From positions 4,804 through 68,803 of the forward strand of contig NZ_JBJXDQ010000003.1 in assembly GCF_046155325.1 (NCBI RefSeq): a stretch of 64,000 nucleotides of DNA, in the 5' to 3' direction. The position numbers and the translations under genes were made by a program. Positions 1-64,000 of this stretch are shown here, piece after piece; the stretch's first letter is position 1, and each line of letters starts with the position of its first letter. Under the pieces are notes generated by a model that did not search any database, was not told the DNA's origin, and was given only the letters and a program-made list of their open reading frames with translations. This DNA comes from Flavobacterium sp. GTDB taxonomy: Bacteria; Bacteroidota; Bacteroidia; Flavobacteriales; Flavobacteriaceae.

Positions 1-150
1 AAAATAAAACTTAAAAAGTTTGAGATAAGGTTTCTTCCTTAGCTCAAACTTTTTTTTTAAGAAATTAATAAAGATACTAAGTCTTAAATTTAATTTGCTC
101 CAAATATTTAGAATACAAATAAATATCTTCGTACCACATAAAAAATTATA

Positions 151-717
151 ATGGACATCAACCCAGAAATCCAAAACGCATTTGAAATAATTCAACAAGG
201 CGGCATTATCCTCTACCCGACTGATACCGTTTGGGGAATAGGCTGCGATGCCACAAATCCTGAGGCTGTTGCCAAAATCTATACGCTCAAACAACGAGCC
301 GAAACCCAAAGTATGATAGTTCTGATGAATGGCGAAAAAATGATGTACAACGTTTTCAAAGAAATTCCAGAAGTGGCTTGGCAAATTATCGATTTATCCG
401 AGAAACCAACGACATTAATTCTTGATAAACCCCGAAATGTGGCTGCCAACTTAATTGCTTCCGATAATACTCTAGGAATTAGAATCGTCAAAGAACCCTT
501 TTGCTTTAAATTGATGGAGAAAATGAAAAAACCACTGGTTTCGACTTCTGCAAATATCTCTGGTCAGCCTACTCCTATTGCTTTTAAAGATATTAATCCC
601 GAAATTATAAAAGGTGTGGACTATGTTGTAAATTTGCACCGTGATAAAATTGGAGGAAAACCGTCTACGATTATAAAAATAACGAACGATTCTCAGGTAA
701 AAGTGATTCGGAAGTAA
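151..717 (+). CDS. tsaC: L-threonylcarbamoyladenylate synthase, short YrdC-domain-only form
   Basis: YPTDTVWGIGCDA, KxR and STSANISG motifs of the Sua5/YrdC family; 188 aa, no C-terminal SUA5 domain. Confidence 0.9.
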   Translation: MDINPEIQNAFEIIQQGGIILYPTDTVWGIGCDATNPEAVAKIYTLKQRAETQSMIVLMNGEKMMYNVFKEIPEVAWQIIDLSEKPTTLILDKPRNVAANLIASDNTLGIRIVKEPFCFKLMEKMKKPLVSTSANISGQPTPIAFKDINPEIIKGVDYVVNLHRDKIGGKPSTIIKITNDSQVKVIRK

Positions 718-725
718 AAAAGATA

Positions 726-789
726 GCCACGAATTCACAAATTTTATTCAAAACAAATTGAAATAAATTCGTGAATTCGTGGCAAAAAA
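726..789. repeat. Palindromic element upstream of GxxExxY gene
   Basis: gccacgaattcac (726-738) is the exact reverse complement of gtgaattcgtggc (771-783). Confidence 0.9.
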
Positions 790-800
790 GATACGAAAAA

Positions 801-1175
801 ATGGCAGAAATACTATACAAAGAAGAAAGCTATCAAATAATGGGAATTTTATTTGAAGTTCACAGCAATTTAGGTGGTGGCTTTTCAGAAATTGTATACA
901 AAGATGCTATAGAATATGAGTTTAAAAATTTGAATATTCCTTACGAAAGAGAAAAGGAATATTCTGTAAATTATAAAAACATTATTTTAAACCATAAGTT
1001 TTATGCCGATTTTGTTTTGTTTGATTCTATAATTTTAGAAATAAAATCAAGCGAAAACCTTCACCCAAAACATTATTCACAATGTTTAAACTATTTAAAA
1101 GTTTCAAACAACAGGTTGGCTATTTTAGCCAATTTTAATTCTATATCTTTAGAGCATAAACGCATAATTAGATAA
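801..1175 (+). CDS. GxxExxY family protein (PD-(D/E)XK nuclease-like)
   Basis: GFSEIVY motif; ADF..EIK nuclease-like motif; ATG at 801 preferred because the GTG at 771 lies inside the repeat. Confidence 0.9.
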   Translation: MAEILYKEESYQIMGILFEVHSNLGGGFSEIVYKDAIEYEFKNLNIPYEREKEYSVNYKNIILNHKFYADFVLFDSIILEIKSSENLHPKHYSQCLNYLKVSNNRLAILANFNSISLEHKRIIR

Positions 1176-1178
1176 ATA

Positions 1179-1203
1179 AAATTCGTGAATTCGTGGCAAA
1201 AAA
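1179..1203. repeat. 25-nt direct repeat of the GxxExxY upstream arm
   Basis: aaattcgtgaattcgtggcaaaaaa identical at 765-789 and 1179-1203. Confidence 0.9.
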
Positions 1204-1204
1204 A

Positions 1205-2626
1205 ATGAACTACAAAGAATCCTTAAATAATAAAATCTTCGAAGTAATATCTCAAGCTTCCCAAGAACTTAACATCGATAGTTATGTGATTGGTGGTTTT
1301 GTTCGGGATTATTTATTAGAACGAGATTTCAAAAAAGACATTGATATTGTTGCCGTGGGCAGCGGAATAGAACTCGCTTTGAAAGTTTCGGAATTGCTTC
1401 CCAAAAAACCAAATGTTCAGGTTTTTAAAACCTACGGAACCGCCATGTTGCGTTTTGAAGATACCGAAATCGAGTTTGTTGGTGCTAGAAAAGAGTCCTA
1501 TCAGTTTGATAGTAGAAATCCATTAGTTGAAAATGGAACCCTTGAAGATGATCAAAATCGTCGGGATTTTACCATTAATGCTTTGGCAATTTCTTTAAAA
1601 AAAGAAACTTATGGAGAATTATCGGATCCTTTTAACGGATTAGAAGATTTGAAAAATAAAATTATCAGAACGCCACTTGACCCAGATATTACTTTTTCTG
1701 ATGATCCTTTGCGAATGTTGAGAGGCATTCGATTTGCCAATCAATTGGGATTTCGAATTGAAGAAAGTTCTTTGCAATCCATCACAAAAAATGCTGAAAG
1801 AATCAAAATAATTTCAGGCGAAAGAATTGTGGATGAGTTAAATAAAATACTTTCGACCGACAAACCTTCAATTGGCTTTTTGCTATTGTATAAAACGGGA
1901 CTTTTAGATATTATTCTTCCTGAATTAACGGCATTGAATCAAGTGGAGGAAATCGAAGGTCAAACACATAAAAATAATTTTTATCACACTTTAGAAGTCG
2001 TTGATAACATTTGCCCTAATACAGATGATGTTTGGTTACGCTGGTCTGCATTATTACACGACATTGGCAAAGCACCTACAAAACGCTTCAACAAAAAACA
2101 AGGTTGGACATTTCACGGGCATGAATTTCTAGGTGGAAAAATGGCAAAGAAAATATTCGAAAGATTGCATATGCCTCTGAATCACAAAATGAAATTTGTA
2201 CAAAAAATGGTCATGATGAGTTCAAGACCCATAGTACTTTCGCAAGATTTAGTTACCGATTCTGCTGTGCGCCGTTTGGTTTTTGATGCAGGAGAGGATG
2301 TCGAAAGTTTGATGACTTTATGCGAAGCTGATATAACAACTAAAAACCCAACTAAATTCAAGAAATACCATCAAAATTTTGAGATAGTTCGAAAGAAAAT
2401 AGTCGAAGTGGAAGAACGAGATCATGTTCGTAATTTCCAACCTCCAATTACCGGAGAAGAAATTATGGCTATTTTTGATTTAAAGCCCTCTCGTGAAATA
2501 GGAATTCTTAAAGAAGCTATAAAAGAGGCTATTTTAGAGGGTGAAATACCCAACGAATATCAGGCAGCTTATGATTTTGTTTTGGTAAAGGCCGAAAAAA
2601 TAGGTTTGAAAAGAGTAACAAATTAG
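1205..2626 (+). CDS. cca: CCA tRNA nucleotidyltransferase with HD domain
   Basis: GGFVRD, DIDI, RRDFTINA, DDPLRMLRGIRF and LLHDIGK motifs; ATG at 1205 (the GTG at 1193 is inside the repeat). Confidence 0.9.
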   Translation: MNYKESLNNKIFEVISQASQELNIDSYVIGGFVRDYLLERDFKKDIDIVAVGSGIELALKVSELLPKKPNVQVFKTYGTAMLRFEDTEIEFVGARKESYQFDSRNPLVENGTLEDDQNRRDFTINALAISLKKETYGELSDPFNGLEDLKNKIIRTPLDPDITFSDDPLRMLRGIRFANQLGFRIEESSLQSITKNAERIKIISGERIVDELNKILSTDKPSIGFLLLYKTGLLDIILPELTALNQVEEIEGQTHKNNFYHTLEVVDNICPNTDDVWLRWSALLHDIGKAPTKRFNKKQGWTFHGHEFLGGKMAKKIFERLHMPLNHKMKFVQKMVMMSSRPIVLSQDLVTDSAVRRLVFDAGEDVESLMTLCEADITTKNPTKFKKYHQNFEIVRKKIVEVEERDHVRNFQPPITGEEIMAIFDLKPSREIGILKEAIKEAILEGEIPNEYQAAYDFVLVKAEKIGLKRVTN

Positions 2627-2691
2627 TATTTCATTATAATTTGTTTGATACTAAAATTTAAATTATGTACTAATTTTGCATTTCAATCTAA

Positions 2692-3714
2692 ATGATGAGA
2701 AAATATTTTTTAAAATCAGCAAAAATTTCGCTAGTTCTTGTTTATCTGGTAATTTTTGCTGGTGCATTTGTTAGACTCACTGGATCAGGAATGGGTTGTC
2801 CTGATTGGCCTAAATGCTTTGGCTATTATATCCCTCCTACACAAGAAAAAGAATTATTTTTCGCAGCCGAAAAAGAATATTCTGAGGGTCAAGTGATTAT
2901 AAAAGACCAAATGCTATTAGTATCCAAAAATGATTTTAAATCAACAGACAGCTTTGATAATAGCAATTGGGAAAAATATGCCAAACACGATTATGCTATT
3001 TTCAATGTCTGGCATACTTGGATTGAATATATCAATCGATTGTTTGGAGCCTTAGCCGGAATTGCCTGTTTTATTACATTCATACTCTCATTTGGCTATT
3101 TTAAAGAAAACAAAACTCTTGTAATTAATTCGTTTTTAATATGTGTATTAATGGGTTTTCAAGCATGGCTTGGTAAAACTGTAGTAGATTCGGTTTTAAA
3201 CCCATTTAAAATAACAACACATATGTTAGCTGCATTATTGATTGTTGCCCTTCAATTGTATTTGATTTTCTCAATTTCAAAAACAATAACAAAATTGTTT
3301 TTTAATACTAAATTTCATAACATTCTATTGGTTGCTTCGACACTAACGCTAGTCCAAATTGTTTTAGGAACTAATGTTCGAGAGCATGTAGATACTATTT
3401 ATGAAACTGGAGTCCCAAAAGTATTTTGGTTGCAAAACCCTAGTGTTTCGTTTTATATACACAGATCTTTTTCGATTGTCGTGCTATTAACTAATGTATA
3501 TTTATTTTTTTGTAATAAGAAACTTGGATTAGGATTCAAAAAACTAAATTGGATATTATTGTTGATATTTATTGAAATTTTATCGGGAATCTTAATGTAC
3601 TATTTTGATTTTCCATTTGGTTCACAAACCCTACATATCGTTATAGCAACGCTATTATTTGGTTTTCAATTCTATTTGATTTTAGAATCAAATAGAACAA
3701 AATCAGTAAAATAA
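2692..3714 (+). CDS. ctaA: Heme A synthase, COX15/CtaA family
   Basis: VRLTGSGMGCPDWPKC motif, multiple TM helices, conserved His residues (HML, HRSF, HIV). Confidence 0.85.
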   Translation: MMRKYFLKSAKISLVLVYLVIFAGAFVRLTGSGMGCPDWPKCFGYYIPPTQEKELFFAAEKEYSEGQVIIKDQMLLVSKNDFKSTDSFDNSNWEKYAKHDYAIFNVWHTWIEYINRLFGALAGIACFITFILSFGYFKENKTLVINSFLICVLMGFQAWLGKTVVDSVLNPFKITTHMLAALLIVALQLYLIFSISKTITKLFFNTKFHNILLVASTLTLVQIVLGTNVREHVDTIYETGVPKVFWLQNPSVSFYIHRSFSIVVLLTNVYLFFCNKKLGLGFKKLNWILLLIFIEILSGILMYYFDFPFGSQTLHIVIATLLFGFQFYLILESNRTKSVK

Positions 3715-3764
3715 ATTATCTTTACCACTGACTATATTGTCACATTTTTTTGTTAACGCCTTAA

Positions 3765-4538
3765 ATGTCTAAACTTGCAAAAGCAGATAAATTTTTAGAT
3801 TTATCAGATTATGGAAGACCTATTGGGAAATGGTTTGCCAATCAACTAAAAAACACCCTGTTTACACCCATACATGTAACGCTGCTCTTTGGAATTGCTG
3901 GCCTGATTGCCATTTATTGTATTTTGCAAAATCATTACTTTTTAGCTAGTTTTTTTCTCATTTTAAAGTCGATTATCGATGCGGCAGATGGTGAATTAGC
4001 ACGAATAAAAAATACTCCATCTTACACTGGAAGATATCTTGATAGTGTGTTCGATATCTTTCTTAATTTTATGTTTTTAATGACTATTTGTTATGTGTCA
4101 AAAACATCATTTTGGCTAACTCTAATTGCGTTTTTTTGTATCCAATTACAGGGCACTTTATACAATTATTATTATGTTATTTTAAGAAATAAGTCGGTAG
4201 GAGGAGATTCAACAAGTAAGATTTTTGAATACAAATCACCCAGAGCTTTACCTGGCGAAAGTCAAAAATCAGTCGATACGTTGTTCGAAATTTACACTGT
4301 TGTTTATGGTACATTTGACAAAATAATTCACACTTTTGACCATAACGCCTACAAGGTAAAAACTTTTCCAAACTGGTTTATGACATTCATTTCTATATAT
4401 GGTTTGGGTTTTCAATTGTTGATTATTGCCATAATGCTACCCATGAATTGGATTGAATATATTATACCATTTTTCATTCTTTATACTTTCTTTGTTTTTG
4501 TATTAATTGGAATTAGAAAGGTATTTTTTAAGGTTTAA
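3765..4538 (+). CDS. CDP-alcohol phosphatidyltransferase family protein
   Basis: DAADGELAR...GRYLDSVFD matches DxxDGxxAR...GxxLDxxxD. Confidence 0.85.
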   Translation: MSKLAKADKFLDLSDYGRPIGKWFANQLKNTLFTPIHVTLLFGIAGLIAIYCILQNHYFLASFFLILKSIIDAADGELARIKNTPSYTGRYLDSVFDIFLNFMFLMTICYVSKTSFWLTLIAFFCIQLQGTLYNYYYVILRNKSVGGDSTSKIFEYKSPRALPGESQKSVDTLFEIYTVVYGTFDKIIHTFDHNAYKVKTFPNWFMTFISIYGLGFQLLIIAIMLPMNWIEYIIPFFILYTFFVFVLIGIRKVFFKV

Positions 4539-4796
4539 ATCATCATAGATATAATCTATATATAAGTCATAAGATACTGAATTCCATATATTTTATATGT
4601 ATTTATATAAAATTATAGTTTAATTTAAAATCTCATGAAAAAAATATAAATCACAAACTACTTTTTGCATAATTTAGTTGTTATATCAATTCAATATTTT
4701 AAAAAAATCGTTATCTTTTTAACATATCTTTTAAAAAAAAAGAATAAGTACTAATTAATTTTCTTCTATATTTATCTTCAATTAGCTTGTAGTTTT

Positions 4797-5354
4797 ATGA
4801 AAACCGAAAAAGAAAAAATGATTGCTGGAGACTATTATTTAGGAGGTGATTCTACGTTAGTCAAAGACCGTCGAAAAGCAAAAAACTTACTCCACAGACT
4901 AAACGTCATTGAATATAGAATTACCAAAAAAGCAAAAGAAATTATCCGAGAATTAATTCCAAATGCTGGAAAAAATATTTACATAGAACCACCATTTTTT
5001 TGCGATTATGGCTATAACATTTTTTGTGGTGATAATGTATATTTTAATGTGAATTGTGTGGTTCTTGATAGTGCTAAAGTCACCATAGGCTCTAATGCTT
5101 TTTTTGCCCCTGGAGTTCAAATATATACCACATCTCACCCAATTGAAGCTGCCTTGAGACAAACACACGAAAATGCTTTACCCATTACCATTGGTAATGA
5201 CTGCTGGATTGGTGGCAATGCTATCATTCTTCCTGGCATTACCATAGGAAACGGCTGTGTTATTGGTGCAGGTTCTGTGGTTACAAAAAATATTCCTGAC
5301 AATTCGTTAGCAGTAGGAAATCCCGCTAAAATCATTCGAAAGTTAAATGATTGA
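4797..5354 (+). CDS. Maltose/galactoside O-acetyltransferase family
   Basis: TEKEKM start, PFFCDYGYNI, hexapeptide repeats, VGNPAK. Confidence 0.9.
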   Translation: MKTEKEKMIAGDYYLGGDSTLVKDRRKAKNLLHRLNVIEYRITKKAKEIIRELIPNAGKNIYIEPPFFCDYGYNIFCGDNVYFNVNCVVLDSAKVTIGSNAFFAPGVQIYTTSHPIEAALRQTHENALPITIGNDCWIGGNAIILPGITIGNGCVIGAGSVVTKNIPDNSLAVGNPAKIIRKLND

Positions 5355-5459
5355 TTTTTTAAGTATAAATCTTTTCAACAAATATGAAATCTGTCCCAAA
5401 ACTTCGGGATAAAATCTAAAATTATATTTTACCTTTGACTATTCAATAAAACACAAATT

Positions 5460-5999
5460 ATGGTTTATAAATTTAGAGTAATTCTCGATACCGAAGAAGA
5501 CATTTTTAGAGACATTGCAATACTTGCCAACGATACATTAGAAGATTTACACAATGCTATTTTCAATTCTTTTGGTTTTGATGGTATGGAAGTCGCTTCT
5601 TTCTTCACTTGTGATAATACTTGGAATCAAGAGGACGAGATTCCTATGTTTGATACCGGAGATATTCCTGGTGAGCAAAAAACGATGAGTGATTATTTAC
5701 TCTCTGATATTCTAGATAAAGAAAATACCAAAATAATATATGTGTATGATTTTATCAGCATGTGGACTTTTCTGGTAGAACTGGCAGCAATTGAAGAAAT
5801 AACTACAGGAAATACTTATCCAGAAATGCTGTTTTCTGTTGGTGAAATGCCAGCCGAAGCTATGGAAAAACATTTCATTGCCGATGACGAAGAGGAAGAT
5901 TATAACGAATTTGAAGATGATTTAGACGAAGATGATCTAGACATGTTCGAAAGTGATGATAGCTTTGAAGATTTTGGATTCGAAGAGAACTGGAATTAA
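5460..5999 (+). CDS. pRiA4b ORF-3-like protein with acidic tail
   Basis: RDIAI..TLEDLHNAI..FGF and YVYDF..W pattern; D/E-rich C-terminus. Confidence 0.75.
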   Translation: MVYKFRVILDTEEDIFRDIAILANDTLEDLHNAIFNSFGFDGMEVASFFTCDNTWNQEDEIPMFDTGDIPGEQKTMSDYLLSDILDKENTKIIYVYDFISMWTFLVELAAIEEITTGNTYPEMLFSVGEMPAEAMEKHFIADDEEEDYNEFEDDLDEDDLDMFESDDSFEDFGFEENWN

Positions 6000-6004
6000 A
6001 AAAA

Positions 6005-6038
6005 GGGTTTAAAGGTTTAAGGTGGTTTAAAAGTTTAA
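6005..6038. repeat. GTTTAA-type periodic repeat, left arm of four-helix-bundle cassette
   Basis: ggtttaaa ggtttaa ggt ggtttaaa agtttaa. Confidence 0.85.
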
Positions 6039-6048
6039 TATCGTTTAT

Positions 6049-6458
6049 ATGGCTACAATAACAAAATTCGAAGATTTAGAAATTTGGGAAGAGGTAAGAA
6101 GACTTTCAAAAGAAATAATTTTCATATCTAAAAACACTGAACTAAATAAATATTTTAAATTTAATGCTCAAATTAAAGACTCGTCAGGATCTGTAATGGA
6201 TAACATCGCTGAAGGGTTTGAAAGGAATGGAAACGCTGAAATCCGCCAATTTCTATCCATAGCTAAAGGCTCAGCTGGAGAAACCCGTTCTCAATTATAT
6301 AGAGTTTTCGACAATGAATATATTGATGAAGAAAAATTAAAATATTTAGTTACTGTGTATGAAAATTGAGTATTAAAATTCACAATTTCATCACTTACCT
6401 AAACAAAAAAGACTTCAGAGGTACAAAATTTATAGACCCACAAACCCCAAACTCTTAA
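6049..6458 (+). pseudogene. Four-helix-bundle (23S rRNA IVS/Avd-like) protein, frameshifted near 6365
   Basis: KFEDLEIW..R, QIKDSSGSVMDNIAEGFER, FLSIAKGSAGETRSQL; TGA at 6367, but the shifted frame continues LSIKIHNFITYLNKKDFRGTKF to TAA at 6456-6458. Confidence 0.8.
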
Positions 6459-6513
6459 ACAAACTTAAACTTTTAAACAATTTTAAACGAAATTAAATAA
6501 TCTTAAACCTTTA
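6455..6513. repeat. TTAAAC-type periodic repeat, right arm (inverted relative to 6005-6038)
   Basis: ttaaacttttaaac 6465-6478 is the reverse complement of 6025-6038; ttaaaccttta 6503-6513 is the reverse complement of 6010-6020. Confidence 0.85.
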
Positions 6514-7572
6514 ATGATAAACCTTTTCAACGCCCATATCGATACTTTATCCATTCATAGAGTAGGAAACAAAAGTCGCAACGAAGCACTTTTTTTATCG
6601 GAACAATCTTTTAATTTGAATGACGAAATCGTTCCGTTAATGAAAGAGTATTTCCTCAAACCTTTTAGAGAAAAGGAAGAAAACTATTTTCAATTTGCAC
6701 ATGAAGTTGATTTAGAATACAATGACATGTACACATTAGCTTCGCAACTATTTGAAAACCCAAGTTGTTTACACGAAGTTTCTAAAAAAATCACAACTCA
6801 TTTATTCGAACAATCCAATCATCCACACATCAAAAATGGCGAGGTTTATATTGCCTATTTGACTAACATGAATATCGACAATACCATAGTTGATGCTATT
6901 GGGATTTTTAAAAGTGAGATTCAAACCGACTTTCTGCAATTTGAAGAAAAAGAATCTAACCTTGAAATGATACTTCAACAAGGTATTAATCTTAGCAAAT
7001 TAGACAAAGGCTGCTTGATTTTTAATTACAAAAAAGAGGAAGGTTATAAAATATTAACTGTTGACAGTAATCGTTATGATGCAAGGTATTGGTTAGAACA
7101 TTTCTTATCGGTTGATGCTTTTGAAGACGAAAATTTTATCACTAAAAAATATCTTAAATTCTGTCAAGGCTTTGCCAAAGATGTTGTTTTTCCTGCCGAA
7201 GACAAGAAAGAAGAAGTAATGTTTATGAATCGTAGTGTAAATTATTTTGCAAAAAATGACCAGTTTGAAGAAAGTAATTTCTTGAATGAAGTTTTAGATA
7301 ATCCCGATTTAATTCCGGAATTTAAAAATTACAAAGTAGACAAAGGCGAGAAATACAGTATTGAAGATGTGACTACATTCCCAATTGCTAATGCAGCTGT
7401 TTCTGATGCCAGAAAGTCAATCAAAAACGTTATTAATTTAGATACCCATATTCAAATCAAGTTAGATTTTATTAACCCAGAAAGCGCCGAAAAATTTGTT
7501 GAAAAGGGTTGGGACGAAGAAAAACAAATGTATTACTACTTAGTCTATTTTAATAAAGAAGTAAAAAACTAG
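6514..7572 (+). CDS. Nucleoid-associated protein (YejK/NdpA-like, 37 kDa family)
   Basis: LSIHRVGNK start, DAIGIFKSE, LDKGCLIFN, YWLEHFL. Confidence 0.8.
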   Translation: MINLFNAHIDTLSIHRVGNKSRNEALFLSEQSFNLNDEIVPLMKEYFLKPFREKEENYFQFAHEVDLEYNDMYTLASQLFENPSCLHEVSKKITTHLFEQSNHPHIKNGEVYIAYLTNMNIDNTIVDAIGIFKSEIQTDFLQFEEKESNLEMILQQGINLSKLDKGCLIFNYKKEEGYKILTVDSNRYDARYWLEHFLSVDAFEDENFITKKYLKFCQGFAKDVVFPAEDKKEEVMFMNRSVNYFAKNDQFEESNFLNEVLDNPDLIPEFKNYKVDKGEKYSIEDVTTFPIANAAVSDARKSIKNVINLDTHIQIKLDFINPESAEKFVEKGWDEEKQMYYYLVYFNKEVKN

Positions 7573-7599
7573 ACTGTCAATAAAATAACTGATTTTATC

Positions 7600-7633
7600 A
7601 ATCCTCAATCACCTAGGTAGTTGAGGATTTTTT
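7600..7633 (+). terminator. Intrinsic terminator
   Basis: aatcctcaa/ttgaggatt 9-bp stem followed by a T run. Confidence 0.75.
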
Positions 7634-7682
7634 ATAAAAAACCATCTCGAGGGATAGCTCCAGGGGTATTAGCAAAATAAAA

Positions 7683-7734
7683 GCGACAGATTCACAGATT
7701 TTAAAAAATCTATTTTAATCTGTGAATCTGTGAC
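7683..7734. repeat. Gene-less palindromic element related to the GxxExxY flank
   Basis: acagattcacagatt (7686-7700) pairs with aatctgtgaatctgt (7717-7731). Confidence 0.85.
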
Positions 7735-7878
7735 AAAAAAACCGAAGTAGAGCTTTGAGGAACTAAACCTAAAAAAGATTAAAATATAAGTTTTATATTA
7801 CATTTTAATAAAAATATTGCGTTTAAACGATAAAATGATTCGCTTTGACTGATTTTTACATAAATTTGTCTTCACTAA

Positions 7879-8145
7879 ATGTCTATTATAAATAATCTGA
7901 TTATGAACACAATAGCGATATCAAGGTTAATTTTTAGTAAAAAAATTATTTGTCAGCTATTTGGTCATAGATTCGTAACAACTAAAAACATCACAAAAAA
8001 CATAAAAGAATTTAAATGTACAGTATGTAATCTTGAGTTAACAAACACAGAAAAAGGACAGAGAATATTTTTAACTCCTGAATTAAAAGATATCAATGAA
8101 ACTCTAGCCAAATTTAACAAAAGACGAATGATAAAAACTCATTAG
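7879..8145 (+). CDS. Small hypothetical protein, possible zinc finger (DUF1660-like)
   Basis: CQLFGH and CTVC motifs; TAAATTTG box at 7861-7868. Confidence 0.65.
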   Translation: MSIINNLIMNTIAISRLIFSKKIICQLFGHRFVTTKNITKNIKEFKCTVCNLELTNTEKGQRIFLTPELKDINETLAKFNKRRMIKTH

Positions 8146-8312
8146 TAATACCCCAAATAACCTAACTATTTACATTTTATCCATTTTAAAAATAAAATTA
8201 TGCTAATCCTACTAATCTCCTATTGTTGTTTACATTTAAAACAAAAATACAAAACATTAAAATCAAGTGCTAAATCAGAAACATTAGTATCTTAACTTAA
8301 GATTATAAAAGT

Positions 8313-9368
8313 TTATTTAAATATATTAATGTTTTTAAAATTTAATATAATATATTCAAAAGCAGCATTTAAAACCTCCCCCATTGTTTTAGCAGTTTTA
8401 AAGCTAACATCATTTGTATAATCAAATAATTCTAGCTTAAGTTTTTCTATATGCAATTCTGGAGCAATAGTATCATTACTCATGATTTTTAATAATTTCT
8501 GAATTCTATTACCTGCAGAATGGACTCTTTTGGCCAACGCGGCTCTTTCTTCATTTTTATATTGCTCTATAGAAGTGGCTTGTAATTTTTTTTTGACTAA
8601 CTGAACCATTGGAAAATTCTCTTTAAAAAATTGTGGCCTATAAAATTTAAATTTTCCTTCATAACACTGTTGGTCAAAATCAATAGGTCGAATTCTAAAA
8701 ACAACTTGGTCAAAATCATGAATTGGCAAAACAACATAATTATAAGCCCTCATATCTCCCAGAAGCCTAATCATGCAACGTTCATTAAACTTTACAAATT
8801 CTTTTGCAATTTGAGATTTTTCAGTTTCAGCACATTTTTCTAGCAATGTTTCCATAAATACGTCGCCAGGAATACCAATAATATGTTCTTCGATTAAGGT
8901 ATCATCATGAACTAAAAAATTTATTTTGTCTGGAGATAAAATATGCTCTAGCTCAAGTCCATAAATTCTAGAAGCATCAGCTTTTTTGATATAAAAATGC
9001 ACGTAATTATCATTGAGAATATTTCTAACTTTAATCCTAAAGGGTTTCGAGTTTCCAAAAGTACAATAATCAATGGCATCAATATTTAAGTATTTTATTA
9101 TTTCTAAATTCCCATCTGAATGTAATAAAGAATAGACTTTTTTTAAATTCAAATCAATTTCGCTCCTCTCATGTTCATTATAAAAAACACGAGCCCATAA
9201 AGTATCTTTCTCGTTTTTATCATATACATTTATTGAACCAGAAAAACGCAACAAATCATCATAACAAACCGATACTTTAGAAATTCGATCATAACGTTCT
9301 AAATATTCGAAAAGAGATTGATTTATTGGGTAGGTGATTTTTTTTAGCTGAACTGAAGATTCACTCAT
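8313..9368 (-). CDS. Conserved hypothetical protein, possible atypical (HipA/PI3K-like) kinase fold
   Basis: 351-aa ORF; LLGDMRAYNY and IRPIDFD resemble kinase catalytic-loop and DFG-like motifs. Confidence 0.6.
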   Translation of the reverse strand: MSESSVQLKKITYPINQSLFEYLERYDRISKVSVCYDDLLRFSGSINVYDKNEKDTLWARVFYNEHERSEIDLNLKKVYSLLHSDGNLEIIKYLNIDAIDYCTFGNSKPFRIKVRNILNDNYVHFYIKKADASRIYGLELEHILSPDKINFLVHDDTLIEEHIIGIPGDVFMETLLEKCAETEKSQIAKEFVKFNERCMIRLLGDMRAYNYVVLPIHDFDQVVFRIRPIDFDQQCYEGKFKFYRPQFFKENFPMVQLVKKKLQATSIEQYKNEERAALAKRVHSAGNRIQKLLKIMSNDTIAPELHIEKLKLELFDYTNDVSFKTAKTMGEVLNAAFEYIILNFKNINIFK

Positions 9369-9532
9369 TTTGAATATATTTAATGCAAATTTACGCTAAA
9401 TTATAATTCAACTGTAACAAAAACAATGCTTGAACGTTCTATTAATAATAAAACCAATAAATAGAAAAAACCATATATCTTCCTCATTTATTGATTATTT
9501 AAAAAAAGAGATTTATTGTATATTTGTGAGGT

Positions 9533-11374
9533 ATGAAATGTTTAAAAATATTTTCCCATTTTGCAATTATATGCTGCTCCTACTCAAACGCACTAGGGCA
9601 AATTACTGTAAAAGATGATAAATCAGCAGATGAGTTAGTTTCGATTTTAACTAACAATAGTCCCTGCATAATTGTTTCTCCCGCATCCGTTAAAGGAGAC
9701 ACATTTACACCTGGAAAAAATAGTTATGGTTATTTTAACAAATCAACTAGTGGCTTTCCTTTTTCGGAAGGTATTATACTTAATACCGATAGTGCAACAA
9801 ACGCAATTGGTCCCTATAATTCGGGAGATAGTGGAGGAGGAAAACCTTCTTGGTCAGGAGATACCGATTTAAATTCAATTTTAGGAATTAGCACTGTAAA
9901 CGCAACGGTATTAGAATTTGACTTTGTTCCATTAACGAATTACATTAGTTTCAACTATATATTTGCTTCAAATGAATACCAGCTCTATTTTCCTTGCTAT
10001 TATTCTGATGGATTTGCTTTTTTAATTAAGGAGAATATTTCTGGATCTACTTATAAAAATTTGGCGGTTATACCTAATTCTTTCACACCTGTATCGTCAA
10101 AAAATATTCATCCAATTATAAATGATTATAGCGATAGTACCGGTTTTTACAAAGGTTGCCCTTCAATAGCTGAAAATTATTTTAATGGGTATAATACTAA
10201 TATAAGTCCAATAAATTATAGTGGACAAACCAAAGTAATGAAAGCGACAACATCAGTTATTGCTAACCAAAGTTATCATATAAAATTAGTAATTGCAGAT
10301 GATAGAAACATTCGTTTTGACTCAGCTATTTTTATTGAAGCAGGAAGTTTTGAACCAAAAATAGACTTGGGACCAGATCAATTATTAATTACAAATAACC
10401 CTGTGTGTTTTGGAGATCCTTTTGTATTGGATACAAAATTATCCCCAACTTACACATACAAATGGTTCAAAAATGGTGATACCACCCCAATACCTGGTGA
10501 AATATATCCTACCTTAAATGTAACTGATTCAGGAACCTATTCTGCTTCAGTAGATATTGGTTCTGGGTGTATTGCTACTGGTGAAATTAAAATTGAATTC
10601 GCCCCTCTAATAGTTTTGAATCCTATTAATGAAGGTAAATGCGATGAAGATGGGTCTGGAACTGCAACTTTTGATCTAACTAAAGTGGAAACGAAAATCA
10701 AAAACCTTGATCCCAAAATAAGTACTGTAACGTTTTATGAAACTCAGGCTGGAGCTGTATTATATGACCCTATTGTAAACCCAGGCTCTTTTGTTAAAAC
10801 TTCAGTCACAGACCAAGAAATTTATTATGAAGTAAGAAGTATTTACGACTGTACTGCAGTATCGACCATAACGCTAACAACACAATCAAGTAATTTTATT
10901 CCTGGAATTGGTAAACCACCAATGGTAAACGATTTTTTGGGTAATGATAATTCAGTGGAATTAATTCCACCATCAACAGCTGGTCCTTATGAATTTTCAT
11001 TAGACGGAATTAATTATCAAGCATCTAATGTATTTACTGGTCTCTCTATTGGAAATTACACAGCTTATATAAGAGATACTATTACCTGTGAATATAGTAT
11101 TTATGAATTAACTATTCTCGATTATCCTAAATTTTTCACCCCAAATGAGGATGGATATAATGATAACTGGGAAATAAAAAACTTGGATTTATTTCCAAAA
11201 GCTATAGTTTCTATTTTTGACCGCTTTGGAAAATTAGTAGCACAAATAAATACTTTAAAAAATTCATGGGATGGTAAGCTAAATGGTATTAAATTACCCT
11301 CAGATGATTATTGGTTTTCCCTAAACTTTGGGGACGGAAAAATAGTAAAAGGTCACTTTACGTTGAAAAGATAA
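9533..11374 (+). CDS. T9SS type B sorting domain protein (choice-of-anchor L-like N-terminus)
   Basis: Signal peptide; FNYIFASNEY..YSDGFAF; C-terminal FFTPNEDGYNDNW..IFDRFGK..WDG..LPSDDYWF..KGHFTLKR. Confidence 0.85.
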   Translation: MKCLKIFSHFAIICCSYSNALGQITVKDDKSADELVSILTNNSPCIIVSPASVKGDTFTPGKNSYGYFNKSTSGFPFSEGIILNTDSATNAIGPYNSGDSGGGKPSWSGDTDLNSILGISTVNATVLEFDFVPLTNYISFNYIFASNEYQLYFPCYYSDGFAFLIKENISGSTYKNLAVIPNSFTPVSSKNIHPIINDYSDSTGFYKGCPSIAENYFNGYNTNISPINYSGQTKVMKATTSVIANQSYHIKLVIADDRNIRFDSAIFIEAGSFEPKIDLGPDQLLITNNPVCFGDPFVLDTKLSPTYTYKWFKNGDTTPIPGEIYPTLNVTDSGTYSASVDIGSGCIATGEIKIEFAPLIVLNPINEGKCDEDGSGTATFDLTKVETKIKNLDPKISTVTFYETQAGAVLYDPIVNPGSFVKTSVTDQEIYYEVRSIYDCTAVSTITLTTQSSNFIPGIGKPPMVNDFLGNDNSVELIPPSTAGPYEFSLDGINYQASNVFTGLSIGNYTAYIRDTITCEYSIYELTILDYPKFFTPNEDGYNDNWEIKNLDLFPKAIVSIFDRFGKLVAQINTLKNSWDGKLNGIKLPSDDYWFSLNFGDGKIVKGHFTLKR

Positions 11375-11394
11375 TTTTTCATTTTTTTTAAAAT

Positions 11395-12502
11395 GCTGTG
11401 TTCAACTCATAAGTGCAACAAACTTATTATTTAGAGTTTCAATTGGACTAAGGTAATTAAATTTTCTTATAGGTCTGTTATTAATTGATAATTCTACTTG
11501 TTTAATTCTTTCATTAGTTACATTTCGTAAATCAGTTTTCTTTGGAAAAAATCTTCTAATTACACCTATTCTATTTTCTACAGTTCCTTTTTCTTGCGAA
11601 GTATATGGTGTTGTAAAATAGGTTTTTAGATTAAATCTATTGGCGATTTCAGTATGTCCAGCAAACTCTTTTCCGTTGTCAAATGTGATTGATTTTAAAT
11701 AACTCGAATTGAATATGGAGAGTCTTTCTATTATTTTCTGTGTGACTTCTAATGATGTTTTTCCCTGCAACTTATCTATCATGGTAATTAACGTAGTTCG
11801 GTCTGTAAGGACTAGTAATTCTGATTTGTGGTCTTTTCCCATCATTAAATCTGCTTCTAAATCTCCAATTCTTTTTCTTTGTTCAATAACTGCTGGTCTT
11901 TCACTTATATGCTGACGGTTTAGAATTGCTCCTCGTGTGTCTTTTATATTTCCTCTTTTTTGTCTCCTTTTACCATGTTTCAATTCTTGATAAAACGTCT
12001 TAAAAAGTTTATTTTCTAGCCTATTAGTATGTTTTGATTCCCATATCCACTTATATATTGTTTCATGGCTAACGGTAATCTTTCCTTCTAATTTCCAGCG
12101 CTTTGATATTAATTCTGGACTCCATTTATCCAGAGTCATTTTATCAAATATAGCTTGCTTTAAATCAGGAGTTAATAAAACCCTTTTGTGTTTTTCCTTA
12201 TGACGATTACGAGTTTTTCGCTCTGCATTTGCAGCACAGTATTCGCCAGAACCTCTTCCTCTTTTGGGTATGGATCTTTTTAATTCCCTACCAATTGTAC
12301 TACGGTGAACACCTAGCTGATCGGCTATCTTTGTTTGATTAAAACCAGCTTGTAATAGAGCTTCGATTTGGTATCTTTGCTCAACGGTTAGTTGTTTATA
12401 TTTTTTCATGCAAGACAAATTTAGGCTTTTGACCTTAAACACTTGGGGGATAACTCCAAGTGTTTTTAATTTTATCTGTTGCACTTATAGCTTGAACTTA
12501 CA
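11395..12502 (-). mobile_element. IS30-family insertion sequence (IS4351-like ends)
   Basis: 26-bp imperfect terminal IRs at 11395-11420 and 12477-12502 (19/26 matching); AAT duplicated at 11392-11394 and 12503-12505; encloses the transposase. Confidence 0.9.
11402..12409 (-). CDS. IS30-family transposase
   Basis: HTH (IADQLGVHRSTIGRELKR), WSPELI, VSHETIY, DDE region (GDLEADL, SITFDNGKEF, KGTVENRIG); ATG at 12409. Confidence 0.95.
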   Translation of the reverse strand: MKKYKQLTVEQRYQIEALLQAGFNQTKIADQLGVHRSTIGRELKRSIPKRGRGSGEYCAANAERKTRNRHKEKHKRVLLTPDLKQAIFDKMTLDKWSPELISKRWKLEGKITVSHETIYKWIWESKHTNRLENKLFKTFYQELKHGKRRQKRGNIKDTRGAILNRQHISERPAVIEQRKRIGDLEADLMMGKDHKSELLVLTDRTTLITMIDKLQGKTSLEVTQKIIERLSIFNSSYLKSITFDNGKEFAGHTEIANRFNLKTYFTTPYTSQEKGTVENRIGVIRRFFPKKTDLRNVTNERIKQVELSINNRPIRKFNYLSPIETLNNKFVALMS

Positions 12503-12554
12503 AATAAAAAAAACCACTCAAAAGAATGGTTTTAGTTTATTATGAAAATACAGA

Positions 12555-14351
12555 TTAGAATTTGAATCTTTTTCTATCCGTTTCTGTCAAATATATTTTA
12601 CGCAAACGAATCGATTTTGGTGTAACCTCAACATATTCGTCTTTCTGAATGTATTCTAAAGCTTCTTCTAATGAGAAAATGATTGGAGGAATAATTCTAG
12701 CTTTTTCATCATTTCCAGACGAACGCACATTCGATTGTTTTTTCTCTTTAGTCACATTCACACACATATCATCTCCACGAGAGTTTTCTCCAATTACTTG
12801 ACCTTCGTAAATTTCGGCATTTGGCTCAACAAAAAACTTACCACGATCTTGTAATTTATCGATAGAATACGGAATCGCTTTTCCTTTTTCCATAGAAATC
12901 AATGACCCTTTGTTACGTCCAGAAATCTCTCCTTTGTAAGGCTCATATCCTATAAAACGGTGTGCCATAATGGCTTCACCGGCAGTAGCAGTCAATAATT
13001 GATTACGCAATCCAATAATTCCACGAGATGGAATATTAAATTTCACAACCATACGTTCGCCTTTAGTTTCCATAGAAAGCATTTCACCTTTACGCAAAGT
13101 AACAAACTCAACTGCTCTTCCCGAAAGCGTTTCTGGTAAATCGATGGTTAATTCCTCAATTGGTTCGCATTTTTTACCATCAATTTCTTTGATGATAACT
13201 TGTGGTTGACCAATTTGCATTTCGTATCCTTCTCTTCTCATCGTTTCGATAAGAACCGACAAGTGCAATACGCCACGACCAAAAACCATAAACTTATCTG
13301 CAGAATCGGTTTCACCCAATTTCATGGCTAAATTTTTCTCTAATTCTTTTGTTAATCGATCTCTAATATGACGAGAAGTTACAAATTTACCTTCTTTTCC
13401 AAAGAAAGGTGAATCATTAATGGTAAACAACATACTCATGGTAGGTTCGTCGATATCAATGGTTTTTAAGGCTTCTGGATTTTCAAAATCGGCAATAGTA
13501 TCTCCAATTTCAAACCCTTCAACTCCAATAATAGCACAAATATCACCTGCAATTACTTCTTGCACTTTTTTACGCCCAAGACCTTCAAAAGTGTGTAATT
13601 CTTTAATTCTAGATTTTGAAATAGCTCCATCTCTTTTTACCAAAGAAATTGGCATTCCTTCTTTCAAAACACCTCTTTCTAATCTTCCAATTGCGATACG
13701 GCCTGTAAATGCTGAGAAATCTAATGATGTAATCAACATTTGAGGCGTTCCTTCAGAAACTTTAGGGGCTGGAACATTTTCAATTACCATATCCAACAAG
13801 GCTTCCACATTATCAGTTATGTTATCCCAATGATCTGACATCCAGTTATTTTTAGCCGAACCGTAAACCGTTGGGAAATCCAATTGCCACTCTTCAGCAC
13901 CTAATTCAAACATTAGGTCGAAAACTTTTTCATGTACTTCTTCTGGAGTACAGTTTTCTTTATCTACCTTATTAATTACCACGCAAGGTTTTAAACCTAA
14001 GTCAATCGCTTTTTGCAATACAAAACGCGTTTGAGGCATAGGCCCTTCAAAAGCATCTACTAATAAACAAACTCCATCAGCCATATTTAGCACTCTTTCA
14101 ACTTCTCCACCAAAATCGGCGTGACCAGGAGTGTCAATAATGTTGATTTTGGTTCCTTTATAAACTACCGAAACATTTTTTGAAGTAATAGTAATACCTC
14201 TTTCGCGCTCAAGGTCATTATTATCAAGGATTAAGTCGCCTGTATTTTCGTTGTCACGAAATAATTGACAGTGATACATAATTTTATCAACCAAAGTGGT
14301 TTTACCGTGATCGACGTGAGCAATAATTGCAATGTTTCTAATAGCTTCCAT
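12555..14351 (-). CDS. typA: Translational GTPase TypA/BipA
   Basis: RNIAIIAHVDHGKTTLVD, ERERGITI, DTPGHADFGGEVER; ATG at 14351. Confidence 0.97.
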   Translation of the reverse strand: MEAIRNIAIIAHVDHGKTTLVDKIMYHCQLFRDNENTGDLILDNNDLERERGITITSKNVSVVYKGTKINIIDTPGHADFGGEVERVLNMADGVCLLVDAFEGPMPQTRFVLQKAIDLGLKPCVVINKVDKENCTPEEVHEKVFDLMFELGAEEWQLDFPTVYGSAKNNWMSDHWDNITDNVEALLDMVIENVPAPKVSEGTPQMLITSLDFSAFTGRIAIGRLERGVLKEGMPISLVKRDGAISKSRIKELHTFEGLGRKKVQEVIAGDICAIIGVEGFEIGDTIADFENPEALKTIDIDEPTMSMLFTINDSPFFGKEGKFVTSRHIRDRLTKELEKNLAMKLGETDSADKFMVFGRGVLHLSVLIETMRREGYEMQIGQPQVIIKEIDGKKCEPIEELTIDLPETLSGRAVEFVTLRKGEMLSMETKGERMVVKFNIPSRGIIGLRNQLLTATAGEAIMAHRFIGYEPYKGEISGRNKGSLISMEKGKAIPYSIDKLQDRGKFFVEPNAEIYEGQVIGENSRGDDMCVNVTKEKKQSNVRSSGNDEKARIIPPIIFSLEEALEYIQKDEYVEVTPKSIRLRKIYLTETDRKRFKF

Positions 14352-14513
14352 CTGTTTTTTTTTGAAGTTGCAAAGGTACACTTTATTTTAATATAAAATA
14401 TACATAGAATTTAATAGTTTACAGTATAATAACTTTAAAGAATTTTAACTTTAAAATGCTACAACATTAATTTTCTAACATATAATATTGAAATATTTAT
14501 TTATATTTGAATA

Positions 14514-16217
14514 ATGAAAAACAAGAATAATAAAGTACTATTTATATATATTTTCACATCACTGTTATTGGTGCTTATTTTTAATGCAATCCTTTTAAAA
14601 TATACTATTAACCCAATTTTAATTTTAGTTAAAGACATTCTATTTGTTTTGGTAATCGCTTTGATTACAAAAATAATTTTAACCAATAAAGAAATTAGGT
14701 ACAATAAAATTTTTAAAAGGCTTATTGACACCAATACTAAAATTAAAGAAATTAACGAACTAAATGATATTGTATCTAAAGCTACAAGTGATATAATTAG
14801 AGACTGGAGGATTCAAGAAGATAACATTATTTGGAGTAAGGGCGTTTTAGACGTTTTTGGATTCAATGAAAATCAAATTGGAAACAACTGTTCTTGGTGG
14901 TTTGAGAACATTCACCCTGAAGACAGTATTAAAATGTCAATAAGACTGTATTCCTTATTAGAACAAAAAACGGAACGATGGCAAGATCAATATCGATTTA
15001 AGTGTTCGGATGGAACCTATAAATTTGTTTTGGACAGAGGTTATATTATGAAAGATAAAAACGGAAAATCTATTAGGATGATAGCCGCCATTCAAGATAT
15101 AACGAAACAAAAAGAAGAGGAACAAAGGCTTAAATTGCTTGAAACAGTAATTACCAATACCAGAAACTCAATAATTATTACAGAACCAAAATCATTTGAG
15201 GGCAACATACCAAAGATTGTTTATGCAAACCCTGCTTTTTTTAATATGACTGGTTACTCTACAGATCAAATAATAGGTAAATCTCCAAGTCTTTTTAATG
15301 GTCCTAATTCAGATGACAAAGAATATAAAAAACTAATTACTGCAATTGAAAGTGAAAAAGAATGCGAAGTAGAAACTATAAGCTACAATAAAAACAAAGA
15401 ATCATATTGGGTTAACTTTTCTATGATTCCTGTAATTAATACAGATGAAGAATTAACACACTGGATTTCGATTCAAAGGGACATTACTGTTGAGAAAAAG
15501 CAAGAGGTTGAAAAAGAACAGCTAATTAGCGAACTAACAAGAAACAATAAAGATTTAAAACAATTTTCATACATTACTTCTCATAATCTTAGAGCCCCTT
15601 TGTCTAATTTAACTGGACTTCTAAATTTACTTGAAGATATTCAAATAGAAGACCCTGAATTGAAAGAAATATTAGATGGGTTTAATAAATCTACCCATCA
15701 TTTAAATGAAACTATTAGCGATTTGGTAAAAGTAGTTGTAATCAAAGACAATCTTTCAATTCAAAAAGAAGACGTTAATTTAAATGACATCTTTGAGAAT
15801 GTATTTAGCCAACTAGATTTTCTTATCGGAATTCATAAGCCAATTTTGAAAATTAATTTTGAAAAAGCAGCTATCATAAATACTAATAAAGCCTATCTTG
15901 AAAGTATTTTATTGAATTTATTAACGAATTCATTAAAATATAAATCAGACAAACACCCACTAAAAATAAATATTTCAACTAAAAAGGATGGGGAAGATAC
16001 AGTTTTGACATTTCAGGATAATGGAATTGGAATTGATTTAGTTAGAAATGGAGAAAAGATTTTTGGACTTTACCAGAGATTTCACACTCATGTTGAAGGT
16101 AAAGGATTAGGATTATACTTAGTGAGATCTCAAGTAGAAACTATGGGAGGTAAAATATTTGTTGATAGCGAAGTCGACAAAGGAACTACTTATACAATTA
16201 CATTTAATAACAAATAA
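14514..16217 (+). CDS. PAS-domain sensor histidine kinase
   Basis: Two N-terminal TM helices, PAS/PAC domains, SHNLRAPL H-box, NSLKY, DNGIG, GKGLGL. Confidence 0.92.
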   Translation: MKNKNNKVLFIYIFTSLLLVLIFNAILLKYTINPILILVKDILFVLVIALITKIILTNKEIRYNKIFKRLIDTNTKIKEINELNDIVSKATSDIIRDWRIQEDNIIWSKGVLDVFGFNENQIGNNCSWWFENIHPEDSIKMSIRLYSLLEQKTERWQDQYRFKCSDGTYKFVLDRGYIMKDKNGKSIRMIAAIQDITKQKEEEQRLKLLETVITNTRNSIIITEPKSFEGNIPKIVYANPAFFNMTGYSTDQIIGKSPSLFNGPNSDDKEYKKLITAIESEKECEVETISYNKNKESYWVNFSMIPVINTDEELTHWISIQRDITVEKKQEVEKEQLISELTRNNKDLKQFSYITSHNLRAPLSNLTGLLNLLEDIQIEDPELKEILDGFNKSTHHLNETISDLVKVVVIKDNLSIQKEDVNLNDIFENVFSQLDFLIGIHKPILKINFEKAAIINTNKAYLESILLNLLTNSLKYKSDKHPLKINISTKKDGEDTVLTFQDNGIGIDLVRNGEKIFGLYQRFHTHVEGKGLGLYLVRSQVETMGGKIFVDSEVDKGTTYTITFNNK

Positions 16218-16222
16218 AAAAA

Positions 16223-16630
16223 ATGTTAGATAAAATTTTATGTATAGATGATGACGCAATAACTTTAATGTTATGCAAAATGATTATTGTAAAGAATTCA
16301 TTTTCTAAAGAAATTGCGACCGCTTCTAACGGGGAAGATGCCTTAAATTACTTTAAAGCACTCCAAAAGAATCGTATTGAAGCACAGTCAACAATACTTC
16401 CGCAATTAATTTTTTTAGATTTAAACATGCCAATTATGGGAGGATGGGAATTTATAAATGTTTTTAGCACAGATGAATTTTCAGAATTCCATTCCATAAA
16501 AATTATAATTTTATCCTCAACCATTGACCCCTCTGATTTAGAAAAATCAAAAAAATACCCTATGGTTTTAGATTTTTTATCAAAGCCTATTTCAAAAGAA
16601 ATGTTAGGATATATTAAATCTAAAATTTAA
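16223..16630 (+). CDS. Single-domain response regulator
   Basis: IDDD, LDLNMP, KP motifs; 5 nt downstream of the kinase. Confidence 0.92.
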   Translation: MLDKILCIDDDAITLMLCKMIIVKNSFSKEIATASNGEDALNYFKALQKNRIEAQSTILPQLIFLDLNMPIMGGWEFINVFSTDEFSEFHSIKIIILSSTIDPSDLEKSKKYPMVLDFLSKPISKEMLGYIKSKI

Positions 16631-16670
16631 TCATAAAAAAAGCCTCAAATACTTGAGGCTATTTTATGAT
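16631..16670. terminator. Bidirectional terminator
   Basis: agcctcaa/ttgaggct stem with A and T flanks between convergent genes. Confidence 0.75.
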
Positions 16671-16684
16671 TAAACACAAAACAA

Positions 16685-16936
16685 TTACAATTTAGCAACG
16701 TGTTTTGTTAATTTAGATTTCAAATTAGAAGCTTTGTTATCATGAATGATATTCTTTTTTGCTAATTTATCAATCATCGAAATTACACTTGATAATTTAG
16801 ATGTTGCATCAACTTTATCCGTAGCTATTCTTAATGCTTTAATTGCATTACGAGTAGTTTTATGTTGGTATCTATTTAAAACTCTTTTTTTCTCGTTGCT
16901 TCTAATTCTCTTTAAAGCTGACTTGTGATTTGCCAT
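16685..16936 (-). CDS. rpsT: 30S ribosomal protein S20
   Basis: MANHKSALKRIR..IIHDNKASNLKSKL. Confidence 0.97.
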   Translation of the reverse strand: MANHKSALKRIRSNEKKRVLNRYQHKTTRNAIKALRIATDKVDATSKLSSVISMIDKLAKKNIIHDNKASNLKSKLTKHVAKL

Positions 16937-16972
16937 TTTCTTAAATGATTTTTTCTTAAATTATTTTTTTTG

Positions 16973-17044
16973 TAGTCCCTGGGGGAATCGAACCCCCCTT
17001 ACCAGGATGAAAACCTGGCGTCCTAACCGATAGACGAAGGGACC
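16973..17044 (-). tRNA. tRNA-Glu (TTC), CCA not encoded
   Basis: GGTCCCT/AGGGACT acceptor stem, CCAGG-TT TTC AT-CCTGG anticodon arm, GGGGG-TTCGATT-CCCCC T arm. Confidence 0.95.
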
Positions 17045-17122
17045 AAACTTCTGTAATGCGGATGCAAAAATACAACTATTTTTTAGACGTACAATAGTAG
17101 AGGCAAAAAAAAAAATATTTTT

Positions 17123-18601
17123 TTAATATGCCTTTGCAAACAACACTCTTCCAATTGAAGAATTTCCAGTAAATACACAGTTTCCAGCTTGATTAACCCT
17201 GTCTAAGGGTGTGCATCTTATAGTAGCTTTTGTTAAATTCTTAATTTTTTCTTCAGTCTCTGGTGTTCCATCCCAATGAGCTGACAAAAATCCACCTTTA
17301 CTTTCTAAAACTTCCTTAAACTCCTCAAAACTATTGACTTCCGTAATATGAGTGTCTCGATAAATCAATGCTCTATTGAATAAATCTTCTTGAATTTGAT
17401 TTAATAAATTTTTAATATATGTAGCAATTCCATCCTTAACAACAGTGTCTTTTGTCAAATTATCTCTTCTAGCCACTTCAAAAGTTCCATTTTCAAGATC
17501 TTTTGGTCCAATTGCAATTCGAACCGGAACACCTTTTAACTCCCATTCAGCAAATTTAAATCCTGGTTTTTGCGTAGTTCTGTTATCGTATTTAACCGAA
17601 ATATTTAATTTTTTAAACTCTTTTACCAGAAAATCTACCTCAGTTGTAATCTGCTCTAATTGCTCATCATTTTTGTAAATTGGCACAATTACAACTTGAA
17701 TTGGAGCTAAATTTGGTGGTAGAACCAATCCTTGATCATCGGAATGTGTCATTACTAACGCACCCATTAATCGAGTAGAAACCCCCCATGAAGTTCCCCA
17801 AACATAATCTTGTTTTCCTTCAGAATTAGCAAATTTAACATCAAAGGCTTTCGCAAAATTCTGACCTAAAAAATGTGATGTTCCAGCCTGTAGCGCTTTA
17901 CCATCTTGCATCAAAGCTTCAATACAAAACGTTTCTTCAGCTCCAGCAAAACGCTCTGATTCTGTTTTCAATCCCTTAATAACTGGAATTGCCATAAAAT
18001 TCTCTGCAAAATCAGCGTATACATGCATCATTTTTTCAGATTCTTCGATAGCTTCTGATTTTGTTGCATGCGCCGTATGCCCTTCTTGCCATAAAAACTC
18101 TGCCGTTCTAAGAAACAAACGAGTACGCATTTCCCAACGAACCACATTAGCCCATTGGTTGATTAGCAAAGGTAAATCTCTGTAAGATTGCACCCAACCT
18201 TTATAAGTAGACCAAATTATAGCTTCACTTGTAGGACGAACTATCAACTCCTCTTCTAATTTAGCATTTGGGTCTACCATTAACTTTCCTGGATTATCAG
18301 GATCGTTTTTTAATCTATAATGAGTAACAATAGCACATTCTTTAGCAAAACCTTCTGCGTTTTTTTCCTCGGCTTCAAACATACTTTTGGGAACAAACAA
18401 AGGGAAATAAGCATTTTGATGTCCTGTTTCTTTAAACATTCGGTCTAATTCAGCTTGCATCTTTTCCCAAATTGCATATCCATAAGGCTTGATAACCATG
18501 CAGCCTCTAACTCCTGAATTTTCGGCTAAATCGGCTTTAACCACCAGCTCGTTATACCATTTTGAATAATCTTCTGCTCGTGTAGTAAGGTTCTTGCTCA
18601 T
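17123..18601 (-). CDS. proS: Proline--tRNA ligase (archaeal/eukaryote-like type)
   Basis: [37 protein letters not shown]-terminal AKAY. Confidence 0.96.
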
Positions 18602-18700
18602 ATTGAATAGTTTGGCACAAATTTTGTTTTATCTTTTTTAACTAAATAGTTCCGCAAAACTAACTATTTTTGTAATGTGCAACAATAAAAAAACGCAGAT

Positions 18701-19657
18701 ATGAAAACTACTATTACTTTTTCCGCAAAAACAGCACTTTATTCCTATATTGGTGTATTAAGTATTTTAATTTCATCTTGTAGCTCATACCAAAACAGTT
18801 CCTATTATGATACTGACGGTATTTATGGAAATACCGAGGTTAGAAACATCGAAAAAAGAACTACTGAAAATGTAACCCAAAATACTTCGAATAATAAATA
18901 CAAAGAATATTTCAATTCTTTGCAAAACGAAAATTTATCTAGTGGATTATTTAACGATGTACAAAATGATAATATTATTAATTCAAACAATGCTGATGCA
19001 AATCGTGAATACAACAACCCTAATACCACTATTATTTACGTAAATGATAACGGATGGAACAACTGGAATTCTGGTTGGGGAATGAACAACTGGTATGGCG
19101 GTTGGGGATGGAACAACGGATGGGGAATGAATAACTGGTACGGCGGTTGGGGATGGAATAATTGGAACAATGGATGGGGAGGAAATTTTGGTTGGGGATG
19201 GAACAACGGTTGGGGATGTAATAATTGGGGAAACCAATATTACTCCAACAATCAATATTCTTATGCAGTTGGCAGACGTGGATCTGCAAATACTAATGTT
19301 AGAAATGTAAACAGAAGCAATTCCCAAAACAACACTGTAAATAACAGATCAAATTATACCATTTCGAGTAGAAACGCTTCTAATAATGATTTAAACAGAA
19401 CCGTTATAAGAAGAACCGAATCACAAATTCAAAATAATTCCACTTCGACGAATCGTACTAGAACCAATTCAGACACCAATACTACTCGTTCCGAAAGCAC
19501 TACTCCTACTAGATCCTACACGCCTAGTTCCAATAATTCATCAAACAATTCGAGAAGTTCGAGTTCGTTTGACAGCGGTAGCCGATCATCTAACAGTGGT
19601 GGTGGATCTTTTGGCGGCGGAGGAGGAAGATCATCTGGTAGCGGAGGAAGAAGATAA
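18701..19657 (+). CDS. Putative lipoprotein with W/G/N and S/G/R low-complexity regions
   Basis: Lipobox-like ISSC; GWGWNN repeats; GGGRSSGSGGRR tail. Confidence 0.75.
   Translation: MKTTITFSAKTALYSYIGVLSILISSCSSYQNSSYYDTDGIYGNTEVRNIEKRTTENVTQNTSNNKYKEYFNSLQNENLSSGLFNDVQNDNIINSNNADANREYNNPNTTIIYVNDNGWNNWNSGWGMNNWYGGWGWNNGWGMNNWYGGWGWNNWNNGWGGNFGWGWNNGWGCNNWGNQYYSNNQYSYAVGRRGSANTNVRNVNRSNSQNNTVNNRSNYTISSRNASNNDLNRTVIRRTESQIQNNSTSTNRTRTNSDTNTTRSESTTPTRSYTPSSNNSSNNSRSSSSFDSGSRSSNSGGGSFGGGGGRSSGSGGRR
19076..19165 (+). repeat. 45-nt tandem coding repeat (WGMNNWYGGWGWNN x2)
   Basis: Units start at 19076 and 19121; the four differences in the first 14 codons are all synonymous. Confidence 0.9.
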
Positions 19658-19701
19658 TATTGACTTAATTAAAATAAAGAAACAACCTTATTTAAATTGA
19701 A

Positions 19702-21252
19702 ATGAAAAAACAACTTTTCTTATTGTTTGCAGGCTTTACATTTGGGTTTACACAAGCGCAAGATATTCCTGATGCCCTACGATATGCTCAAGACAACCTC
19801 AACGGAACGGCGCGTTTTAGAGCTATGGGAGGCGCTTTTGGAGCATTGGGAGGAGATCTGTCGGCTATAAATGTAAATCCTGCTGGTTCAGCAATATTCT
19901 CCAACAATCAAGTAAGTGCAACTCTTAGCAACTACAACATTCAAAATAACTCTAGTTATTTTGTAAATAAGACTACCAAAAAAAACAATTCTTTTGATTT
20001 GAATCAAGCCGGTGGTGTTTTCGTTTTTAAAAACAATGACCCAAAAAGTGATTGGAAAAAGATTTCATTGGCAGTAAACTACGAGAATACCAACAACCTA
20101 AACAATAGCTTGTTTTCGGCTGGAACTAATCCTAATAATTCTATAGACCAGTATTTCCTTTATTATGCCAATAGAGACGGCGGTGTATCTTCCTCTAATT
20201 TAGAATTACAAAACGGAGAAACCGACACAGAACTTTATGATTATTTGGGTTTGAATGAAGGTTTTGGTTCTCAACAAGCATTTTTAGGGTATTTTGGACA
20301 AGGATATATAATTAATAAAGCTTCCGATTATAATGAAGCTACAAATCGAAATTATGTTTCTCTGGTGCCTGAAGGTGGAAATTACTTTCAAGAAAACGAA
20401 ATCACATCTACAGGATATAATGGCAAACTTTCCTTTAATACTGCAACGTCCTACCAAGACAAGTTGTATTTAGGGATAAACCTAAACGCTCATTTTACCG
20501 ATTACAGACAAACATCTAGTTTTTATGAAGACAACGGTGCTCCTTTGACTTCAGAATATACCGTATCTAGATTGCGTTTTGAAAATGAATTATACACTTA
20601 CGGAAATGGATTTTCGTTTCAATTGGGTGCTATTGTAAAAGCGACTAAAGAAATCCGTTTGGGTCTTGCTTATGAATCACCAACCTATTATAATTTGAAT
20701 GATGAATTATCGCAAAAACTCCTTGTTGTAAGTGAGAATACTTCTGGAGAGCTTCCAACGGATGTTGTTGAGCCTCAATTCCCAAATGTTTATGCACCTT
20801 ATAAACTACAAACACCCGGAAAAATCACAGGGAGCTTTGCCTATATTTTTGGAAAAACAGGTTTGCTTAGTATAGATTATGCTATAAAAGATTATTCGAA
20901 CACCCAATTTAAACCCCAAAACGAATTCACTTCTGTCAATACTACAATGGCGAATAGCTTGGGGCAAACAGGCGAATTGCGTCTGGGTGGCGAATACAAA
21001 ATAGAAAAATGGAGCCTAAGAGGTGGCTATCGTTTTGAACAAAGTCCATATAAAAACGGGACAACCGTTGGTGATTTAAAGGTATATTCTGGAGGATTGG
21101 GCTATAATTTTGGTTCGACAAAATTAGATGTATCGTATTCGACATCAAAAAGAAATTCCAATCAAGGTTTTTTCTCTCAAGGATTTACAGATGGGGCAAC
21201 CATAAATACTACAAATAATAATCTATCACTAACTTTGTTGTTTGAATTATAA
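19702..21252 (+). CDS. OmpP1/FadL family outer-membrane transporter
   Basis: GTARFRAMGGAFGALGGDLSAINVNPAG N-terminal hatch; beta-strand pattern. Confidence 0.85.
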   Translation: MKKQLFLLFAGFTFGFTQAQDIPDALRYAQDNLNGTARFRAMGGAFGALGGDLSAINVNPAGSAIFSNNQVSATLSNYNIQNNSSYFVNKTTKKNNSFDLNQAGGVFVFKNNDPKSDWKKISLAVNYENTNNLNNSLFSAGTNPNNSIDQYFLYYANRDGGVSSSNLELQNGETDTELYDYLGLNEGFGSQQAFLGYFGQGYIINKASDYNEATNRNYVSLVPEGGNYFQENEITSTGYNGKLSFNTATSYQDKLYLGINLNAHFTDYRQTSSFYEDNGAPLTSEYTVSRLRFENELYTYGNGFSFQLGAIVKATKEIRLGLAYESPTYYNLNDELSQKLLVVSENTSGELPTDVVEPQFPNVYAPYKLQTPGKITGSFAYIFGKTGLLSIDYAIKDYSNTQFKPQNEFTSVNTTMANSLGQTGELRLGGEYKIEKWSLRGGYRFEQSPYKNGTTVGDLKVYSGGLGYNFGSTKLDVSYSTSKRNSNQGFFSQGFTDGATINTTNNNLSLTLLFEL

Positions 21253-21253
21253 T

Positions 21254-21290
21254 CCTCTCCCCCAGCCCTCTCCAAAGGAGAGGGAGCAGA
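21254..21290. repeat. CCCTCTCC/GGAGAGGG REP-like hairpin
   Basis: ccctctcc-aaa-ggagaggg at 21266-21284 preceded by cctctcccccag; GC-rich island in an AT-rich spacer. Confidence 0.7.
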
Positions 21291-21384
21291 AACTGGATAT
21301 AAATATTGTAAATAGAAAGCCATTTCATTTATTGAAGTGGTTTTCCTTTTAGTGGATATTTTGAAATACTAAAAGTACTAAAAT

Positions 21385-21447
21385 AGACCCGAGTGCAGTG
21401 GAAATCCTCCCGATTTTTCTTCGGGAGATTAAAACGAAAAGCGGGAC
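21385..21447 (+). ncRNA. Probable Flavo-1-like RNA motif/repeat
   Basis: cccg..gcagtggaaatc-[ctcccga/tcgggag hairpin]-gatt..cgaaaagcggga layout matches my recollection of the Flavo-1 motif; not verified by a covariance search. Confidence 0.55.
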
Positions 21448-21537
21448 TCAACACTCTAAAAAAATACAAAGGTTTATGCTTCTAAAAATAAAAATCGTAA
21501 TTTTGCAAAATTCCCAATTTATAGGGATTATAAATCT

Positions 21538-22839
21538 ATGAGAACCAAATCTTTAAAAAAGAATAAAATCAACGTCATCACCCTTGGATGTTCGAAAAAT
21601 GTATACGATAGCGAAGTGTTAATGGGTCAACTTCGTGCCAGCGGAAAAGATGTTGTACATGAGCAAGAAGGAAATATTGTAGTAATTAACACCTGTGGTT
21701 TTATTGATAACGCTAAGGCCGAATCGGTAAATATGATTCTAGAATATGCTGATAAAAAAGAGAAAGGATTAGTAGATAAGGTTTTTGTTACGGGCTGTTT
21801 ATCTGAAAGATACCGTCCTGATTTAGAAAAAGAAATTCCAAATGTGGATCAATATTTTGGCACCACAGAATTACCAGCTTTATTAAAAGCATTGGGAGCC
21901 GATTATAAGCACGAATTATTAGGCGAACGCATAACTACCACTCCAAAAAATTATGCTTATTTAAAAATTGCCGAAGGTTGTGACAGACCTTGTAGTTTTT
22001 GCGCCATTCCATTGATGCGTGGAAAACATGTTTCACAAACCATCGAAAAATTGGTAAAAGAAGCTGAAGGTTTGGCTAAAAATGGTGTAAAAGAATTGAT
22101 TTTGATTGCACAAGATTTGACTTATTATGGCTTAGATATTTACAAAAAGAGAAATCTAGGCGAATTACTCGAAGCTTTGGTAAAAGTGGAAGGAATCGAA
22201 TGGATTCGTTTGCACTACGCCTTCCCTACTGGTTTTCCTATGGATGTTTTAGAAATCATGAAACGGGAACCTAAGATTTGTAATTATATTGATATTCCGT
22301 TGCAACACATTTCAGATTCTATTTTGAAATCGATGAAACGGGGTACTACAAAAGCAAAAACAACAAAATTGCTGAAAGAATTTCGTGAAGCAGTTCCAGG
22401 TATGACTATAAGAACTACTTTAATCGTGGGTTATCCTGGCGAAACGCAGGAAGATTTTGAGATTATGAGAGATTGGGTTCAAGAAATGAAATTTGAACGG
22501 TTGGGTTGCTTTACCTACTCCCACGAAGAAAACACAACAGCATTTGACTTAATCGATGATGTTCCTGAAGATGTAAAACAAGCAAGAGCCAACGAAATCA
22601 TGGAAATTCAATCACAGATTTCATGGGATTTGAACCAAGAGAAAATTGGCAAAACTTTCCGTTGCATCATTGACAGAAAAGAAGGAGCCCATTTTGTAGG
22701 CAGAACAGAATTTGACAGTCCCGATGTAGATAATGAAGTTTTGATTGACGCATCGAAACACTATGTAAAAACAGGCGAATTTGTAATGATAAAAGTTACT
22801 GACGCTACTGAATTTGATTTATTTGCAGAACCAGTTTAA
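21538..22839 (+). CDS. rimO: Ribosomal protein S12 methylthiotransferase RimO
   Basis: LGCSKNVYDSE, NTCGFI, CDRPCSFC radical SAM motif, TRAM domain. Confidence 0.95.
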   Translation: MRTKSLKKNKINVITLGCSKNVYDSEVLMGQLRASGKDVVHEQEGNIVVINTCGFIDNAKAESVNMILEYADKKEKGLVDKVFVTGCLSERYRPDLEKEIPNVDQYFGTTELPALLKALGADYKHELLGERITTTPKNYAYLKIAEGCDRPCSFCAIPLMRGKHVSQTIEKLVKEAEGLAKNGVKELILIAQDLTYYGLDIYKKRNLGELLEALVKVEGIEWIRLHYAFPTGFPMDVLEIMKREPKICNYIDIPLQHISDSILKSMKRGTTKAKTTKLLKEFREAVPGMTIRTTLIVGYPGETQEDFEIMRDWVQEMKFERLGCFTYSHEENTTAFDLIDDVPEDVKQARANEIMEIQSQISWDLNQEKIGKTFRCIIDRKEGAHFVGRTEFDSPDVDNEVLIDASKHYVKTGEFVMIKVTDATEFDLFAEPV

Positions 22840-22847
22840 TAAATAAT

Positions 22848-23309
22848 ATGAAAACATCAAACTTAATAGTCGCTTTTTCTTTTGTTTTATTTTCAATCAA
22901 TTCTCTTCATGCTCAGTTTGGCAATAACGGATTCGGAAACGGAATGAACAGACAAAATAATGGCATGAACCAAATGAGTCAGCCCACTCCAGATGATAAA
23001 CCTGAAGAAGTTCCTGTTGAAAAAACTGTTGGCATAATAATGGAGAGAATGAAAACAGAAGTGAATTTAGACGAACTTCAAGTTATTGCGATTTCAATTG
23101 TGCTTAAAGAAAGTATAATTGAACAAGGAAAATTATTGAAACAGAAATTTAGCCAAGAAGACCAAATAAAAAATTTTGAAGCCTTAAGCGAAACTACCGA
23201 TAGAAAAATAGGTGAATTTTTAAACAAAGATCAAAAAGAAAAATACATTCTTTTTAAAGAAGAGATTAAAAATCCTAAAAAATCAAATTCTAAAAGAAAA
23301 AAGAAATAA
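22848..23309 (+). CDS. Secreted hypothetical protein
   Basis: Signal peptide ending HAQ; N/G/M-rich segment then helical region. Confidence 0.7.
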   Translation: MKTSNLIVAFSFVLFSINSLHAQFGNNGFGNGMNRQNNGMNQMSQPTPDDKPEEVPVEKTVGIIMERMKTEVNLDELQVIAISIVLKESIIEQGKLLKQKFSQEDQIKNFEALSETTDRKIGEFLNKDQKEKYILFKEEIKNPKKSNSKRKKK

Positions 23310-23342
23310 TTTTTTAATTTAATATTTTAAAAATCTTTGGTT

Positions 23343-24254
23343 ATGATGTTATCTAAAAAAATTAATTACATTTTAATACTGAATTTAATTCTAATTTCTT
23401 GCTCAACAAATCCGTATAAAAAAAGTGAGAAAGTATATGACGAAAAATTAAGTACAATTAAGGAAACCATATCTGTCAAAGAAGCAACTTCATTACAAAA
23501 AGTAGAAATACCAGAAACAAATCGCGATTCTTTATATTTAAAACAATTATTGATTTATAAAGATTCAATATCAAAAACTGGCGGTATTCCTTTGCAAGAA
23601 GGAATCAGTACGGAATGGATTGGCACTGTAAATTTCAATCTTAGAAAACCCAATTTTATCATCATTCACCACACCGCTCAAGATTCGTTACAACAAACTA
23701 TAAAAACATTTACTAAAAACGAAAGCAAGGTAAGTGCTCATTATGTTATTTCTAAAGATGGTAAAATAGTTCACATGCTAAACGATTATCTCCGTGCTTG
23801 GCATGCAGGAATTTCATCCTGGGGAAAAAACACTGATATCAATTCATGTTCTATTGGGATTGAAATAGATAATAATGGTAATGAAGCCTTTTCAGAATTA
23901 CAAATTAATACTTTATTGGCATTATTAACTAAATTAAAGAAAGACTACAATATTCCGGTAGAAAATATAATAGGACATTCAGATATTGCACCGACACGAA
24001 AACAAGATCCTAGCGCCTTTTTTCCATGGAAAACATTAGCTTCAATGGGATTTGGGATATGGCCAGACGAAGTTTTAGAAAATGCACCTCCAACTTTCAG
24101 TATAGAACAAGGATTGCGTATTATTGGCTATAACACCACAAACCTGACGGCAGCCATTAAAGCTTTTAAATTACACTTTATACAAACTGAAGTTGATGCT
24201 TATTTAGACCCAAAAACTATAAATACGATTTATAACTTGTCTAAAAGACAATAA
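23343..24254 (+). CDS. N-acetylmuramoyl-L-alanine amidase (Amidase_2/AmiD-like lipoprotein)
   Basis: IIIHHTA, SAHYVI, RAWHAG, SIGIEIDN, GHSDIAPTRKQDP; lipobox LISC. Confidence 0.92.
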   Translation: MMLSKKINYILILNLILISCSTNPYKKSEKVYDEKLSTIKETISVKEATSLQKVEIPETNRDSLYLKQLLIYKDSISKTGGIPLQEGISTEWIGTVNFNLRKPNFIIIHHTAQDSLQQTIKTFTKNESKVSAHYVISKDGKIVHMLNDYLRAWHAGISSWGKNTDINSCSIGIEIDNNGNEAFSELQINTLLALLTKLKKDYNIPVENIIGHSDIAPTRKQDPSAFFPWKTLASMGFGIWPDEVLENAPPTFSIEQGLRIIGYNTTNLTAAIKAFKLHFIQTEVDAYLDPKTINTIYNLSKRQ

Positions 24255-24298
24255 TGTATCATTTTAATTTTGAATTTACCGACAACAATAAGTGGCTA

Positions 24299-24375
24299 TT
24301 TGTCATTCTGAGCGCAGTAAGAATCACATAACGATAGCAACAGATGTGATTCTTCACTGCGCTCAGAATGACAAA
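24299..24375. repeat. Long REP-like inverted repeat (TGTCA-type)
   Basis: 31-bp stem (24299-24329 with 24344-24375, one bulged C at 24355), 14-nt loop. Confidence 0.9.
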
Positions 24376-24425
24376 ACAACATAAATTTACTAGATAGAAT
24401 TCTTTTTGTCAGGACAATTAGTTCC

Positions 24426-24457
24426 AAAAAAAAATCCCGCAAATTGCGGGACTTTTT
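24426..24457. terminator. Bidirectional terminator
   Basis: tcccgcaa/ttgcggga stem with A and T flanks. Confidence 0.75.
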
Positions 24458-24478
24458 GTATAAAAGTGTTTTGGATTC

Positions 24479-25477
24479 TTAGAAACCGTAAACTACAGCT
24501 AATGAAATTTGCGAAGCAGATTTTGCCGGAGCTCCGTCTGAATCTTCAAATAATATTTCATCAGAATTATTATCCATTCTAAACTCAGGAATAAAAGTTA
24601 ATCCACCTGATTTTAGGTTAGCTGATAAAGTAAGAGCTGTTACTGAAGTATCAAAAGAATTCTTTTTAGATTTAAATGACTCAGCACGCAAACCTAAACC
24701 AAAATTACTAGATACAGCATAAGATGGATACAAAGCAAAACCAGTATATCCTGTATCTTCACCAACTCCAGCAAAATCAGCAGCATTTAACCCTAATTTG
24801 AATTTTTCTGAAATTTGGTAAGCAGCTGTTAAATCAATAATAGTTCCTTTAGATGAACCATCTAAGTAATTAATATAAGCAGTAAAACCCTCAAACGGAG
24901 TTAATGACAACTGAGCTCCAATGTTATTTAATCCTAAATCAGCATCTGCTTGATAAAGATTCCAGTCATTATTAAACAAACCTACCATCAAACCTACTTT
25001 GCTAGAGATAGCATAATTAGCTTTAATACCAGCATTTTGGAATGGTCCGTTGGTAAATAAATACGAAGTAGAGTAGTGTAAATTCCCTAATGGAGAAATC
25101 ACTTCATATCCTACAAATGTAGCCATATATCCAGCCGTTAAAGTTAACTTGTCAGATGCAGCATAAGCAGCATACAAGTTTTGGATGTGGAAAGATTGAC
25201 CTCCTACTTCTGGAATAGATTGCCCTGCTCCTCTAGGACCAAAAGAAACTTCACCTACAAAAGAGGTTTTACCTGTTTTTTTCTTCAACGCAATATCAAT
25301 CATACCTAAAGAAACGGAGTTTTGATCTGTTGCGAAACTAGTAGGAATTTGAGCCAATTTAGAAAAATCATACTTGTAGTACAAATCAGCAGAACCAGAA
25401 ATTTCTAGTGGTGTGTCTTGTGCAAACGTCACCGTTGTTGTAAGCGCTAAGGCTAAAATAGTAATTACTTTTTTCAT
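24479..25477 (-). CDS. Outer-membrane beta-barrel porin (DUF1597-like)
   Basis: Signal peptide; ISGSADLYY, YLFTNGPFQNAG, PEFRMD; C-terminal Phe. Confidence 0.75.
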   Translation of the reverse strand: MKKVITILALALTTTVTFAQDTPLEISGSADLYYKYDFSKLAQIPTSFATDQNSVSLGMIDIALKKKTGKTSFVGEVSFGPRGAGQSIPEVGGQSFHIQNLYAAYAASDKLTLTAGYMATFVGYEVISPLGNLHYSTSYLFTNGPFQNAGIKANYAISSKVGLMVGLFNNDWNLYQADADLGLNNIGAQLSLTPFEGFTAYINYLDGSSKGTIIDLTAAYQISEKFKLGLNAADFAGVGEDTGYTGFALYPSYAVSSNFGLGLRAESFKSKKNSFDTSVTALTLSANLKSGGLTFIPEFRMDNNSDEILFEDSDGAPAKSASQISLAVVYGF

Positions 25478-25765
25478 GTTTAATTTAATTTAATTATTAA
25501 TTGGGTTATTGATTTCTAAATTATATTACTATTATTTAGAAGTATCGAAATCAAAATTAACTTTTAGTTAGTATGAAATCTTTGTCTTTAATAATAGTTT
25601 TTAACAAATTTATTAACTTTTATTTAACCTAACCAGTTAAGAATTGTATTTTACGATAGAATTATCAATTTTCAAAAAACAGTAATAAAAAAAAATGCAA
25701 TCCGTAATTTTAGATTGAAATATTCTTAAATTGATTTTCAAGAATTCATTAAAATTTCAAAAAAA

Positions 25766-25809
25766 GCAAAAAGGGATTCATTTTAATTTAAAAATGAATC
25801 CCTTTTTGC
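25766..25809 (-). terminator. Strong terminator directly downstream of sbtA
   Basis: 19-bp perfect stem gcaaaaagggattcatttt/aaaatgaatccctttttgc. Confidence 0.8.
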
Positions 25810-25845
25810 TAGAATAAACTAATTTCAATAATTAAAAAACTTAAT

Positions 25846-26802
25846 TTAAGTCATTAAAACCACAGCATAATATAAAGGAAAACCAATGGTGATATTAAAA
25901 GGGAAAGTAACCGCTAGGGCCATTGGTAAATATAATCCCGGATTAGCTTTTGGTACTGCAATTTTCATCGCAGCTGGTACTGCAATATAAGAAGCACTCG
26001 CTGCAAGAATTGCGAAAATAAATCGATCCCCAATCTCCTGAGTAACAAATCCACTTAAGATTGCTACTAAACAACCATTTACTAAGGGAACTGCAATGGC
26101 GAATACTGATGTAAACCATCCGTTTTTTATAAAATCTGATAATTTTTTGCCACTTGTCATACCCATATCAAGTAAGAAAATCACAAGAAAACCTTTAAAC
26201 AAATCAGTTGTAAAAGGTTTAATCCCTTCTGCTTGGCTGTCACTTGCAAGCATACCAATGATTAAACTCCCTATTATAAGCAGAACACTCCCATTTGTAA
26301 AAGAGTGCTTGATGATTTCAGAAATTTTTATATCATTATTCTTTTTGAAAAAAGATATCATAACCACACCAACGATTATCGCTGGAGCTTCCATTAATGC
26401 CATTATTGCAACCATGTGCCCATTAAATTCAACTTTTTGAAGCTCTAAAAAAGAAATAGCTGTAACAAAAGTAACTGCACTAACAGAACCGTAAGCTGCC
26501 GCAATAGCGCCTGCATTATCGATGCCCAGTTTCTTTTTTATTATAAAAAAAGTATAAAAAGGAATAACAATTGCAGTCGCTACCCCAAAAAATACTGACC
26601 AAAAAACCTCCATATTAAAAGAACTGTGCGCTAACTCTTGACCTCCTTTAAATCCAATAGAAAACAAGAGATAAAGGGAGATAAATTTTGAGGAGTTTTC
26701 TGGAATTTTTAAATCACTTTTTACTTTTACAGCTATAATTCCTAAAAGAAAAAACAGTAATGCTGGGCTCGTCAAATTATCCATTAATAATGATGTATTC
26801 AT
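25846..26802 (-). CDS. sbtA: Sodium-dependent bicarbonate transport family permease SbtA
   Basis: KSDLKIP, YLLFSIGFKGG, AAAYGSVSAVTF, SASYIAVPAA, ALAVTFPFNI. Confidence 0.9.
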   Translation of the reverse strand: MNTSLLMDNLTSPALLFFLLGIIAVKVKSDLKIPENSSKFISLYLLFSIGFKGGQELAHSSFNMEVFWSVFFGVATAIVIPFYTFFIIKKKLGIDNAGAIAAAYGSVSAVTFVTAISFLELQKVEFNGHMVAIMALMEAPAIIVGVVMISFFKKNNDIKISEIIKHSFTNGSVLLIIGSLIIGMLASDSQAEGIKPFTTDLFKGFLVIFLLDMGMTSGKKLSDFIKNGWFTSVFAIAVPLVNGCLVAILSGFVTQEIGDRFIFAILAASASYIAVPAAMKIAVPKANPGLYLPMALAVTFPFNITIGFPLYYAVVLMT

Positions 26803-26814
26803 AATTCTTCTTTA

Positions 26815-27795
26815 TTAGTTACTATTAATTTTCTTATATTCAAAATGTTCTTCTTGAGCTCTGTATAATCGATCATTTATGGTTATGCCGAGTTGCTTTT
26901 CGGGAAATTTTTCAGCAAAAATTATATCAAAATGCATAGCATCTAGTTTATGCATAGCTGCATATAAATTTTTTGCGGCTTCTTCTAGATTTTCAACTGC
27001 TGATAATTCAATGTATTTATTAGTAGAAAGATATTCGTCATTATTTTTAAACAAGAGAAATCCAACATTTAAATTAATGTTATCTTTTATAGTATTGGAT
27101 ATATTATTTGAAACTATAAATTTTGTCTTAGGAGAATAATGTTTATTAATCATCCCAGGAGCATCTGGTGAGGCAGATGCAGTGTTTTTAATTTCTAAAT
27201 TTCCAATGCATTTTTCAATTTCCTCTTTAGAAATTGCACCAACTCTATACAAAACCGGTTTGTCATTTACAAAGCCAATAATTGTTGATTCAATTCCTTT
27301 ATCACAAGATCCTCCTTCTAAAATATAAGGAATTTTATCCCCTAGTTGTTTTTTGACATGATCAGAAGTTGTCGGACTGATATACCCAAAAGGATTAGCA
27401 CTAGGAGCCGCAAGAGGAAAATCTAATGATTCTAACAAAGCTAAAGCTATTGGATGCGAAGGAACTCTCACACCAACGGTAGGTTTTCCGCTAGTTACTT
27501 TATCCGAAATATTTGATTTTTTTTCCAAAACCAAAGTTAATGCTCCAGGCCAAAATCGATTGGCTAATTCATAGGCGATTGGTGGAATATTAAACGCAAT
27601 TGTATCTAAATAATCTATCGATTTTATATGCACTATCAGCGGATTAAATAAAGGACGTTGCTTGATTTCAAATACTTGCATAACAGCATTTTCATTAAAT
27701 GCATTGGCAGCCAACCCATATACCGTTTCTGTTGGAATAGCTACTACACTTCCTTTTCTTAGTAAGTCAGCAGCTATATTAATTTCGTTAGTCAT
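26815..27795 (-). CDS. sua5: Second threonylcarbamoyl-AMP synthase, full-length Sua5 type
   Basis: PTETVYGLAA, KQRPLFNPLIVH, FWPGALT, AAPSANPFG, PGMINKHYSP linker, C-terminal SUA5 domain (AINDRL-like TINDRL). Confidence 0.92.
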   Translation of the reverse strand: MTNEINIAADLLRKGSVVAIPTETVYGLAANAFNENAVMQVFEIKQRPLFNPLIVHIKSIDYLDTIAFNIPPIAYELANRFWPGALTLVLEKKSNISDKVTSGKPTVGVRVPSHPIALALLESLDFPLAAPSANPFGYISPTTSDHVKKQLGDKIPYILEGGSCDKGIESTIIGFVNDKPVLYRVGAISKEEIEKCIGNLEIKNTASASPDAPGMINKHYSPKTKFIVSNNISNTIKDNINLNVGFLLFKNNDEYLSTNKYIELSAVENLEEAAKNLYAAMHKLDAMHFDIIFAEKFPEKQLGITINDRLYRAQEEHFEYKKINSN

Positions 27796-27800
27796 AAATT

Positions 27801-28640
27801 TTATGGATTACAATAATCACAATACATTGGATCCTCTGTTTTTTTACCTTTGGGAAACATAATTTCAGAAACATAATCACATTTCATACAAGAATATAGA
27901 TTTGATTTTATCGACTTTGTTTCACTTCCACATAAGCTACAGTTCAAACCTAATACTACTGATGTTGCACTAAATCCTGGTGTAGAACATTTTGGACAAA
28001 GTGAATTGAGTTTATCTAATAATTTAAAAGCTGTATCTTTAATAACTTTCATTCGGGTAGGATTGTACATTGCCCGCATATCTGTTTCAACATAAATTGA
28101 AGTTGCTTTTAAAGTTAATTCAATATAATATTGTTTAAGGGCATCCCAACTCTGAATTCCTTTTCTAATTTCAGAAAAATTATTTTCAGTATCTTTTAAA
28201 ATTAAGGCGTGTGATGGAAAATTAATTTTATTAGCAAAATCTACAAGCTTATCAAAAGTGTAAATTATTGACCCATTAAAATTTGTTTCTAAACTAATCT
28301 CTCTGGCTGTAATCTCTAAATCATTTTTTTTATCAATAAATAGTAAAATCTCTTCATCTGCATTGGCAAAAAAGATACTCGGATGTGATCCGAAAGAACC
28401 TTCGCTAGCAATTCCTATATCACAATTAGTACAATTCATTGCCGTAAGACATTTGGCTCTAACCGTTTCTATTGAAGATGAAGTACGTTCTATTTCACCT
28501 GAAAAAGTCCCAAAATAATCAGTGTCAAAATTTTCTGGAACAAAACAATGAACACCAATACCATCTTGTAAAACTGGTGCTATTACACTTTCTTTTCCAT
28601 GCATAGTAGCAATTACTATTTTTCTACCTTCAAACATCAA
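27801..28640 (-). CDS. DUF6671-like protein with C-terminal Cys-rich zinc-binding region
   Basis: ATMHGKE, DTDYFGTFSGEIER, ASEGSFG; four CxxC pairs (CPKC, CSLC, CMKC, CDYC). Confidence 0.75.
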   Translation of the reverse strand: MMFEGRKIVIATMHGKESVIAPVLQDGIGVHCFVPENFDTDYFGTFSGEIERTSSSIETVRAKCLTAMNCTNCDIGIASEGSFGSHPSIFFANADEEILLFIDKKNDLEITAREISLETNFNGSIIYTFDKLVDFANKINFPSHALILKDTENNFSEIRKGIQSWDALKQYYIELTLKATSIYVETDMRAMYNPTRMKVIKDTAFKLLDKLNSLCPKCSTPGFSATSVVLGLNCSLCGSETKSIKSNLYSCMKCDYVSEIMFPKGKKTEDPMYCDYCNP

Positions 28641-28650
28641 ATTATGATAT

Positions 28651-28932
28651 TTAAACTAAAGTGATTTGGATAATACTATCTATTTTTATTTTCTTGACGT
28701 TTTTATCAGCATCTTTTAAAATCAGTTTAACATCTTCGATAGATTGTTTTAGATAGTCAACTCTTTTTTTTGAATGGGAAAAGTCATTCCCATTTCGAAT
28801 TTGATTACTAAAAGACTCTAATTGATGATAATTTATTTTATTATTCAATAAAGACATCAGTAATTTCAGGGCTTCTTCAGGCAAAAATTCCCCTTCTATT
28901 AATTGAAATTTGTGTTTAGTAGTATCTATCAT
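28651..28932 (-). CDS. Small hypothetical protein, first gene of the sbtA operon
   Basis: 93-aa ORF; LIEGEFLPEEA..KINYH; 10 nt from the next gene. Confidence 0.7.
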   Translation of the reverse strand: MIDTTKHKFQLIEGEFLPEEALKLLMSLLNNKINYHQLESFSNQIRNGNDFSHSKKRVDYLKQSIEDVKLILKDADKNVKKIKIDSIIQITLV

Positions 28933-28952
28933 AGTTTCTAAATTTATTTTTG

Positions 28953-29021
28953 CAAATATAGAATGAGTTATTTATAAATTATTATTTATATTTGTTATAC
29001 TAATCATAAAAAATATTTATG
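28953..29021. promoter_or_regulatory. Divergent promoters with a LysR-type box
   Basis: TATATTTG on the minus strand at 28953-28960 and on the plus strand at 28987-28994; CATAA-N7-TTATG (T-N11-A) at 29005-29021. Confidence 0.6.
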
Positions 29022-29942
29022 AACTATACGTTACATCAATTACAAATATTTTTAAAAGTTGCAGAAGTAAAAAGCATTACAAAAGCATCTGAGGAGCTAA
29101 ATTTAACCCAACCTGCGGTTTCAATTCAAATAAAAAATCTTCAAAATCAATTTGATATACCGCTAACAGAAGTTATAGGAAAACAACTTTATGTCACTGA
29201 TTTTGGCTTGGAAATTGTTGAAATTGCTAAGAATATTCTAAACGAAGTTCAAAAAATCAACTATTTAACAATGTCATTTAAAGGGATTCTATCCGGAAAA
29301 TTAAACCTTTCTGTCGTTTCAACAGGAAAATATGTAATACCCTATTTTTTATCCGACTTTTTGAAAATAAACCCAGGAATAGATTTAAATATGGACGTGA
29401 CCAATAAATTGAAAGTGATTAAAAGTCTAGAAAAGAATGAAGTTGATTTTGCTTTAGTTTCAGTACTACCAAAAAAAATAACGCTGAATTCAGAAATTTT
29501 ATTAGACAACAAATTATATTTAATAGGCAACAAAGAAGTAATTATCCCTAATAAACCTTATGGGAAATCTATCTTTAATACCATCCCTTTAATTTATAGA
29601 GAAGAAGGTTCTGCGACACGATTAATAATGGAGCAATTTTTCGAAAGAAATGAAATTAAAGCACCAATGAAAATGCAACTTACTTCTAATGAAGCAGTAA
29701 AGCAAGCTGTCATAGCAGGTTTGGGATACTCAATCATGCCCTTGATTGGGTCAAATAATGAATTAAAAAACAAGGAACTGCAAATAATTCCAGTTTTTGG
29801 TTTTCCTATTACTTCAGATTGGAGATTAGTATGGCTTAAGAACAAATCCCTAAGTCCCGTTGCGCAAGCTTATTTAGATTACATAAAAAAAGAAAAAGAA
29901 GTAATTGTCCAAAACCATTTTTCGTGGATTTACACTTTATAA
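29019..29942 (+). CDS. LysR family regulator, CbbR/CmpR-like
   Basis: YTLHQLQIF..LTQPAVSIQ HTH; REEGSATR and SNEAVKQAVIAGLG in the effector domain. Confidence 0.9.
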   Translation: MNYTLHQLQIFLKVAEVKSITKASEELNLTQPAVSIQIKNLQNQFDIPLTEVIGKQLYVTDFGLEIVEIAKNILNEVQKINYLTMSFKGILSGKLNLSVVSTGKYVIPYFLSDFLKINPGIDLNMDVTNKLKVIKSLEKNEVDFALVSVLPKKITLNSEILLDNKLYLIGNKEVIIPNKPYGKSIFNTIPLIYREEGSATRLIMEQFFERNEIKAPMKMQLTSNEAVKQAVIAGLGYSIMPLIGSNNELKNKELQIIPVFGFPITSDWRLVWLKNKSLSPVAQAYLDYIKKEKEVIVQNHFSWIYTL

Positions 29943-30265
29943 TATTCTAAAAAACAATAAATAATCAATAAAAATGCATGCCTTAAATTTCATAATAAAA
30001 CTGAAATAAATATTAAGTAGCTCATGAATCATTAAAATAATTTGTGATAATACAAAAAATAAAATTATCAATGCAAAGAAACAAGTTTCACGCTCAATCG
30101 ATAGCTATAATTATACGATAAAATCAGAATCTTCTTTTTTTACGATTCTTACGATTTAACAAATGTCGTTTTTCTAACTATTTTCCTAAAAAAGTAGATG
30201 TTAATATTATTTTAAATTTAATCCAATCGCTTTGATTTCATTTCATAAATCCTAATTTTGTTTTA

Positions 30266-30547
30266 ATGAAATTAACTGCTCAATTAGTATTATTATTTTT
30301 TATAGCCTTTCTTGTTACTCCAACTATTGTTAGTGTAATTGAGAAAAATGCAGATCTGTCATTATTTTATAGTTTTTCAGAAGAAGAAAAAACAAATAAA
30401 GATATTAAAGCCATATTTAATATTGAAGTAGCCACTACTCCAGACAATATATATCCATTGAATCATAGTTTAATACTCTCCGAGAATTTATCCAAACACG
30501 ATATAATTTCCTCCAAAATATTTATTCCCCCACCCGAACAAGTTTAA
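30266..30547 (+). CDS. Small hypothetical protein with N-terminal hydrophobic helix, upstream of SulP
   Basis: 93-aa ORF; hydrophobic N-terminus; ends IFIPPPE. Confidence 0.65.
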   Translation: MKLTAQLVLLFFIAFLVTPTIVSVIEKNADLSLFYSFSEEEKTNKDIKAIFNIEVATTPDNIYPLNHSLILSENLSKHDIISSKIFIPPPEQV

Positions 30548-30639
30548 TACATCGTCGATTTTAATTTTTAAAAATCAAATTTTTACGTTTTTTCAAAATG
30601 TGACAAAAAATCTTTGTATTCAATTTTTAGTACGGTATT

Positions 30640-32295
30640 ATGACAAAAAAACTCAATATTTTCGCCAGCCTTAAATCTGATTTTGCGTCAGGTTTAGTGG
30701 TTTTTTTGGTAGCTTTGCCACTCTGTTTAGGCATTGCAATGGCCTCAGGAGCCCCTTTATTTTCAGGTATTATTTCCGGCGTTATTGGCGGAATAGTGGT
30801 GGGTTATTTAAGTAAATCACACCTAAGTGTCTCAGGCCCGGCGGCAGGTTTGACAGCGATTGTATTAACTGCCATTACCGATTTGGGAGCTTTTGACCTC
30901 TTTTTGACAGCGGTATTTATTGCCGGACTAATTCAGTTGGCTTTGGGATTTATTAAAGCCGGAAGTATTTCGAACTATTTCCCAACCAATGTAATTGAGG
31001 GAATGTTGGCCGGTATTGGAATCATTATTATTCTAAAACAGATGCCACACGCTTTTGGTTACGACAGCGATTTTGAAGGAGATCAAGCCTTTTTCCAACC
31101 TGACGGGGGAAACACAATAACTTCTTTATTAGGCATTGTTAATTATGTTCAATTGGGAGCAATAATTATTACCGCATTATCCTTGATTATTTTAATTGCT
31201 TGGGACAGGGTTCCTTTTCTAAAGAAATTGAAACTGATTCCAGGAGCGCTTATAGTGGTGATTTTGGGAGTACTCTTGAACGAAATCTTCACCACAGCAG
31301 AAAGTTCTTTAGCCATTTCAAAAGAGCATTTGGTTTCTTTACCAATTCCATCCACTCTAGAAGAGTTCAAACAAATCATTGTAACGCCCAAATTTTCGGG
31401 TATTATGAATCCACAGGTTTGGGTTATAGGGCTGACCATTGCCATAGTAGCCTCAATTGAAACGTTGTTGTGCATTGAAGCGGCAGACAGAATGGATATA
31501 CACAAACGCTACACAGACACCAATGTAGAATTGAAAGCGCAAGGAATAGGAAACATTATCAGTTCTCTTTTTGGCGGTTTGCCAATGACGTCGGTGGTGG
31601 TTCGTACTTCGGCAAATAATAACGCAGGGGCAAAATCTAAAATGTCTGCTATAATCCATGGAATATTATTGTTGTTAAGCGTATTGATTATTCCTGCAAT
31701 ATTAAATAAAATCCCCTTGGCAACATTGGCAGCAATCTTGTTATTAGTGGGGTACAAATTAGCCAAACCCGCAACACTAAAACACTTTTGGGAAAAAGGC
31801 AAATACCAATTTATTCCGTTTATTGCCACACTATCTGCCGTTGTTTTCTCAGATTTGCTAAAAGGGGTTGCATTAGGAATGATTATTAGCGTTATTTTTG
31901 TCTTAAAAGGAAACATGCAAAGAGCCTATAAATTTAGAAAAGAAGAGTATCATGATGGAGATGTCATACACATAGATTTAGCTCAAGAAGTATCTTTTTT
32001 AAATAAAGCGGCAATTAAATCAACACTAAACGATATTCCGGAAAACTCAAAAGTAATTATAGATGCAAAAGACACTGTCTATATAGCCCATGATATTTTG
32101 GATTTAATTCATGAATTTAAAACTACCCGAGCCAAAGATGATAATATAAAAGTGAAGCTTAGAGGATTTAAAGAAGCCTATCAATTAGAAAATAGTAAGG
32201 AAACCCCAAACAAAGTTACTTTTGAACATTATTATGATGTTGCAAAAAGAAAAACCATACAAAGAGAAACCCTTTCTGAGGATTTTCTAAAATGA
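30640..32295 (+). CDS. SulP family inorganic anion (bicarbonate) transporter
   Basis: SGLVVFLVALPLCLGIAMASG, SVSGPAAG, GGLPMTSVVVRT; STAS-like C-terminus. Confidence 0.92.
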   Translation: MTKKLNIFASLKSDFASGLVVFLVALPLCLGIAMASGAPLFSGIISGVIGGIVVGYLSKSHLSVSGPAAGLTAIVLTAITDLGAFDLFLTAVFIAGLIQLALGFIKAGSISNYFPTNVIEGMLAGIGIIIILKQMPHAFGYDSDFEGDQAFFQPDGGNTITSLLGIVNYVQLGAIIITALSLIILIAWDRVPFLKKLKLIPGALIVVILGVLLNEIFTTAESSLAISKEHLVSLPIPSTLEEFKQIIVTPKFSGIMNPQVWVIGLTIAIVASIETLLCIEAADRMDIHKRYTDTNVELKAQGIGNIISSLFGGLPMTSVVVRTSANNNAGAKSKMSAIIHGILLLLSVLIIPAILNKIPLATLAAILLLVGYKLAKPATLKHFWEKGKYQFIPFIATLSAVVFSDLLKGVALGMIISVIFVLKGNMQRAYKFRKEEYHDGDVIHIDLAQEVSFLNKAAIKSTLNDIPENSKVIIDAKDTVYIAHDILDLIHEFKTTRAKDDNIKVKLRGFKEAYQLENSKETPNKVTFEHYYDVAKRKTIQRETLSEDFLK

Positions 32296-32349
32296 TTAAA
32301 TATTGAAGAAATTAGTTTAACAAATTCTTAAAATTTAACAAAACAAAAA

Positions 32350-32985
32350 ATGAGCGATTTTTATAAAAAAATATTAGATAATAACAAAAAATGGGTAGAA
32401 GCCTCTTTGGCTAATGATCCAAATTATTTTGCAGATTTAGCTAAAGGACAAACACCCCCATTATTATGGATTGGATGTTCAGACAGTAGAGTTCCAGCTA
32501 ATGAAATTATTGGAGCCAAGCCAGGTGAAGTTTTCGTTCATAGAAATATTGCCAACATGGTAGTCCATACCGATATGAATATGTTGAGCGTATTAGACTA
32601 TGCTGTAAATGTTTTGAAAGTAAAACATGTGCTTGTTTGTGGTCATTATGGCTGTGGCGGAATAAAGGCTGCAATGGGAAACGATTCCGTTGGTATCATT
32701 GACAACTGGATTAGACACATAAAAAATGTTTATCGATTACACGATGAGTACTTAAATTCAATTACTGATGAGACACAACGCTTCAATGCTTTTGTTGAAA
32801 TTAACGTCAAAGAACAAGTTTTTGATTTAGCTAAAACATCCATTGTTCAAGCTGCTTGGAAAAGAGGACAAGATTTAACACTACATGGCTGGGTTTATGG
32901 CTTAAATTCAGGTTTTGTGACCGATTTAAATGTGAATATAAGTTCAGAAAAGGATTTAGACGAAGTTTATCGATTGAGATTCTAA
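32350..32985 (+). CDS. can: Beta-class carbonic anhydrase
   Basis: GCSDSRV, HRNIAN, CGHYGCGG zinc ligands. Confidence 0.95.
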   Translation: MSDFYKKILDNNKKWVEASLANDPNYFADLAKGQTPPLLWIGCSDSRVPANEIIGAKPGEVFVHRNIANMVVHTDMNMLSVLDYAVNVLKVKHVLVCGHYGCGGIKAAMGNDSVGIIDNWIRHIKNVYRLHDEYLNSITDETQRFNAFVEINVKEQVFDLAKTSIVQAAWKRGQDLTLHGWVYGLNSGFVTDLNVNISSEKDLDEVYRLRF

Positions 32986-32988
32986 AAT

Positions 32989-33016
32989 AAAAATCGCCGT
33001 AAGGCGATTTTTTTAT
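32989..33016 (+). terminator. Intrinsic terminator
   Basis: aaaaatcgcc/ggcgattttt stem plus T run. Confidence 0.8.
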
Positions 33017-33251
33017 TTTTAAAATAATTCAAACAGAAAGTCGCCAAAAGTTAAAGAATCATTTTTACAGCAATAGATAATTATTTACTTAAAGAAAATG
33101 TAACCCCTACTACAAGAAATTGATGCCCTAGTAGTGAAATAAATTAATATAATTTTATAATGTTAAATGAAGTGTTAAAAATTTCTGAAAAATTTTAAAT
33201 TCCTAATTAATCAAAATAAGGTAGCTGAAATTTTATTAACGTATTTTAATC

Positions 33252-33290
33252 AAAAAGTCCCAATTCTTAAATTTTGAATTGGGACTTTTT
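33252..33290 (-). terminator. Terminator after yajC
   Basis: 15-bp stem aaaaagtcccaattc/gaattgggacttttt. Confidence 0.8.
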
Positions 33291-33319
33291 AACTAATAAA
33301 TACTTCTGAATAATAATAT

Positions 33320-33601
33320 TTATACTTGTTCTTTTTTATTTAGAACTGCACTCATTTCCATAGAAATTGCTGAACGTTCCATTTTTAACTTACCTGCCAT
33401 AGTTTCAACAACAACAGTAGTTTCGGCAAGCTCGGCAACTTTTCCGTGAAGCCCACTTTTTGTGATGATTTTGTCACCTACTTTCAGGGTGCTTTCAAAT
33501 TCTTTTTCTTGTTTAGCTTTCTTTTGTTGCGGTCTGATCATAAAGAAATAGATTACCACAAACATTAATAAAAAAGGTGCAAATTGATTTAATTGTTCCA
33601 T
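33320..33601 (-). CDS. yajC: Preprotein translocase subunit YajC
   Basis: YFFMIRPQQKK, LKVGDKIITKSGLHGKV. Confidence 0.95.
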   Translation of the reverse strand: MEQLNQFAPFLLMFVVIYFFMIRPQQKKAKQEKEFESTLKVGDKIITKSGLHGKVAELAETTVVVETMAGKLKMERSAISMEMSAVLNKKEQV

Positions 33602-33632
33602 TACTTGAGTTGTTTATTAAGTTATAATTGTT

Positions 33633-34577
33633 TTACATTAGTCCTCTACCCGCCTTAATAATTCTATTATCGGCTTGAAATTCTTTAACTATATTATCTA
33701 ATATTCCATTGATAAAAATACTGCTTTTTGGCGTTGAGTATTCTTTGGCTAATTCTAAATATTCATTTAAGGTAACTTTAACAGGAATTGAGGGGAATTT
33801 TAAAAATTCACAAACTGCCATTTTAAGAACAATAGTGTCAATTTCCGCTATTCGGTCAATATCCCAATTGGTTGTTTTATTAGCATACTCTTTTGAAAAT
33901 TCTTTTTCGTTTAAGATTGTTTTTCTAAACAAGTCTTGAACGAAATCTTTATCTTCGTTATCTTTGAATAATTTAGGCACTTTAAAACCTCTGTCATCAA
34001 TTGATTTAATTGCTCTTAATTGTTTGATTATGTGAGTATTTACAATTGGTATGTCGTCAACCCAAGTAAGTTTGTAATCTTCAAGATAATCATACAATTT
34101 TTCGTTAGTTACAATTACTTCTGAAAATAATTCAATCAAAAACTCCTTATCTTCTTCAAATGAATTGGTAGTAGTACTCATATATTTTTCATACAACTTA
34201 CTCTTTTTTATATCTGACAGCAGTAATAAAATATAATCATCGTTTAATGTCCAATTATTGATTTTACGATTTTCTAAAGCAATACTTAGCGAATTATTAT
34301 CAGAAAGGATTCTAAAAATAGAATTCTTTATAAACTTCTCGTTAGGCCTAAGTTCCTGTGCTGTAGCAAGATGTTTTTGACTTGATTTTTGTAAAAAAAT
34401 AGTTTCTTTTTTACATATTTCTATCAAAGAGGAAAGCATTATTAGGTATAAATCTAGAATAGAATCAATACTGTAAAAAAGGAATTTTTCTTCTTTTTCC
34501 AAATCAACCGAACCTTTTTGATGCATTGCATAAATAGATTGCATTACCTTAACACGAATATGTCTTCTGTTTATCAC
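33633..34577 (-). CDS. nusB: Transcription antitermination factor NusB
   Basis: NRRHIRVKVMQ, WDIDRIAEID, VTLNEYLELAKEYS..FINGILD; GTG start at 34577 inferred. Confidence 0.92.
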   Translation of the reverse strand: MINRRHIRVKVMQSIYAMHQKGSVDLEKEEKFLFYSIDSILDLYLIMLSSLIEICKKETIFLQKSSQKHLATAQELRPNEKFIKNSIFRILSDNNSLSIALENRKINNWTLNDDYILLLLSDIKKSKLYEKYMSTTTNSFEEDKEFLIELFSEVIVTNEKLYDYLEDYKLTWVDDIPIVNTHIIKQLRAIKSIDDRGFKVPKLFKDNEDKDFVQDLFRKTILNEKEFSKEYANKTTNWDIDRIAEIDTIVLKMAVCEFLKFPSIPVKVTLNEYLELAKEYSTPKSSIFINGILDNIVKEFQADNRIIKAGRGLM

Positions 34578-34728
34578 TTTGTAAGAACTTTTAATATTTG
34601 AGTTTGCAAAAATAGGGATTTCATTTTTTAAATTATAATAAAACTCCAAAAATGCTATTTATTTTTTTTGTAATAAGCTTATCTTTGGAACCATATTCGC
34701 ACAACTATTTTAAGCGCAAATTTTTAAA

Positions 34729-36489
34729 ATGAAAGAATTAGGATATCTAAATAAATACTTCATTAAATACAAATACAGTTTCTTACTTGGAATTGTAATT
34801 ACTATTATCGCACAGATTTTTTCGCTCTTTACTCCGAAAATTATAAGTAAATCTTTCAAAATAATAGAAGATTATATAGCAAACAAATCGATGCCAATAA
34901 GCTATATTAAACAGGAATTAATTTCGAATATTGTATTGATTATCGTTACCACAATTATTGCAGGATTTCTTTCGTTTTTAATGCGTCAAACATTAATTGT
35001 AATGTCTCGCAATATTGAATTTGATTTAAAAAATGAAGTTTTTAAACAATACGAAAACCTTTCACAGAATTTTTATAAACAAAATCGAACTGGAGATTTA
35101 ATGAGCCGAATCAGTGAAGATGTTTCTAAAGTAAGAATGTATGTTGGCCCAGCAGTAATGTACACCATAAACACCATTATACGATTTGCTATTGTTATAC
35201 TATACATGTTTAACGTTTCTCCTGAATTAACCCTATACACATTACTACCATTACCTATTTTATCTTACGTTATATTTAAATTAAGCACTAAGATTAACAA
35301 AAGAAGTACAATATTCCAACAATATTTATCCAAAATTTCTAGTTTTACCCAAGAAATTTTTTCAGGGATTAGAGTTATTAAAGCCTATTCCTTAGAAGAC
35401 CAACACCAAAAAAACTTAATTAATTTAGCACACGAGAGTAAAGAAAAGAGCATGAATTTGGCTAAATTACAAGCACTATTCGGACCTTTAATGATTGCTT
35501 TAATTGGGATTAGCAATTTAGTGGTTATCTACTTTGGGGGTCAAATGTATATTAATGGAACTATAAAAAGTATTGGAATCATTGCTGAATTTATTTTATA
35601 TGTGAATATGCTAACTTGGCCTGTAGCTTCACTGGGATGGATTTCTTCGATGGTTCAAGAGGCCGAAGCTTCTCAAAAACGTATCAATGAATTTCTTAAA
35701 ATTGAACCTGAAATACAAAATAATAATTTTGAAAAATCAATTATAGAAGGCAGTATTTCTTTTGAAAATGTTAATTTCACTTATGAAGACACCAAAATTC
35801 AAGCTTTGAAAAATGTTAGTTTTGATGTTAAAAAAGGAGAGACTTTAGCCATTTTAGGAAAAACAGGCTCTGGAAAATCAACTATAATTTCCTTAATATC
35901 TCGGATGTATGATGTTACTTCTGGCAAAATCACTATTGATGGTGTAGCAATTAGTACTCAAAACTTATATGATTTAAGAAACAATATTGGTATTGTACCG
36001 CAAGATGCTTTTTTGTTTTCGGATACGATACAAAATAATATTAAGTTTGGTAAAGAGAATGCTACACAAAATGAAGTAGAATTAGCTGCAAAAAGTGCAA
36101 TGGTACATGATAACATTATCAACTTTAATAAGCAATACGAAACCATCCTCGGCGAAAGAGGTATTACACTTTCTGGAGGACAAAAACAAAGAGTTTCTAT
36201 TGCAAGAGCAATTATAAAAAACCCTCCTATTTTACTTTTTGACGATTGCCTTTCAGCAGTTGATACTGAAACCGAAGAAGCAATTTTGAATAATTTATTT
36301 GAAATTTGCAAAGACAAAACAACTATTATTGTAAGTCATCGCGTTTCATCAGCAAAAAACGCAGACAAAATTATCATTTTAGAAGATGGTGAAATAATTC
36401 AACAAGGCACTCATAATCAATTAATAAATAAAGATGGATATTATGCATCTTTATATTTGAAACAACTTTCTGAAAAAGAATTGCAATAA
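34729..36489 (+). CDS. ABC transporter, fused permease/ATP-binding protein
   Basis: TM domain; GKTGSGKS, LSGGQKQR, LFDD motifs. Confidence 0.95.
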   Translation: MKELGYLNKYFIKYKYSFLLGIVITIIAQIFSLFTPKIISKSFKIIEDYIANKSMPISYIKQELISNIVLIIVTTIIAGFLSFLMRQTLIVMSRNIEFDLKNEVFKQYENLSQNFYKQNRTGDLMSRISEDVSKVRMYVGPAVMYTINTIIRFAIVILYMFNVSPELTLYTLLPLPILSYVIFKLSTKINKRSTIFQQYLSKISSFTQEIFSGIRVIKAYSLEDQHQKNLINLAHESKEKSMNLAKLQALFGPLMIALIGISNLVVIYFGGQMYINGTIKSIGIIAEFILYVNMLTWPVASLGWISSMVQEAEASQKRINEFLKIEPEIQNNNFEKSIIEGSISFENVNFTYEDTKIQALKNVSFDVKKGETLAILGKTGSGKSTIISLISRMYDVTSGKITIDGVAISTQNLYDLRNNIGIVPQDAFLFSDTIQNNIKFGKENATQNEVELAAKSAMVHDNIINFNKQYETILGERGITLSGGQKQRVSIARAIIKNPPILLFDDCLSAVDTETEEAILNNLFEICKDKTTIIVSHRVSSAKNADKIIILEDGEIIQQGTHNQLINKDGYYASLYLKQLSEKELQ

Positions 36490-36559
36490 TTCTTGCGTAA
36501 TAAATATATTTTTTAGATTTTTGATTACCAGTTATAAAAACTAAATCGATATAGATACC

Positions 36560-36940
36560 ATGAGAGAAAATGACATGTTAGAAAAAGAAGAGATATTTTC
36601 TAAAGTATTACGAGCAGGAAGAAGGACTTATTTTTTTGATGTAAGAGCAACCAAAGCAGACGATTACTATATTACCATTACCGAAAGCAAAAAATTCACT
36701 GAGGCTGATGGTTCATTTCACTTTAAAAAACATAAAATATTTTTATATAAAGAAGATTTTACCGCTTTCGGGGAAATTTTAGAAGAAATGACATCTTATG
36801 TGCTCAATCACAAAGGTGAAGAAGTAATATCAGAAAGACATCAAAAAGATTTCAAAAAAGAATATCCTGAAGAAAATCACGACGAGACTGAAACTCCCTC
36901 GACATCAAGTTTTACTGATATTGAATTTGATGATATTTAA
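36560..36940 (+). CDS. PUR-family DNA/RNA-binding protein (DUF3276)
   Basis: RAGRRTYFFDV, YITITESKK, KHKIFLYKEDF. Confidence 0.85.
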   Translation: MRENDMLEKEEIFSKVLRAGRRTYFFDVRATKADDYYITITESKKFTEADGSFHFKKHKIFLYKEDFTAFGEILEEMTSYVLNHKGEEVISERHQKDFKKEYPEENHDETETPSTSSFTDIEFDDI

Positions 36941-36975
36941 TTTAAATACTATAAACCAAAATAACTAACCAACCT

Positions 36976-37012
36976 AAAAGTCTGAAAATCGAAAGATTAT
37001 CAGACTTTTTTT
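36976..37012 (+). terminator. Intrinsic terminator
   Basis: aaaagtctga/tcagactttt stem plus T run. Confidence 0.75.
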
Positions 37013-37073
37013 ATTATAAAGAATTTACCTCTTATCTAAATAATCAATGTTTAAATTTTAATCTATTTTTATT

Positions 37074-37895
37074 ATGACAACTACAATTGTTTCTTCAAAA
37101 TGGCTTTTCGAACATATAAATGACCCAGATCTCATTATTCTTGAAGCTAGATTAGACAAAAACCAATCGAATTTAGAAAACCAATTTCAAGATATTCAAA
37201 TTTGTGGTGCTCGAATATTTGATATAAAAAATACATTTAGCGATACCTCAAATCCATTACCTAATACTTTCCCTTCGGTAGTTCAATTCAATTTTGAATG
37301 TCAAAAATTAGGGATAAATAAAACTAGCAAAATTATTGTTTATGACACAATAGGAATCTACTCCAGTCCAAGAGTATGGTGGATGTTTAAAGCAATGGGG
37401 CATTACAATATCGCTGTTCTAGATGGCGGATTACCACAATGGATAAAAGAGGGGTTTCCTATTGAACCATGTAAAGAAGTTAGCTATAGTATAGGCAATT
37501 TTGATGGTAAACTTAATCCTGAAATGATAAGGAATAAAGAGCAAATTTTTGAAAACATAAATACCAAAGAAGCCATATTGATTGATGCAAGATCACCAGA
37601 ACGTTTTCATGCAACGATTCGAGAAACAAGAGTTGGAATTAGAAACGGACATATTCCAGGTTCTATAAACATCCCTTTCGAAACTCTTATAAACAATGGA
37701 AAATACAAATCTAAAGAAGAATTAATCAAACTAATACACCTGAAAAATCAACCATTATATTTCACTTGTGGCTCAGGAATTACTGCCTGTATTGTACTAC
37801 TGGCATGCGAATTAATTTCAGAAAATTCAAAAGCTATCTACGATGGTTCCTGGACTGAATGGGGACATGCAACGGATTTACCTATAGACCAATAA
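37074..37895 (+). CDS. Two-domain rhodanese sulfurtransferase (SseA-like)
   Basis: SPRVWW, LDGGLPQW, GHIPGS, CGSGITAC, YDGSWTEW. Confidence 0.92.
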   Translation: MTTTIVSSKWLFEHINDPDLIILEARLDKNQSNLENQFQDIQICGARIFDIKNTFSDTSNPLPNTFPSVVQFNFECQKLGINKTSKIIVYDTIGIYSSPRVWWMFKAMGHYNIAVLDGGLPQWIKEGFPIEPCKEVSYSIGNFDGKLNPEMIRNKEQIFENINTKEAILIDARSPERFHATIRETRVGIRNGHIPGSINIPFETLINNGKYKSKEELIKLIHLKNQPLYFTCGSGITACIVLLACELISENSKAIYDGSWTEWGHATDLPIDQ

Positions 37896-37896
37896 A

Positions 37897-37922
37897 AATC
37901 CCAAACTTTGAGGTTTGGGATT
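37897..37922. terminator. Terminator between convergent genes
   Basis: aatcccaaac/gtttgggatt stem. Confidence 0.7.
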
Positions 37923-37949
37923 ATGAAATTTCTTAAATCTAATTAGGCT

Positions 37950-38882
37950 CTATTTTACATCCATTAGTTCAACATCAAAAATTAAGGTAGCATTTGGTGG
38001 TATTGCTCCGCCAGCACCACGAGATCCATACCCTAAATCAGACGGAATAACAAAACGAGCCTTGTCGCCTACTTTTAATAAAGCAATCCCTTCGTCCCAA
38101 CCTTCAATCACTTGTCCAATTCCTAATTTAAATTCGATTGGTTTTTTTCTTGGATACGAAGAATCAAACACTTTTCCGTTTTCTAATGAACCTTCGTAAT
38201 GTACCGAAACTGTTTTGCCTGCTTCCGCTTGTTTACCCTCTCCTTTTTGTATGAATTGGAAACGCAATCCACTATCCGTTTTTTCAAAACCAGCAGCTAA
38301 TTTTTCCATTTTTGCTTCAGATTCAGCTCTTAGAATTGCATCTCGTTTAAGACGAGCCCCTTTTAAACCAATAAAAGATTCAATGGCATTAAAGTTTTTG
38401 GCTTCCTCACCTACTCTAATTATTTCTAGCGTTTCTAATTTATCGCCTTGTTCTACTGCATCTACAATATCTTGACCATCAATTACATGACCAAAAACGG
38501 TGTGTTTATTGTCTAACCAATCTGTCGGAATATGAGTGATGAAAAACTGAGAACCATTAGAACCCGGTCCTGAATTTGCCATTGATAAAATTCCTGGTCG
38601 GTCATGCTTCAAAGAAGGATGAAATTCATCATCAAATTTGTACCCAGGATCACCTGTTCCAGTTCCTTGAGGACAACCCCCTTGAATCATAAAATCAGGT
38701 ATTACTCTGTGAAAATCTAATCCATCATAAAATTTAGTTCCCTGAGGTTTTACTTTATTTTCCATGTTTCCCTCTGCCAATGCGACAAAATTGCCAACAG
38801 TTCCAGGAGTTAAATCATGTGTTAACTTTACTAAAATAGCCCCTTTTGAGGTATTAAACTTAGCGTATATTCCGTTTTCCAT
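37950..38882 (-). CDS. Peptidyl-prolyl isomerase, cyclophilin-FKBP fusion
   Basis: FHRVIPDFMIQGG..SMANSG..GSQFFIT followed by VHYEG..FDSS..VIEGWDEG..YGSRG..LIFDVEL. Confidence 0.93.
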   Translation of the reverse strand: MENGIYAKFNTSKGAILVKLTHDLTPGTVGNFVALAEGNMENKVKPQGTKFYDGLDFHRVIPDFMIQGGCPQGTGTGDPGYKFDDEFHPSLKHDRPGILSMANSGPGSNGSQFFITHIPTDWLDNKHTVFGHVIDGQDIVDAVEQGDKLETLEIIRVGEEAKNFNAIESFIGLKGARLKRDAILRAESEAKMEKLAAGFEKTDSGLRFQFIQKGEGKQAEAGKTVSVHYEGSLENGKVFDSSYPRKKPIEFKLGIGQVIEGWDEGIALLKVGDKARFVIPSDLGYGSRGAGGAIPPNATLIFDVELMDVK

Positions 38883-38977
38883 TATTATTATTTTTTATTG
38901 AGATGCAAATTTAATATATAATTTACAGAATGAAGAACCTAAAATTGGATTTTTGAATTAAATCAAAATTAAATGGT

Positions 38978-39064
38978 ATGAATTCTATTTATAACAAAGT
39001 TGACAATGCAAAAATGATTGAAAGAATCAATGCTTTAAATCCAGAAAACAAAGCGGTTTGGGGC
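38978..39064 (+). pseudogene. 5' remnant of a DUF1569/DinB-like gene
   Basis: Reads MNSIYNKVDNAKMIERINALNPENKAVWG, then runs directly into the antisense strand of the yceI-like gene end. Confidence 0.6.
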
Positions 39065-39069
39065 ATAAA

Positions 39070-39615
39070 TTACTTGCCTTCAAGAATTAGTTTTATATCA
39101 ATACCAATATCTTCTGCAATTTTACTTTTAACCAAACTTGGTATAGCTATTCCATAATCTTTAGCCTTAACAGTCAGATTGCTCGTTGCTATTATTTTTC
39201 CAGCATTAGAAACAAGGGATATTTTGGTTTTTACTTTTTTTGTCACTCCATGTATGGTCAATTCACCTTCTAAATCATAATCTGTTTTTTTAGACGACAA
39301 TTTTGATGCAACAAAATTTGCTATTTTGCCTTTAAAGGTAGCTTTAGGAAATTTAGAAGATTCCATATAATTTTCATTAAAATGTTCTTCCATTAACGGC
39401 GCTTTGAATTTGAATGCTTTGATTAAAGCCAATACAGCAAAATCTCCTGTTGACTGATCTAATATAGCCGAAACTGTTGTGTTTTTTGCAGCTACCTCTT
39501 CGAAGGCAGGCATCGAAGCTTCAAACTTAATTTCTCCTGAACGGGTCATCATTTTTTGCGAAAAGCCCAGTTGTGCAACAAAAAACATGATTACTAATGT
39601 GATGATCTTTTTCAT
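39070..39615 (-). CDS. YceI family protein
   Basis: Signal peptide; IKAFKFKAPLMEEHFNENYMES; GELTIHGVTK. Confidence 0.88.
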   Translation of the reverse strand: MKKIITLVIMFFVAQLGFSQKMMTRSGEIKFEASMPAFEEVAAKNTTVSAILDQSTGDFAVLALIKAFKFKAPLMEEHFNENYMESSKFPKATFKGKIANFVASKLSSKKTDYDLEGELTIHGVTKKVKTKISLVSNAGKIIATSNLTVKAKDYGIAIPSLVKSKIAEDIGIDIKLILEGK

Positions 39616-39627
39616 TATATTACTTTT

Positions 39628-39972
39628 TTAATTAATATATCCTTGAAAAGCCCAAAGTTTAATCAAATCTATTGTTGTTTGAGGCATTCTTCCTGATTTA
39701 GGCATAACCTCGCAGGATTTACCTTCAATTCTACAAATTAAATCCCCATTTTCTATAGCATCTTTTACCTCTGCATAGCTTTCTAAACTAGGAAATTGTG
39801 AGCCATGACAACCGGTACAAGTAGATCGAATTATTGGTTCCACATCTTTTGTATAGGTTGGATTCGCTACTACTTGCGAAATTTCCTGATAGGTGCTTGA
39901 TTCACAAGAATTAAAAACAGAACCCAAGACAATTATAAGGGCTAACAAAACTACCAAAATTATTTTTTTCAT
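39628..39972 (-). CDS. Small lipoprotein with a CxxCH heme-c motif
   Basis: Lipobox FNSC; CTGCH at 39805-39819; downstream MP. Confidence 0.75.
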   Translation of the reverse strand: MKKIILVVLLALIIVLGSVFNSCESSTYQEISQVVANPTYTKDVEPIIRSTCTGCHGSQFPSLESYAEVKDAIENGDLICRIEGKSCEVMPKSGRMPQTTIDLIKLWAFQGYIN

Positions 39973-39989
39973 AACTAATTACTTTTAAT

Positions 39990-40853
39990 TTAAAATACTC
40001 TATACAAATTAAAACCAAAATAAATAGGACCTCCTGACCAATCGCCTGCGGGTTTTGACAAAAAGCCTACATCATTTAAGGCTTGACTGTTGGAGAAAAC
40101 CAATTGAAAAACGTGACCGCCAGTTTCAATATCTAAACCAAGAGTAAGTGGATTTTGAAATGCAGAACTATTGCCCTCCACTTTATTCAATCGAGCAGCA
40201 TATTCTAGGTTGATGCTCATTCTTTTGGCGATTTTATAACGCGCTCCTGAACCTATAAAAAACTCGTTTTTTTCTTCCACACCAAATTCGTATAAATTTT
40301 TGTGAATATAAATGGGATTCAATTGAACAGAAAAAGATTCGGAAAATTTTCTAGAAACCAATAATTGTGTTGAAAAGGATAATCGATTATTGAATTCTAA
40401 ACCTGGCAATAAATCTTTATCTAATTTACTATTGATATCCATAGTATTATAGCCCACAATTGTTACCGGAAATCCATTTTTTAATTGATTGGCTAATTTG
40501 TATTTGGCCGTTAATTCATAAATTTTATCTAAAGTGTGTCTTGAAGCACCCAATGACAACCAATCGGTTACACCATAAATACCACCAAGTTCTGTGTTGG
40601 CATCATCCAATCCAAAAAAATTATCAAAACCATTGGTTAAATCCCCAAATCGGTGTGAAACAATCATGTACCACTCCCCTTTTGAGGTTAATTTTGTCGA
40701 TTGCATATTACATATTTGCAATCCTTTGAATGCCGAAGTCTCAATTTCCTTGGTGTCTGATTTCTCACTAGTCAATTGATTTAATAAATCATCTTGTGCG
40801 GAAGCAAATCCAACGGTAAAAAACAAAATTGTAAAACATAAAAAATTTTTCAT
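39990..40853 (-). CDS. DUF5777-like beta-barrel protein
   Basis: Signal peptide; SHRFG, ETGGHVFQLVFSN, GFNLYRVF ending. Confidence 0.8.
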   Translation of the reverse strand: MKNFLCFTILFFTVGFASAQDDLLNQLTSEKSDTKEIETSAFKGLQICNMQSTKLTSKGEWYMIVSHRFGDLTNGFDNFFGLDDANTELGGIYGVTDWLSLGASRHTLDKIYELTAKYKLANQLKNGFPVTIVGYNTMDINSKLDKDLLPGLEFNNRLSFSTQLLVSRKFSESFSVQLNPIYIHKNLYEFGVEEKNEFFIGSGARYKIAKRMSINLEYAARLNKVEGNSSAFQNPLTLGLDIETGGHVFQLVFSNSQALNDVGFLSKPAGDWSGGPIYFGFNLYRVF

Positions 40854-40894
40854 TCTCTTTTAATTTTAATTTAAATTACTTTTAATTATCAGTA

Positions 40895-41287
40895 TTATTG
40901 AGCTTTAAAGCATTGATCCAATTTTATTTCGCCCATTAAATCATCATAACCTACAAGCCTCCCTTTTAATGTTATACTTTGATTTTCTTTTATTGTGGCA
41001 TCAGCATCCTTCAAATTACATATTATTGAATTATCCAAAATCACTTCTTTTCCATTAATTGAAGTAACTGTTCCAGCTATAGCAATAGCTTTGTCGAGAT
41101 ATTTTTTGTTACAGCCTTCAACATTTGCAGCATACTCATCAATTAAATTTTTTGAATTCATACAAAATGCTGAATCTTCACTGGACAAATCTCGAGCTCC
41201 ACCATGCAAAACATAATTAAATCCAATTACAGCAACAATAACAATTACTACAACTGATAGGCTAATGATTATTTTTTTTTTTGTCAT
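40895..41287 (-). CDS. Membrane-anchored OB-fold protein (tRNA_anti-like)
   Basis: N-terminal TM; KYLDKAIAIAGTVTSI..GRLVGYDDL..LDQC. Confidence 0.75.
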   Translation of the reverse strand: MTKKKIIISLSVVVIVIVAVIGFNYVLHGGARDLSSEDSAFCMNSKNLIDEYAANVEGCNKKYLDKAIAIAGTVTSINGKEVILDNSIICNLKDADATIKENQSITLKGRLVGYDDLMGEIKLDQCFKAQ

Positions 41288-41393
41288 TTAATACAATTTT
41301 AAGTAAGAGTTGTAATTCTAGATTCAAACGTTTGTAAATATAACTTATTATAATTATCGAAAATAAACTGAAGTAAATTTTAACTTTAATTAA

Positions 41394-43631
41394 CTACAAA
41401 ACCAATAAACCAAAATCTCTCAAAGTATTGACCGGTTTTGAATACCAAAACAATTCGAAATCATTAAAATGAATTTCAAAATCAGATTTTACTTCCTGAA
41501 ATGAATAGATTTTTGAATTTGAAACCGATATTTTCTGGAGTATTTGAACCAACCATTCTCCCTCATTTTTCGCTGTTTGAATGGTAAAGCTTTCCTTTTT
41601 GTCGTGAAAAGTCAAAGTCATCATTTCCCAACTGTTTCCTTTTTTGGACTTTGTAAAATATTCTAAAGTTGGCATTCCTCCTAGCCAAACTATTTTGGCT
41701 GTCGGTTTAATATTAAAATCTAAATCTTTAAGCAAGGCTTCAGAGATAAAATCAGGATGAATTTTGGTTTTTGGAATCTTAAAATCGAACCATTCTTGCA
41801 ATTCGTAGTCAAAACAAATTCCGTGCATAAAATTGAATAAGGATTTTTTTAAACCATAACTAAATTGATTATGATCTATTCCTGTTTCATCAACGAAGTT
41901 TATATCGTTATTAGCAAAAGTCCCAACAACTTCGGTTTCTTTCACCACGCCAAATTTCTCTGGATACATTCCCACAGGACTGTGTGCTGTCATCGCAAAT
42001 TGATGCCAGAAACCCGATTGCAAAACCCCAACTTCAAACAATTGTCGCACCATTTCGAGGCTATCTACAGTTTCCTGAACCGTTTGCGTGGGATAACCAT
42101 ACATCAAATAAGCATGAACCATGATGTTGGCTTCGGTAAAATTGCGAGTCACTTTAGCCACTTGTTCGACCGTTACGCCTTTGTCTATCAATTGTAATAA
42201 TCGGTCTGAGGCTACTTCGAGTCCTCCCGAAACGGCAATACATCCGGAAGCTTTGAGCAATAAACATAAATCTCTAGTAAAACTTTTTTCGAAACGAATG
42301 TTCGTCCACCACGTAACTGATAATTTCCTGCGCAGAATTTCTAGTGCCAACGCTTTCATTAAGGCTGGAGGTGCTGCTTCATCTACAAAATGAAAACCAT
42401 TTTCACCCGTTTGCGCTATCATCTCTTCCATTCGATCACACAAAATATTGGCGGCGATGGGCTCGTAAACCTTAATATAATCTAACGAAATATCGCAAAA
42501 AGTACATTTTCCCCAATAGCAACCGTGTGCCATCGTGAGTTTGTTCCATCGACCATCGCTCCACATTCGGTGCATGGGATTGACTATCTCAATAACCGAA
42601 ATGTATTTGTCTAATAGCAAATCTGAATAATCGGGTGTGCCAACTTGAGATTGTTTGTAATCGGATTTTAATGAATTGTTTTTATAAACTACTTTGCCGT
42701 TTTCAAGAAGGAAAGTTCTTTTAAATTGCCCTTCGACAAGCTCAGGGTGACAAACTGCATTTACGAGTAACTCCACTGGTAATTCGCCGTCATCTAAAGT
42801 AATGAAATCGAAAAACTCAAATACACGAGTGTCTGAAAGCGAACGCAATTCGGTATTAGGAAAACCACCACCCATGGCAATTTTGATATTTGGGTGGTGT
42901 TTCTTTACCCATTGAGCCGAACGAAAAGCCGCATATAAATTCCCCGGGAAAGGTACTGAAATCAGGAATAATTTGGGTTGAATGGTTTCGATTTTTTCTT
43001 TTAGAATCGATATTAAAATTACATCAATATAAGTTGGTTCTTGTTGCAGAGCTTCATACAATTCGTCGAATGAATTAGCAGAGCGACCCAATCGTTCTGC
43101 GTAGCGACTGAAACCAAAATTAGCATCGACACATTCTACAATAAAATCGGAAATGTCTTCGAGGTATAAAGTCGCTAGATGTTTGGCTTTGTCTTGCGTT
43201 CCCATCGTTCCGAAAGCCCAATCCAATTCCTCCAATTGTGCAAAACGAGAAGCTTCAGGCAAATAATCTTCCTGACAAATTTGTAATGCCAATGTTGGGT
43301 TTTTCCCCTGAAGAAATGCAATAACACTATCTATGGTTTTAATGTATTCGTCTTGGAGAGCGAGAATTCTTTGGGTGTTTATTGTTAAAATGGAACGCAT
43401 CTCGACTGCGCTCGAGGTGACACCTTCATTGTTACAAAACAAATTTTCAAGTCCTTCTTTAGAAAATAATTTCAAAATCACTTCAATGCCTAAATCAGCT
43501 TGAGTTGTCTGAATGTTTTTGGTATTCAGAAACCCTTTGATATAAGCGGTTGCTGGATACGGTGTATTCAGTTGAGTAAAGGGTGGTGTGATGAGGAATA
43601 CTTTGCTTTTCAAAGGAATTGTTTTGTGCAA
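41394..43631 (-). CDS. B12-binding domain radical SAM protein
   Basis: ITPPFTQLNTPYPA; HGCYWGKCTFC; alternative TTG start at 43613. Confidence 0.9.
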   Translation of the reverse strand: MHKTIPLKSKVFLITPPFTQLNTPYPATAYIKGFLNTKNIQTTQADLGIEVILKLFSKEGLENLFCNNEGVTSSAVEMRSILTINTQRILALQDEYIKTIDSVIAFLQGKNPTLALQICQEDYLPEASRFAQLEELDWAFGTMGTQDKAKHLATLYLEDISDFIVECVDANFGFSRYAERLGRSANSFDELYEALQQEPTYIDVILISILKEKIETIQPKLFLISVPFPGNLYAAFRSAQWVKKHHPNIKIAMGGGFPNTELRSLSDTRVFEFFDFITLDDGELPVELLVNAVCHPELVEGQFKRTFLLENGKVVYKNNSLKSDYKQSQVGTPDYSDLLLDKYISVIEIVNPMHRMWSDGRWNKLTMAHGCYWGKCTFCDISLDYIKVYEPIAANILCDRMEEMIAQTGENGFHFVDEAAPPALMKALALEILRRKLSVTWWTNIRFEKSFTRDLCLLLKASGCIAVSGGLEVASDRLLQLIDKGVTVEQVAKVTRNFTEANIMVHAYLMYGYPTQTVQETVDSLEMVRQLFEVGVLQSGFWHQFAMTAHSPVGMYPEKFGVVKETEVVGTFANNDINFVDETGIDHNQFSYGLKKSLFNFMHGICFDYELQEWFDFKIPKTKIHPDFISEALLKDLDFNIKPTAKIVWLGGMPTLEYFTKSKKGNSWEMMTLTFHDKKESFTIQTAKNEGEWLVQILQKISVSNSKIYSFQEVKSDFEIHFNDFELFWYSKPVNTLRDFGLLVL
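42729..42752 (-). repeat. TGTCA-type REP-like unit in frame inside the radical SAM gene
   Basis: tgtcaccctgagcttgtcgaaggg encodes CHPELVEG. Confidence 0.75.
43398..43422 (-). repeat. Second TGTCA-type REP-like unit in frame inside the radical SAM gene
   Basis: tgtcacctcgagcgcagtcgagatg encodes VTSSAVEM; internal ctcga/tcgag stem. Confidence 0.75.
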
Positions 43632-43798
43632 AAGTAGGTTATTTTCGAAAATAATTTGAAACCCTCACCAACAACTTAACACATATATAATTCCATTGCA
43701 ATCAAACTTCTAGAAACTTTATAAATTTTTTCTATAAATAAAATAGGTACTACTTGATTAGTTCTAAAAAGTTATATTTGCCACCAAGAAAAAAAATA

Positions 43799-44926
43799 AT
43801 GAAAATAATTCTTACCGGAGCAACAGGCGTTTTAGGTTCTCATATTATGTATGAGATTTTGGAACTTTTCATAAAAAAACCCAATGTTGATAATAAGTTG
43901 TATCTTCTAGTCAGAAAAAACAAAACCACATCGGCTAATGAACGAATTAACACTTTACTATCAAGTGATTACACTCCAAATAATATTAATAAAATTGGAT
44001 TAAACCGACTTAATGAATTCATTACTATTATTGATTTTGATTTAAAAACTGCTCAAGAATCTTTTTTAAAAGAACTAAAAGGAGCCTACCTCATACACTC
44101 GGCAGGTTATGTAAATCTCTCTACTGACATCGAATTAAAAGAAAAGATTTTTAATGAAAATGTACAACTTACAAAGTCTCTTTTTTCCATATTACATACC
44201 TATCTAAAAAAATTTATTTATATAGGAACCGCTTTTTCCTCGGGAGCACGAAAAGGATTGATTGACAATAATTTTCATAATTTAGATTTTACACCAGAGC
44301 ACCGCAACGAATATGAATATGCTAAGTTTCACTCTGAAAACTTTATTGCTACTGAATGTAAAGCAATAGGCCTACCATTTCAAATATTACGACCAAGTGT
44401 AATCGGTGGCAAAATGCTTGGAAATGAAAACAATTTTTTTATACCAAAATACATGGTTTTTTATCTTTTGGCTAAATTCTTCTATTTTACAGCCAAACGA
44501 AAAGGAAAACAAGAATATGTACGTTTTATAATTAATTACCAATCAAGTTTAAATATAATCCCTGTAGATTATGTTGCCAAAGTTGTTGCACAAACTTTTG
44601 AAAGAAATGATATAGAACAACTAAATATTGTAAACTTCAAGAGTTTTAATATGAAAGAAGGTTTGGAGTTGATTATGAAAGAAGTAGAATACCCGAATTT
44701 TTCTTTTTTAGAAAGTAAATTAAATTTTGAATATGAGAATTCAATCGAAAAAATATATTATGAAAGCATTGGAAAGCATTTAAAGCCCTATTTTATTTCA
44801 GATGCAAACGAATATGACACCACTTTATTGAATTCAATTCTCGAAATTCCAAAGCTCGACAATACCTCTTTTACAAATATGATTCGATATGCTATTGCTA
44901 ATAATTTTCAAGATAGTAAAGTGTGA
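43799..44926 (+). CDS. Extended SDR / male-sterility-like NAD-binding oxidoreductase
   Basis: TGATGVLG, LIHSAG, YEYAK (YxxxK), LRPSVIGG. Confidence 0.85.
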   Translation: MKIILTGATGVLGSHIMYEILELFIKKPNVDNKLYLLVRKNKTTSANERINTLLSSDYTPNNINKIGLNRLNEFITIIDFDLKTAQESFLKELKGAYLIHSAGYVNLSTDIELKEKIFNENVQLTKSLFSILHTYLKKFIYIGTAFSSGARKGLIDNNFHNLDFTPEHRNEYEYAKFHSENFIATECKAIGLPFQILRPSVIGGKMLGNENNFFIPKYMVFYLLAKFFYFTAKRKGKQEYVRFIINYQSSLNIIPVDYVAKVVAQTFERNDIEQLNIVNFKSFNMKEGLELIMKEVEYPNFSFLESKLNFEYENSIEKIYYESIGKHLKPYFISDANEYDTTLLNSILEIPKLDNTSFTNMIRYAIANNFQDSKV

Positions 44927-44940
44927 TATTCGAGGCTATA

Positions 44941-46224
44941 TCAAAACTCCTCCTCTTTCTTCCGAATCATTAAAAGTGCCGCAAAAGAAATCAAAGCAGC
45001 TGCCGATAAATAAAAACCAACATAGGCAAGTCCGTGATTTTTGGCTAGCCAAATAGCAATTAACGGAGCGAAAGCAGCCCCAATGATTCCTGCAAAATTA
45101 AACGTAAGCGAAGCACCAGAATAACGCACTTCTGTTGGGAATAATTCAGAAAGAAAGGTTCCCAAAGGCCCGTAAGTTAATCCCATCAGGGTCATTCCTA
45201 AACACAAAAATAGTGTGATTAATGTTGCGTTTCCAGAACCCAAAAGTAAAGAAAAGGTAAATCCAAACAAGGCAATAGCAACCGAAAAAACAATTAGCAC
45301 TAATCTTCGACCAAATCTATCGGCTAAAAGTGCTGAAATAGGGATGGATATTCCAAAGAAAAAAACGGAAAAAAGTTGCATAATAAGAAGGTCACGTCGT
45401 GCATAACCTAAGTCGGTTCCGGCCCAACTCAAAGAAAAAACAGTCAATAAATAGAAAGTCAAAAAGGTAGTTACAGCGGCTAGAGTTCCAAAAACGAGTT
45501 CTCGGCGGTAAGACTTCAACAAGGTTAGCAAAGGAATTTGCACTTTTTGATTCGTTTCCAAAGAAGATAGAAAAGCAGGAGTTTCTGTAATTTTCAATCG
45601 AATGTAAAATCCAACCATAACTAATACAGCACTGGCTATAAAAGGAATTCTCCAACCATAATCAAAAAATTGCTCGTTTGTCATGTTGTCACTCAACAAA
45701 AGGAATGTTCCTCCAGAAAGCAACAAACCAATGGGCGCTCCCAGTTGTGGAAACATACCGTACCAGGCTCTTTTTCCTGGAGGTGCGTTTTCAATGGCCA
45801 ATAAAACGGCTCCTCCCCATTCGCCACCAAGTCCTAATCCTTGACCAAACCTACAAACCATTAACAATATAGGGGCAACAATCCCTATGCTGGCATAAGT
45901 GGGAAGAAATCCAATAGCAACGGTTGAAACCCCCATCGTCAATAAGGCAGCCACTAATGTTGCTTTTCTTCCTATTTTATCCCCATAATGGCCAAAAACT
46001 GCAGAGCCTATAGGGCGAGCAAAAAATGCAATCGAGAAAGTCGCCAATGACTCAATTGTTGAAATAGTAGAATCAGATCCTGGGAAAAACAGTTGTGGAA
46101 AAACCAATACAGCGGCATTGGCAAAAATATAAAAATCGAAAAACTCAATGGTGGTGCCAATTAAACTACCAAAAAGAACATGTTTTAAAGAATTTACTTT
46201 ATTCGGACTTGAATTTTCTTTCAT
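44941..46224 (-). CDS. MFS transporter, metabolite:H+ symporter family
   Basis: GTTIEFFDFYIF, GDKIGRK, QGLGLGGEWGGA. Confidence 0.93.
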   Translation of the reverse strand: MKENSSPNKVNSLKHVLFGSLIGTTIEFFDFYIFANAAVLVFPQLFFPGSDSTISTIESLATFSIAFFARPIGSAVFGHYGDKIGRKATLVAALLTMGVSTVAIGFLPTYASIGIVAPILLMVCRFGQGLGLGGEWGGAVLLAIENAPPGKRAWYGMFPQLGAPIGLLLSGGTFLLLSDNMTNEQFFDYGWRIPFIASAVLVMVGFYIRLKITETPAFLSSLETNQKVQIPLLTLLKSYRRELVFGTLAAVTTFLTFYLLTVFSLSWAGTDLGYARRDLLIMQLFSVFFFGISIPISALLADRFGRRLVLIVFSVAIALFGFTFSLLLGSGNATLITLFLCLGMTLMGLTYGPLGTFLSELFPTEVRYSGASLTFNFAGIIGAAFAPLIAIWLAKNHGLAYVGFYLSAAALISFAALLMIRKKEEEF

Positions 46225-46327
46225 TTGAATGTTATAATATTTTCGATAAAAATGAGGTTATTATTTGAAAGTAGCAAATATTTAGTTCCAATAATTTTTG
46301 GTATTTTTACTCCAAATTAATCTCACT

Positions 46328-47935
46328 ATGCCAACAGACGCTATCAGCTATCAAAAATCCGGTTATTTCTCGCCTTTGATGAATGATTATTTAGACCAAA
46401 AATCTAATACAAAGTCTCTCTACAATCGGTTTCCAATTCTTGAAAATTTTGAAGCGCAAGTTCAGGAAAAAAAAGCAAATTATACCCATGAAAATAGAGC
46501 AATATTAGTATCGGTAATAGAATCACAATATGCCAAAATAAATCCTTCTACTGCTACTTTAAACAATATTAAACTTTTAAACAACTCCAATACATTCACC
46601 GTTACCACTGGTCATCAATTGAATTTATTCACAGGACCATTATATTTTTTGTATAAAATTATTTCGACTATAAATTTAACGAAGGAATTAAAATCGAAAT
46701 ACCCCAGCTTTAATTTCGTTCCCATTTATTGGATGGCGACCGAAGATCATGATTTTGAGGAAATCAATTATTTCAATTTAAAAGGTCGAAAATTTCGATG
46801 GAACACCAACAGCTCTGGAGCAGTAGGTCGCTTATCTACTAATGGATTAGACGCTTTTTTTGAAGTCTATTCTAAAGAAATTGGTTCAGGCAAAAATGCC
46901 GAGACAATCAAAACGCTTTTTAAGGAATCATATTTAAAACATTCCAATTTAGCCGATGCCACTCGTTTTCTTGCCAATGCACTTTTTGGTGAATATGGAT
47001 TGGTGATTCTTGATGCTGATAATGCCGATTTGAAACGAACTTTTATACCTTACATCAAAGAAGAATTACTACAGCAAACAGCCTATAAAAAGGTAATAGA
47101 AACCACCCGAAAATTATCAAATTACAATATTCAAGTGAATCCTCGAGAGATTAATTTATTCTATTTAGAAAACAATTTAAGGGAACGTATCTTATTTGAT
47201 CCCTATAGCAATAGGGACGGAAAATATAAAGTAAACAATACGACTATCGAATTTTCAGAAAGTGAAATTTTATCGGTACTAGAAAATCATCCCGAAAAAT
47301 TTAGCCCCAACGTAATTATGCGATCGTTGTATCAAGAAGTTATCTTACCCAATTTGTGCTACATAGGAGGTGGTGGCGAAATTGGTTATTGGTTAGAATT
47401 GAAATCTTTTTTTGATGCTGTAAAAGTATCATTTCCTATTCTTTTAGTTCGGAACTCGGCTCTATTGGTCACTGAAAAGCAAACCAAAAAAGCAGATAAA
47501 TTAGAACTGACTTGGAAAGATTTGTTCTCCAAACAAAAGGATTTGGTTAATACCAAAACAGAGCAATTATCAGAGTTCCCAATCGATTTTACATCTCAAA
47601 AAGAACTTTTGCAAAAACAATTCGAAAGACTTCATGAAATAGCCAATCAGACCGATAAATCTTTTATTGGAGCCGTAGAAGCGCAAGAAGCCAAACAAAT
47701 AAAAGGATTGGTAAATCTCGAAAAACGACTATTAAAAGCCCAAAAACGCAAGCATTCCGAAGAACTGGAAAGAATTACCGATTTGCAAAACGAATTGTTT
47801 CCAAATCAAAGTTTACAGGAACGCCAAGCCAATTTTTCGGAATTTTATAGGGAAAATGGTGAAAAGTTGATCACTACATTGATAGATCAACTGAAACCAT
47901 TAGGAAATAATTTTAATATTATTACACTTTCTTAA
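46328..47935 (+). CDS. bshC: Bacillithiol biosynthesis cysteine-adding enzyme
   Basis: TTGHQLNLFTGPLY, YWMATEDHDFEEI, FSPNV, GGGGEIGYW, LQERQANF. Confidence 0.93.
   Translation: MPTDAISYQKSGYFSPLMNDYLDQKSNTKSLYNRFPILENFEAQVQEKKANYTHENRAILVSVIESQYAKINPSTATLNNIKLLNNSNTFTVTTGHQLNLFTGPLYFLYKIISTINLTKELKSKYPSFNFVPIYWMATEDHDFEEINYFNLKGRKFRWNTNSSGAVGRLSTNGLDAFFEVYSKEIGSGKNAETIKTLFKESYLKHSNLADATRFLANALFGEYGLVILDADNADLKRTFIPYIKEELLQQTAYKKVIETTRKLSNYNIQVNPREINLFYLENNLRERILFDPYSNRDGKYKVNNTTIEFSESEILSVLENHPEKFSPNVIMRSLYQEVILPNLCYIGGGGEIGYWLELKSFFDAVKVSFPILLVRNSALLVTEKQTKKADKLELTWKDLFSKQKDLVNTKTEQLSEFPIDFTSQKELLQKQFERLHEIANQTDKSFIGAVEAQEAKQIKGLVNLEKRLLKAQKRKHSEELERITDLQNELFPNQSLQERQANFSEFYRENGEKLITTLIDQLKPLGNNFNIITLS
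47200..47217. repeat. Short hairpin in frame inside bshC
   Basis: tccctat-agca-ataggga encodes (D)PYSNRD. Confidence 0.6.
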
Positions 47936-48030
47936 ACTAAAACATCAAATAATCACCAATAAATTGACGATTCGATAAAATGAATCCATAAAAAAGTCTA
48001 TTTTTGCACCCAATTTAAAAAAAATAAAAA

Positions 48031-48450
48031 ATGGCAACAAATAGAACTTTTACAATGATTAAACCGGATGCGGTTGCAAACGGACACATCGGAAATATAT
48101 TGGCAATGATTACTAATAGTGGTTTCAAAATCATTTCATTGAAATTAACTCAATTAACAGTGGCTGATGCTCAAGCATTTTATGCTGTTCACGCCGCAAG
48201 ACCATTTTATGGTGAGCTAGTTGAATTTATGTCAAGAGGGCCAATAGTTGCTGCTATTTTAGAAAAAGAAAACGCTGTTGAAGATTTTAGAACTTTGATA
48301 GGTGCTACAAATCCTGCCGAAGCTGCTGAAGGAACAATTCGTAAAGCTTACGCAACTTCTATTGGAGAAAACGCAGTTCACGGTTCTGATAGTGATGAGA
48401 ATGCAGCTATCGAAGGTGCTTTTCATTTTGCAGGAAGAGAGCAATTCTAG
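48031..48450 (+). CDS. ndk: Nucleoside diphosphate kinase
   Basis: [27 protein letters not shown]. Confidence 0.97.
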
Positions 48451-48498
48451 TTTTCAGAAGGCAGATTTCAGATTTAAGATTAAAAATCTACATAACAC

Positions 48499-48542
48499 AA
48501 ATCCCGTTTAAACCCGACGCTTCGGGAGAAACGGGATTTTTT
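48499..48542. terminator. Bidirectional terminator with a cccgacgcttcggga hairpin in its loop
   Basis: aaatcccgttt/aaacgggattt outer stem; inner element at 48513-48527. Confidence 0.8.
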
Positions 48543-48582
48543 ATTTCTGAAATGCATCTGTAATCTGCTACCTGAAATCTAA

Positions 48583-48882
48583 TCATCTCAAAACAACATC
48601 TTTCACTACATCACGCCTTAATTCTTCATTAATCATGGCGATAATTTTTGATTTTCCGTGACTTAATTCCTCTCTAAGTACAGCTGATGAAAGTTGAACA
48701 TAAAGTGTATTCCCTTTCAAAACCACATTTTTAGTATAATGATTTACTCCATTACCCATTAGGTTTTTCCAAGCTTCTTTCACATCAATTTGATCCATCC
48801 CAGGCTGTAACTTATTTACCTGAATGATTTCTTTCAAAACATCTCCTATAGTACTTTGATTATTTAATCTTTTTGCCATCAT
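48583..48882 (-). CDS. DUF721 domain protein
   Basis: AWKNLMG..LYVQLSSAVLREEL pattern. Confidence 0.82.
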   Translation of the reverse strand: MMAKRLNNQSTIGDVLKEIIQVNKLQPGMDQIDVKEAWKNLMGNGVNHYTKNVVLKGNTLYVQLSSAVLREELSHGKSKIIAMINEELRRDVVKDVVLR

Positions 48883-49303
48883 TCAAAATATTAATTGGTC
48901 CTGTTTTTTTATAATGGTATTCGTTTTTTTCATCGTTCCTAAGCACTAATTTTTCCTTTGTTAGCAATATTATTTCCTCTTTCCATTTTGCATAGCTTGT
49001 AGCATACGCTATAAACACTGCCTTATTAATATAAACCAAACTTATATTTTCGAATGTATCATTAACCAAAAAAGTGCCATTTAATTGAGGCGAAACTTTC
49101 TTTCGAATACCTTTATTATTAGCTTTTAATTCAAAAAAATCAAAACTATCGTTTACTTTATAAAGCTTTTCTTTACCTGTATTTAAAACTACTTTTTCAA
49201 TTTCCCAATATCCATTTATAAAAGCAATTTCTTCGGGTTTAATTTCTTTTTGGCAACCAACAAAAAACAAGCAAATAAAAACTATTTTTAAACTATTTTT
49301 CAT
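48860..49303 (-). CDS. Lipocalin-like lipoprotein
   Basis: Lipobox FVGC; GYWEIEKV. Confidence 0.7.
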   Translation of the reverse strand: MKNSLKIVFICLFFVGCQKEIKPEEIAFINGYWEIEKVVLNTGKEKLYKVNDSFDFFELKANNKGIRKKVSPQLNGTFLVNDTFENISLVYINKAVFIAYATSYAKWKEEIILLTKEKLVLRNDEKNEYHYKKTGPINILNDGKKIK

Positions 49304-49453
49304 GAATTTATTATTTAGAAAAAGAATGCAAATCTTTATTGAATTAGAATTATATAATACTGAAGTGATACAAAAGTAATCATATTCAAAATAAGAAAAC
49401 TACAAATCACAAAACCCTTTAAACTATTTATACTATTTTTGGTCTTATTCGAC

Positions 49454-50530
49454 ATGAAATCTAAGAAAACGAAAAACATCCTTTTATATCTAAGCGTACT
49501 GCTTCTATTTATTTGTTGTAGCTCAGAAAAACAAAATACCATCCCAGAAGAAACCATTTATTTTCCACCTGTTTCAAGTACAAATTGGGAAACAAAAACA
49601 ATAGCAAGTTTAAATTGGAATGCAACTGCCGTTCAACCGCTATTAGATTATTTAGAGCTCAAAAACACAAAAGGATTCATCATTTTAGTCAATGGTCGAA
49701 TAGTTATGGAAAATTATTTCAATGGACATTCGGCAACGGACACTTGGGAATGGAATAGTGCTGGTAAAACTTTATGTGCTACAACTATTGGTATTGCAGA
49801 ACAAGAAGGCTTATTAGATAAGAACAAGCCAGCATCTGATTATTTAGGAAAAGGATGGGCAAATATGCCTTTAGAAAAAGAAAATTTAATTACCGTTAGA
49901 AATTTATTAACCATGACTTCGGGCATTGACGATACAAAACAATTTGTCATAAAATCAAATCTTACTTATATAGCAGATGCAGGGTCAAGGTGGGCTTATG
50001 GAAATGTATTTCAAAAATTGATGGATGTTGTTACAACAGTAAGTAAAACTTCTTTTGAAACCTATTTTAACGAAAAAATTAAAATGAAAATTGGTATGGA
50101 TGGGTTTTGGAATTTTGGAACCATTTATAGTATTTACCATAGCAACACAAGAAGTATGGCAAGATTTGGACTATTTGCTTTAAACAACGGCAAATGGAAC
50201 AAAGAACAAATTATTAACGAAACTTATTTTAAAGAAAGTACATCAACCTCACAAATTATAAATCCAAGTTATGGATATTTGTGGTGGCTAAATGGAAAAT
50301 CACATTATATGATACCAAGCGATCAAACAGTTTTTAATGGAGCATTGGTAAAAAATGCACCATCAGATATGTATGCTGCCATGGGGGCAAAAGACCAACG
50401 GATTTATATAATTCCAAGCAATAAAATGGTAGTTATTCGAATGGGAGAAGTTGCTGATCCAAATAATCCCACTTTTGGATTGTCGGATTTTGATGAAGAA
50501 TTATGGACGAAAATTAGTGCTTTGTATTAA
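49454..50530 (+). CDS. Serine hydrolase, beta-lactamase class C-like lipoprotein
   Basis: SAGK (SxxK), LLTMTSG, YGN, YGYLWW. Confidence 0.88.
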   Translation: MKSKKTKNILLYLSVLLLFICCSSEKQNTIPEETIYFPPVSSTNWETKTIASLNWNATAVQPLLDYLELKNTKGFIILVNGRIVMENYFNGHSATDTWEWNSAGKTLCATTIGIAEQEGLLDKNKPASDYLGKGWANMPLEKENLITVRNLLTMTSGIDDTKQFVIKSNLTYIADAGSRWAYGNVFQKLMDVVTTVSKTSFETYFNEKIKMKIGMDGFWNFGTIYSIYHSNTRSMARFGLFALNNGKWNKEQIINETYFKESTSTSQIINPSYGYLWWLNGKSHYMIPSDQTVFNGALVKNAPSDMYAAMGAKDQRIYIIPSNKMVVIRMGEVADPNNPTFGLSDFDEELWTKISALY

Positions 50531-50551
50531 TACTGTTTTTTTGACTTTCAC

Positions 50552-51532
50552 TTATTTAAAAAAACTATCTACAAATTCGTGTTTATTAAACACCTGCAAA
50601 TCCTCTATTCCTTCTCCAACGCCAATATATCGCACAGGTATTTGAAATTGATCAGAAATTCCAATAACTACACCACCTTTTGCAGTTCCATCCAATTTCG
50701 TAATAGCTAACGAGGTCACTTCAGTAGCTGCTGTAAATTGTTTGGCTTGTTCAAAAGCGTTTTGACCTGTAGATCCGTCAAGAACTAATAACACATCATG
50801 TGGAGCATCGACCACAACTTTTTGCATTACTCGTTTTACTTTTGTTAATTCATTCATCAAATTAACTTTATTATGCAAACGGCCAGCGGTATCAATAATA
50901 ACAATATCAGCATCTTGTGCCAATGCAGATTGTAAAGTATCAAAGGCAACAGAAGCTGGGTCGCTCCCCATATTTTGTCTAACGATAGGGACTCCTACTC
51001 TATCGGCCCAAATTTGTAATTGGTCTATTGCAGCTGCACGAAATGTATCCGCAGCCCCAAGAACAACTTTATGTCCTGATTTTTTGAATTGATAAGCTAG
51101 TTTACCTATTGTAGTTGTTTTACCAACTCCATTAACACCAACCACCATTATAACATAAGGTTTATTTGCAATGTTTTGAACAAATTCTGTTGCTTCACCA
51201 GAATTGGATTCCGATAATAAACCCGCAATTTCTTCACGCAGAATTCGATTAAGTTCATCAGTTCCTAAATATTTGTCTTCCGAAACACGTTTTTCTATTC
51301 GAGTAATAATTTTCAAAGTTGTATTTACTCCAACATCCGAAGAAACAAGAATTTCTTCTAAATTATCTAAAACATCATCATCAACTTTTGATTTCCCTGC
51401 AACAGCTTTGGTTAACTTAGAAAAAAATGAAGTTTTTGATTTCTCCAGTCCCTTGTCTAAGGTTTGCTTTTCTTGTTCGCTTATTTTTTCTTCTTTTTTA
51501 TCTGAAGAAAATAATTTTTTAAAAAAACTCAT
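50552..51532 (-). CDS. ftsY: SRP receptor FtsY
   Basis: GVNGVGKTTTIGK, DTFRAAA, DTAGRL, TKLDGTAKGG. Confidence 0.97.
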   Translation of the reverse strand: MSFFKKLFSSDKKEEKISEQEKQTLDKGLEKSKTSFFSKLTKAVAGKSKVDDDVLDNLEEILVSSDVGVNTTLKIITRIEKRVSEDKYLGTDELNRILREEIAGLLSESNSGEATEFVQNIANKPYVIMVVGVNGVGKTTTIGKLAYQFKKSGHKVVLGAADTFRAAAIDQLQIWADRVGVPIVRQNMGSDPASVAFDTLQSALAQDADIVIIDTAGRLHNKVNLMNELTKVKRVMQKVVVDAPHDVLLVLDGSTGQNAFEQAKQFTAATEVTSLAITKLDGTAKGGVVIGISDQFQIPVRYIGVGEGIEDLQVFNKHEFVDSFFK

Positions 51533-51543
51533 AACTATTAAGA

Positions 51544-51571
51544 AATTAGAAGTTAGAGATTAGAGGTTAGA
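51544..51571. repeat. Heptamer tandem (xxTTAGA x4) upstream of ftsY
   Basis: aattaga agttaga gattaga ggttaga. Confidence 0.8.
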
Positions 51572-51634
51572 AACCGCAAACTCTACTATCATTCACACAA
51601 AATTAAAATTACAATCGGTAAATATAGAAAATAA

Positions 51635-51664
51635 AAAAGCTACTTCCGAATGAAAGTAGCTTTT
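51635..51664 (-). terminator. Terminator after the ribosomal protein operon
   Basis: aaaagctactt/aagtagctttt. Confidence 0.75.
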
Positions 51665-51683
51665 GTATATAATACAAATATGA

Positions 51684-51836
51684 TTATTTCTTTTTCAAGA
51701 ACTCATCTACGGCTTCAGGAGTCATAATAGATTCTACGAATGTATATGCACCCGATTTTGGAGATTTCACCATTTTGATGGCTTTTGATAATCTCTTAGA
51801 AGATGTTTGTAACGATGCTACGGTTTTCTTTGCCAT
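51684..51836 (-). CDS. DUF4295 small protein (below the ORF track cutoff)
   Basis: MAKKTVASLQTSSKRLSKAIKMVKSPKSGAYTFVESIMTPEAVDEFLKKK, directly after rpmG. Confidence 0.88.
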   Translation of the reverse strand: MAKKTVASLQTSSKRLSKAIKMVKSPKSGAYTFVESIMTPEAVDEFLKKK

Positions 51837-51846
51837 GATTCAAATG

Positions 51847-52035
51847 TTATTTAATTTCTTTATGAACAGTTACACGCTTCAAAACAGGATTGAATTTTTT
51901 AATCTCTAATCTATCAGGAGTGTTCTTTTTGTTTTTTGTTGTAATGTATCTTGAAGTTCCTGCAACACCGGTTGTTTTGTGTTCAGTACATTCTAAAATT
52001 ACTTGTATTCTGTTTCCTTTTGCTCTCTTTGCCAT
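51847..52035 (-). CDS. rpmG: 50S ribosomal protein L33
   Basis: [37 protein letters not shown]. Confidence 0.96.
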
Positions 52036-52057
52036 ATTGATATATATTTTGAAAGGA

Positions 52058-52294
52058 TTATTTAATAAATCCTAATGACTGTGCTTTTTTCAAAACTGCA
52101 GCAATTCCATTTTTGTTAATTGTTTTTACCGTAGAAGCTGCTACTCTCAGAGTAATCCATCTATCTTCTTCAGGAAGATAAAAACGCTTTTTAACTAAGT
52201 TTACAGAAAACTTTCTCTTAGTTTTATTCATTGCGTGAGAAACGTTATTTCCTACCATCGCTCTTTTACCTGTAAGGTCACAAACTCTAGACAT
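52058..52294 (-). CDS. rpmB: 50S ribosomal protein L28
   Basis: [25 protein letters not shown]. Confidence 0.97.
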
Positions 52295-52367
52295 TATTGT
52301 TGTTTTTATCGTTATTCAAAATCAGGGTGCAAAGAAAAGAAAAATAAACGGATGAAGCAAAAAATAT

Positions 52368-53618
52368 TTACAGATTTTTTAAAATTTCTTTTCGTAACAT
52401 TTGTAAGCTCTGAATTACAGTTCTATCTATCACTTTTTCACGAGGTTGACCAAAATTAAATTCTTCAACAATCACTTCATTGGGCGTTGCCAATGCTATA
52501 AAAACTGTTCCAACTTCAGCCTGGGCTTCCCCTTTTGTTGGACCTGCATTCCCGGTTGTTGCAATTGCGTAATCGGTTTTCATCATACTCTTTACATTGA
52601 TTGCCATTTGTTTAGCAACTTCAGCACTTACCACAGAATAGGTCTGAATTAACGACTCTGAAAGTCCCAAAACTTTAATTTTAGTCTCTGTTGAATAAGA
52701 CACTACACCGCCCTTAAAATAGTGAGAAGCCCCATTAACAGACGATAGCAACTGTGCAACTTTGCCTCCAGTACAACTTTCTGCGGTTGAAATGGTCTTG
52801 TTTTGCTGTTTAAGTAATTTCCCTACAACAATTTCTATTGTTTCACCATCTTCATAACCTACAATAATATCTCCAATGATAGCTGTTAATGCAATTACAT
52901 TTTCTGCAATAGATTTTTCTAACAATTCTTTATCAGTTCCTCTGGCAGAAAGCCTTAATCTTACTCTTCCAGGACTTGGTAAATAGGCTAACTTAATAAA
53001 ATTGGGTAGATTATTTTCCCAGTTCTCTATTCGTTCTGCAACAAGACTCTCACCTTGCCCATAAGTTAGTATTGTTTTATGAATTATATAAGGACGTCTA
53101 TATTCCTTAACAATTTTAGGAATAATTTCATTTTCAATCAAATATTTCATTTCATAAGGCACTCCAGGTAGAGAAATAAACACTGTATTTTCTTTTGACA
53201 TCCACATCCCAGGTGCTGTACCAACTTGGTTGTGAAGTACCGTACATTTTGAAGGAACCAACGCTTGGTCTTTGTTAATTTGAGAAGCGGGTCTATTCAT
53301 CACTCGTTCAATGAGTTCGATAACATGCTTTTCTACCGTTTTATCAACTATTAAGAAGTCATCAAAATAATCACAAAATGTTTTTTTTGTAATGTCGTCT
53401 TTTGTAGGCCCTAAACCACCTGTAATTACAACTATATCTACTTTGTTTTGATACTTAGCAAATGTGTCTAAAATATGTTTTTTATCATCACTAATAGAAA
53501 CCATTTCATGTGTTTGCACACCAATTAAATCTAGAGACTTGGCTATATAAACAGAGTTAGTATCAACAATTTGACCAATAAGAATTTCATCACCGATAGT
53601 AATTATGGCAGCCTTCAT
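52368..53618 (-). CDS. cinA: CinA family protein (molybdopterin-binding-like domain plus NMN deamidase)
   Basis: [31 protein letters not shown]. Confidence 0.92.
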
Positions 53619-53666
53619 CTTGTTGTAAAATTAATTTGTAAAAAAGAGAAAATAATTTTTAAAAAA

Positions 53667-54011
53667 CTACAAATCAAAGTCTTTTCTTAATTCCTTAATA
53701 GCATCTTCGACTTGATTTTTCATACTCTTAAAGGTTTCTTTAATTTCTTTTTTCTCGCCTTCACTTTTAGTCCAAGCTTCAATTTGAAGAATCTCCTCAA
53801 AAGCCATTTTTAAACCCAGTAAATCAAGACTAGGTTTTACTTTATGTGCATAAGCATAAGCATGTTTATGATCCATTTTTTTTATACCTTCTTTTATTTC
53901 GGCTAAATCTTCTGGAATTTCGTTAACAAATAAGGTTAAAATTTGATTTACAAATTCCGGATCGTTGTCAGAAAGTGCGTATACTTTTGCGAGGTTGTAA
54001 TATAATGCCAT
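53667..54011 (-). CDS. Stand-alone Hpt domain protein
   Basis: AHKVKPS phosphotransfer His motif. Confidence 0.8.
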   Translation of the reverse strand: MALYYNLAKVYALSDNDPEFVNQILTLFVNEIPEDLAEIKEGIKKMDHKHAYAYAHKVKPSLDLLGLKMAFEEILQIEAWTKSEGEKKEIKETFKSMKNQVEDAIKELRKDFDL

Positions 54012-54622
54012 TATTTTATTTTTATACTAAATAGTTTGTTTGATTCTAAATATCCTTCTAAAACATCTTCTGATTTAACAACAGCAACACCTTGTGGCGT
54101 TCCTGTAAATATTATATCTCCGATTTTTAAAGTGAAATATTGTGAAATGACTGAAATTAATTCATCAATTTTCCACAACATATTGCTTGTATTACCCTTT
54201 TGTACTAATATATTATTGTTTGTTAATTCAAAGCTAATATTTTCTAATGAATTAAATTGTTTTTTTTGAATAAATTCACCTAGTACTGCTGATCCATCAA
54301 ACGATTTTGCTTTTTCCCAAGGCAAACCTTTGGCTTTTAATTCATTTTGAACATCTCGTGCAGTAAAATCTATACCTACACTAATCTCATCATAATATTT
54401 ATGAGCGAATTTAGCGTCTATATGTTTGCCTACTTTATTTATTTTAACAATAAGTTCTATTTCATGATGAATTTCATTTGAAAATTCAGGAATCACAAAG
54501 GGATGCTGATACAACAAAATAGCAGAATCTGGTTTTATAAAAATAACAGGTTCTGTTGGTCTCTCATTTTGCAACTCTTCAATATGATCGACATAATTTC
54601 TACCGATGCAGATGATTTTCAT
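54011..54622 (-). CDS. Fumarylacetoacetate hydrolase family protein
   Basis: ICIGRNY, FIKPDSA, HHEIEL, DFTARD, FTGTPQGV. Confidence 0.93.
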   Translation of the reverse strand: MKIICIGRNYVDHIEELQNERPTEPVIFIKPDSAILLYQHPFVIPEFSNEIHHEIELIVKINKVGKHIDAKFAHKYYDEISVGIDFTARDVQNELKAKGLPWEKAKSFDGSAVLGEFIQKKQFNSLENISFELTNNNILVQKGNTSNMLWKIDELISVISQYFTLKIGDIIFTGTPQGVAVVKSEDVLEGYLESNKLFSIKIK

Positions 54623-54687
54623 TCAGTTCAGATTTCAGATTTTGGATTTCAGATTTCAGACTGCTATCTAAAACCGTTATCTGCAAC
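54623..54687. repeat. Heptamer array filling the intergenic spacer
   Basis: agatttc agatttt ggatttc agatttc agactgc, then opposite-sense tatctaa and tatctgc units. Confidence 0.85.
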
Positions 54688-55458
54688 CTATTTCGTATTT
54701 AATTTTCTTAATTTTATTGCCGTTAAAACTTTCTTAGTATATAAAGGGAAATCAGCATTTTGAATCCAACTAAAATAACCTGGTTCTGATTCTAAAATAG
54801 CTTCAACTTTTAATCCTTTGTGTTTTCCAAAAGTAAAAATCTCATTATTATCTTTATCAAAAGCAATCATTCCAGCAAAATCTGCTATTTTTTTGCGAGT
54901 TGTAAACTCAGACAACCATTTTACATCATTTTCTAATTCTGGATAACGGTCTAATTGAGCCTTCATGATTTCGAAAGTAGCCATAGTATCTGCTTCGGCA
55001 GAATGTGCGTTTTCAAGATTTTGACCGCAATAAAATTTTAATGCTGCACTCAAAGTTCTCTCTTCTTTTTTATGAAAAATAGTTTGCACATCGACAGATA
55101 CTCGGTTTTTCATATCAAAATCAACTCCGGCACGAAGCAATTCTTCAGCTAAAAGCGGAATATCAAAGCGATCGGAATTATATCCAGCTAAATCAGAATC
55201 TTTAATCATAGCATACACCTGAGACGCTAATGCTGCAAATGTAGGCTCATTAGCAACTTTTTCATTACTTATACCATGAATTGCTGTTGATTGTGGTGGA
55301 ATTGGAATCGTTGGATTAACTAACCAAGTTTTGCTTTCTCTATTACCATTTGGAAAAAGTTTAAAAATAGCAATTTCAACTATTCTATCTTTGGCAACAT
55401 CAATACCTGTAGTTTCTAGATCGAAAAAACAAATTGGTTTTTTTAGTATAAGCTCCAT
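54688..55458 (-). CDS. DEDDh 3'-5' exonuclease (DNA polymerase III epsilon-like)
   Basis: FDLETTG, GYNSDRFD, HSAEAD. Confidence 0.9.
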   Translation of the reverse strand: MELILKKPICFFDLETTGIDVAKDRIVEIAIFKLFPNGNRESKTWLVNPTIPIPPQSTAIHGISNEKVANEPTFAALASQVYAMIKDSDLAGYNSDRFDIPLLAEELLRAGVDFDMKNRVSVDVQTIFHKKEERTLSAALKFYCGQNLENAHSAEADTMATFEIMKAQLDRYPELENDVKWLSEFTTRKKIADFAGMIAFDKDNNEIFTFGKHKGLKVEAILESEPGYFSWIQNADFPLYTKKVLTAIKLRKLNTK

Positions 55459-55599
55459 TACTATTTTTTAGAAAGACAAATATATTCTTTTGAAGTTGTC
55501 GTTTATCGAATATTTTAAAAAGTTTTATCCAATAATAAAAAAACCAACCAGTTTCTATAAACTTGTTGGTTGTTATAATAAATATAAAGCTATGAAATC

Positions 55600-56943
55600 T
55601 TAATAATCACTATCAACGTCAAATGCCTCAAGATATTCAGCAACCCTTTTTACAAAACTTCCTCCAAGTGCGCCATCAATAATGCGATGGTCATAAGTAT
55701 GTGTCAAGAACATTTTTTGGCGAATCCCTATAAAATCACCTTCGGGTGTTTCGATAACTGCGGGAACTTTTCTAATAGCACCTAAAGCCAAAATACCTAC
55801 TTGCGGTTGGTTAATAATTGGCGTTCCGAAAATACTGCCAAAACTACCCACATTAGTCACGGTATAAGTTCCGCCCTGTGTGTCATCTGGTTTTAATTTT
55901 CCTGTTTTAGCTCGGTTACCCAAATCATTAACTGCTTTTGCCATTCCAACTAAATTCAATTGATCTGCATTTTTTATTATAGGAACAATAAGATTACCAT
56001 TTGGTAAAGCGGCTGCCATCCCTAAATTGATGTTCTTCTTTTTGATGATGTAATCGCCATCAATAGAAATATTCATCATCGGATAATCTTTCAATGCTTT
56101 GGCAACAGCCTCCATAAAAATGGGTGTAAAAGTCAGTTTTTCACCTTCTCTCTTTTCAAAAGCATTTTTCACTTTATCTCTCCATTTTACAATATTGGTT
56201 ACATCAACTTCTATAAATGAACTTACATGTGCCGAGGTTTGTAAGGAAGTAGTCATGTATCCAGAAATGAGCTTTCGCATACGATCCATCTCCATGATTT
56301 CGTCGCTGCCGTTTAAAGAGGAAGTTGTCGGTTGTGAGTTATAAGTTATGGGTTGAGGTTGAGAAACTGATTTAGGCAGTTGAACTGAATTATTACTTGC
56401 TACTTCCAACTTTGCTTCGCCAGTTCGCTTTTCAAGCTCGTGTCTACTTCCAACAAATTTCAAAATATCTTCTTTAGTTACCCTACCATCTTTTCCAGTA
56501 CCAGGAATTTCTTCTAATTCCGAAAGTGTAATTCCTTCTTCTTTGGCTATGTTTTTTACCAAAGGAGAAAAGAATTTTTCTGAATCTGAAAAATTAGAAA
56601 TTGAAGCTACAATTTCTTTAGCCACAGCAATACTACTTTCGATAATTGGAATTTCTACAGGTTCAGCAACTTCATGCTTATTACTTTTAACAACATCAAC
56701 TTCGGCAGTTTCGATAATGGCGAAAGTTTGACCCACTTTAATTATAGCGTCTTTTGCAAATAATTGTTCAACTAAAACACCCGAAATCTCGCTAGGAACT
56801 TCACTATCAACTTTATCAGTAGCAATTTCAACAACAGCATCATCAACTTCAATAGTTTCACCAACCTGTTTCAACCAATTTGTAATGGTTGCTTCAGCAA
56901 TACTTTCTCCCATTGTAGGAAGTTTTAATTCATATCTCGCCAT
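55600..56943 (-). CDS. 2-oxoacid dehydrogenase E2 (dihydrolipoamide acyltransferase)
   Basis: Lipoyl TDKV, E3-binding GTGKDGRVTKED, catalytic DHRIIDG. Confidence 0.93.
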   Translation of the reverse strand: MARYELKLPTMGESIAEATITNWLKQVGETIEVDDAVVEIATDKVDSEVPSEISGVLVEQLFAKDAIIKVGQTFAIIETAEVDVVKSNKHEVAEPVEIPIIESSIAVAKEIVASISNFSDSEKFFSPLVKNIAKEEGITLSELEEIPGTGKDGRVTKEDILKFVGSRHELEKRTGEAKLEVASNNSVQLPKSVSQPQPITYNSQPTTSSLNGSDEIMEMDRMRKLISGYMTTSLQTSAHVSSFIEVDVTNIVKWRDKVKNAFEKREGEKLTFTPIFMEAVAKALKDYPMMNISIDGDYIIKKKNINLGMAAALPNGNLIVPIIKNADQLNLVGMAKAVNDLGNRAKTGKLKPDDTQGGTYTVTNVGSFGSIFGTPIINQPQVGILALGAIRKVPAVIETPEGDFIGIRQKMFLTHTYDHRIIDGALGGSFVKRVAEYLEAFDVDSDY

Positions 56944-57040
56944 AGTATTTCCTATAGAATAATGGTTTTATTGGGACAAAATTAGTGATTAATTTTAGTT
57001 TTAAACACGAATTATTCAAATTTACCTAAATTCAAAATTC

Positions 57041-58192
57041 TTAAATTTTGAGAATTTCGCCACGATCAAAAGAACTATTACTTCCAATGATAAAATCTGA
57101 AGTTTTTGAAGCTATTTTAAAGGTAAATTTTTTATTTTTATTCGATTCAAAATTAGCAATAATAGCCTTATAATCAATATATTTAGCGTCGAATATTACT
57201 TCTGTAGCCACTGACATTTTAATTTCATCAATAGATTTTTTGAGTGCTACTTCCTGATATAATTTTGCTTCAATTCTACTTTTAAGAACTTTATTATTTG
57301 AAATCAACAAATACTTTAGCGGTTTTGTTTGCAACTTAGTTTTTCCTTGAAACATTTTAAAAAACGAAAAAAATAGTATTCCAATTTTCATAAAGACTGA
57401 AAACAAAAAGGATCCCGAAGCGTCGGGAGTAAAATGCTTTTTATAGAAAAAATTCATCGCTTCACTAAAACGTTTCATATAAGCGCCATCTTTAATTGTG
57501 CTTTCACCTTTGTAGTGAATTATAGTTGTTTCAGGATAATAATAATTTGATTTTTCTTTTTTTAAAGCCATGTATGACAAATCAATATCGTCTGAATACA
57601 TAAAACAGTTTTCATCAAAACCTCCAATTTCAATATAAAAATCGCGTCTCATAACCATAAAAGCACCTACTAAAATAGCCGCTTTTCCAGTTGTGTTTTC
57701 AGAAAGATCTTGAGCATAATACTGATTAAATAAACTTGCTTTAGGAAATATTTTATAAAGACCGAAAATTTTCGTAAAAGCTACCCAGGGTGTTGGAATA
57801 CCGCGTTTACTTTCTGGAAGAAAATTTCCCGTTCCGTCAATAAGTTTTACCCCAACTATACCTAAATCTGATTGTTTTTTGGCGAAAGCCAATACCTTAA
57901 TAAAGGTATCTTCAGCAACAACTGTATCAGGATTTAATATACAAATAAATTCACCTTTTGCTTTTGAAACCCCAATGTTATTCCCTTTTGGAAAACCTAG
58001 ATTTTCTTTGTTTTCAATCAGAAAAACTTTAGGAAAAAGATGCTTAATCATGGCACAACTGCCATCTTGTGAATTATTATCGACTACAATAATTTCACCA
58101 TCTATGTTTTCCAATGCTTTTTGAACACTACAAACACATTGCTCTAGAAAATAGCGAACGTTATAATTAAGAATGATGACTGATAGTTGCAT
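57041..58192 (-). CDS. Glycosyltransferase family 2
   Basis: SVIILNYN, VVDNNSQDGS, LNPD, GGFDE..YSDDIDL. Confidence 0.92.
   Translation of the reverse strand: MQLSVIILNYNVRYFLEQCVCSVQKALENIDGEIIVVDNNSQDGSCAMIKHLFPKVFLIENKENLGFPKGNNIGVSKAKGEFICILNPDTVVAEDTFIKVLAFAKKQSDLGIVGVKLIDGTGNFLPESKRGIPTPWVAFTKIFGLYKIFPKASLFNQYYAQDLSENTTGKAAILVGAFMVMRRDFYIEIGGFDENCFMYSDDIDLSYMALKKEKSNYYYPETTIIHYKGESTIKDGAYMKRFSEAMNFFYKKHFTPDASGSFLFSVFMKIGILFFSFFKMFQGKTKLQTKPLKYLLISNNKVLKSRIEAKLYQEVALKKSIDEIKMSVATEVIFDAKYIDYKAIIANFESNKNKKFTFKIASKTSDFIIGSNSSFDRGEILKI
57413..57428 (-). repeat. tcccgacgcttcggga hairpin in frame inside the GT2 gene
   Basis: Encodes (T)PDASG; 15 nt identical to 48513-48527. Confidence 0.8.
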
Positions 58193-58307
58193 TTTTCAAA
58201 GATATATTTTATGTATCAAAGATGCAAAGGTCGACAGTTCTAAAGTAGAAAAATTAAAAGATTGCTTCTTGCCTTGTAATGAATTACTTTTGCAAAAAAA
58301 TACACTT

Positions 58308-60170
58308 GTGAATTACTTATCAGTCGAAAACATATCAAAATCTTTTGGAGAGCGTATTCTTTTCGAAAACATTTCATTTGGGATTAACAAAGACCAAAAA
58401 ATTGCTTTCATTGCCAAAAATGGTTCCGGAAAAACCACTATAATGAACATTATCAATGGTTTTGATGAGCCCGATACGGGACAAGTAATTCTTAGAAAAA
58501 GTATTCGAATGTCGTTTTTGTCACAAGACAATAAGTTGCAAGACGAATTAACAATTGAAGAAAGTATTTTTGCCTCGGATAACGAGAGTTTAAAAGTAAT
58601 TGAAGCCTACGAAAAAGCACTAGAAAATCCCGAAGATGAAGAAGCGTATCAAAAAGCTTTCGACGGAATGGATCAACACAATGCTTGGGATTTTGAAACC
58701 CAATACAAGCAAATTTTGTTCAAATTGAAGTTGGAAGACTTTAAATTGAAAGTAAAAAATCTCTCAGGTGGACAAAAAAAAAGATTGTCATTAGCTATTA
58801 TTTTAATCAATCGTCCTGATTTACTAATTCTAGATGAACCTACGAATCACCTCGATTTAGAAATGATTGAATGGCTCGAAAGTTATTTTGCCAAAGAAAA
58901 TATTACTTTATTTATGGTTACTCACGACCGTTTTTTCTTAGAACGTGTTTGTAACGAAATTATCGAACTCGACAACGGAAAAATCTACCAATACAAAGGC
59001 AATTATTCTTATTATTTAGAGAAAAAAGAAGAACGAATTGCTTCTGAAAATTCGAGTGTCGACAAAGCCCAAAACTTGTTTGTCAAAGAACTCGAATGGA
59101 TGCGTCGCCAGCCCAAAGCCAGAACTTGCAAGAGCAAATCACGTCAGGATGATTTTTATGTAATCAAAGAAAAAGCCCAAAGTCGCCGTCGAGAAAACGT
59201 AGTCGAACTTGAAATTAATATGGAACGCATGGGGAGCAAGATTATTGAGCTTCACAAAGTGTCTAAAAAGTTTAAAGATCATGTTATTTTAGATAATTTC
59301 AGTTTCGATTTTCAACGAGGAGAACGCGTTGGGATTATTGGAAAAAACGGTACAGGTAAATCGACTTTTCTAAACCTAATTACAGGTACATTGCCACTCG
59401 ATAGCGGAAAAGTAATTAAAGGAGACACCATAAAAGTGGGCTATTATACCCAAAGCGGTATCAACCCAAAACCGGGTCAAAAAGTAATAGATATTATCAA
59501 AGAATATGGCGAATACATTCCGCTAACGAAAGGGAAAATCATTTCGGCTGGGCAATTATTGGAACGATTTTTATTCGACAGAAAAAAACAACACGATTTC
59601 GTAGAAAAACTCAGTGGTGGCGAACTAAAACGCCTTTATTTATGTACTGTTTTAATTCAGAATCCTAATTTTTTGATTTTGGATGAACCTACTAATGATT
59701 TAGATATTGTAACCTTAAATGTACTCGAAAGTTTTTTATTAGATTATCCAGGTTGTTTACTGGTAGTTTCGCATGACCGTTATTTTATGGATAAAATTGT
59801 CGATAACTTATTTGTTTTTAGAGGGCAAGGCGAAGTTGAAAATTTTCCGGGCAATTACTCCGATTTTAGAGCGTATGAAGATTCGGTTGAACCCAAAAAA
59901 CTAGATTCGGTAAATACCGAAAAAGTCGATTGGAAACAAAACAACCCAACTGGGAATTTGACTTTCAACGAGCAAAAAGAATTTCAAAAAATCGAACGAG
60001 AAATCAAAGATTTGGAGTTTGAAAAAGCCAAAATAGAGCAATTATTTTCGGATGGAAAAGTTGCCGAAAATGAGGTTTTGGCTAAAGCCAAAGAGCTAGA
60101 AATTATCATTTCTAAAATTGAAGCCAAAGAGGAACGCTGGTTTGAGCTGAGTGCGAAGATTGAGGGGTAA
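58308..60170 (+). CDS. ABC-F family ATP-binding protein (Uup-like)
   Basis: Two NBDs (AKNGSGKT, GKNGTGKS; LSGGQKKR, LSGGELKR), no TM, coiled-coil tail; GTG start at 58308 inferred. Confidence 0.92.
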   Translation: MNYLSVENISKSFGERILFENISFGINKDQKIAFIAKNGSGKTTIMNIINGFDEPDTGQVILRKSIRMSFLSQDNKLQDELTIEESIFASDNESLKVIEAYEKALENPEDEEAYQKAFDGMDQHNAWDFETQYKQILFKLKLEDFKLKVKNLSGGQKKRLSLAIILINRPDLLILDEPTNHLDLEMIEWLESYFAKENITLFMVTHDRFFLERVCNEIIELDNGKIYQYKGNYSYYLEKKEERIASENSSVDKAQNLFVKELEWMRRQPKARTCKSKSRQDDFYVIKEKAQSRRRENVVELEINMERMGSKIIELHKVSKKFKDHVILDNFSFDFQRGERVGIIGKNGTGKSTFLNLITGTLPLDSGKVIKGDTIKVGYYTQSGINPKPGQKVIDIIKEYGEYIPLTKGKIISAGQLLERFLFDRKKQHDFVEKLSGGELKRLYLCTVLIQNPNFLILDEPTNDLDIVTLNVLESFLLDYPGCLLVVSHDRYFMDKIVDNLFVFRGQGEVENFPGNYSDFRAYEDSVEPKKLDSVNTEKVDWKQNNPTGNLTFNEQKEFQKIEREIKDLEFEKAKIEQLFSDGKVAENEVLAKAKELEIIISKIEAKEERWFELSAKIEG

Positions 60171-60336
60171 AATTTTCTATTTGTCTTTGCACTGAAATAC
60201 TTTCACGAAGTTGTATCTTTAAACAAAAAAAAACTTTTGATACTATCAAATGATACTATCAGTGAAGTAACCCAACTCTTAGAAGTATAAAAAAGTGCTA
60301 ACCGCAAAACAGAGTCGTGAACTACTCCGCAAAACT

Positions 60337-60690
60337 TTAATTAAAATCAACAAACTCAAAATCATTCATAGAAAAATCTAACACTTCCGATTTTGTGGCG
60401 TATTGCATAATTTCATTTATTCCTTTTTCGAGTAATAATGGTGTGGTATATTTTCGGCTGGTGGAAGTTAGTTCATCATTCAACATCATTTTGAAAAAAT
60501 ATTTTCCGTTTGCGGCTCTAGACTTAACATAAGTATATTTTTCGATGTTTGTCTTTATTTTTTCGATACTCTCCTCAGCCTCCATTTTGAGTTCGAAAGA
60601 AGGGCTAGTAAAAATAGTCTTTCCTTTTCGGGACGTGAATACAAATTTGTAGCGATCATCAAATCGTTTACTGATAACGAATGTTCCCAT
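60337..60690 (-). CDS. YegP/DUF1508 family protein
   Basis: YKFVFTSRKGKTIFTS..NGKYFF..SRKY..GI. Confidence 0.75.
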   Translation of the reverse strand: MGTFVISKRFDDRYKFVFTSRKGKTIFTSPSFELKMEAEESIEKIKTNIEKYTYVKSRAANGKYFFKMMLNDELTSTSRKYTTPLLLEKGINEIMQYATKSEVLDFSMNDFEFVDFN

Positions 60691-60708
60691 AGTTTAAATA
60701 TAAAAATT

Positions 60709-61065
60709 CTATTCGTTCATTTCGTCATAACGCACCGGAACTTGTGGGTCGTAGAGCGGACATTTGAATTCTTCTAAAGTATCAGCGAGAAGATTCATCG
60801 TTTTACCTTCGGTGCCGTAGCAATCAATTTGTATGCTTTGAGGGGTTGTTTTAATATGAAACCCCCCTTTACCACTGGTGTTTTTCCAACTACTTTCATC
60901 TACTTTTTCCCAATTGGCGAACACCGAATTTATTCGGTTTAGTATCACTTGAACAGGAAGCGTTTCCAGACCTTCGACTTCTTGTTGTTCGACCAAAGCT
61001 TCGTAAACCAAATGATGGTTGAGATAAATTCCGTCTTGATATTGCCAAAAAAGGAGTTCGTACAT
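60709..61065 (-). CDS. Hypothetical protein
   Basis: 118-aa ORF in operon context; LYDPQ motif near the C-terminus. Confidence 0.7.
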   Translation of the reverse strand: MYELLFWQYQDGIYLNHHLVYEALVEQQEVEGLETLPVQVILNRINSVFANWEKVDESSWKNTSGKGGFHIKTTPQSIQIDCYGTEGKTMNLLADTLEEFKCPLYDPQVPVRYDEMNE

Positions 61066-61072
61066 TTAATAA

Positions 61073-61152
61073 AATTAAAAGATTGAAAAATTGAAAGATT
61101 AAATAATTCTATGATTCACCGATTAAACAATTCACCGATTAAACAAATGAAC
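61073..61152. repeat. Octamer-periodic array (10 units)
   Basis: aattaaaa gattgaaa aattgaaa gattaaat aattctat gattcacc gattaaac aattcacc gattaaac aaatgaac. Confidence 0.8.
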
Positions 61153-61157
61153 AATAT

Positions 61158-62336
61158 TTAATACTCGAAAGTTCCGTATTCGCTGCTAATAGTCAATTTC
61201 TTAACATCGGCTGCTTCTACTCGACCCACAATTTGAGCATCAACATTAAATGATTTTGAAATAGCAATAATATCCTGAGCAACAGCTTCGGGAACATAAA
61301 TTTCCATTCGATGCCCACAGTTGAATACTTGGTACATTTCTTTCCAATCCGTTTGTGACTGCTCTTGAATTAATTGGAACAATGGTGGAACTGGAAATAA
61401 ATTGTCTTTTATGATGTGTAAATTATTTATAAAATGCAGAATTTTTGTTTGTGCTCCTCCACTGCAATGCACCATTCCATGAATTTCATTAGACGAATAT
61501 TTATCTAATATTTTCTTAATGATTGGAGCATAGGTTCTGGTTGGAGAAAGCACTAATTGCCCCGCATCGATTGGGGAATTTTCGACAGCATCGGTCAATT
61601 TTACTTGACCAGAATAAATTAATTCTTCAGGAACGGCAGCATCATAACTTTCAGGATATTTGGTTGCTAAATACTTCCCGAAAACATCATGACGCGCTGA
61701 GGTTAGACCGTTGCTTCCCATACCGCCGTTATAACTTTTTTCGTAAGTGGCTTGACCAAAAGATTCTAAACCTACAATAACATCACCTGCTTTGATATTG
61801 GCATTATTAATTACTTTGGAGCGCTTCATTCGAGCTGTAACTGTCGAATCTACAATGATTGTTCTAACAATATCGCCTACATCGGCAGTTTCTCCACCAG
61901 TAGAATGAATGGTCACTCCAAAAGAATCGAGTTCCTTAATTAATTCCTCGGTTCCGTTGATGATTGCCGAAATCACTTCGGCAGTGATGAGGTTTTTATT
62001 TCTTCCAATGGTAGAAGAAAGTAAAATATTATCCGTTGCGCCCACGCACAATAAATCATCAATATTCATGATTAATGCATCTTGAGCAATCCCTTTCCAT
62101 ACTGAAATATCACCTGTTTCTTTCCAATACATATAAGCAAGAGATGATTTTGTTCCCGCTCCATCGGCATGCATAATGAGGCAATACTCGGCATCATTGG
62201 TTAAATAATCCGGAACAATTTTGCAAAAAGCTTGAGGAAATAATCCTTTGTCAATGTTTTTTATAGCGTTATGCACATCTTCTTTTGAAGCTGAAACACC
62301 TCGCTGCGCATATCTTTTACTTGAATCTGAACTCAT
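61158..62336 (-). CDS. purM: AIR synthase (Bacteroidota PurM type)
   Basis: YAQRGVS, HADGAGTKS, GGETADVGD, VHCSGG, FNCGHRME; ATG at 62336. Confidence 0.92.
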   Translation of the reverse strand: MSSDSSKRYAQRGVSASKEDVHNAIKNIDKGLFPQAFCKIVPDYLTNDAEYCLIMHADGAGTKSSLAYMYWKETGDISVWKGIAQDALIMNIDDLLCVGATDNILLSSTIGRNKNLITAEVISAIINGTEELIKELDSFGVTIHSTGGETADVGDIVRTIIVDSTVTARMKRSKVINNANIKAGDVIVGLESFGQATYEKSYNGGMGSNGLTSARHDVFGKYLATKYPESYDAAVPEELIYSGQVKLTDAVENSPIDAGQLVLSPTRTYAPIIKKILDKYSSNEIHGMVHCSGGAQTKILHFINNLHIIKDNLFPVPPLFQLIQEQSQTDWKEMYQVFNCGHRMEIYVPEAVAQDIIAISKSFNVDAQIVGRVEAADVKKLTISSEYGTFEY

Positions 62337-62680
62337 TAATTGAACTATTGTTTTACTGCATTTAAGCAGATAGATTTTTGGCAAAGATACTAATTGGAAT
62401 TTAGTTTTGGTTTTGTACGATATGAATTATTTTTAGAATTAAACAATACAGCTAATTATGTTAAAATTATTAAATTAACATATTCTTTTTATTGTCTTAA
62501 ATAGAAATTATTGTTTTTTATGTACAAAAAATATTGTATTGGAAATTTAGCGCCCTTGAAAATAAGTTATTCATAAAAATGACATCATAAAACAGATTTT
62601 AGTTATCAATATTTTACCTAAATAAACTTTTAAATTATATTTGCATACATTTAAAAATCATTAAATTAATTTATATTGTT

Positions 62681-63694
62681 ATGGCGAAAATTAAACTAGA
62701 GTACATTTGGTTAGATGGATACGAACCAACACAAAATCTAAGAAGTAAAACTAAAGTTGAAGAGCACGAAAATTTCAAAGGTACATTAGAAGAATTAGGA
62801 AACTGGTCTTTTGATGGTTCGTCTACAAGACAAGCCGAAGGAGGTTCTTCTGACTGTATGTTAGTACCTGTAGCTATCTACCCAGATCCAACACGTATCA
62901 ATGGATATTTAGTAATGACTGAGGTTATGAATGCTGATGGAACGCCACATCCTTCAAATGGCAGAGCAACTATTGATGATGATGGTGATTTCTGGTTTGG
63001 TTTTGAACAAGAATATTTCATTATGGATACTCAAACTTTATTACCTTTAGGATTCCCTATTGGAGGATATCCTGCACCTCAAGGAATGTATTATTGCTCA
63101 GTAGGTGGTAAAAACACACACGGAAGAGATTTAGTCGAAGAGCATGCAGATTTATGTATCGAAGCGGGACTTAACTTTGAAGGAATCAACCAAGAAGTGG
63201 CTTGCGGACAATGGGAATTCCAATTATTTGCCAAAGGTGCTAAAAAAGCAGGTGACGAAATCTGGATTGCGAGATACTTATTAGATCGTTTGACTGAAAA
63301 ATATGGTTATTACATCGAATACCATCCTAAACCACTAGGCGATACGGACTGGAATGGTTCAGGAATGCATGCTAACTTCTCGAACGAAATTTTAAGAACT
63401 TGTGGAGACAAAGAAGTTTACGCTAAAATTTGTGAAGCTTTCCGTCCGGTAACTGCAGAACACATTGCTGTTTATGGCGCTTACAATGACCAACGTTTGA
63501 CAGGTAAACACGAAACAGCTTCTATCAATGATTTCTCTTGGGGAGTATCAGATAGAGGATGTTCAATCCGTATACCATTAATCGCTGTTCAAAAAGGATA
63601 CAAAGGTTGGTTAGAAGATAGAAGACCAGCTTCAAACGGCGATCCATACAAAATTGCTGCAAGAATTATCAAAACTGTTAAATCAGCTGTATAA
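62681..63694 (+). CDS. Glutamine synthetase, type II-like
   Basis: EYIWLDG, WSFDGSST, GINQEVACGQWEFQ, HPKP..DWNGSGMH, RLTGKHETA, LEDRRPASN. Confidence 0.92.
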   Translation: MAKIKLEYIWLDGYEPTQNLRSKTKVEEHENFKGTLEELGNWSFDGSSTRQAEGGSSDCMLVPVAIYPDPTRINGYLVMTEVMNADGTPHPSNGRATIDDDGDFWFGFEQEYFIMDTQTLLPLGFPIGGYPAPQGMYYCSVGGKNTHGRDLVEEHADLCIEAGLNFEGINQEVACGQWEFQLFAKGAKKAGDEIWIARYLLDRLTEKYGYYIEYHPKPLGDTDWNGSGMHANFSNEILRTCGDKEVYAKICEAFRPVTAEHIAVYGAYNDQRLTGKHETASINDFSWGVSDRGCSIRIPLIAVQKGYKGWLEDRRPASNGDPYKIAARIIKTVKSAV

Positions 63695-63716
63695 TTCTAA
63701 TTCCAATAAATTATTT

Positions 63717-63750
63717 AAAAGTGCTTTCAGAAATGAAAGCACTTTTTTTA
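63717..63750 (+). terminator. Intrinsic terminator
   Basis: 13-bp stem aaaagtgctttca/tgaaagcactttt plus T run. Confidence 0.85.
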
Positions 63751-63821
63751 TATAAGTCATTTTTCTTGACTAAATTAAAATTTCAAAAAGTATCTTTGTA
63801 TCAATATAAATTTTTCCATTT

Positions 63822-64000
63822 ATGATTGTCTGGTACATATTCGTTTTCGCAATTTTAGGTTTTCTAATTCTTGATTTAGGTGTTTTTAACAAAACACCAC
63901 ATATCATTAGTACCAAAGAAGCTAGTAAATGGACAGTCTTTTTTGTCACTATTTCTTTTCTTTTTTCTGGAGTAATTTATTGGATATACAGCAATAATTA
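63822..64000 (+). CDS. TerC/Alx family membrane protein, 5' part (runs off the window)
   Basis: MIVWYIFVFAILGFLILDLGVFNKTPH..EASKWT; TATCTTTG box at 63791-63798. Confidence 0.75.
   Translation, partial: MIVWYIFVFAILGFLILDLGVFNKTPHIISTKEASKWTVFFVTISFLFSGVIYWIYSNN

Follow-up and report, generated by a model that had tools for sequence, protein, structure and literature searches.

The open reading frame at positions 26,815–27,795 on the minus strand of the window, a 64,000-nucleotide stretch of a Flavobacterium sp. genome, is, judged by its sequence, a canonical two-domain Sua5 in which the catalytic, threonine-binding and linker residues are all intact. An intact extra Sua5 of this kind is kept by about a third of Flavobacterium species. 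In the present genome it stands beside a housekeeping TsaC, in an operon which diverges from a LysR-type gene. The best explanation, to which we give about even credence, is that it would act as a catalytically intact accessory isozyme for low inorganic carbon.

This accessory Sua5 (or TsaC2, the type-2 L-threonylcarbamoyladenylate (TC-AMP) synthase; 326 aa) comprises PF01300 (Sua5_yciO_yrdC; 200 bits, E 2.8e-59, residues 11–186) and PF03481 (Sua5_C; 96 bits, E 2.9e-27, residues 188–313) in Pfam searches. It scores 199.5 bits with the TC-AMP synthase equivalog TIGR00057, for which the cut-off is 123.2. The closest solved relatives are P. abyssi Sua5 (PDB 6f87), aligned over the full length with E 2e-67, and S. 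tokodaii Sua5, aligned end to end with E 4e-65. For the P. abyssi enzyme, the structure paper (PMC6004061) reports the tetrad K56xR58/S143xN145, the threonine ligands T35, H67, R121, S181 and R195, and the linker motifs P228-G229-M230 and H234-Y235; HCO3−/CO2 is a substrate of Sua5 and the linker shuts the active site (PMC6004061). We mapped these residues onto the window protein via the pairwise alignment with the P. abyssi structure. The KxR/SxN tetrad corresponds to K45, R47, S132 and N134, the threonine ligands to T24, H56, R110, S170 and R184, and the linker APGMINKHY supplies P213-G214-M215 and H219-Y220. No residue of these three sets varies among 54 flavobacterial Sua5 proteins. Furthermore, the gene is under purifying selection (dN/dS 0.09–0.20). 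A HypF/TobZ-like carbamoyltransferase was considered and rejected, as the cluster holds no Kae1-like domain and the HypF model reaches 36.8 bits against a cut-off of 466.

The housekeeping enzyme of the genus is a 188-aa TsaC (type-1 TC-AMP synthase) encoded at 151–717 on the plus strand. It contains PF01300 only, scores 148 bits with TIGR00057 and keeps the motifs KQR and SAN. Domains and motifs thus verify both enzymes of the initial annotation, which had described a YrdC-only protein at 151–717 and a two-domain Sua5 with a PGM..HY linker. YciO proteins are recognized by absence of the KRSN tetrad, which is present in Sua5 and TsaC alike. A PF01300 search across the entire assembly returned five matches: beyond these two enzymes, a truncated tsaC duplicate and two halves of a YciO-like gene. 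The halves lie at the ends of two contigs, C160 and C76, whose shared overlap is 127 bases long and identical. Once joined they encode a 206-aa YciO-like protein with K-G-V instead of KxR and hence no arginine; a missing KxR tetrad residue has been described as a YciO signature (PMC4615747). Sua5 had been presented as a second paralog. It is indeed extra to TsaC, but the genome holds three family members when the split YciO-like gene is counted. The truncated duplicate, 52 aa of the tsaC 5′ end, is located some 600 bp before the start of the window and points to a rearrangement at the tsaC locus. TsaD is present in one copy in the genome, and no second transferase was found in the cluster.

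The operon comprises four minus-strand genes which encode, from 5′ to 3′, a small 93-aa protein (28,651–28,932), a DUF6671 protein (27,801–28,640, 279 aa), Sua5 and an Sbt_1-family, SbtA-like permease (25,846–26,802, 318 aa). They are separated by 10, 5 and 12 bp, with DUF6671 ending 5 bp upstream of Sua5. A strong intrinsic terminator on the same strand (25,765–25,810; 20-bp stem, 6-nt loop and T run) follows 36 bp past the permease stop codon, and the gene beyond it, 368 bp further on, encodes a porin. The operon and the LysR gene diverge from a shared control region of 86 bp (28,933–29,018), which was read directly. TAnnTTTG-type boxes are the −7 consensus of Bacteroidota. In this AT-rich region candidate boxes occur at 28,960–28,953 on the minus strand and 28,987–28,994 on the plus strand, together with a candidate inverted repeat, ATAAAT-N4-ATTTAT, at 28,974–28,989. 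An Rfam search of 24,000–33,500 detected no riboswitch or leader and returned only the terminator hairpin and chance matches.

The permease matches PF05982 with E 1.7e-115 over positions 1–307 of 308, and two inverted repeats are present. Synechocystis SbtA (7cye) aligns with both repeats (E 1.8e-27). The cytoplasmic inter-repeat loop, which spans about 45 residues in SbtA, is absent. Docking plus mutagenesis led to the proposal of S114, Y140, S324 and S327 as HCO3− ligands in SbtA. Two of these four are kept in the permease (S114 as S108, S324 as S271), while Y140 is replaced by M134 and S327 by A274. No SbtB or PII-type domain was detected in the cluster genes scanned with Pfam. The family membership and the adjoining carbonic anhydrase and SulP genes suggest bicarbonate as the putative substrate, a reading tempered by the two changed ligands and the missing SbtB partner. 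The term ‘bicarbonate operon’ in the initial annotation is therefore sound in its second word, given the 10/5/12-bp gaps and the terminator, and putative in its first.

The divergent LysR-family regulator (29,019–29,942, plus strand) carries HTH_1 and LysR_substrate domains. Its nearest NCBIfam model is CbbR (NF045990), with which it scores 173.7 bits where 450 are required, so that the equivalog level is not reached. Orthologs with 52–89% identity are divergent from the module in relatives too. Downstream of this gene on the plus strand are a SulP-family anion transporter (30,640–32,295; PF00916, E 6e-64), for which the BicA model gives 136.9 bits, under its cut-off of 880, and a beta-class carbonic anhydrase (32,350–32,985; PF00484, E 2.6e-54; NF007756, 265.6 bits with a cut-off of 251). 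Both genes stay beside the LysR gene in relatives.

The tightest and most constant partner of Sua5 is DUF6671 rather than Sbt_1. The DUF6671 protein (PF20376, E 4e-98) ends in a tail with four CxxC pairs and has about 90 invariant residues. Its AlphaFold model (pLDDT 87, pTM 0.80) is closest in the PDB to the folds of YjjX, CinA-C/PncC, ITPase/Ham1 and Maf, modest matches with TM-scores of about 0.54–0.55 (target-normalised) and 0.35 (query-normalised). These folds and the C-terminal CxxC pairs suggest that the protein is probably a nucleotide-directed hydrolase. No publication naming DUF6671 was found in the literature. The gene lies beside Sua5 in nearly all carriers, including Psychroflexus, where the arrangement is pyrC-Sua5-DUF6671. 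It is also widespread without Sua5, adjoining pyrC or icd, and three Sua5 modules do without it. The 93-aa protein at the head of the operon belongs to no known family, with no match in Pfam and NCBIfam searches. It occupies the same place in the modules of relatives (31–57% identity). The predicted structure, for which one of five models was confident, is a strand, a helical hairpin and a strand; a PDB fold search gave nothing significant, the best matches being to coiled-coil arms in FemX and SerRS (E 0.26 or worse).

Across 151 Flavobacterium species, with Sua5 scored by Sua5_C, Sua5 was present in 48, Sbt_1 in 51 and both in 45; three species had Sua5 only, six Sbt_1 only and 97 neither. 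The co-occurrence odds ratio of 242 is taken from raw counts in which kinship is ignored. Among the 45 species with both genes, Sua5 immediately precedes Sbt_1 on the same strand in 34 and lies 1.3–3 kb upstream in eight more, which brings the pairs within 3 kb to 42. The loci of six of these eight were read, and pyrC intervenes between Sua5 and Sbt_1 in three. The genes are unlinked in two of the remaining species and separated by a contig end in one. Three genomes carry the Sua5-Sbt_1 pair in duplicate, and a single Sua5 copy is likely frameshifted. A TsaC ortholog with 58–90% identity accompanies Sua5 in 50 of the 51 Sua5-bearing congeners, the exception being a genome that is 51% complete. 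This retention confirms the earlier view of Sua5 as an additional copy beside TsaC: within the genus it is an extra enzyme, gained or lost with the permease. Conversely, 103 of the 151 congeners are without Sua5, so TsaC must suffice there.

Thirty-one loci were used to draw a consensus of the module: LysR and, divergently, an optional icd, the gene for the 93-aa protein, DUF6671, Sua5, an optional pyrC and Sbt_1, with the beta-carbonic anhydrase and SulP genes often adjacent. Of the optional members, icd encodes a true NADP-isocitrate dehydrogenase (NF006673, 791 bits) and pyrC a true dihydroorotase (NF006688, 628 bits). In the three genomes with Sua5 and without Sbt_1, the order LysR-icd-(93-aa protein)-DUF6671-Sua5 is still there. 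Outside the family, LysR-icd-DUF6671 clusters, with or without Sbt_1, occur minus Sua5, and pyrC-DUF6671 pairs are common. As such clusters exist without it, the LysR/DUF6671 cluster is apparently the older element, which Sua5 would have joined later, mainly in Flavobacterium. The module is found at a few recurring chromosomal sites. A mobile-element reading was set aside: no mobility gene was identified, the recurring flanking clusters being unannotated.

In a family survey with one genome per genus (151 genera), PF01300 was found in 150, usually as two copies of about 210 aa (YciO-like) and about 188 aa (TsaC). Sua5_C was present in 21 genera. Seven of these have an intact TsaC (46% identity or more), one has a TsaC pseudogene interrupted by stop codons, and 13 have none, which leaves Sua5 as the sole TsaC/Sua5 enzyme in those 13. 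The operon arrangement is missing from 19 of the Sua5 genera, and 12 of these have the gene close to polA, to rplM-rpsI-rpsB-tsf-pyrH or to a YgiQ-type radical-SAM gene. Gene content across these genomes thus suggests that Sua5 and TsaC are alternates in the family and that Sua5 alone can serve t6A synthesis. As sister genes have replaced TsaC in 13 of the 21 genera, Sua5 is very probably a genuine t6A enzyme, and its functional equivalence with TsaC would follow from the same displacement. Sua5 and Sbt_1 share a genome in 14 genera (14 of the 21 with Sua5 vs 11 of the 130 others). A family-wide linkage of the two genes was nevertheless rejected, since they are neighbours in only two of the 21 genus representatives, one of them the window genome. 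Rare linkage to sbtA, together with kinetics like those of the housekeeping copy, was what the initial annotation had named as speaking against its proposal: the linkage is rare across genera and the rule within Flavobacterium.

The same annotation had called for a phylogeny of sbtA-linked Sua5. In a tree of 54 flavobacterial proteins, copies in a housekeeping context group together as a single clade (SH-aLRT 97), which is nested within an operon-type grade. Two ancient lineages, one operon-type and one housekeeping, were therefore rejected. Constraining the operon-type copies to one clade was marginally rejected (AU p 0.035), for a grouping chosen after the tree had been seen. The window copy does fall among the operon-type proteins, in a well-supported group of eight which are all of this type, but the type as a whole is a grade rather than a clade. 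Operon-type proteins have longer branches, yet they are constrained, and sixty-three positions are invariant across both types. No residue separates operon-type from housekeeping-type copies among the 54 proteins at 85%/90% conservation or better. There is consequently no sequence sign of altered kinetics, and the simplest sequence argument for a new specificity is gone. Among 29 genomes, TsaC shares on average 80% identity with the window copy and Sua5 54%, with no correlation between the two identities (rho 0.13). Where the TsaC proteins of species are 90% identical, their modules can be no more than about 50% identical, in some cases although they occupy one and the same site in the chromosome. 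The uncorrelated identities indicate that the module has a history apart from that of the core genome, through exchange or old allelic lineages.

Under the favoured explanation, the four-gene operon would be transcribed from a promoter divergent to the LysR regulator. When this regulator switches on inorganic-carbon import, the cell would at the same time produce its second TC-AMP synthase, the one whose active site is closed. Sua5 would convert L-threonine, HCO3−/CO2 and ATP into TC-AMP, and the single TsaD would then move the TC-AMP group to A37 of tRNA. In this way the first step of t6A synthesis, which is essential and consumes bicarbonate, could continue when inorganic carbon is scarce. 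A low-inorganic-carbon backup is the most economical reading because bicarbonate/CO2 is one of the substrates, an SbtA-like permease is part of the operon, and carbonic anhydrase and SulP genes lie by the LysR-type gene. Low inorganic carbon would presumably be the inducing signal, and Sua5 would be expected to outperform TsaC under it. The initial annotation, which is supported in part, had likewise proposed a low-CO2 isoenzyme, putatively of higher affinity for bicarbonate. Several observations speak against this reading. The permease keeps two of four ligands and has no SbtB, the regulator is far under the CbbR cut-off, and no residue distinguishes the operon-type Sua5. The module also takes in icd and pyrC, two genes that may be no more than housekeeping ones. 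Lastly, DUF6671 is the most constant neighbour of Sua5, and three genomes keep LysR-icd-DUF6671-Sua5 without Sbt_1.

The initial annotation had also offered a sensor making a carboxy-adenylate signal and had raised a changed amino-acid specificity. Both are disfavoured by the unchanged substrate pocket, since the tetrad and the five threonine ligands are invariant in the 54 proteins and no residue splits the operon-type from the housekeeping-type copies, and by the sister copies which are the only t6A enzyme in 13 genera. The Sua5 might instead be functional but redundant, captured in a variable LysR cluster in which its adjacency to the permease carries no inorganic-carbon meaning. TsaC and Sua5 are interchangeable across the domains of life, and their co-occurrence is usually ascribed to transfer (PMC10321239). 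The content of the module varies, since icd, pyrC and DUF6671 may each be missing; its history is its own, as the uncorrelated identities of Sua5 and TsaC in 29 genomes attest, and operon-type-specific residues were not seen. For such a passenger, however, decay or scatter would be expected. What is observed is a gene that roughly one species in three retains under purifying selection (dN/dS about 0.1), one likely frameshifted copy, and the same order and strand relative to Sbt_1 in 42 of 45 species, across modules only about 50% identical. We therefore regard redundancy as rather unlikely.

A separate pathway is distinctly unlikely, although the constancy of DUF6671 beside Sua5 leaves room for a joint function. 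Here Sua5 would work mainly with the 93-aa protein and with DUF6671, taken as an ITPase/YjjX-like hydrolase that has a zinc-ribbon tail, to make, proofread or degrade TC-AMP or a related acyl-adenylate beyond bulk t6A, for example to yield a nucleotide-like metabolite or signal, or to remove unstable TC-AMP. The 5-bp spacing to Sua5 and the persistence of DUF6671 in Psychroflexus and in the three genomes without Sbt_1 agree with this, as do a fold like those of nucleotide pyrophosphatases and deamidases, about 90 invariant residues, and the absence of the family from the literature searched. However, DUF6671 occurs widely without Sua5, by pyrC or icd, and three Sua5 modules are without it. Its structural matches are modest (TM-score 0.54 target-normalised, 0.35 query-normalised), the Sua5 substrate pocket is unaltered, and a single TsaD in the genome is joined by no second transferase in the cluster. 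Finally, Sua5 could be the main t6A enzyme of the organism and the 188-aa TsaC dispensable, as suggested by the genera in which Sua5 is the sole enzyme (13 of 21), the tsaC pseudogene in one of the 21, and the rearranged locus with its truncated tsaC duplicate upstream of the window. This is very improbable, given that 103 of 151 congeners manage with TsaC, that TsaC is intact (58–90% identity) in 50 of 51 carriers, and that Sua5 is here part of a regulated accessory operon, away from translation genes.

On a broader level, it is tentatively possible that inorganic carbon limits t6A synthesis in planktonic heterotrophs and that Flavobacterium answers with a dedicated Sua5 co-regulated with carbon uptake, perhaps with DUF6671 assisting. 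If the low-inorganic-carbon role is true, the two forms of this universal enzyme, TsaC and Sua5, would for the first time be known to differ in their physiology. Why the universal TC-AMP synthase has two forms is an open question, which the Flavobacterium carriers make testable: they offer a natural, genetically tractable system in which to ask whether Sua5 and TsaC differ in their use of inorganic carbon. They also allow one to ask whether tRNA modification is among the processes limiting heterotrophs at low CO2. In addition, the uncharacterised DUF6671 family gains a concrete functional neighbourhood.

Several known systems can be compared with the locus. The solved Sua5 enzymes of P. abyssi (6F87) and S. 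tokodaii (2EQA/3AJE/4E1B), and B. subtilis YwlC, have the two-domain build, tetrad, ligands and linker in common with the window protein, and full-length alignment to the solved structures gives E 1e-65 or better. These three are sole housekeeping enzymes, whereas the window Sua5 is an accessory enzyme in a regulated operon with a permease. The YrdC-like domains of HypF and TobZ share the fold and form an acyl-adenylate from a one-carbon unit, a likeness which we take as analogy only. HypF has zinc fingers, as DUF6671 does, but the cluster is without a Kae1-like domain or acylphosphatase.

With the cyanobacterial sbtA-sbtB operon and its LysR-type regulators (CcmR/CmpR), the locus shares an SbtA-family permease beside a LysR-type gene and, close by, genes for carbonic anhydrase and a BicA-like SulP. 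It differs in having no SbtB and no long inter-repeat loop, and two of the four proposed ligands are changed. Moreover, the host is a heterotroph, and the operon carries Sua5, DUF6671 and the small protein. In marine flavobacteria, for example Nonlabens dokdonensis, annotation has assigned sets of SbtA, SulP and carbonic anhydrase to anaplerotic CO2 fixation (PMC3595038). The permease family and the inferred role, bicarbonate import for a heterotroph, are the same, but those annotations tie no t6A enzyme to the transporter, and Sua5 is not linked to Sbt_1 in the marine genera covered by the survey. No literature report linking Sua5 to an SbtA-family gene was found, the one match listed being a paper on cyanobacterial Rbp3.

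TsaC and TsaC2 occur together in 9% of 9,176 bacterial genomes, for example in Vibrio cholerae (VC0054 and VC1079; Thiaville 2014, PMC4615747), and their functional differences are described as ‘not understood’ in the review (PMC4615747). The present genome resembles Vibrio cholerae in holding both enzyme forms. TsaC and Sua5 have been reported as interchangeable across the domains of life (PMC10321239), with which their alternation in the family agrees. According to the same study, co-occurrence is ‘rare and unstable’ and the second copy is always exogenous (Pichard-Kostuch 2023, PMC10321239). The new part is thus not the co-occurrence of the two forms, which was already known, but the conserved regulatory and genomic setting of a known enzyme. 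Unlike the rare and unstable cases of the literature, the co-occurrence in Flavobacterium is stable in about one third of the genus and tied to one conserved operon.

The housekeeping tsaC gene (151-717) lies downstream of a truncated duplicate of its own 5′ end. This 52-residue fragment (contig C3 of the same genome, 4193-4351; positions 1468-1626 of the locus sequence L005) lies outside the window, roughly 600 bp before its first base, and is ~90% identical to tsaC across 49 residues. A small inserted ORF separates it from the intact gene, and duplicate and insertion together indicate that the tsaC locus has been rearranged. The genome also encodes a third family member, a YciO-like protein of 206 amino acids whose gene is split at an assembly break (contigs C160, 2-280, reverse strand, and C76, 1-468, forward strand). 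The ends of the two contigs share an identical stretch of 127 bases, so the gene itself is intact.

In another genus of the family (genome G008), all that remains of tsaC is a pseudogene interrupted by several stop codons (contig C35, 156874-157424, reverse strand), and Sua5 adjoins ribosomal-protein genes, which looks like a snapshot of Sua5 displacing TsaC.

At the family level, with one genome per genus, the SbtA-like permease Sbt_1 occurs in 14 of the 21 Sua5-bearing representatives and in 11 of the 130 others, and the two genes tend to share genomes even when unlinked. Their co-occurrence may be caused by a single marine clade rather than by function. A second β-carbonic anhydrase gene of the window's genome (contig C131, 29566-30198) shows 85% identity to the copy at 32350-32985.

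DUF6671 (27801-28640, reverse strand) carries four CxxC pairs in addition to a predicted ITPase/YjjX/CinA-C-like fold. The search recovered about 5,900 homologs, and in other Bacteroidota the protein neighbors pyrC or icd; our literature search retrieved no publication mentioning DUF6671. The first gene of the module (28651-28932, reverse strand) encodes a conserved 93-residue protein, modeled as a strand, a long helical hairpin and a second strand. The best fold matches of this model, the coiled-coil arms of FemX and seryl-tRNA synthetase, are weak and non-significant.

The Sua5-Sbt_1 pair is present twice in three other Flavobacterium species (G565, loci L063 and L064; G593; G641). The two Sua5 copies of G565 belong to different tree groups, and its locus L063 carries a duplicated gene for the 93-residue protein and a DUF6671 fragment. 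In a metagenome-assembled genome of Psychroflexus maritimus (locus L037, 698-6849), pyrC, Sua5 and DUF6671 are consecutive and tsaD lies 2 kb away. Here the same partners are found in another arrangement, with no Sbt_1 nearby in Psychroflexus.

Follow-up and report, generated by a model that had tools for sequence, protein, structure and literature searches.

In the CGTC-tagged REP superfamily (Di Nocera, De Gregorio and Rocco 2013, BMC Genomics 14:522; PMC3733652), as characterized in the parts of the paper drawn on here, units of 20-40 bp carry an unpaired terminal tag (CGTC, often TGTC or CCTC), a stem of 8-9 bp whose positions 1 and 2 are complementary A/T, a loop of 4-5 nt and an unpaired 3-nt tail fitting CCA. 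According to the same passages, dimers are mostly inverted and in some families heterodimeric, the units are located mainly downstream of ORFs without an associated transposase, and they occur in five phyla including Bacteroidetes, with Gramella forsetii named as positive. Some known proteins, tRNA synthetases among them, were also found to contain a single unit in frame; the supplementary table, as far as it is drawn on here, contains the peptide RHSELVSGS in a ferredoxin-like protein of Sulfurovum and has no Bacteroidetes entry. The Rickettsia elements RPE-4 and RPE-6 were equated with CGTC families, and RPEs in general (Ogata et al. 2000, cited in PMC3733652) are palindromic repeats situated in frame at permissive positions of functional proteins. 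How the transposase-less CGTC REPs spread and persist is stated in the same passages as an open question.

The Flavobacterium units described in this work, one of which is translated as CHPELVEG in a radical SAM gene, resemble the CGTC REPs in copy number, tag, loop, inverted dimers, intragenic units and the lack of a flanking transposase, and the Sulfurovum peptide RHSELVSGS is nearly the same as CHPELVEG and as CHSELVSES, the corresponding peptide of the ortholog L022. They appear to differ in the stem, where the 8-position arms consist of four covarying pairs, a tandem G.A/A.G and one G-C instead of a clean stem of 8-9 bp and an A-T pair occupies the first position in just 6 of 22 units, with a perfect 8-bp stem, ATTCTGAA/TTCAGAAT, in the L022 ortholog. 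They do differ in the tails, which are not CCA (CAA, ATA and CTA in the three copies of the own type). Judged by the text description of the superfamily, they would fit as a member or close variant of the known CGTC/TGTC REP kind. The literature searched held nothing specific on in-frame REPs of Flavobacterium or Bacteroidetes.

As is the case with RPEs, the units lie in frame in genes that are still intact (8 units in Pfam-confirmed genes), and unit-sized indels occur. RPE-1 is far longer (about 100-150 bp), and the genus for which RPEs were described is an obligate intracellular one; the units here are 24 nt long and come from a free-living Flavobacterium. The link between RPEs and these units rests on the equation of RPE-4 and RPE-6 with CGTC families in the passages of PMC3733652 cited above. 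With the GTAG REP/REPIN-RAYT systems the units share a tag combined with an imperfect hairpin, inverted doublets and family-specific sequence types per genome, but the tag is TGTC and not GTAG, and the sole RAYT-like gene found (on contig C100) has a different palindrome, not these units, at its flanks. The DNA uptake sequences of Neisseria and Haemophilus are short motifs conserved at the nucleotide level, which occur as inverted pairs after genes and also within coding regions, are kept by drive and not for an encoded peptide, and are present in hundreds to thousands of copies per genome. To these the Flavobacterium units are similar by functional analogy only, and they differ in their number (about 27 per genome) and in a motif that is common to many phyla and not lineage-specific.

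The 24-nt unit and its repeat family

The window, a 64-kb stretch of Flavobacterium DNA, contains a single occurrence of TGTCACCCTGAGCTTGTCGAAGGG, and no match was found in 100 shuffles of the window. The first-pass annotation had described a GC-rich 24-nt segment translated in frame as CHPELVEG and located between the B12-binding region and the radical SAM core of an enzyme. The element is confirmed as real, REP-like and in frame in the radical SAM gene (Table 1): it is present on the minus strand as residues C294-G301 with a G+C content of 58% (32.8% in the genome), and its location fits the Pfam match Radical_SAM (PF04055) at residues 368-527 and the matches to NCBIfam B12-binding radical SAM families, which start at about residue 175. 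A CX4CX2C cluster motif was read by eye at residues 371-379, and close homologs bear the public name 'B12-binding domain-containing radical SAM protein [Flavobacterium ...]'. The relatives that the annotation had pointed out at 43398 and 24301 are both real, the former being the GVTSSAVEM unit in the same gene (hereafter site 1, the CHPELVEG unit being site 2) and the latter an intergenic inverted pair of TGTCATTCTGAGCGCAGT[A/G]AAGAATCACAT units. The mapping on a structure model that it had proposed was done with AlphaFold, using a 23-sequence alignment. In the resulting model, which is of moderate quality (pLDDT 69.8), CHPELVEG is predicted to form the end of helix 283-294 and the coil preceding strand 306-310, and the site-1 unit a loop with pLDDT<50 (residues 69-79).

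Table 1. Location of the host gene, of the repeat units in the window and of further copies of the 24-mer (contig C88 or C45)
Feature	Position	Strand	Description
Host gene	41394..43631	minus	745-aa B12-binding-type radical SAM protein
REP-type unit, CTTGT-loop type, TGTCACCCTGAGCTTGTCGAAGGG	42729..42752	minus	translated CHPELVEG, residues 294-301
Second REP-type unit, GCGCAG-loop type, TGTCACCTCGAGCGCAGTCGAGATG	43398..43422	minus	other frame: (G)VTSSAVEM, residues 70-78
Intergenic unit, left arm of inverted doublet	24301..24329	plus	same family as TGTCACCCTGAGCTTGTCGAAGGG
Intergenic unit, right arm of inverted doublet	24344..24373	minus	doublet folds at -31.6 kcal/mol, z = -10.7
Exact second copy of TGTCACCCTGAGCTTGTCGAAGGG	C88:17880-17903		intergenic
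2-mismatch copy of TGTCACCCTGAGCTTGTCGAAGGG	C45:8265-8288		intergenic

The 24-mer is not unique in the draft genome (2.75 Mb, 32.8% G+C, 202 contigs), which contains an exact second copy and a copy with two mismatches (Table 1), and an nhmmer profile search detected about 27 TGTC-tagged hairpin units. In each unit a (T)GTCA tag is followed by four variable bases and GAG; after the loop come CGA and a second set of four bases, complementary to the first. The loop is CGCAGT in most units and CTTGT (5 nt) in the own-type unit. Among 22 aligned units G3, T4 and C5 of the tag are invariant and T2 is nearly so, with CGTC in one unit. The variable stem positions covary: 79% of the cells are paired (62% in shuffles) and double-sided changes number 29 (10 in shuffles), values that were reached by none of 500 shuffles, and slid controls were all far lower. 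The genome has four inverted doublets, which fold at -28 to -32 kcal/mol (z about -11). Intergenic units are mostly located 19-46 nt past the 3' ends of ORFs; the two own-type copies outside the gene lie 18-19 nt before start codons. Controls with the reversed pattern gave no match in any genome searched.

Several other structural readings were tried and rejected. Folded alone, a unit gives a weak hairpin of -2 to -3 kcal/mol, no better than shuffles. No Rfam family matched the units at gathering thresholds, the window yielding merely a tRNA and Flavo-1, both elsewhere. A loose structural scan for a 4-bp stem around GAG...[CT][GA]A was uninformative (106 matches vs 82 in the reversed genome), and the GTCA-tagged subset alone stood out. 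By eye, the CTGA...GAA core was also compared with hammerhead, K-turn and tRNA T-arm motifs, whose defining core positions it does not match. A RAYT as mobiliser was likewise rejected on present evidence: of the two weak matches to PF01797 (Y1_Tnp), one is truncated and contains a stop, and the second, the RAYT-like ORF on C100, is flanked by CCTACAAGGTTT...AAACCTTGCAGG, a palindrome unlike the TGTC-tagged units. No transposase adjoining TGTC-tagged units was found among these matches in a draft genome of 202 contigs, where absence is unproven.

Eight of the approximately 27 units are genic, in frame within long ORFs of Pfam-confirmed genes. Two are in the radical SAM gene (CHPELVEG and GVTSSAVEM) and two in the gene of a NAD-binding protein (TSTALSVT and DPSTALRKT); the genes for glutamyl-tRNA synthetase (GltX; NISTALDVTNK), a BioD-like AAA_26 protein (GHPERSRKT), a D-2-hydroxyacid dehydrogenase (VSSREQSREL) and a cytidylyltransferase (LPLDCARGDS) have one unit each. 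Three sense and two antisense frames are in use, and none of the eight is read in the antisense frame that TGA closes; with five frames in use, no particular peptide is therefore favoured. The GltX unit is at the junction of the catalytic and anticodon domains, where the own protein is 5 residues longer; the GltX of another species, G012, has its own unit at the same junction and that of G014 a decayed unit. Placement at a domain junction is shared by the GltX unit, a unit in PurL (see below) and the site-2 unit of the radical SAM protein. Taking into account the many frames used and that orthologs read other frames (see below), these observations show that the peptide CHPELVEG arises as a by-product and that the unit is tolerated in whichever frame lacks a stop.

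Copies of the GCGCAG-type pattern in congeners range from 0 to >86, with reversed controls at 0, and the loop letters are species-specific: GCGCAG in the own genome, G006, G013 and G020, and GCG[G/A]AG in G012, G015 and G008. The exact 17-nt core of the own-type unit was found in 31 of 301 sampled genomes of the phylum, belonging to 25 of 143 genera, in up to 14 copies, and was absent from 11 other Flavobacterium species within that sample. The exact TGTCACCCTGAGCTTGTCGAAGGG is present in at least 120 stretches of species-representative genomes from >10 phyla, mostly outside genes. By record titles the sources are Bacteroidota, Nitrospirota, Eremiobacterota/Vulcanimicrobiota, Calditrichota, Ignavibacteriales, Spirochaetota, Verrucomicrobiia, Alphaproteobacteria, Syntrophaceae, Nitrospinales, Limnocylindrales, Babeliales, Peribacteria and Saccharimonadia. 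In other phyla it often has an inverted partner with a different stem 15-40 nt on (...ATGCTTCGACAGGCTCAGCATGACA...) or forms tandem arrays, and the next bases are mostly TG or CG. Eleven of 140 listed copies lie deep in an open frame of at least 200 aa; ten of these are in DNA of at least 62% G+C and are doubtful, because long spurious frames are common at such composition. The credible genic copy among the matches listed is in Flavobacterium PurL, directly before the glutamine amidotransferase domain.

Unit turnover in orthologous genes

In an alignment of 24 orthologs from species-level genomes (62-87% identity), the site-2 unit falls in a short linker of variable sequence that is bounded by the invariant blocks ITLDDGE.P and KRTF. 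The first-pass annotation had raised the question of a strain-specific insertion; in the own lineage the alignment does not bear this out, since the peptide is clade-wide and the own linker is merely 0-2 residues longer than in unit-free orthologs, so that a net insertion in the own lineage was rejected. Many orthologs have a family unit that shares the 3' boundary but differs in its stem or loop type: a GACT/AGTC stem in L011, CACT/AGTG in L027, ATTCT/AGAAT in L022 and L030, and in L008-10 the unit GTCACTTCGAGCGCAGTCGAGAAG, whose 5' half is in another frame. Peptides derived from the same DNA family in other frames include VTSSAVEK and VTPSAVEG, and some orthologs have unrelated linkers. The orthologs do not all align without a gap, as G012 has exactly 21 extra nt of unit at site 2 that its three closest relatives lack.

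Site 1, the second linker, has units at differing positions and in different frames in the own genome and in G022, and in other species it is filled by other low-complexity repeats; in P0066 it shows a clean unit-sized insertion (QSNNQ-RHPERSRRA-TTNNCK).

Among 135 orthologs, site 2 was occupied by a unit in the TGT/CAx frame in 90 cases and in the GTC/ACx frame in 25; four had CHTER and 16 no unit. On a tree of these orthologs at least 20 changes of state are required, a number that recombination between strains could inflate. The tree was made by FastTree only, with both linkers masked, and many of its forks are weakly supported; the well-supported branches alone require at least 10 changes of the commonest type. 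Well-supported sisters differ at site 2 (CKPESFQG in P0028 vs VTPSAVEG in P0086), and unit-free sequences are nested inside a CHPELVEG clade. In P0044 (L186) the unit was replaced in situ, from GTT-TGTCACCCTGAGC-TTGTCGAAGGG to GTCACCCCGAGCGCAGTCGAGGGG; the new unit, which is 3 nt shorter and keeps the frame, combines the second canonical loop with a stem change that is compensated. A nested unit was found in P0099 and a partial duplication in P0055 and P0068-70. Compared in this way, the sequences show a site that has apparently undergone repeated replacement rather than one insertion. Of the annotation's proposal that a process like that in Rickettsia operates in Flavobacterium, the repeat family, the in-frame copies and the unit-sized indels agree with the data, whereas the picture of a single insertion gives way to repeated replacement.

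Nucleotide conservation of the unit

For an estimate of constraint, the own sequence and six CHPELVEG-encoding relatives (94-95% amino acid identity over 278 residues; NCBI, ENA and JGI assemblies) were compared. TGTCACCCTGAGCTTGTCGAAGGG is identical in all seven sequences, none of 504 compared positions being different. In the flanks (240 nt) of the same sequences the mean difference is 15.2% and 35% of the codons for the same amino acid differ; flank codons with an invariant amino acid have undergone at least 1.02 synonymous changes on average, and 31% of them are unchanged. Against about eight changes expected, none of the eight unit codons was changed (0.306^8, approximately 8e-5; P about 1e-4), and none of 89 eight-codon control windows was free of change.

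This freeze is not universal. The unit has one change each in L183 and L184, three in L181 and four in L182, and in L185, the CKPESFEG lineage, about ten, synonymous ones included. These changed units, when compared with the seven identical ones, show that copies are either intact or decaying. In other unit types the divergence is no greater than that of the strongly conserved downstream coding flank. Choosing sequences that encode the same peptide introduces no bias at synonymous sites, given the branch lengths measured in the flanks. In most lineages of the CHPELVEG clade it is the DNA rather than the peptide that is preserved, and such conservation at synonymous sites is not predicted by a simple passenger model.

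Explanations and significance

The results described above show that the unit belongs to a family, that copies lie in frame in several enzymes, that unit-sized indels and type switches occur, and that the nucleotides of the intact unit are conserved. In the reading that we consider most probable (about 0.6), a TGTC-tagged REP unit sits in a permissive linker and is kept or overwritten by a family-wide, probably copy-to-copy process and not by selection on the protein. A REP-like unit would have joined the reading frame in the permissive connector from the N-terminal B12-type domain to the radical SAM core, and the intact unit would be kept, and sometimes overwritten, by the same sequence-specific process that presumably maintains the family genome-wide. 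This process would most likely be copy-to-copy replacement or re-insertion aimed at existing units (molecular drive), and where it lapses the unit would decay like ordinary linker sequence. Copy-to-copy replacement is favoured because it explains both the freeze and the switches to canonical members with compensated stems; structure-driven mechanisms are not obviously favoured because the solo hairpin is weak (-2 kcal/mol, z = 0.16). Against copy-to-copy replacement it can be said that a candidate enzyme or donor copy was not identified, that 24 nt is short for ordinary homologous gene conversion, and that selection for a DNA or RNA signal would equally freeze synonymous sites. Plain decay in L181, L182 and L185 speaks against universal maintenance.

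The last objection points to the main rival, namely that the unit is a functional nucleic-acid signal under selection in place, for example a binding site for a conserved host factor or an mRNA stability or translation-pausing element at domain boundaries. The frozen synonymous sites in seven lineages, the exact 24-mer common to >10 phyla, the genic copies at inter-domain junctions and the clustering of intergenic copies 19-46 nt past the ends of ORFs or 18-19 nt ahead of starts are all compatible with it. We nevertheless regard it as less likely, taking into account that many orthologs without a unit or with a decayed one have an intact gene, that different unit types and frames hold the same site, that congeners have from 0 to >86 copies, and that the solo hairpin is weak and without an Rfam match. 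A single ancient insertion drifting as a neutral passenger, with the units of orthologs inherited and diverging, would account for the same 3' boundary in all orthologs, for the clade-wide occurrence of CHPELVEG with point variants, and for the decay visible in L181, L182 and L185. It is strongly disfavoured by the absence of synonymous change in eight codons of seven lineages where about eight changes were expected, by loop-type switches with compensated stems and frame changes, by the presence or absence of 21 nt among close relatives, and by the 10 or more changes of the commonest type that are forced on well-supported branches. The idea that selection acts on CHPELVEG as a motif of the protein, its likeness to intergenic repeats being coincidental, is refuted for practical purposes. 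The peptide is conserved in the clade, and its Cys-His pair could resemble a metal ligand. But in orthologs the DNA family is translated in different frames (VTSSAVEK, VTPSAVEG) or the linker is unrelated, synonymous sites are not frozen by selection on a peptide, and in many phyla most copies of the exact 24-mer lie outside genes.

A more tentative reading, which we consider possible but doubtful, is that the TGTCACCCTGAGC[T/C]TGTCGAAGGG unit might be recognised by a sequence-specific system common to many phyla, such as a mobilising or repair-type enzyme or a nucleic-acid-binding factor. If true, such a system would preserve every base of the unit, synonymous positions in essential genes included, and would overwrite old units with new ones, and it would explain why all 24 nt are the same from Flavobacterium to Nitrospirota, Eremiobacterota and CPR bacteria.

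To the known kind of REP these units add the synonymous-site freeze, the turnover at the same site and the exact identity across phyla (>10), none of which was found in the parts of PMC3733652 drawn on here. On the practical side of annotation and modelling, the units give rise to 'motifs' that are spurious at the peptide level (HPELVEG, VTSSAVE, LRQAQGD, FDKLRVT) and to hypervariable stretches where conserved enzymes are aligned; annotators and modellers should recognise the repeat origin of both. An in-frame copy has a built-in control that intergenic copies lack, the neutral rate being given by the synonymous sites of neighbouring codons. By this control the repeat DNA is actively preserved in most lineages of the clade, and elsewhere it decays or is replaced by a family member. 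The in-frame unit makes the question 'drive or function?' testable by recoding in a tractable Flavobacterium, and thus offers a clean experimental handle on the persistence of transposase-less REPs.

Arrangement of own-type units

In the own genome (C45:8265-8310) and at three further Flavobacterium loci (L132, L164 and L175), the own-type unit, that is, the TGTC-tagged REP-like unit with the CTTGT loop, is directly followed by heptamer runs of the CTAACTT/CTTCTAA type. In several Flavobacterium genomes the unit and its heptamer runs sit just upstream of a start codon, and the unit-plus-microsatellite is a recurring arrangement of leader regions there. Whereas the 24-mer units of Flavobacterium occur solo or in doublets, the exact 24-mer forms tandem arrays with a spacing of approximately 22-46 nt in high-GC genomes (L064, L116, L160), those of Eremiobacterota and others. 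On contig C156 of the own genome three units (at 2843, 4788 and 11587) have longer flanks in common, TGTTTTGCTTGTCATCTCGAGCGCAGTCGAGAGAAGCAAAT, which lengthen the palindrome; the three seem to form a local subfamily or to have arisen by recent duplication.

Other palindromes of the own genome

The window contains two exact copies of CCCGACGCTTCGGGA, a palindrome distinct from the 24-mer unit. Allowing up to 2 mismatches, three matches were found in the window, a count equalled by no shuffle. A further palindrome, CCTACAAGGTTT...AAACCTTGCAGG, unlike the 24-mer family, lies on both flanks of the RAYT-like transposase ORF of contig C100, and ORF and palindrome may constitute a separate REP/RAYT pair within the own genome.

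Features of the window, the own genome and the orthologs of the radical SAM host gene
Feature	Location	Strand	Remark
GC-rich palindromic 15-mer CCCGACGCTTCGGGA	window 48513-48527	+	exact copy
GC-rich palindromic 15-mer CCCGACGCTTCGGGA	window 57413-57427	-	exact copy
RAYT-like Y1 transposase ORF	C100:4945-5265, outside window (locus L038)		20 bits to PF01797
Flavo-1 RNA	window 21381-21452	+	Rfam match, 56.2 bits vs gathering score 42
tRNA	window 16973-17044	-	Rfam
GTTTCAA-type heptamer runs	linker 1 of orthologs		peptide SFKFQV
CACCCAA heptamer runs	linker 1 of orthologs		peptide TPNTQ
CCCCC...GGGGG palindrome	linker 1 of orthologs		peptide SPLAPKGG

Host-gene linkers in the orthologs

In the CHPELVEG linker, protein P0099 shows an apparent nesting of one unit inside another (AVTPS-VSSRAQSRE-EGQF), and in P0055 and P0068-P0070 the unit's 3' half is partially duplicated (CHPEPVEG-LVEV).

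Linker 1, the other unit-bearing linker of the host gene, carries in other species (alignment A4; P0004-P0009) repeat types other than TGTC-tagged units, and it seems to gather any short repeats present in a genome.

Follow-up and report, generated by a model that had tools for sequence, protein, structure and literature searches.

Why does the gene of a conserved enzyme carry two short palindromic elements within its reading frame, and how did they come to be there? The gene encodes a 745-aa B12-binding-type radical SAM protein (PF04055, Radical_SAM; positions 41394..43631, minus strand) that is conserved across Flavobacterium. It lies in a window of 64,000 nucleotides, by which we mean the whole stretch of Flavobacterium DNA that was analysed. 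A preliminary description had read positions 43398-43422 as a second, independent REP-like insertion in this gene, translated as VTSSAVEM, and had suggested that variable loops of the protein repeatedly accept such elements. The minus-strand letters that it reported match those of the window, where the plus strand reads catctcgactgcgctcgaggtgaca and the minus strand tgtcacctcgagcgcagtcgagatg. We delimit the element, here called unit 2, as a 24-nt tagged hairpin repeat at 43398..43421 on the minus strand, with the layout GTCA-CCTC-GAGCGCAGTCGA-GATG and a T preceding it at 43422. Its codons, GTC ACC TCG AGC GCA GTC GAG ATG, supply VTSSAVEM at aa 71-78. Unit 1 lies within tGTCACCCTGAGCTTGTCGAAGGGc (42728-42751, minus strand); it belongs to the same class and is 23 nt long (42729..42751), with the layout GTCA-CCCT-GAGCTTGTCGA-AGGG and all four stem pairs perfect, and is read as tGT CAC CCT GAG CTT GTC GAA GGG, or (C)HPELVEG, at aa 294-301. 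Both units are on the minus strand, 670 nt apart by our measurement (about 650 nt had been given), and unit 1 is shifted by one base in register; the same orientation and different frames are thus as first described. Moreover, the two differ in apex (GCGCAG in unit 2, CTTG in unit 1) and in length (24 and 23 nt) as well as in frame, in keeping with the claim that they are independent of each other.

Taken by itself a 5-bp palindrome is weak evidence, and the loop that holds unit 2 is hypervariable, which would suit a chance palindrome within an ordinary fast-evolving loop. The rest of the genome speaks otherwise. The 12-nt core GAGCGCAGTCGA has 14 exact sites in the 2.75-Mb Flavobacterium genome against 0.036 expected, rising to approximately 25 copies when one mismatch is allowed, and matches over 22 nt with at most three mismatches lie at other sites in the genome. 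The full pattern of GTCA, N4, core and perfect N4 complement occurs at 13 sites, compared with 0 in three shuffles. The same unit is also found at the same site, in other frames, in other species. The excess over expectation and over shuffles refutes a chance origin, to which we assign a negligible likelihood. Unit 2 is a member of a family of dispersed tagged hairpin repeats that stand either alone or in inverted doublets whose tags point outward, and to this extent the label REP-like was well chosen.

Three parts make up a member of the family: (T)GTCA as the 5′ tag, a stem of 4 bp that changes in sequence but remains complementary, and a conserved apex of 11-12 nt, either GAGCGNAGTCGA or GAGCYTGTCGA. 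TGTC(A) stands directly before the stem in 12/14 exact-core copies of this genome. Over 140 distinct copies, stem pairing amounts to 84.7%, compared with 57.8% in shuffles, none of 500 being as high, and with 27-49% in slid controls. Each of the four stem pairs shows changes on both sides in 42-70 of the 140, and a fifth pair using the A of the tag is present in 78. The ctcga/tcgag stem of the preliminary description does exist as a 5-bp inverted repeat, but what the family conserves is instead the 4 bp flanking the 12-nt core. In unit 2 this stem has decayed: its GATG arm pairs with CCTC at three of four positions, whereas intact copies have CCTC/GAGG, among them a homolog (P0010/L050) that has the same insertion as unit 2 with its stem intact (GAGG). 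Copy number per genome ranges from 0 to 85 among Flavobacterium relatives, a reversed-pattern control giving close to 0, and within the genus the apex variant is genome-specific. The identical tag and apex, together with compensation in the stem, are shared by no fewer than 15 phyla. In this cross-phylum set GTCA is invariant by construction and the base before the tag is mostly T or C; perfect 4/4 stems are present in 121/160 copies, where chance would give 1 in 256.

Unit 2 sits in site 1, a hypervariable linker (FCNNEG[VTSSAVEM]RSILTINTQR; 43367..43439, minus strand, aa 65-88, in a hypervariable region of aa 65-89) flanked by two predicted helices, and unit 1 is held by site 2, the second hypervariable region of the protein (aa 286-302, minus strand). 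An AlphaFold2 model with 34 close homologs as input leaves aa 68-80 unstructured; its confidence is low, the mean pLDDT of 48 being too poor to place the loops on the surface. Constant length and conserved sequence in orthologs had been named as the outcome that would speak against an insertion. An alignment of 120 close homologs displays the reverse: sites 1 and 2 are the sole internal hypervariable, indel-rich regions, and the 120 proteins show 82 different versions of site 1 and 74 of site 2. The fillings of site 1 in orthologs are other repeat copies, a CCCCC palindrome or runs of GTTTCAA/AACACCC heptamers, and unrelated palindromes and heptamer microsatellites are found at both sites in other species. 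Hairpin copies in the same linkers of other species are independent, lie in other frames and have the apex variant specific to each genome. Repeats have entered site 1 on three or more separate occasions (VTSSAVE, [RC]HPERSRRA and CHIERSRD), and at least five state changes are needed at site 2 on the ortholog tree. Homologs that are 86-90% identical lack unit 2, most close homologs are without a copy, and in a filled/empty pair at the same site the unit stands out cleanly as 24 nt (caaccaac[GTCACCCTGAGCGCAGTCGAAGGG]cg in the one, caaccaac[aac]cg in the other). Both the insertion and the picture of loops that repeatedly accept elements are upheld, and the elements accepted extend to unrelated palindromes and microsatellites. 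We regard it as virtually certain that unit 2 is a copy of a dispersed repeat family located in a permissive linker.

The reading as an insertion needs one qualification, in that the copy at site 1 is not private to this genome. The VTSSAVE insertion, in the same frame and at the same position, is common to approximately 9 of the 120 closest homologs, and these have three different site-2 alleles among them. Moreover, site 1 of the window and the nearest empty allele differ across the whole linker (66 vs 45 nt), which is no simple insertion, and discrete linker alleles such as QSNNQQPITDNCK and QVSSFKFQV..ISDNS are incongruent with the tree of the remaining protein. These observations would fit a repeat that reached this genome within a foreign or ancestral linker allele, by homologous recombination between Flavobacterium lineages, with sites 1 and 2 as hotspots because they are unconstrained and not because the element targets them. 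We consider this possible, if rather unlikely. Allele replacement leaves the first entry of the repeat into any allele unexplained, however, and the clean filled/empty pair, along with apex variants that are each genome's own and stand in different frames (L022 against the window), requires real independent insertions. Replacement of alleles complements the insertion of repeat copies and is no substitute for it.

A function of the unit itself, whether as an mRNA structure serving in pausing, stability or regulation or as a selected loop peptide, has two points in its favour. The conservation of tag and apex across phyla implies selection on a DNA or RNA motif somewhere, and the copy is on the sense strand of the gene and hence transcribed. 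The intragenic copies of this genome point away from it. Of approximately 25 copies, 17 are located away from long ORFs and 8 are set in frame within housekeeping genes, the hosts beyond the radical SAM gene being those for GluRS, a BioD-like protein, a 2-hydroxyacid dehydrogenase, a cytidylyltransferase and an NAD-binding protein (two copies). This intragenic share is depleted relative to coding density, yet far above that of typical REPs. The intragenic copies occur in both orientations and in five frames, and their peptides are unrelated. Moreover, the stem of the window copy is decaying, most orthologs do without the unit, and a search of Rfam (E <= 10) with the radical SAM gene and six single or doublet repeat loci gave no family for the repeat. 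Under canonical nearest-neighbour folding the single units yield z = -1.0 and +0.2, which is no strong hairpin, and strong folds are confined to doublets. The characterised Ssn nuclease, whose repeats are compared below, shows no RNA binding (PMC11893778). A function of its own is accordingly very unlikely. Small ribozymes were also considered: the apex, compared by eye with the cores of the hammerhead and other small ribozymes, did not fit, and arms ending in TC break the apparent CUGA. Taken as a whole, the locus is best explained, and in our view quite likely so, by unit 2 being a copy of a short tagged hairpin DNA repeat and no ordinary segment of the enzyme.

Which enzyme might have moved such repeats? 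With its tetranucleotide tag at the 5′ end, its hairpin and its inverted doublets, the family resembles REP/REPIN sequences in architecture, and a classical REP mobilised by a Y1/HUH RAYT transposase would agree with the presence of Y1_Tnp genes in 33/61 relatives, whose number tracks repeat number (rho 0.65), and of a broken Y1 fragment in this genome. At the loci themselves the two part company. GTCA hairpins were found at 0/12 sampled Y1 loci (40 kb), where a different, GTAG/CTAC-tagged repeat is present, and Y1 genes at 0/120 cross-phylum motif loci. Furthermore, the relatives G022, G027 and G028 have 10-19 repeats and no Y1, whereas G034 has 8 Y1 genes and 1 repeat. With no Y1 adjacency in this genome, 60 relatives or the 120 motif loci, mobilisation by RAYT is largely refuted and we hold it to be highly improbable.

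A different gene does accompany the hairpins. In Flavobacterium relatives the hairpin class brackets GIY-YIG genes of ~100 aa with a single domain, UPF0213/YhbQ-like and here termed type B, with tags outward. The resulting layout, REP> gene <REP, resembles an insertion sequence with hairpin ends, and explicit repeat-gene-repeat cassettes are seen at L200, L201, L202, L204, L205 and L206. PF01541 is the sole domain of the bracketed genes. Type-B proteins match UPF0213 proteins of known structure (PDB 1zg2, E = 7e-14; 1ywl, E = 6e-11), compared with E = 0.1-0.2 at best for type-A GIY-YIG proteins against the same two entries. The window's hairpin class is present at 8/9 type-B loci, on both sides in 6, and the apex variant of unit 1 borders GIY-YIG genes in G042 and G004. 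In G042 a cassette sits in the murG-murC spacer, which measures 580 nt there vs ~50 nt in this genome. The surroundings of 29 GIY-YIG genes have a hairpin density of 0.77/kb, the genome background has 0.011/kb, and the 40 kb surveyed next to Y1 genes hold none. At the 120 cross-phylum loci GIY-YIG is the sole recurrent small gene family, with the hairpin 0-160 nt upstream in 5/5 cases, and a type-B gene is present in 12/24 repeat-rich genomes vs 3/37 repeat-poor ones (P = 4.6e-4).

Counts are of no help in choosing between the two enzymes: repeat number correlates with GIY-YIG number at rho 0.62, next to the value given above for Y1, and both correlations probably arise through genome size. 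We therefore rely on adjacency. Together with co-occurrence, adjacency makes it fairly probable that GIY-YIG nucleases are the cognate partners of the repeats. That they actually mobilise them is a more tentative proposal, on which we lean towards doubt. No type-B gene was found in this assembly, and 12/24 repeat-rich relatives, this genome included, are without one. Thus the repeats may outlive the gene, may use another enzyme, possibly of type A, or may need no enzyme; type-A GIY-YIG genes adjoin the window's hairpin class in L071, L154 and L207.

By analogy with the NTS/SRM repeats of the Ssn single-stranded-DNA nucleases, we suggest that the repeats could be recognition hairpins and gene-less miniature derivatives of the GIY-YIG cassette. 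They would spread through a putative nuclease-dependent step and through homologous recombination between alleles, and the intragenic survivors would be those that keep the frame, bring no stop and fall in a tolerant loop. At 24 nt, and with 5/6 frames open, the unit should survive easily. Given the lack of a cognate type-B gene here and the mismatch in its stem, the window copy is most likely an immobile relic, and it is probably inert, adding eight residues to a tolerant linker. A broader and more speculative hypothesis is that GTCA-N4-GAGCGNAGTCGA-N4′ hairpins and the UPF0213/YhbQ-like GIY-YIG genes that they bracket might form a distinct and ancient element of many phyla, acting like an insertion sequence and making up a second clade, besides Ssn (cd10448), that uses tagged ssDNA hairpins. 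If this is true, the uncharacterised UPF0213/YhbQ family would gain a function, as a site-specific ssDNA nuclease or a mobilising enzyme, and gene-less miniature copies, with their 24 nt and five open frames, would be a recurrent source of linker length polymorphism across Bacteroidota.

For annotation, peptides such as VTSSAVE, HPERSRR, HPELVEG and STALDV in Flavobacterium proteins are to be read as translated hairpin repeats and not as features of the enzymes, and they also flag linkers that tolerate insertions. The two linkers of this one enzyme, which mobile repeats and microsatellites have filled again and again, offer a useful natural experiment in the shaping of protein loops by selfish DNA. 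The pairing of hairpin and UPF0213/YhbQ-like GIY-YIG gene in Flavobacterium supplies a candidate substrate for a protein family with no assigned function, and new specificities may be present among ssDNA-cutting enzymes. Moreover, the scope of Ssn/SRM-like repeats is widened, as Bacteroidota and no fewer than 14 further phyla have tagged hairpins of this kind whose form escapes the published motif.

How does the family relate to known repeats? With REP/REPIN-RAYT systems (Nunvar 2010; Bertels and Rainey 2011; Ton-Hoang 2012) it shares a tagged hairpin, inverted doublets, a single-copy associated nuclease gene within its own repeats and genome-specific repeat variants. However, the partner here is a GIY-YIG nuclease in place of an HUH/Y1 transposase, the tag is GTCA where theirs is GTAG, and the Y1 (RAYT-like) genes of Flavobacterium are bracketed by GTAG-type repeats of their own. 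Two groups of described systems come closest: the Ssn nuclease and its NTS/SRM repeats, and the CGTC/TGTC-tagged REPs together with the RPEs. The CGTC/TGTC-tagged REPs include Rickettsia RPE-4/RPE-6 and Neisseria dRS3 (Di Nocera et al., BMC Genomics 2013, PMC3733652; Ogata et al. 2000 as cited there). Our repeats resemble them in the unpaired tag (CGTC, often TGTC, also CCTC, in those REPs) beside a short stem-loop, in sub-families with compensating stem changes, in head-to-head dimers and in having no dedicated Y1 transposase; in-frame copies inside functional genes, at times two per gene, are a further likeness, RPE-4/RPE-6 being compared by description. That family is defined by 8-9-bp stems starting with A/T, loops of 4-5 nt and a CCA tail (PMC3733652), whereas here the stem has 4 (at most 5) bp, the apex 11-12 nt and the CCA tail is missing. 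Flavobacterium is absent from the species catalogue and supplements of Di Nocera et al. (PMC3733652), and the genus-wide, repeated filling of one protein linker by different elements is not described there. RPE-1 has no sequence relationship to our family. Rickettsia-type in-frame palindromic elements are likewise in frame, missing from orthologs and located in intact ORFs, as is the case here for the radical SAM gene and five other host genes.

Ssn nucleases bind a hairpin in ssDNA and cut a few nt 5′ of the tag (Chenal et al., Nat Commun 2025, PMC11893778); Bacteroidota are not mentioned in that study. The published degenerate SRM motif, HGTCWYN(0-2)YYVSBRHN(0-5)WNVSBRGN(0-2)RNCYNB (PMC11893778), matches the NTS controls but no site in this genome, the window and both of its units included. 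The NTS has a long GC-rich palindrome, in contrast to the 4-5 bp stem and large conserved apex here; the bracketed genes of Flavobacterium are UPF0213/YhbQ-like by their match to PDB 1zg2, and about one third of copies are intragenic in our genome, compared with 2% reported for N. meningitidis (PMC11893778). The repeat-gene-repeat layout is seen in Flavobacterium relatives but not in the window's own assembly. Nevertheless, the likenesses are extensive. Both are oriented repeats in which a (C/T)GTCA tag adjoins a hairpin, CGTCATTCCCGCGMAVGCGGGAATC in the NTS and TGTCA-N4-GAGCGNAGTCGA-N4′ here, and both occur as tens to hundreds of dispersed copies, with inverted pairs, over a wide phylogenetic spread. 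In both, moreover, GIY-YIG genes of ~95-110 aa are bracketed by their own repeat variant, as in NTS-ssnA-NTS, with an apparent co-variation of repeat and nuclease.

The plus strand at window positions 43398-43422 reads catctcgactgcgctcgaggtgaca, and its reverse complement, tgtcacctcgagcgcagtcgagatg, is the sequence first reported. This unit (unit 2) lies within a 745-aa ORF on the minus strand (41394..43631) whose product carries a Radical_SAM domain (aa 368-527) and weakly resembles B12-binding radical SAM methyltransferases. The codons GTC ACC TCG AGC GCA GTC GAG ATG are translated as VTSSAVEM (aa 71-78). Unit 1, tGTCACCCTGAGCTTGTCGAAGGGc (42728-42751), lies 670 nt from unit 2 on the same strand, and is read tGT CAC CCT ... 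to give CHPELVEG (aa 294-301), such that the frame of the repeat differs from that of unit 2; the preliminary description, of two units in the same orientation but different frames about 650 nt apart, was therefore accurate. The ctcga/tcgag stem that it proposed is present in unit 2, but is confined to copies with arms ending in TC, and the pairing conserved by the family is instead the outer 4 bp, of which unit 2 (CCTC/GATG) keeps 3/4 pairs. Unit 2 is a translated, slightly decayed hairpin repeat in a linker of a radical SAM enzyme and is probably immobile.

We searched the genome (2.75 Mb, 202 contigs, 32.8% G+C) for the 12-mer GAGCGCAGTCGA and found 14 occurrences against 0.036 expected. 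All 14 are preceded by the tag GTCA (in two cases GTCT or GTCG) and four bases, and in 10/14 those four bases exactly complement the four that follow the core. Requiring this complementarity gave 13 matches in the genome and 0 in shuffled genomes, whilst allowing one mismatch raised the number of copies to ~25, including the GAGCTTGTCGA variant of unit 1. Inverted doublets with tags facing outward occur at C62:30308-30363 and C131:6785-6840; doublets show very strong ssDNA folding (z = -12), while single units fold weakly (z = -1.0 and +0.2). The repeat matched no Rfam family. Three copies (C156:2843, 4788 and 11587) sit inside a longer repeated segment of at least 70 nt, tgcttGTCATCTCGAGCGCAGTCGAGAGAagcaaatccgtttcatctgcgtactttctcacaaca, suggesting a larger composite repeat. 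A copy of the unit 1 variant, GTCACCCTGAGCTTGTCGAAGGG (C88:17879-17902, locus L049), lies ~100 nt from an SRP RNA gene (Bacteroidales_small_SRP, 93.8 bits).

The radical SAM gene is present in about 35/36 sampled Flavobacterium genomes (up to two lack it), and a few further families of the same order also have it. Across 30 orthologous loci the linkers holding unit 2 (site 1) and unit 1 (site 2) are rich in indels. Genome G022 carries tGTCACATCGAGCGAAGTCGAGAT at site 1, a repeat of the same class in another frame (CHIERSRD) and with the apex variant of that genome, GAA. Two species carry a different palindrome, ggCCCCCTaaCCCCCaaAGGGGGa, at this site; in L017 and L018 the palindrome CCCCCTaaCCCCCaaAGGGGG is translated there as SPLAPKGG. 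Other orthologues contain in-frame heptamer runs at site 1, either GTTTCAA (FKFQVSSFKF; L010-L015 and L028) or AACACCC (NTQHPTPNTQ; L002). On a tree built without sites 1 and 2, the window's gene is sister to L009 (SH-aLRT 95), which has no repeat at either site, and 2 state changes are needed at site 1 and at least 5 at site 2. Repeat-less orthologues, together with the dispersed copies, bear out the proposal that unit 2 is a REP-like insertion, and its apex variant, length and frame mark it as independent of unit 1.

We also catalogued the 120 closest database homologues (86-100% identity), in which no internal region other than aa 65-89 and 286-302 combines high entropy with length variation. 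Far from being constant in length and conserved in sequence, site 1 has 82 variants and site 2 has 74. Repeat-derived peptides appear in different frames at both, VTSSAVE[RM] and [RC]HPERSRRA at site 1 and VCHPELVEG, VTSSAVEK, VCHTERSRG and VCQTEPVEV at site 2, where SPPLEGWPKDGV, PDPSEGGE and other unrelated elements also occur. Repeat-like peptides at site 2 of homologues P0070, P0084, P0092 and others (VLNSPPLEGWPKDGVA and SSPDPSEGGE) look, from their sequence, like further families of translated palindromes. A clean pair of alleles at site 1 is formed by P0084, caaccaac-aac-cgataact (empty), and P0070, caaccaac-GTCACCCTGAGCGCAGTCGAAGGG-cgaaaacc (filled). The suggestion that these are variable loops that repeatedly accept such elements is borne out, and both linkers behave as sinks for mobile repeats.

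The window's own insertion, in identical frame and position, is common to ~9/120 homologues, and in one of these (P0010) the stem is still perfect (GAGG). Homologues sharing it carry three different alleles at site 2, suggesting either that sites 1 and 2 have recombined or that site 2 has turned over. The window's linker differs along its whole length from that of the nearest empty allele, P0007 (66 vs 45 nt), and therefore the proximate origin of unit 2 may be allele replacement rather than fresh insertion. In P0010 (L050) the shared VTSSAVER unit directly follows tGTCACGGTGAGCGt, which resembles the 5′ half of another unit and suggests nested or partly duplicated repeats; its window counterpart, tgtaacaatgaaggt, is decayed.

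Eight of the ~25 copies in this genome lie inside long ORFs, with hosts confirmed by Pfam and PDB: the radical SAM gene (two copies), GluRS (aa 372-380, where the closest solved homologue, 6brl, is 5 residues shorter), a BioD-like AAA_26 protein, a D-2-hydroxyacid dehydrogenase, a cytidylyltransferase and an NAD-binding protein (two copies). Four are sense and four antisense, and between them they use five different frames. With TC arms, the 24-nt unit is open in 5/6 frames, so frame-preserving, stop-free insertion is the rule and not a coincidence. Selection would then retain only those copies that fall in tolerant loops.

Beyond this genome, the pattern GTCAN4GAGCN2-3GTCGA was found in 32/61 related genomes at 0-85 copies each, with a genome-specific apex (GCA, GAA, GGA, TT or CT); a reversed-pattern control had almost no matches in the same 61. 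A scan across bacteria, using one genome per species, returned at least 120 loci with the motif. Among the matches listed, 121/160 copies have perfectly complementary 4/4 arms (chance 1 in 256), and covariation in the stem is strong (140 distinct copies). These listed matches span Bacteroidota, Verrucomicrobiota, Bacillota (Christensenellales), Acidobacteriota, Planctomycetota, Ignavibacteriota, Zixibacteria, Thermomicrobiota, Saccharimonadota, Peregrinibacteria, Kiritimatiellota, Rhodothermota, Dormibacterota, Fidelibacterota and Alphaproteobacteria.

Y1 transposase genes are common across Flavobacterium. We nevertheless reject Y1 as partner of the repeat, since GTCA hairpins occur at 0/12 sampled Y1 loci, which are flanked instead by another repeat with a GTAG/CTAC tag, and a Y1 protein is encoded in none of the 120 cross-phylum loci among the matches listed. 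In genomes G014, G012, G006 and G025 (loci L034, L035, L037 and L039) the Y1 (RAYT-like, ~155 aa) genes have inverted repeats of 35-59 nt on both sides, with the CTAC/GTAG tag beside a small hairpin, e.g. TTCTACCAATATTAAATCCCTAACGGGATT; this seems to be a separate classical REP-RAYT system in the genus. The sole Y1_Tnp match in the window's own assembly (C152:9-230, L031) is a contig-end fragment with an internal TAA, reflecting either a pseudogene or a break in the assembly.

Clustering the ORFs of the listed cross-phylum loci yielded one recurrent small family, GIY-YIG nucleases, with a GTCA hairpin 0-160 nt upstream in 5/5 cases. Hairpin density over 29 GIY-YIG loci of relatives is 0.77/kb, against a background of 0.011/kb. 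Two gene types separate cleanly by sequence and by bracketing hairpin. Type A (YYVYILTNK...LYIGVTNNL) is bracketed by GTCA-TTYC-GA(C/G)NNAGGA-GRAA hairpins, and type B (MKFYYVYILKCSD...) by the window's class (GAGCGNAGTCGA or GAGCTTGTCGA). Exactly this class is found at 8/9 type B loci, on both sides in 6, with tags outward. In one such cassette (L200) the gene (1498-1791) lies between repeats at 1453-1475 and 1793-1815, within a 580-nt spacer between murG-like and murC-like genes that are ~50 nt apart in the window's genome. Type B has matches to two UPF0213 structures, 1zg2 and 1ywl (E = 7e-14 and 6e-11), whereas type A does not (E = 0.1-0.2). Moreover, the type B gene is present in 12/24 genomes with at least 4 repeats vs 3/37 with fewer (P = 4.6e-4). 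It was not found in the window's assembly (95.6% complete), whose one strong GIY-YIG homologue (C87, type A) has a related repeat variant, as a doublet, upstream of it. An intergenic inverted doublet at window 24302-24373, ttGTCATTCTGAGCGCAGTAAGAATCA ... TGATTCTTCACTGCGCTCAGAATGACaa, is nearly identical to that doublet, spacer included, and judging by this similarity looks like a gene-less miniature copy of the C87 gene's repeat. Two weaker homologues (C78:~19226-19438 and C44:~2629-2826) lie directly downstream of tRNA genes, their open frames extending through the tRNA sequence. In two relatives, the radical SAM orthologue has a type A gene downstream of it, at a distance of 0.9 kb in one (G025:C1:106930-107223) and 3.8 kb in the other (G006:C2:381974-382282).

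REPs with GTAG and with CGTC tags were described by Di Nocera et al. 2013 (PMC3733652). In the latter the tag is often TGTC, sub-families differ by compensating changes in the stem, a dedicated transposase is lacking, and some copies are intragenic and in frame, at times two per gene, Rickettsia RPE-4 and RPE-6 included. In Neisseria, SsnA, a GIY-YIG nuclease of 94 aa, recognises the dRS3/NTS repeat (CGTCATTCCCGCG..); it binds the hairpin in ssDNA form only, and cleavage falls a few nucleotides upstream. The ssn genes have their own repeats on both sides, in the manner of insertion sequences, and Ssn homologues number in the thousands, each with its own "SRM" repeat (Chenal et al. 2025, PMC11893778). 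We found no paper tying GIY-YIG genes to repeats in Bacteroidota, or repeats to UPF0213/YhbQ. The repeat family studied here follows the same logic as Ssn/NTS, and its copies may spread through a nuclease-dependent step and through homologous recombination of alleles. However, it does not match the published SRM search pattern, its stem is much shorter than that of NTS and its conserved apex long, it is intragenic ~15 times more often than NTS, and its partners in Flavobacterium are UPF0213-like genes. Both in-frame REPs and tagged hairpins associated with nucleases were already known in general; the new details are the specific repeat family, its phylum-spanning conservation, its association with UPF0213-like GIY-YIG genes and the fact that the same linkers have been colonised repeatedly.

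Follow-up and report, generated by a model that had tools for sequence, protein, structure and literature searches.

How does one and the same GC-rich string come to lie in the loop of a transcription terminator and, in frame, in a glycosyltransferase gene? The window analysed here, a single stretch of 64,000 nucleotides, belongs to a genome of 2.75 Mb in 202 contigs (32.8% GC), the close homologues of which are named Flavobacterium. Exact matches to the 15-mer CCCGACGCTTCGGGA occur in this window at 48513-48527 on the plus strand and at 57413-57427 on the minus strand. A preliminary description of the DNA had taken the pair as evidence that an intergenic palindrome has become protein sequence. 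The repeat itself is confirmed: in 100 dinucleotide shuffles of the window, matches with up to two mismatches numbered ~0.02 on average, and no shuffle yielded three or more. We consider it likely that the 15-mer belongs to a self-propagating micro-repeat of 16 bp, of which it forms the core; this element, probably selfish or neutral, would have spread by copying to new sites in this Flavobacterium lineage.

The palindrome in a glycosyltransferase gene and in the ndk terminator

The complete unit around the 15-mer is a palindrome of 16 nt, TCCCGA-NNNN-TCGGGA, with arms of 6 nt and a centre of 4 nt. The genic copy, TCCCGACGCTTCGGGA (57413-57428, minus strand), is found in an intact gene for a GT2-family glycosyltransferase of 383 residues (57041-58192, minus strand; Pfam PF00535 at 4.9e-23), where bases 57427-57413 are read as CCC GAC GCT TCG GGA and supply residues P257-D-A-S-G261. 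An indel against orthologues, proposed as a check on the original claim, is indeed present: 22 of 24 same-genus orthologues carry a four-residue gap exactly at PDAS. The same holds for 116 of the 120 best database homologues, which read [KR]-V-S or similar, leaving four with an insert at this codon. At the DNA level, CATTTTA[CTCCCGACGCTTCGGGA]TCC stands here against CATTTTA[AAGTT]TCC in the others, a net gain of 12 nt.

The four inserted alleles read TPDASGS (our genome), SPDASGS (P0002, 81% identical, and P0007, 74% identical) and NPDGSGS (P0101). In P0002 and P0007 the DNA of the unit is identical to that of our own copy, and, with P0004 lacking the unit between flanks that match those of P0007 at >90% identity, a near before/after pair is available. 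The relative G013 (locus L006) carries a variant with a TGGT centre, TCCCGATGGTTCGGGA, at the same codon. In the AlphaFold model of the glycosyltransferase (mean pLDDT 82.9) the insert lies in the linker between the helix 236-253 and a hydrophobic helix 263-281, with residues 258-260 below a pLDDT of 50; because this predicted inter-helix linker is of such low confidence, the site plausibly tolerates insertion. A different small insert is seen near residue 103 in the orthologues of G013 ('FVTSD-AV', L006:~2350-2380) and G014 ('FVTLSAVE', L018). It resembles a VTSSAVE unit, which suggests that this gene accepts other palindrome families at another loop.

The intergenic copy, ACCCGACGCTTCGGGA (48512-48527, plus strand), has its outermost pair broken and occupies the apical loop of a two-tier terminator hairpin 3' of ndk (48499-48545, plus strand), in which an outer stem AAAUCCCGUUU/AAACGGGAUUU and an inner stem CCCGA/UCGGG are followed by a U-run. 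The predicted RNA fold has a free energy of -21.6 kcal/mol (z = -5.3). We assign the form of an intrinsic (Rho-independent) terminator, a GC-rich hairpin leading straight into a U-run behind a gene, to this composite hairpin alone; its internal loop hides it from a simple terminator scan. The earlier reading of the site as a terminator loop was right. In 13 same-genus relatives the orthologous terminator reads AATCCCGTTTC, a loop of 6-10 nt and GAAACGGGATTTTTT, with the outer stem conserved (by compensatory changes in the sister species G004) and the inner palindrome present in none. Judged from this alignment, the ndk palindrome has been added to a terminator that already existed. Loop lengths vary among the relatives, so that the site is no test of the 12-nt rule described below for genic copies.

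Further members in the window are less perfect. The degenerate copy already listed at 5394-5409 is TCCCAAAACTTCGGGA, intergenic and with one stem mismatch; a possible further member of uncertain membership, TCCCTATAATTCGGGA (9811-9826, equivalent to C3:14614), has one stem mismatch and an AT loop, and a control pattern gave 0 matches at the same stringency. Rfam matches in the window are a Flavo-1 RNA (56.2 bits) and a tRNA, at 21381-21452 (plus strand) and 16973-17044 (minus strand), and no Rfam family covers the palindrome copies.

A repeat family with patchy distribution

The exact 15-mer is present in five copies genome-wide, four inside genes and one in the ndk terminator. The shorter pattern CCCGA-N4-TCGGG has 45 copies, compared with 0-3 for each of 13 control palindromes of the same composition. 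For the full 16-mer, 41 copies are perfect, 21 have one arm mismatch and 50 have two (reversed control: 0, 0 and 20), and the repeat flagged in the preliminary description is no two-copy coincidence, being part of a family of 41 perfect and ~50 degenerate units. Among all GC-rich hairpins with 6-bp arms, the TCCCGA/TCGGGA family ranks first with 53 copies, followed by one with 11, the median being 1. The two arms are 4 nt apart in 41 cases and 5-8 nt apart in 12, and never far apart. The consensus centre is AGCT (12 copies), with the one-step variants AACT/AGTT (8), AGCG/CGCT (4) and AGCA/TGCT (3).

By an approximate, ORF-based division, 28 of the 41 perfect copies are outside long ORFs and 13 inside (14 with the copy in IleRS). 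The unit is immediately preceded by A or G and followed by G or C, and no further flanking motif stands out. Several subgroups were noticed in passing. Copies with a CGCT/AGCG centre in our genome (n=5; C3:53315, C3:62216, C50:2688, C57:20638 and C108:880) are genic in 4/5 cases, against 1/12 for copies with an AGCT centre, a comparison of small samples; with the copies oriented as CGCT, 4/5 of them have TTTT in the 10 nt upstream, a post hoc observation. Heptamer-like repeats (cagattt / ctgaaat, often in tandem) flank intergenic copies in the window (48460-48482 and 48556-48582) and on contigs C7, C84, C86, C96, C111 and C175, and one subfamily reads AGTCCCGAAGCTTCGGGAGCAGATT. The 16-mer also forms the tip of a longer type of hairpin, (T)GTCACA(C)TGT-CCCGAA..TTCGGG-ACAGTGTGAC (C52:1302, C123:14805, C195:196, C26:8835 and C2:9693); one copy of this family is genic and adds 24 nt.

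Across 81 genomes of the genus, the motif is found 0-71 times per genome (median 7), with counts of at least 20 in 17 genomes (reversed control: 0-2). The sister species G004 has four copies and G002 has none. In 150 other genera of the Flavobacteriaceae, represented by one genome each, the same centres recur, with at least 10 copies in seven genomes (up to 32) and none in half. Every genic copy tested is absent from the sister species. Taken with the patchy counts, this absence indicates, at the level of genome comparison, that the unit is copied in bursts within lineages; ongoing mobility is read solely from differences between species. In the literature searched, the string CCCGAAGCTTCGGG was not found, nor was anything specific on REP sequences or intragenic palindromes of Flavobacterium. 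A search of IMG/VR returned 19 exact matches to the 16-mer, about the number expected by chance on a rough, uncomputed estimate for a collection of this size, and is uninformative on phage carriage.

Could the hairpin instead be a functional module kept by selection, whether as an RNA stabiliser, a terminator cap or a site for a dimeric protein, with the genic copies acting as attenuators or pause sites? Among the genome copies the arms have changed at ~7% per site and the centres at ~25%, as selection on the stem would predict, although the low arm change may equally reflect youth or hairpin-templated correction. All four inserted glycosyltransferase alleles keep every stem base, synonymous third positions included. 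The ndk copy extends its terminator to the free energy given above, and, when read on the coding strand, the glycosyltransferase unit together with the UCCUUUUUG after it resembles a terminator (hairpin plus T-run), as a consensus match only. Selection of this kind, however, leaves the arrival of an identical 16-mer at new sites unexplained, and a copying process would still be needed. It also sits poorly with the range of copy numbers among congeners and with a sister species devoid of all the genic copies. A 6-bp stem is weak as a terminator, and the copies have no consistent flank motif or T-run, the latter being associated with 24% of copies and 22% of random positions. We regard a selected module as an unlikely explanation for the family.

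In-frame copies, their footprint and their origins

At least 14 of the 45 copies lie in frame in long intact ORFs, including those for IleRS, LeuRS, UvrA and a HemF-like protein. The unit is read as P-[DE]-x-S-G in eight cases (nine with an imperfect copy in IleRS), as S-R-S-x-G in five and as P-K-L-R-x in one. A chimeric query, spliced together from the sequence surrounding twelve genic copies, found orthologues in G009 and in the sister species G004, most of them four residues shorter. In ten clearly alignable simple cases, DNA alignments with relatives show a gain of 12 nt, the 16-mer standing in place of 4 nt between well-conserved flanks; these are the genes for the GT2 glycosyltransferase, IleRS, the HemF-like protein, UvrA, a HisIE-like protein, an HD-domain protein, the protein on contig C50, a class-I/II aminotransferase and LeuRS, and the copy at C106:5876. 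The copy on C200 fits the same rule through a gapped alignment (-2/+14) with a single relative, G009, and that on C117 lies in a divergent stretch with an ambiguous gain of 9 to 12 nt. Two more complex copies add 24 nt: a nested one with doubled arms (C106:6214) and a composite one inside a longer hairpin (C123:14806).

What becomes of the target can be read from the centre of the unit. Its four bases match the four bases of the sister species at 10/36 positions, which is chance level, in flanks that are ~85% identical. Since the agreement is no better than chance, the centre would arrive with the unit and the target would lose ~4 bases; the alternative of arms added around a retained 4-nt target is not favoured by the same count. 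In most genic cases, relatives share the base that directly follows the unit on its right. A variation on this footprint is seen in BshC (46298-47935, plus strand), where an 18-nt palindrome of a related family with TCCC..GGGA arms, TCCCTATAGCAATAGGGA (window 47198-47217), is read as D-P-Y-S-N-R-D against E-----N in six relatives, an in-frame gain of 15 nt with 3 nt lost. With three bases lost at this site, the fixed 4-nt loss may partly be a matter of survivorship, in that a process removing 3-4 bases leaves in-frame products to be seen.

The same proteins contain other GC-rich inserts. Our IleRS (contig C96; L031:1620-1720) has a block reading 'PLTPKGGTGE...SPPSGESEGA', absent from the sister G004 and closely matched at the same site in G010 ('SPLTPKGGNG...SSPPLEGLGEA'); an IleRS of another genus (L044, G030) has a 5-residue insert, 'STGSGQA', exactly at the loop that carries PDDSG here. 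Our LeuRS (C145) contains 'SPLTPKGGTVE' and 'SPPSEGLGEA', and our HemF-like protein (C100) 'TPPSGAGGLS'. In a minus-strand ORF of 756 residues encoding a large radical-SAM-like protein, the units 'CHPELVEG' and 'GVTSSAVEM' lie at window 42729-42752 and 43398-43422, respectively. The stretch with the latter is 9 residues longer than in G004, while the site of the former shows no length change and reads 'AVTSSAVEK', the peptide of the other unit, in G020 and G006.

Whether the glycosyltransferase codon was struck once or several times was approached through two trees. On the protein tree, with the insert removed, three changes of state are needed. AU tests on these proteins rejected neither a single clade for three inserted alleles (p = 0.21) nor one for all four (p = 0.17), so an independent origin of all four cannot be claimed from the protein tree by itself. 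A second tree was built from the two genes that flank the glycosyltransferase gene, for an E2 component and an ABC-F protein. In it, our genome (G000) is sister to the insert-free G004 (support 100) and G013 is sister to the insert-free G006 (support 97), and a clade of G000 with G013 is rejected (AU p = 0.004), a result to be taken with caution as G013 is on a long branch. It is more parsimonious to assume two or more acquisitions or lateral transfers at this codon than one gain followed by at least six exact losses.

These results bear on an account with no transposition-like step, with the unit generated time and again at the locus itself through slippage or template switching at quasi-palindromes, or with only alleles spreading between species by homologous recombination. 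Doubled or tandem arms at three loci (C26:1353, C155:3066 and C106:6213) do resemble slippage with hairpin-templated correction, and identical inserts in non-sister glycosyltransferase alleles could reflect recombination. Yet template switching cannot produce the same 12 arm bases at >40 unrelated loci, the flanks of the inserted glycosyltransferase alleles are not recombinant with each other, and fourteen genes with the unit in one genome, against none in its sister, point to a burst within that genome. We find it hard to give local origin or allele exchange any real credence. The original interpretation is supported, with one nuance: the data show a single repeat family arriving independently at intergenic and coding sites and do not show that the genic unit derives from the ndk copy.

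Possible mobilisation of the unit and its place among known repeats

The obvious candidate for a mobiliser is the RAYT-type (Y1 HUH) transposase of ordinary REP/REPIN families, and in several respects the unit looks the part: it is a short, dispersed palindrome, extragenic for the most part and frequently placed at the 3' ends of convergent genes, and Y1_Tnp genes (PF01797) are present in many Flavobacterium genomes. Their number, however, does not track that of the unit (rho 0.24; 0.14 when counted per Mb). G018 lacks a Y1 hit despite its 51 copies, G069 (30 copies) and G051 (28 copies) likewise have none, and G060 combines 8 hits with a single copy. Our own genome has one truncated, weak hit with a stop, at a contig end. 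A RAYT/Y1 transposase was rejected as mobiliser for this lack of correlation with copy number. The unit, a perfect palindrome of 16 nt, also lacks the GTAG or CGTC tag and differs from the imperfect palindromes of 20-40 nt typical of REPs, which together make an ordinary REP/REPIN family moved by RAYT very improbable.

Other routes were tried and set aside. Ku-dependent end joining was rejected: Ku does not track copy number and is absent from our genome (G000) and from G018, G017, G068 and G069, with several genomes rich in copies among those that lack it. Targeting of hairpin loops at genic sites is not borne out by the self-complementarity of their flanks (-1.74 vs -1.69 kcal/mol at random positions, P = 0.42); loop targeting does fit the ndk terminator copy and possibly the nested copies and the three doubled-arm loci. 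The arms were not found to enclose any longer parent element. ORFs between neighbouring copies are housekeeping genes, with no pair of copies flanking a transposase-like ORF.

The picture that we favour, of a copied micro-repeat, would run as follows. Integration would be carried out in trans by some activity, or by a repair pathway that uses hairpin or duplex copies of the unit, and would remove ~4 target bases with no duplication. Insertions would fall everywhere; in genes, the survivors would be those in frame in tolerant surface loops or linkers, and copies in spacers would persist freely, for instance atop terminator hairpins. The element would most likely be selfish or neutral, and the four extra residues of the glycosyltransferase a tolerated linker extension with no adaptation involved. 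More tentatively, the unit may represent a new integration mechanism, in which its hairpin or self-duplex is joined into a break, ~4 target bases are discarded and no known transposase family takes part; we hold this to be possible and by no means probable. If true, the unit would be the smallest known mobile DNA in bacteria and would steadily supply essential enzymes throughout the Flavobacteriaceae with 4-residue loop insertions, possibly with a site preference, the same glycosyltransferase codon having been struck in two clades.

Among described systems, the Rickettsia palindromic elements (RPEs) and the intragenic REPs appear functionally closest. RPEs, likewise palindromic, have multiplied within an AT-rich bacterial genome and are found in frame in unrelated housekeeping genes, where they are translated in a manner compatible with protein folding (PMC10969869). 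The likeness lies in in-frame insertion into unrelated protein genes at sites empty in the orthologues, as is seen here. RPEs, however, measure ~100-150 bp and add 30-50 residues, compared with 16 bp and four residues for the Flavobacterium unit; RPE-1 to RPE-10 are Rickettsia families to which the Flavobacteriaceae unit, far outside their length range, has no sequence relationship, and the footprint of 12 nt gained with 4 nt lost is not described for RPEs. Intragenic REPs with GTAG/CGTC tags, with uvrA among their hosts, were documented by Di Nocera et al. 2013 (PMC3733652). REPs and REPINs resemble the present family in being short hairpins scattered over the genome, chiefly between genes that converge or share an orientation and in some cases inside ORFs, uvrA included. 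They differ from it in the tag joined to an imperfect palindrome, in place of a tagless perfect 16-mer, and in their co-occurrence with RAYTs, which is not seen here. About one third of the perfect copies of the Flavobacterium unit are genic by the approximate ORF-based division.

MITEs such as Correia and ERIC are likewise non-autonomous, dispersed inverted-repeat elements able to fuse to ORFs. They measure 50-500 bp, have terminal inverted repeats and duplicate their target sites, in contrast with a unit that is 16 bp in its entirety, has its 4-nt centre as sole internal sequence, and is associated with a target loss of ~4 nt and no duplication.

In organelles, the GC clusters of yeast mitochondria and similar elements are GC-rich palindromes that spread in AT-rich DNA and enter protein genes in frame. 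Such clusters are usually 30-60 nt long and are sometimes bypassed in translation. Hairpin repeats are also reported for placozoan and algal mtDNA (PMC7813641, PMC4524435). Set against the organellar cases, the Flavobacterium unit is distinguished by residing in the genome of a free-living bacterium and by being, apparently, translated.

We read the 16-bp palindrome, amplified and written into proteins many times, as a very small new form of the intragenic REP / RPE phenomenon. It takes that phenomenon into a free-living phylum, with a far smaller unit, and its footprint of 16 nt in and ~4 nt out, clean and unusual, constrains the mechanism. Units of this kind can mislead indel-based phylogenetic markers as well as predictions of terminators or genes. 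Short indels in conserved proteins are usually attributed to slippage; in this one genome, the four-residue insertions in IleRS, LeuRS, UvrA, the HemF-like protein, the GT2 glycosyltransferase and others come from a defined 16-bp palindrome, and elements of this sort account for the P-[DE]-x-S-G and S-R-S-x-G loops that alignments show in single lineages.
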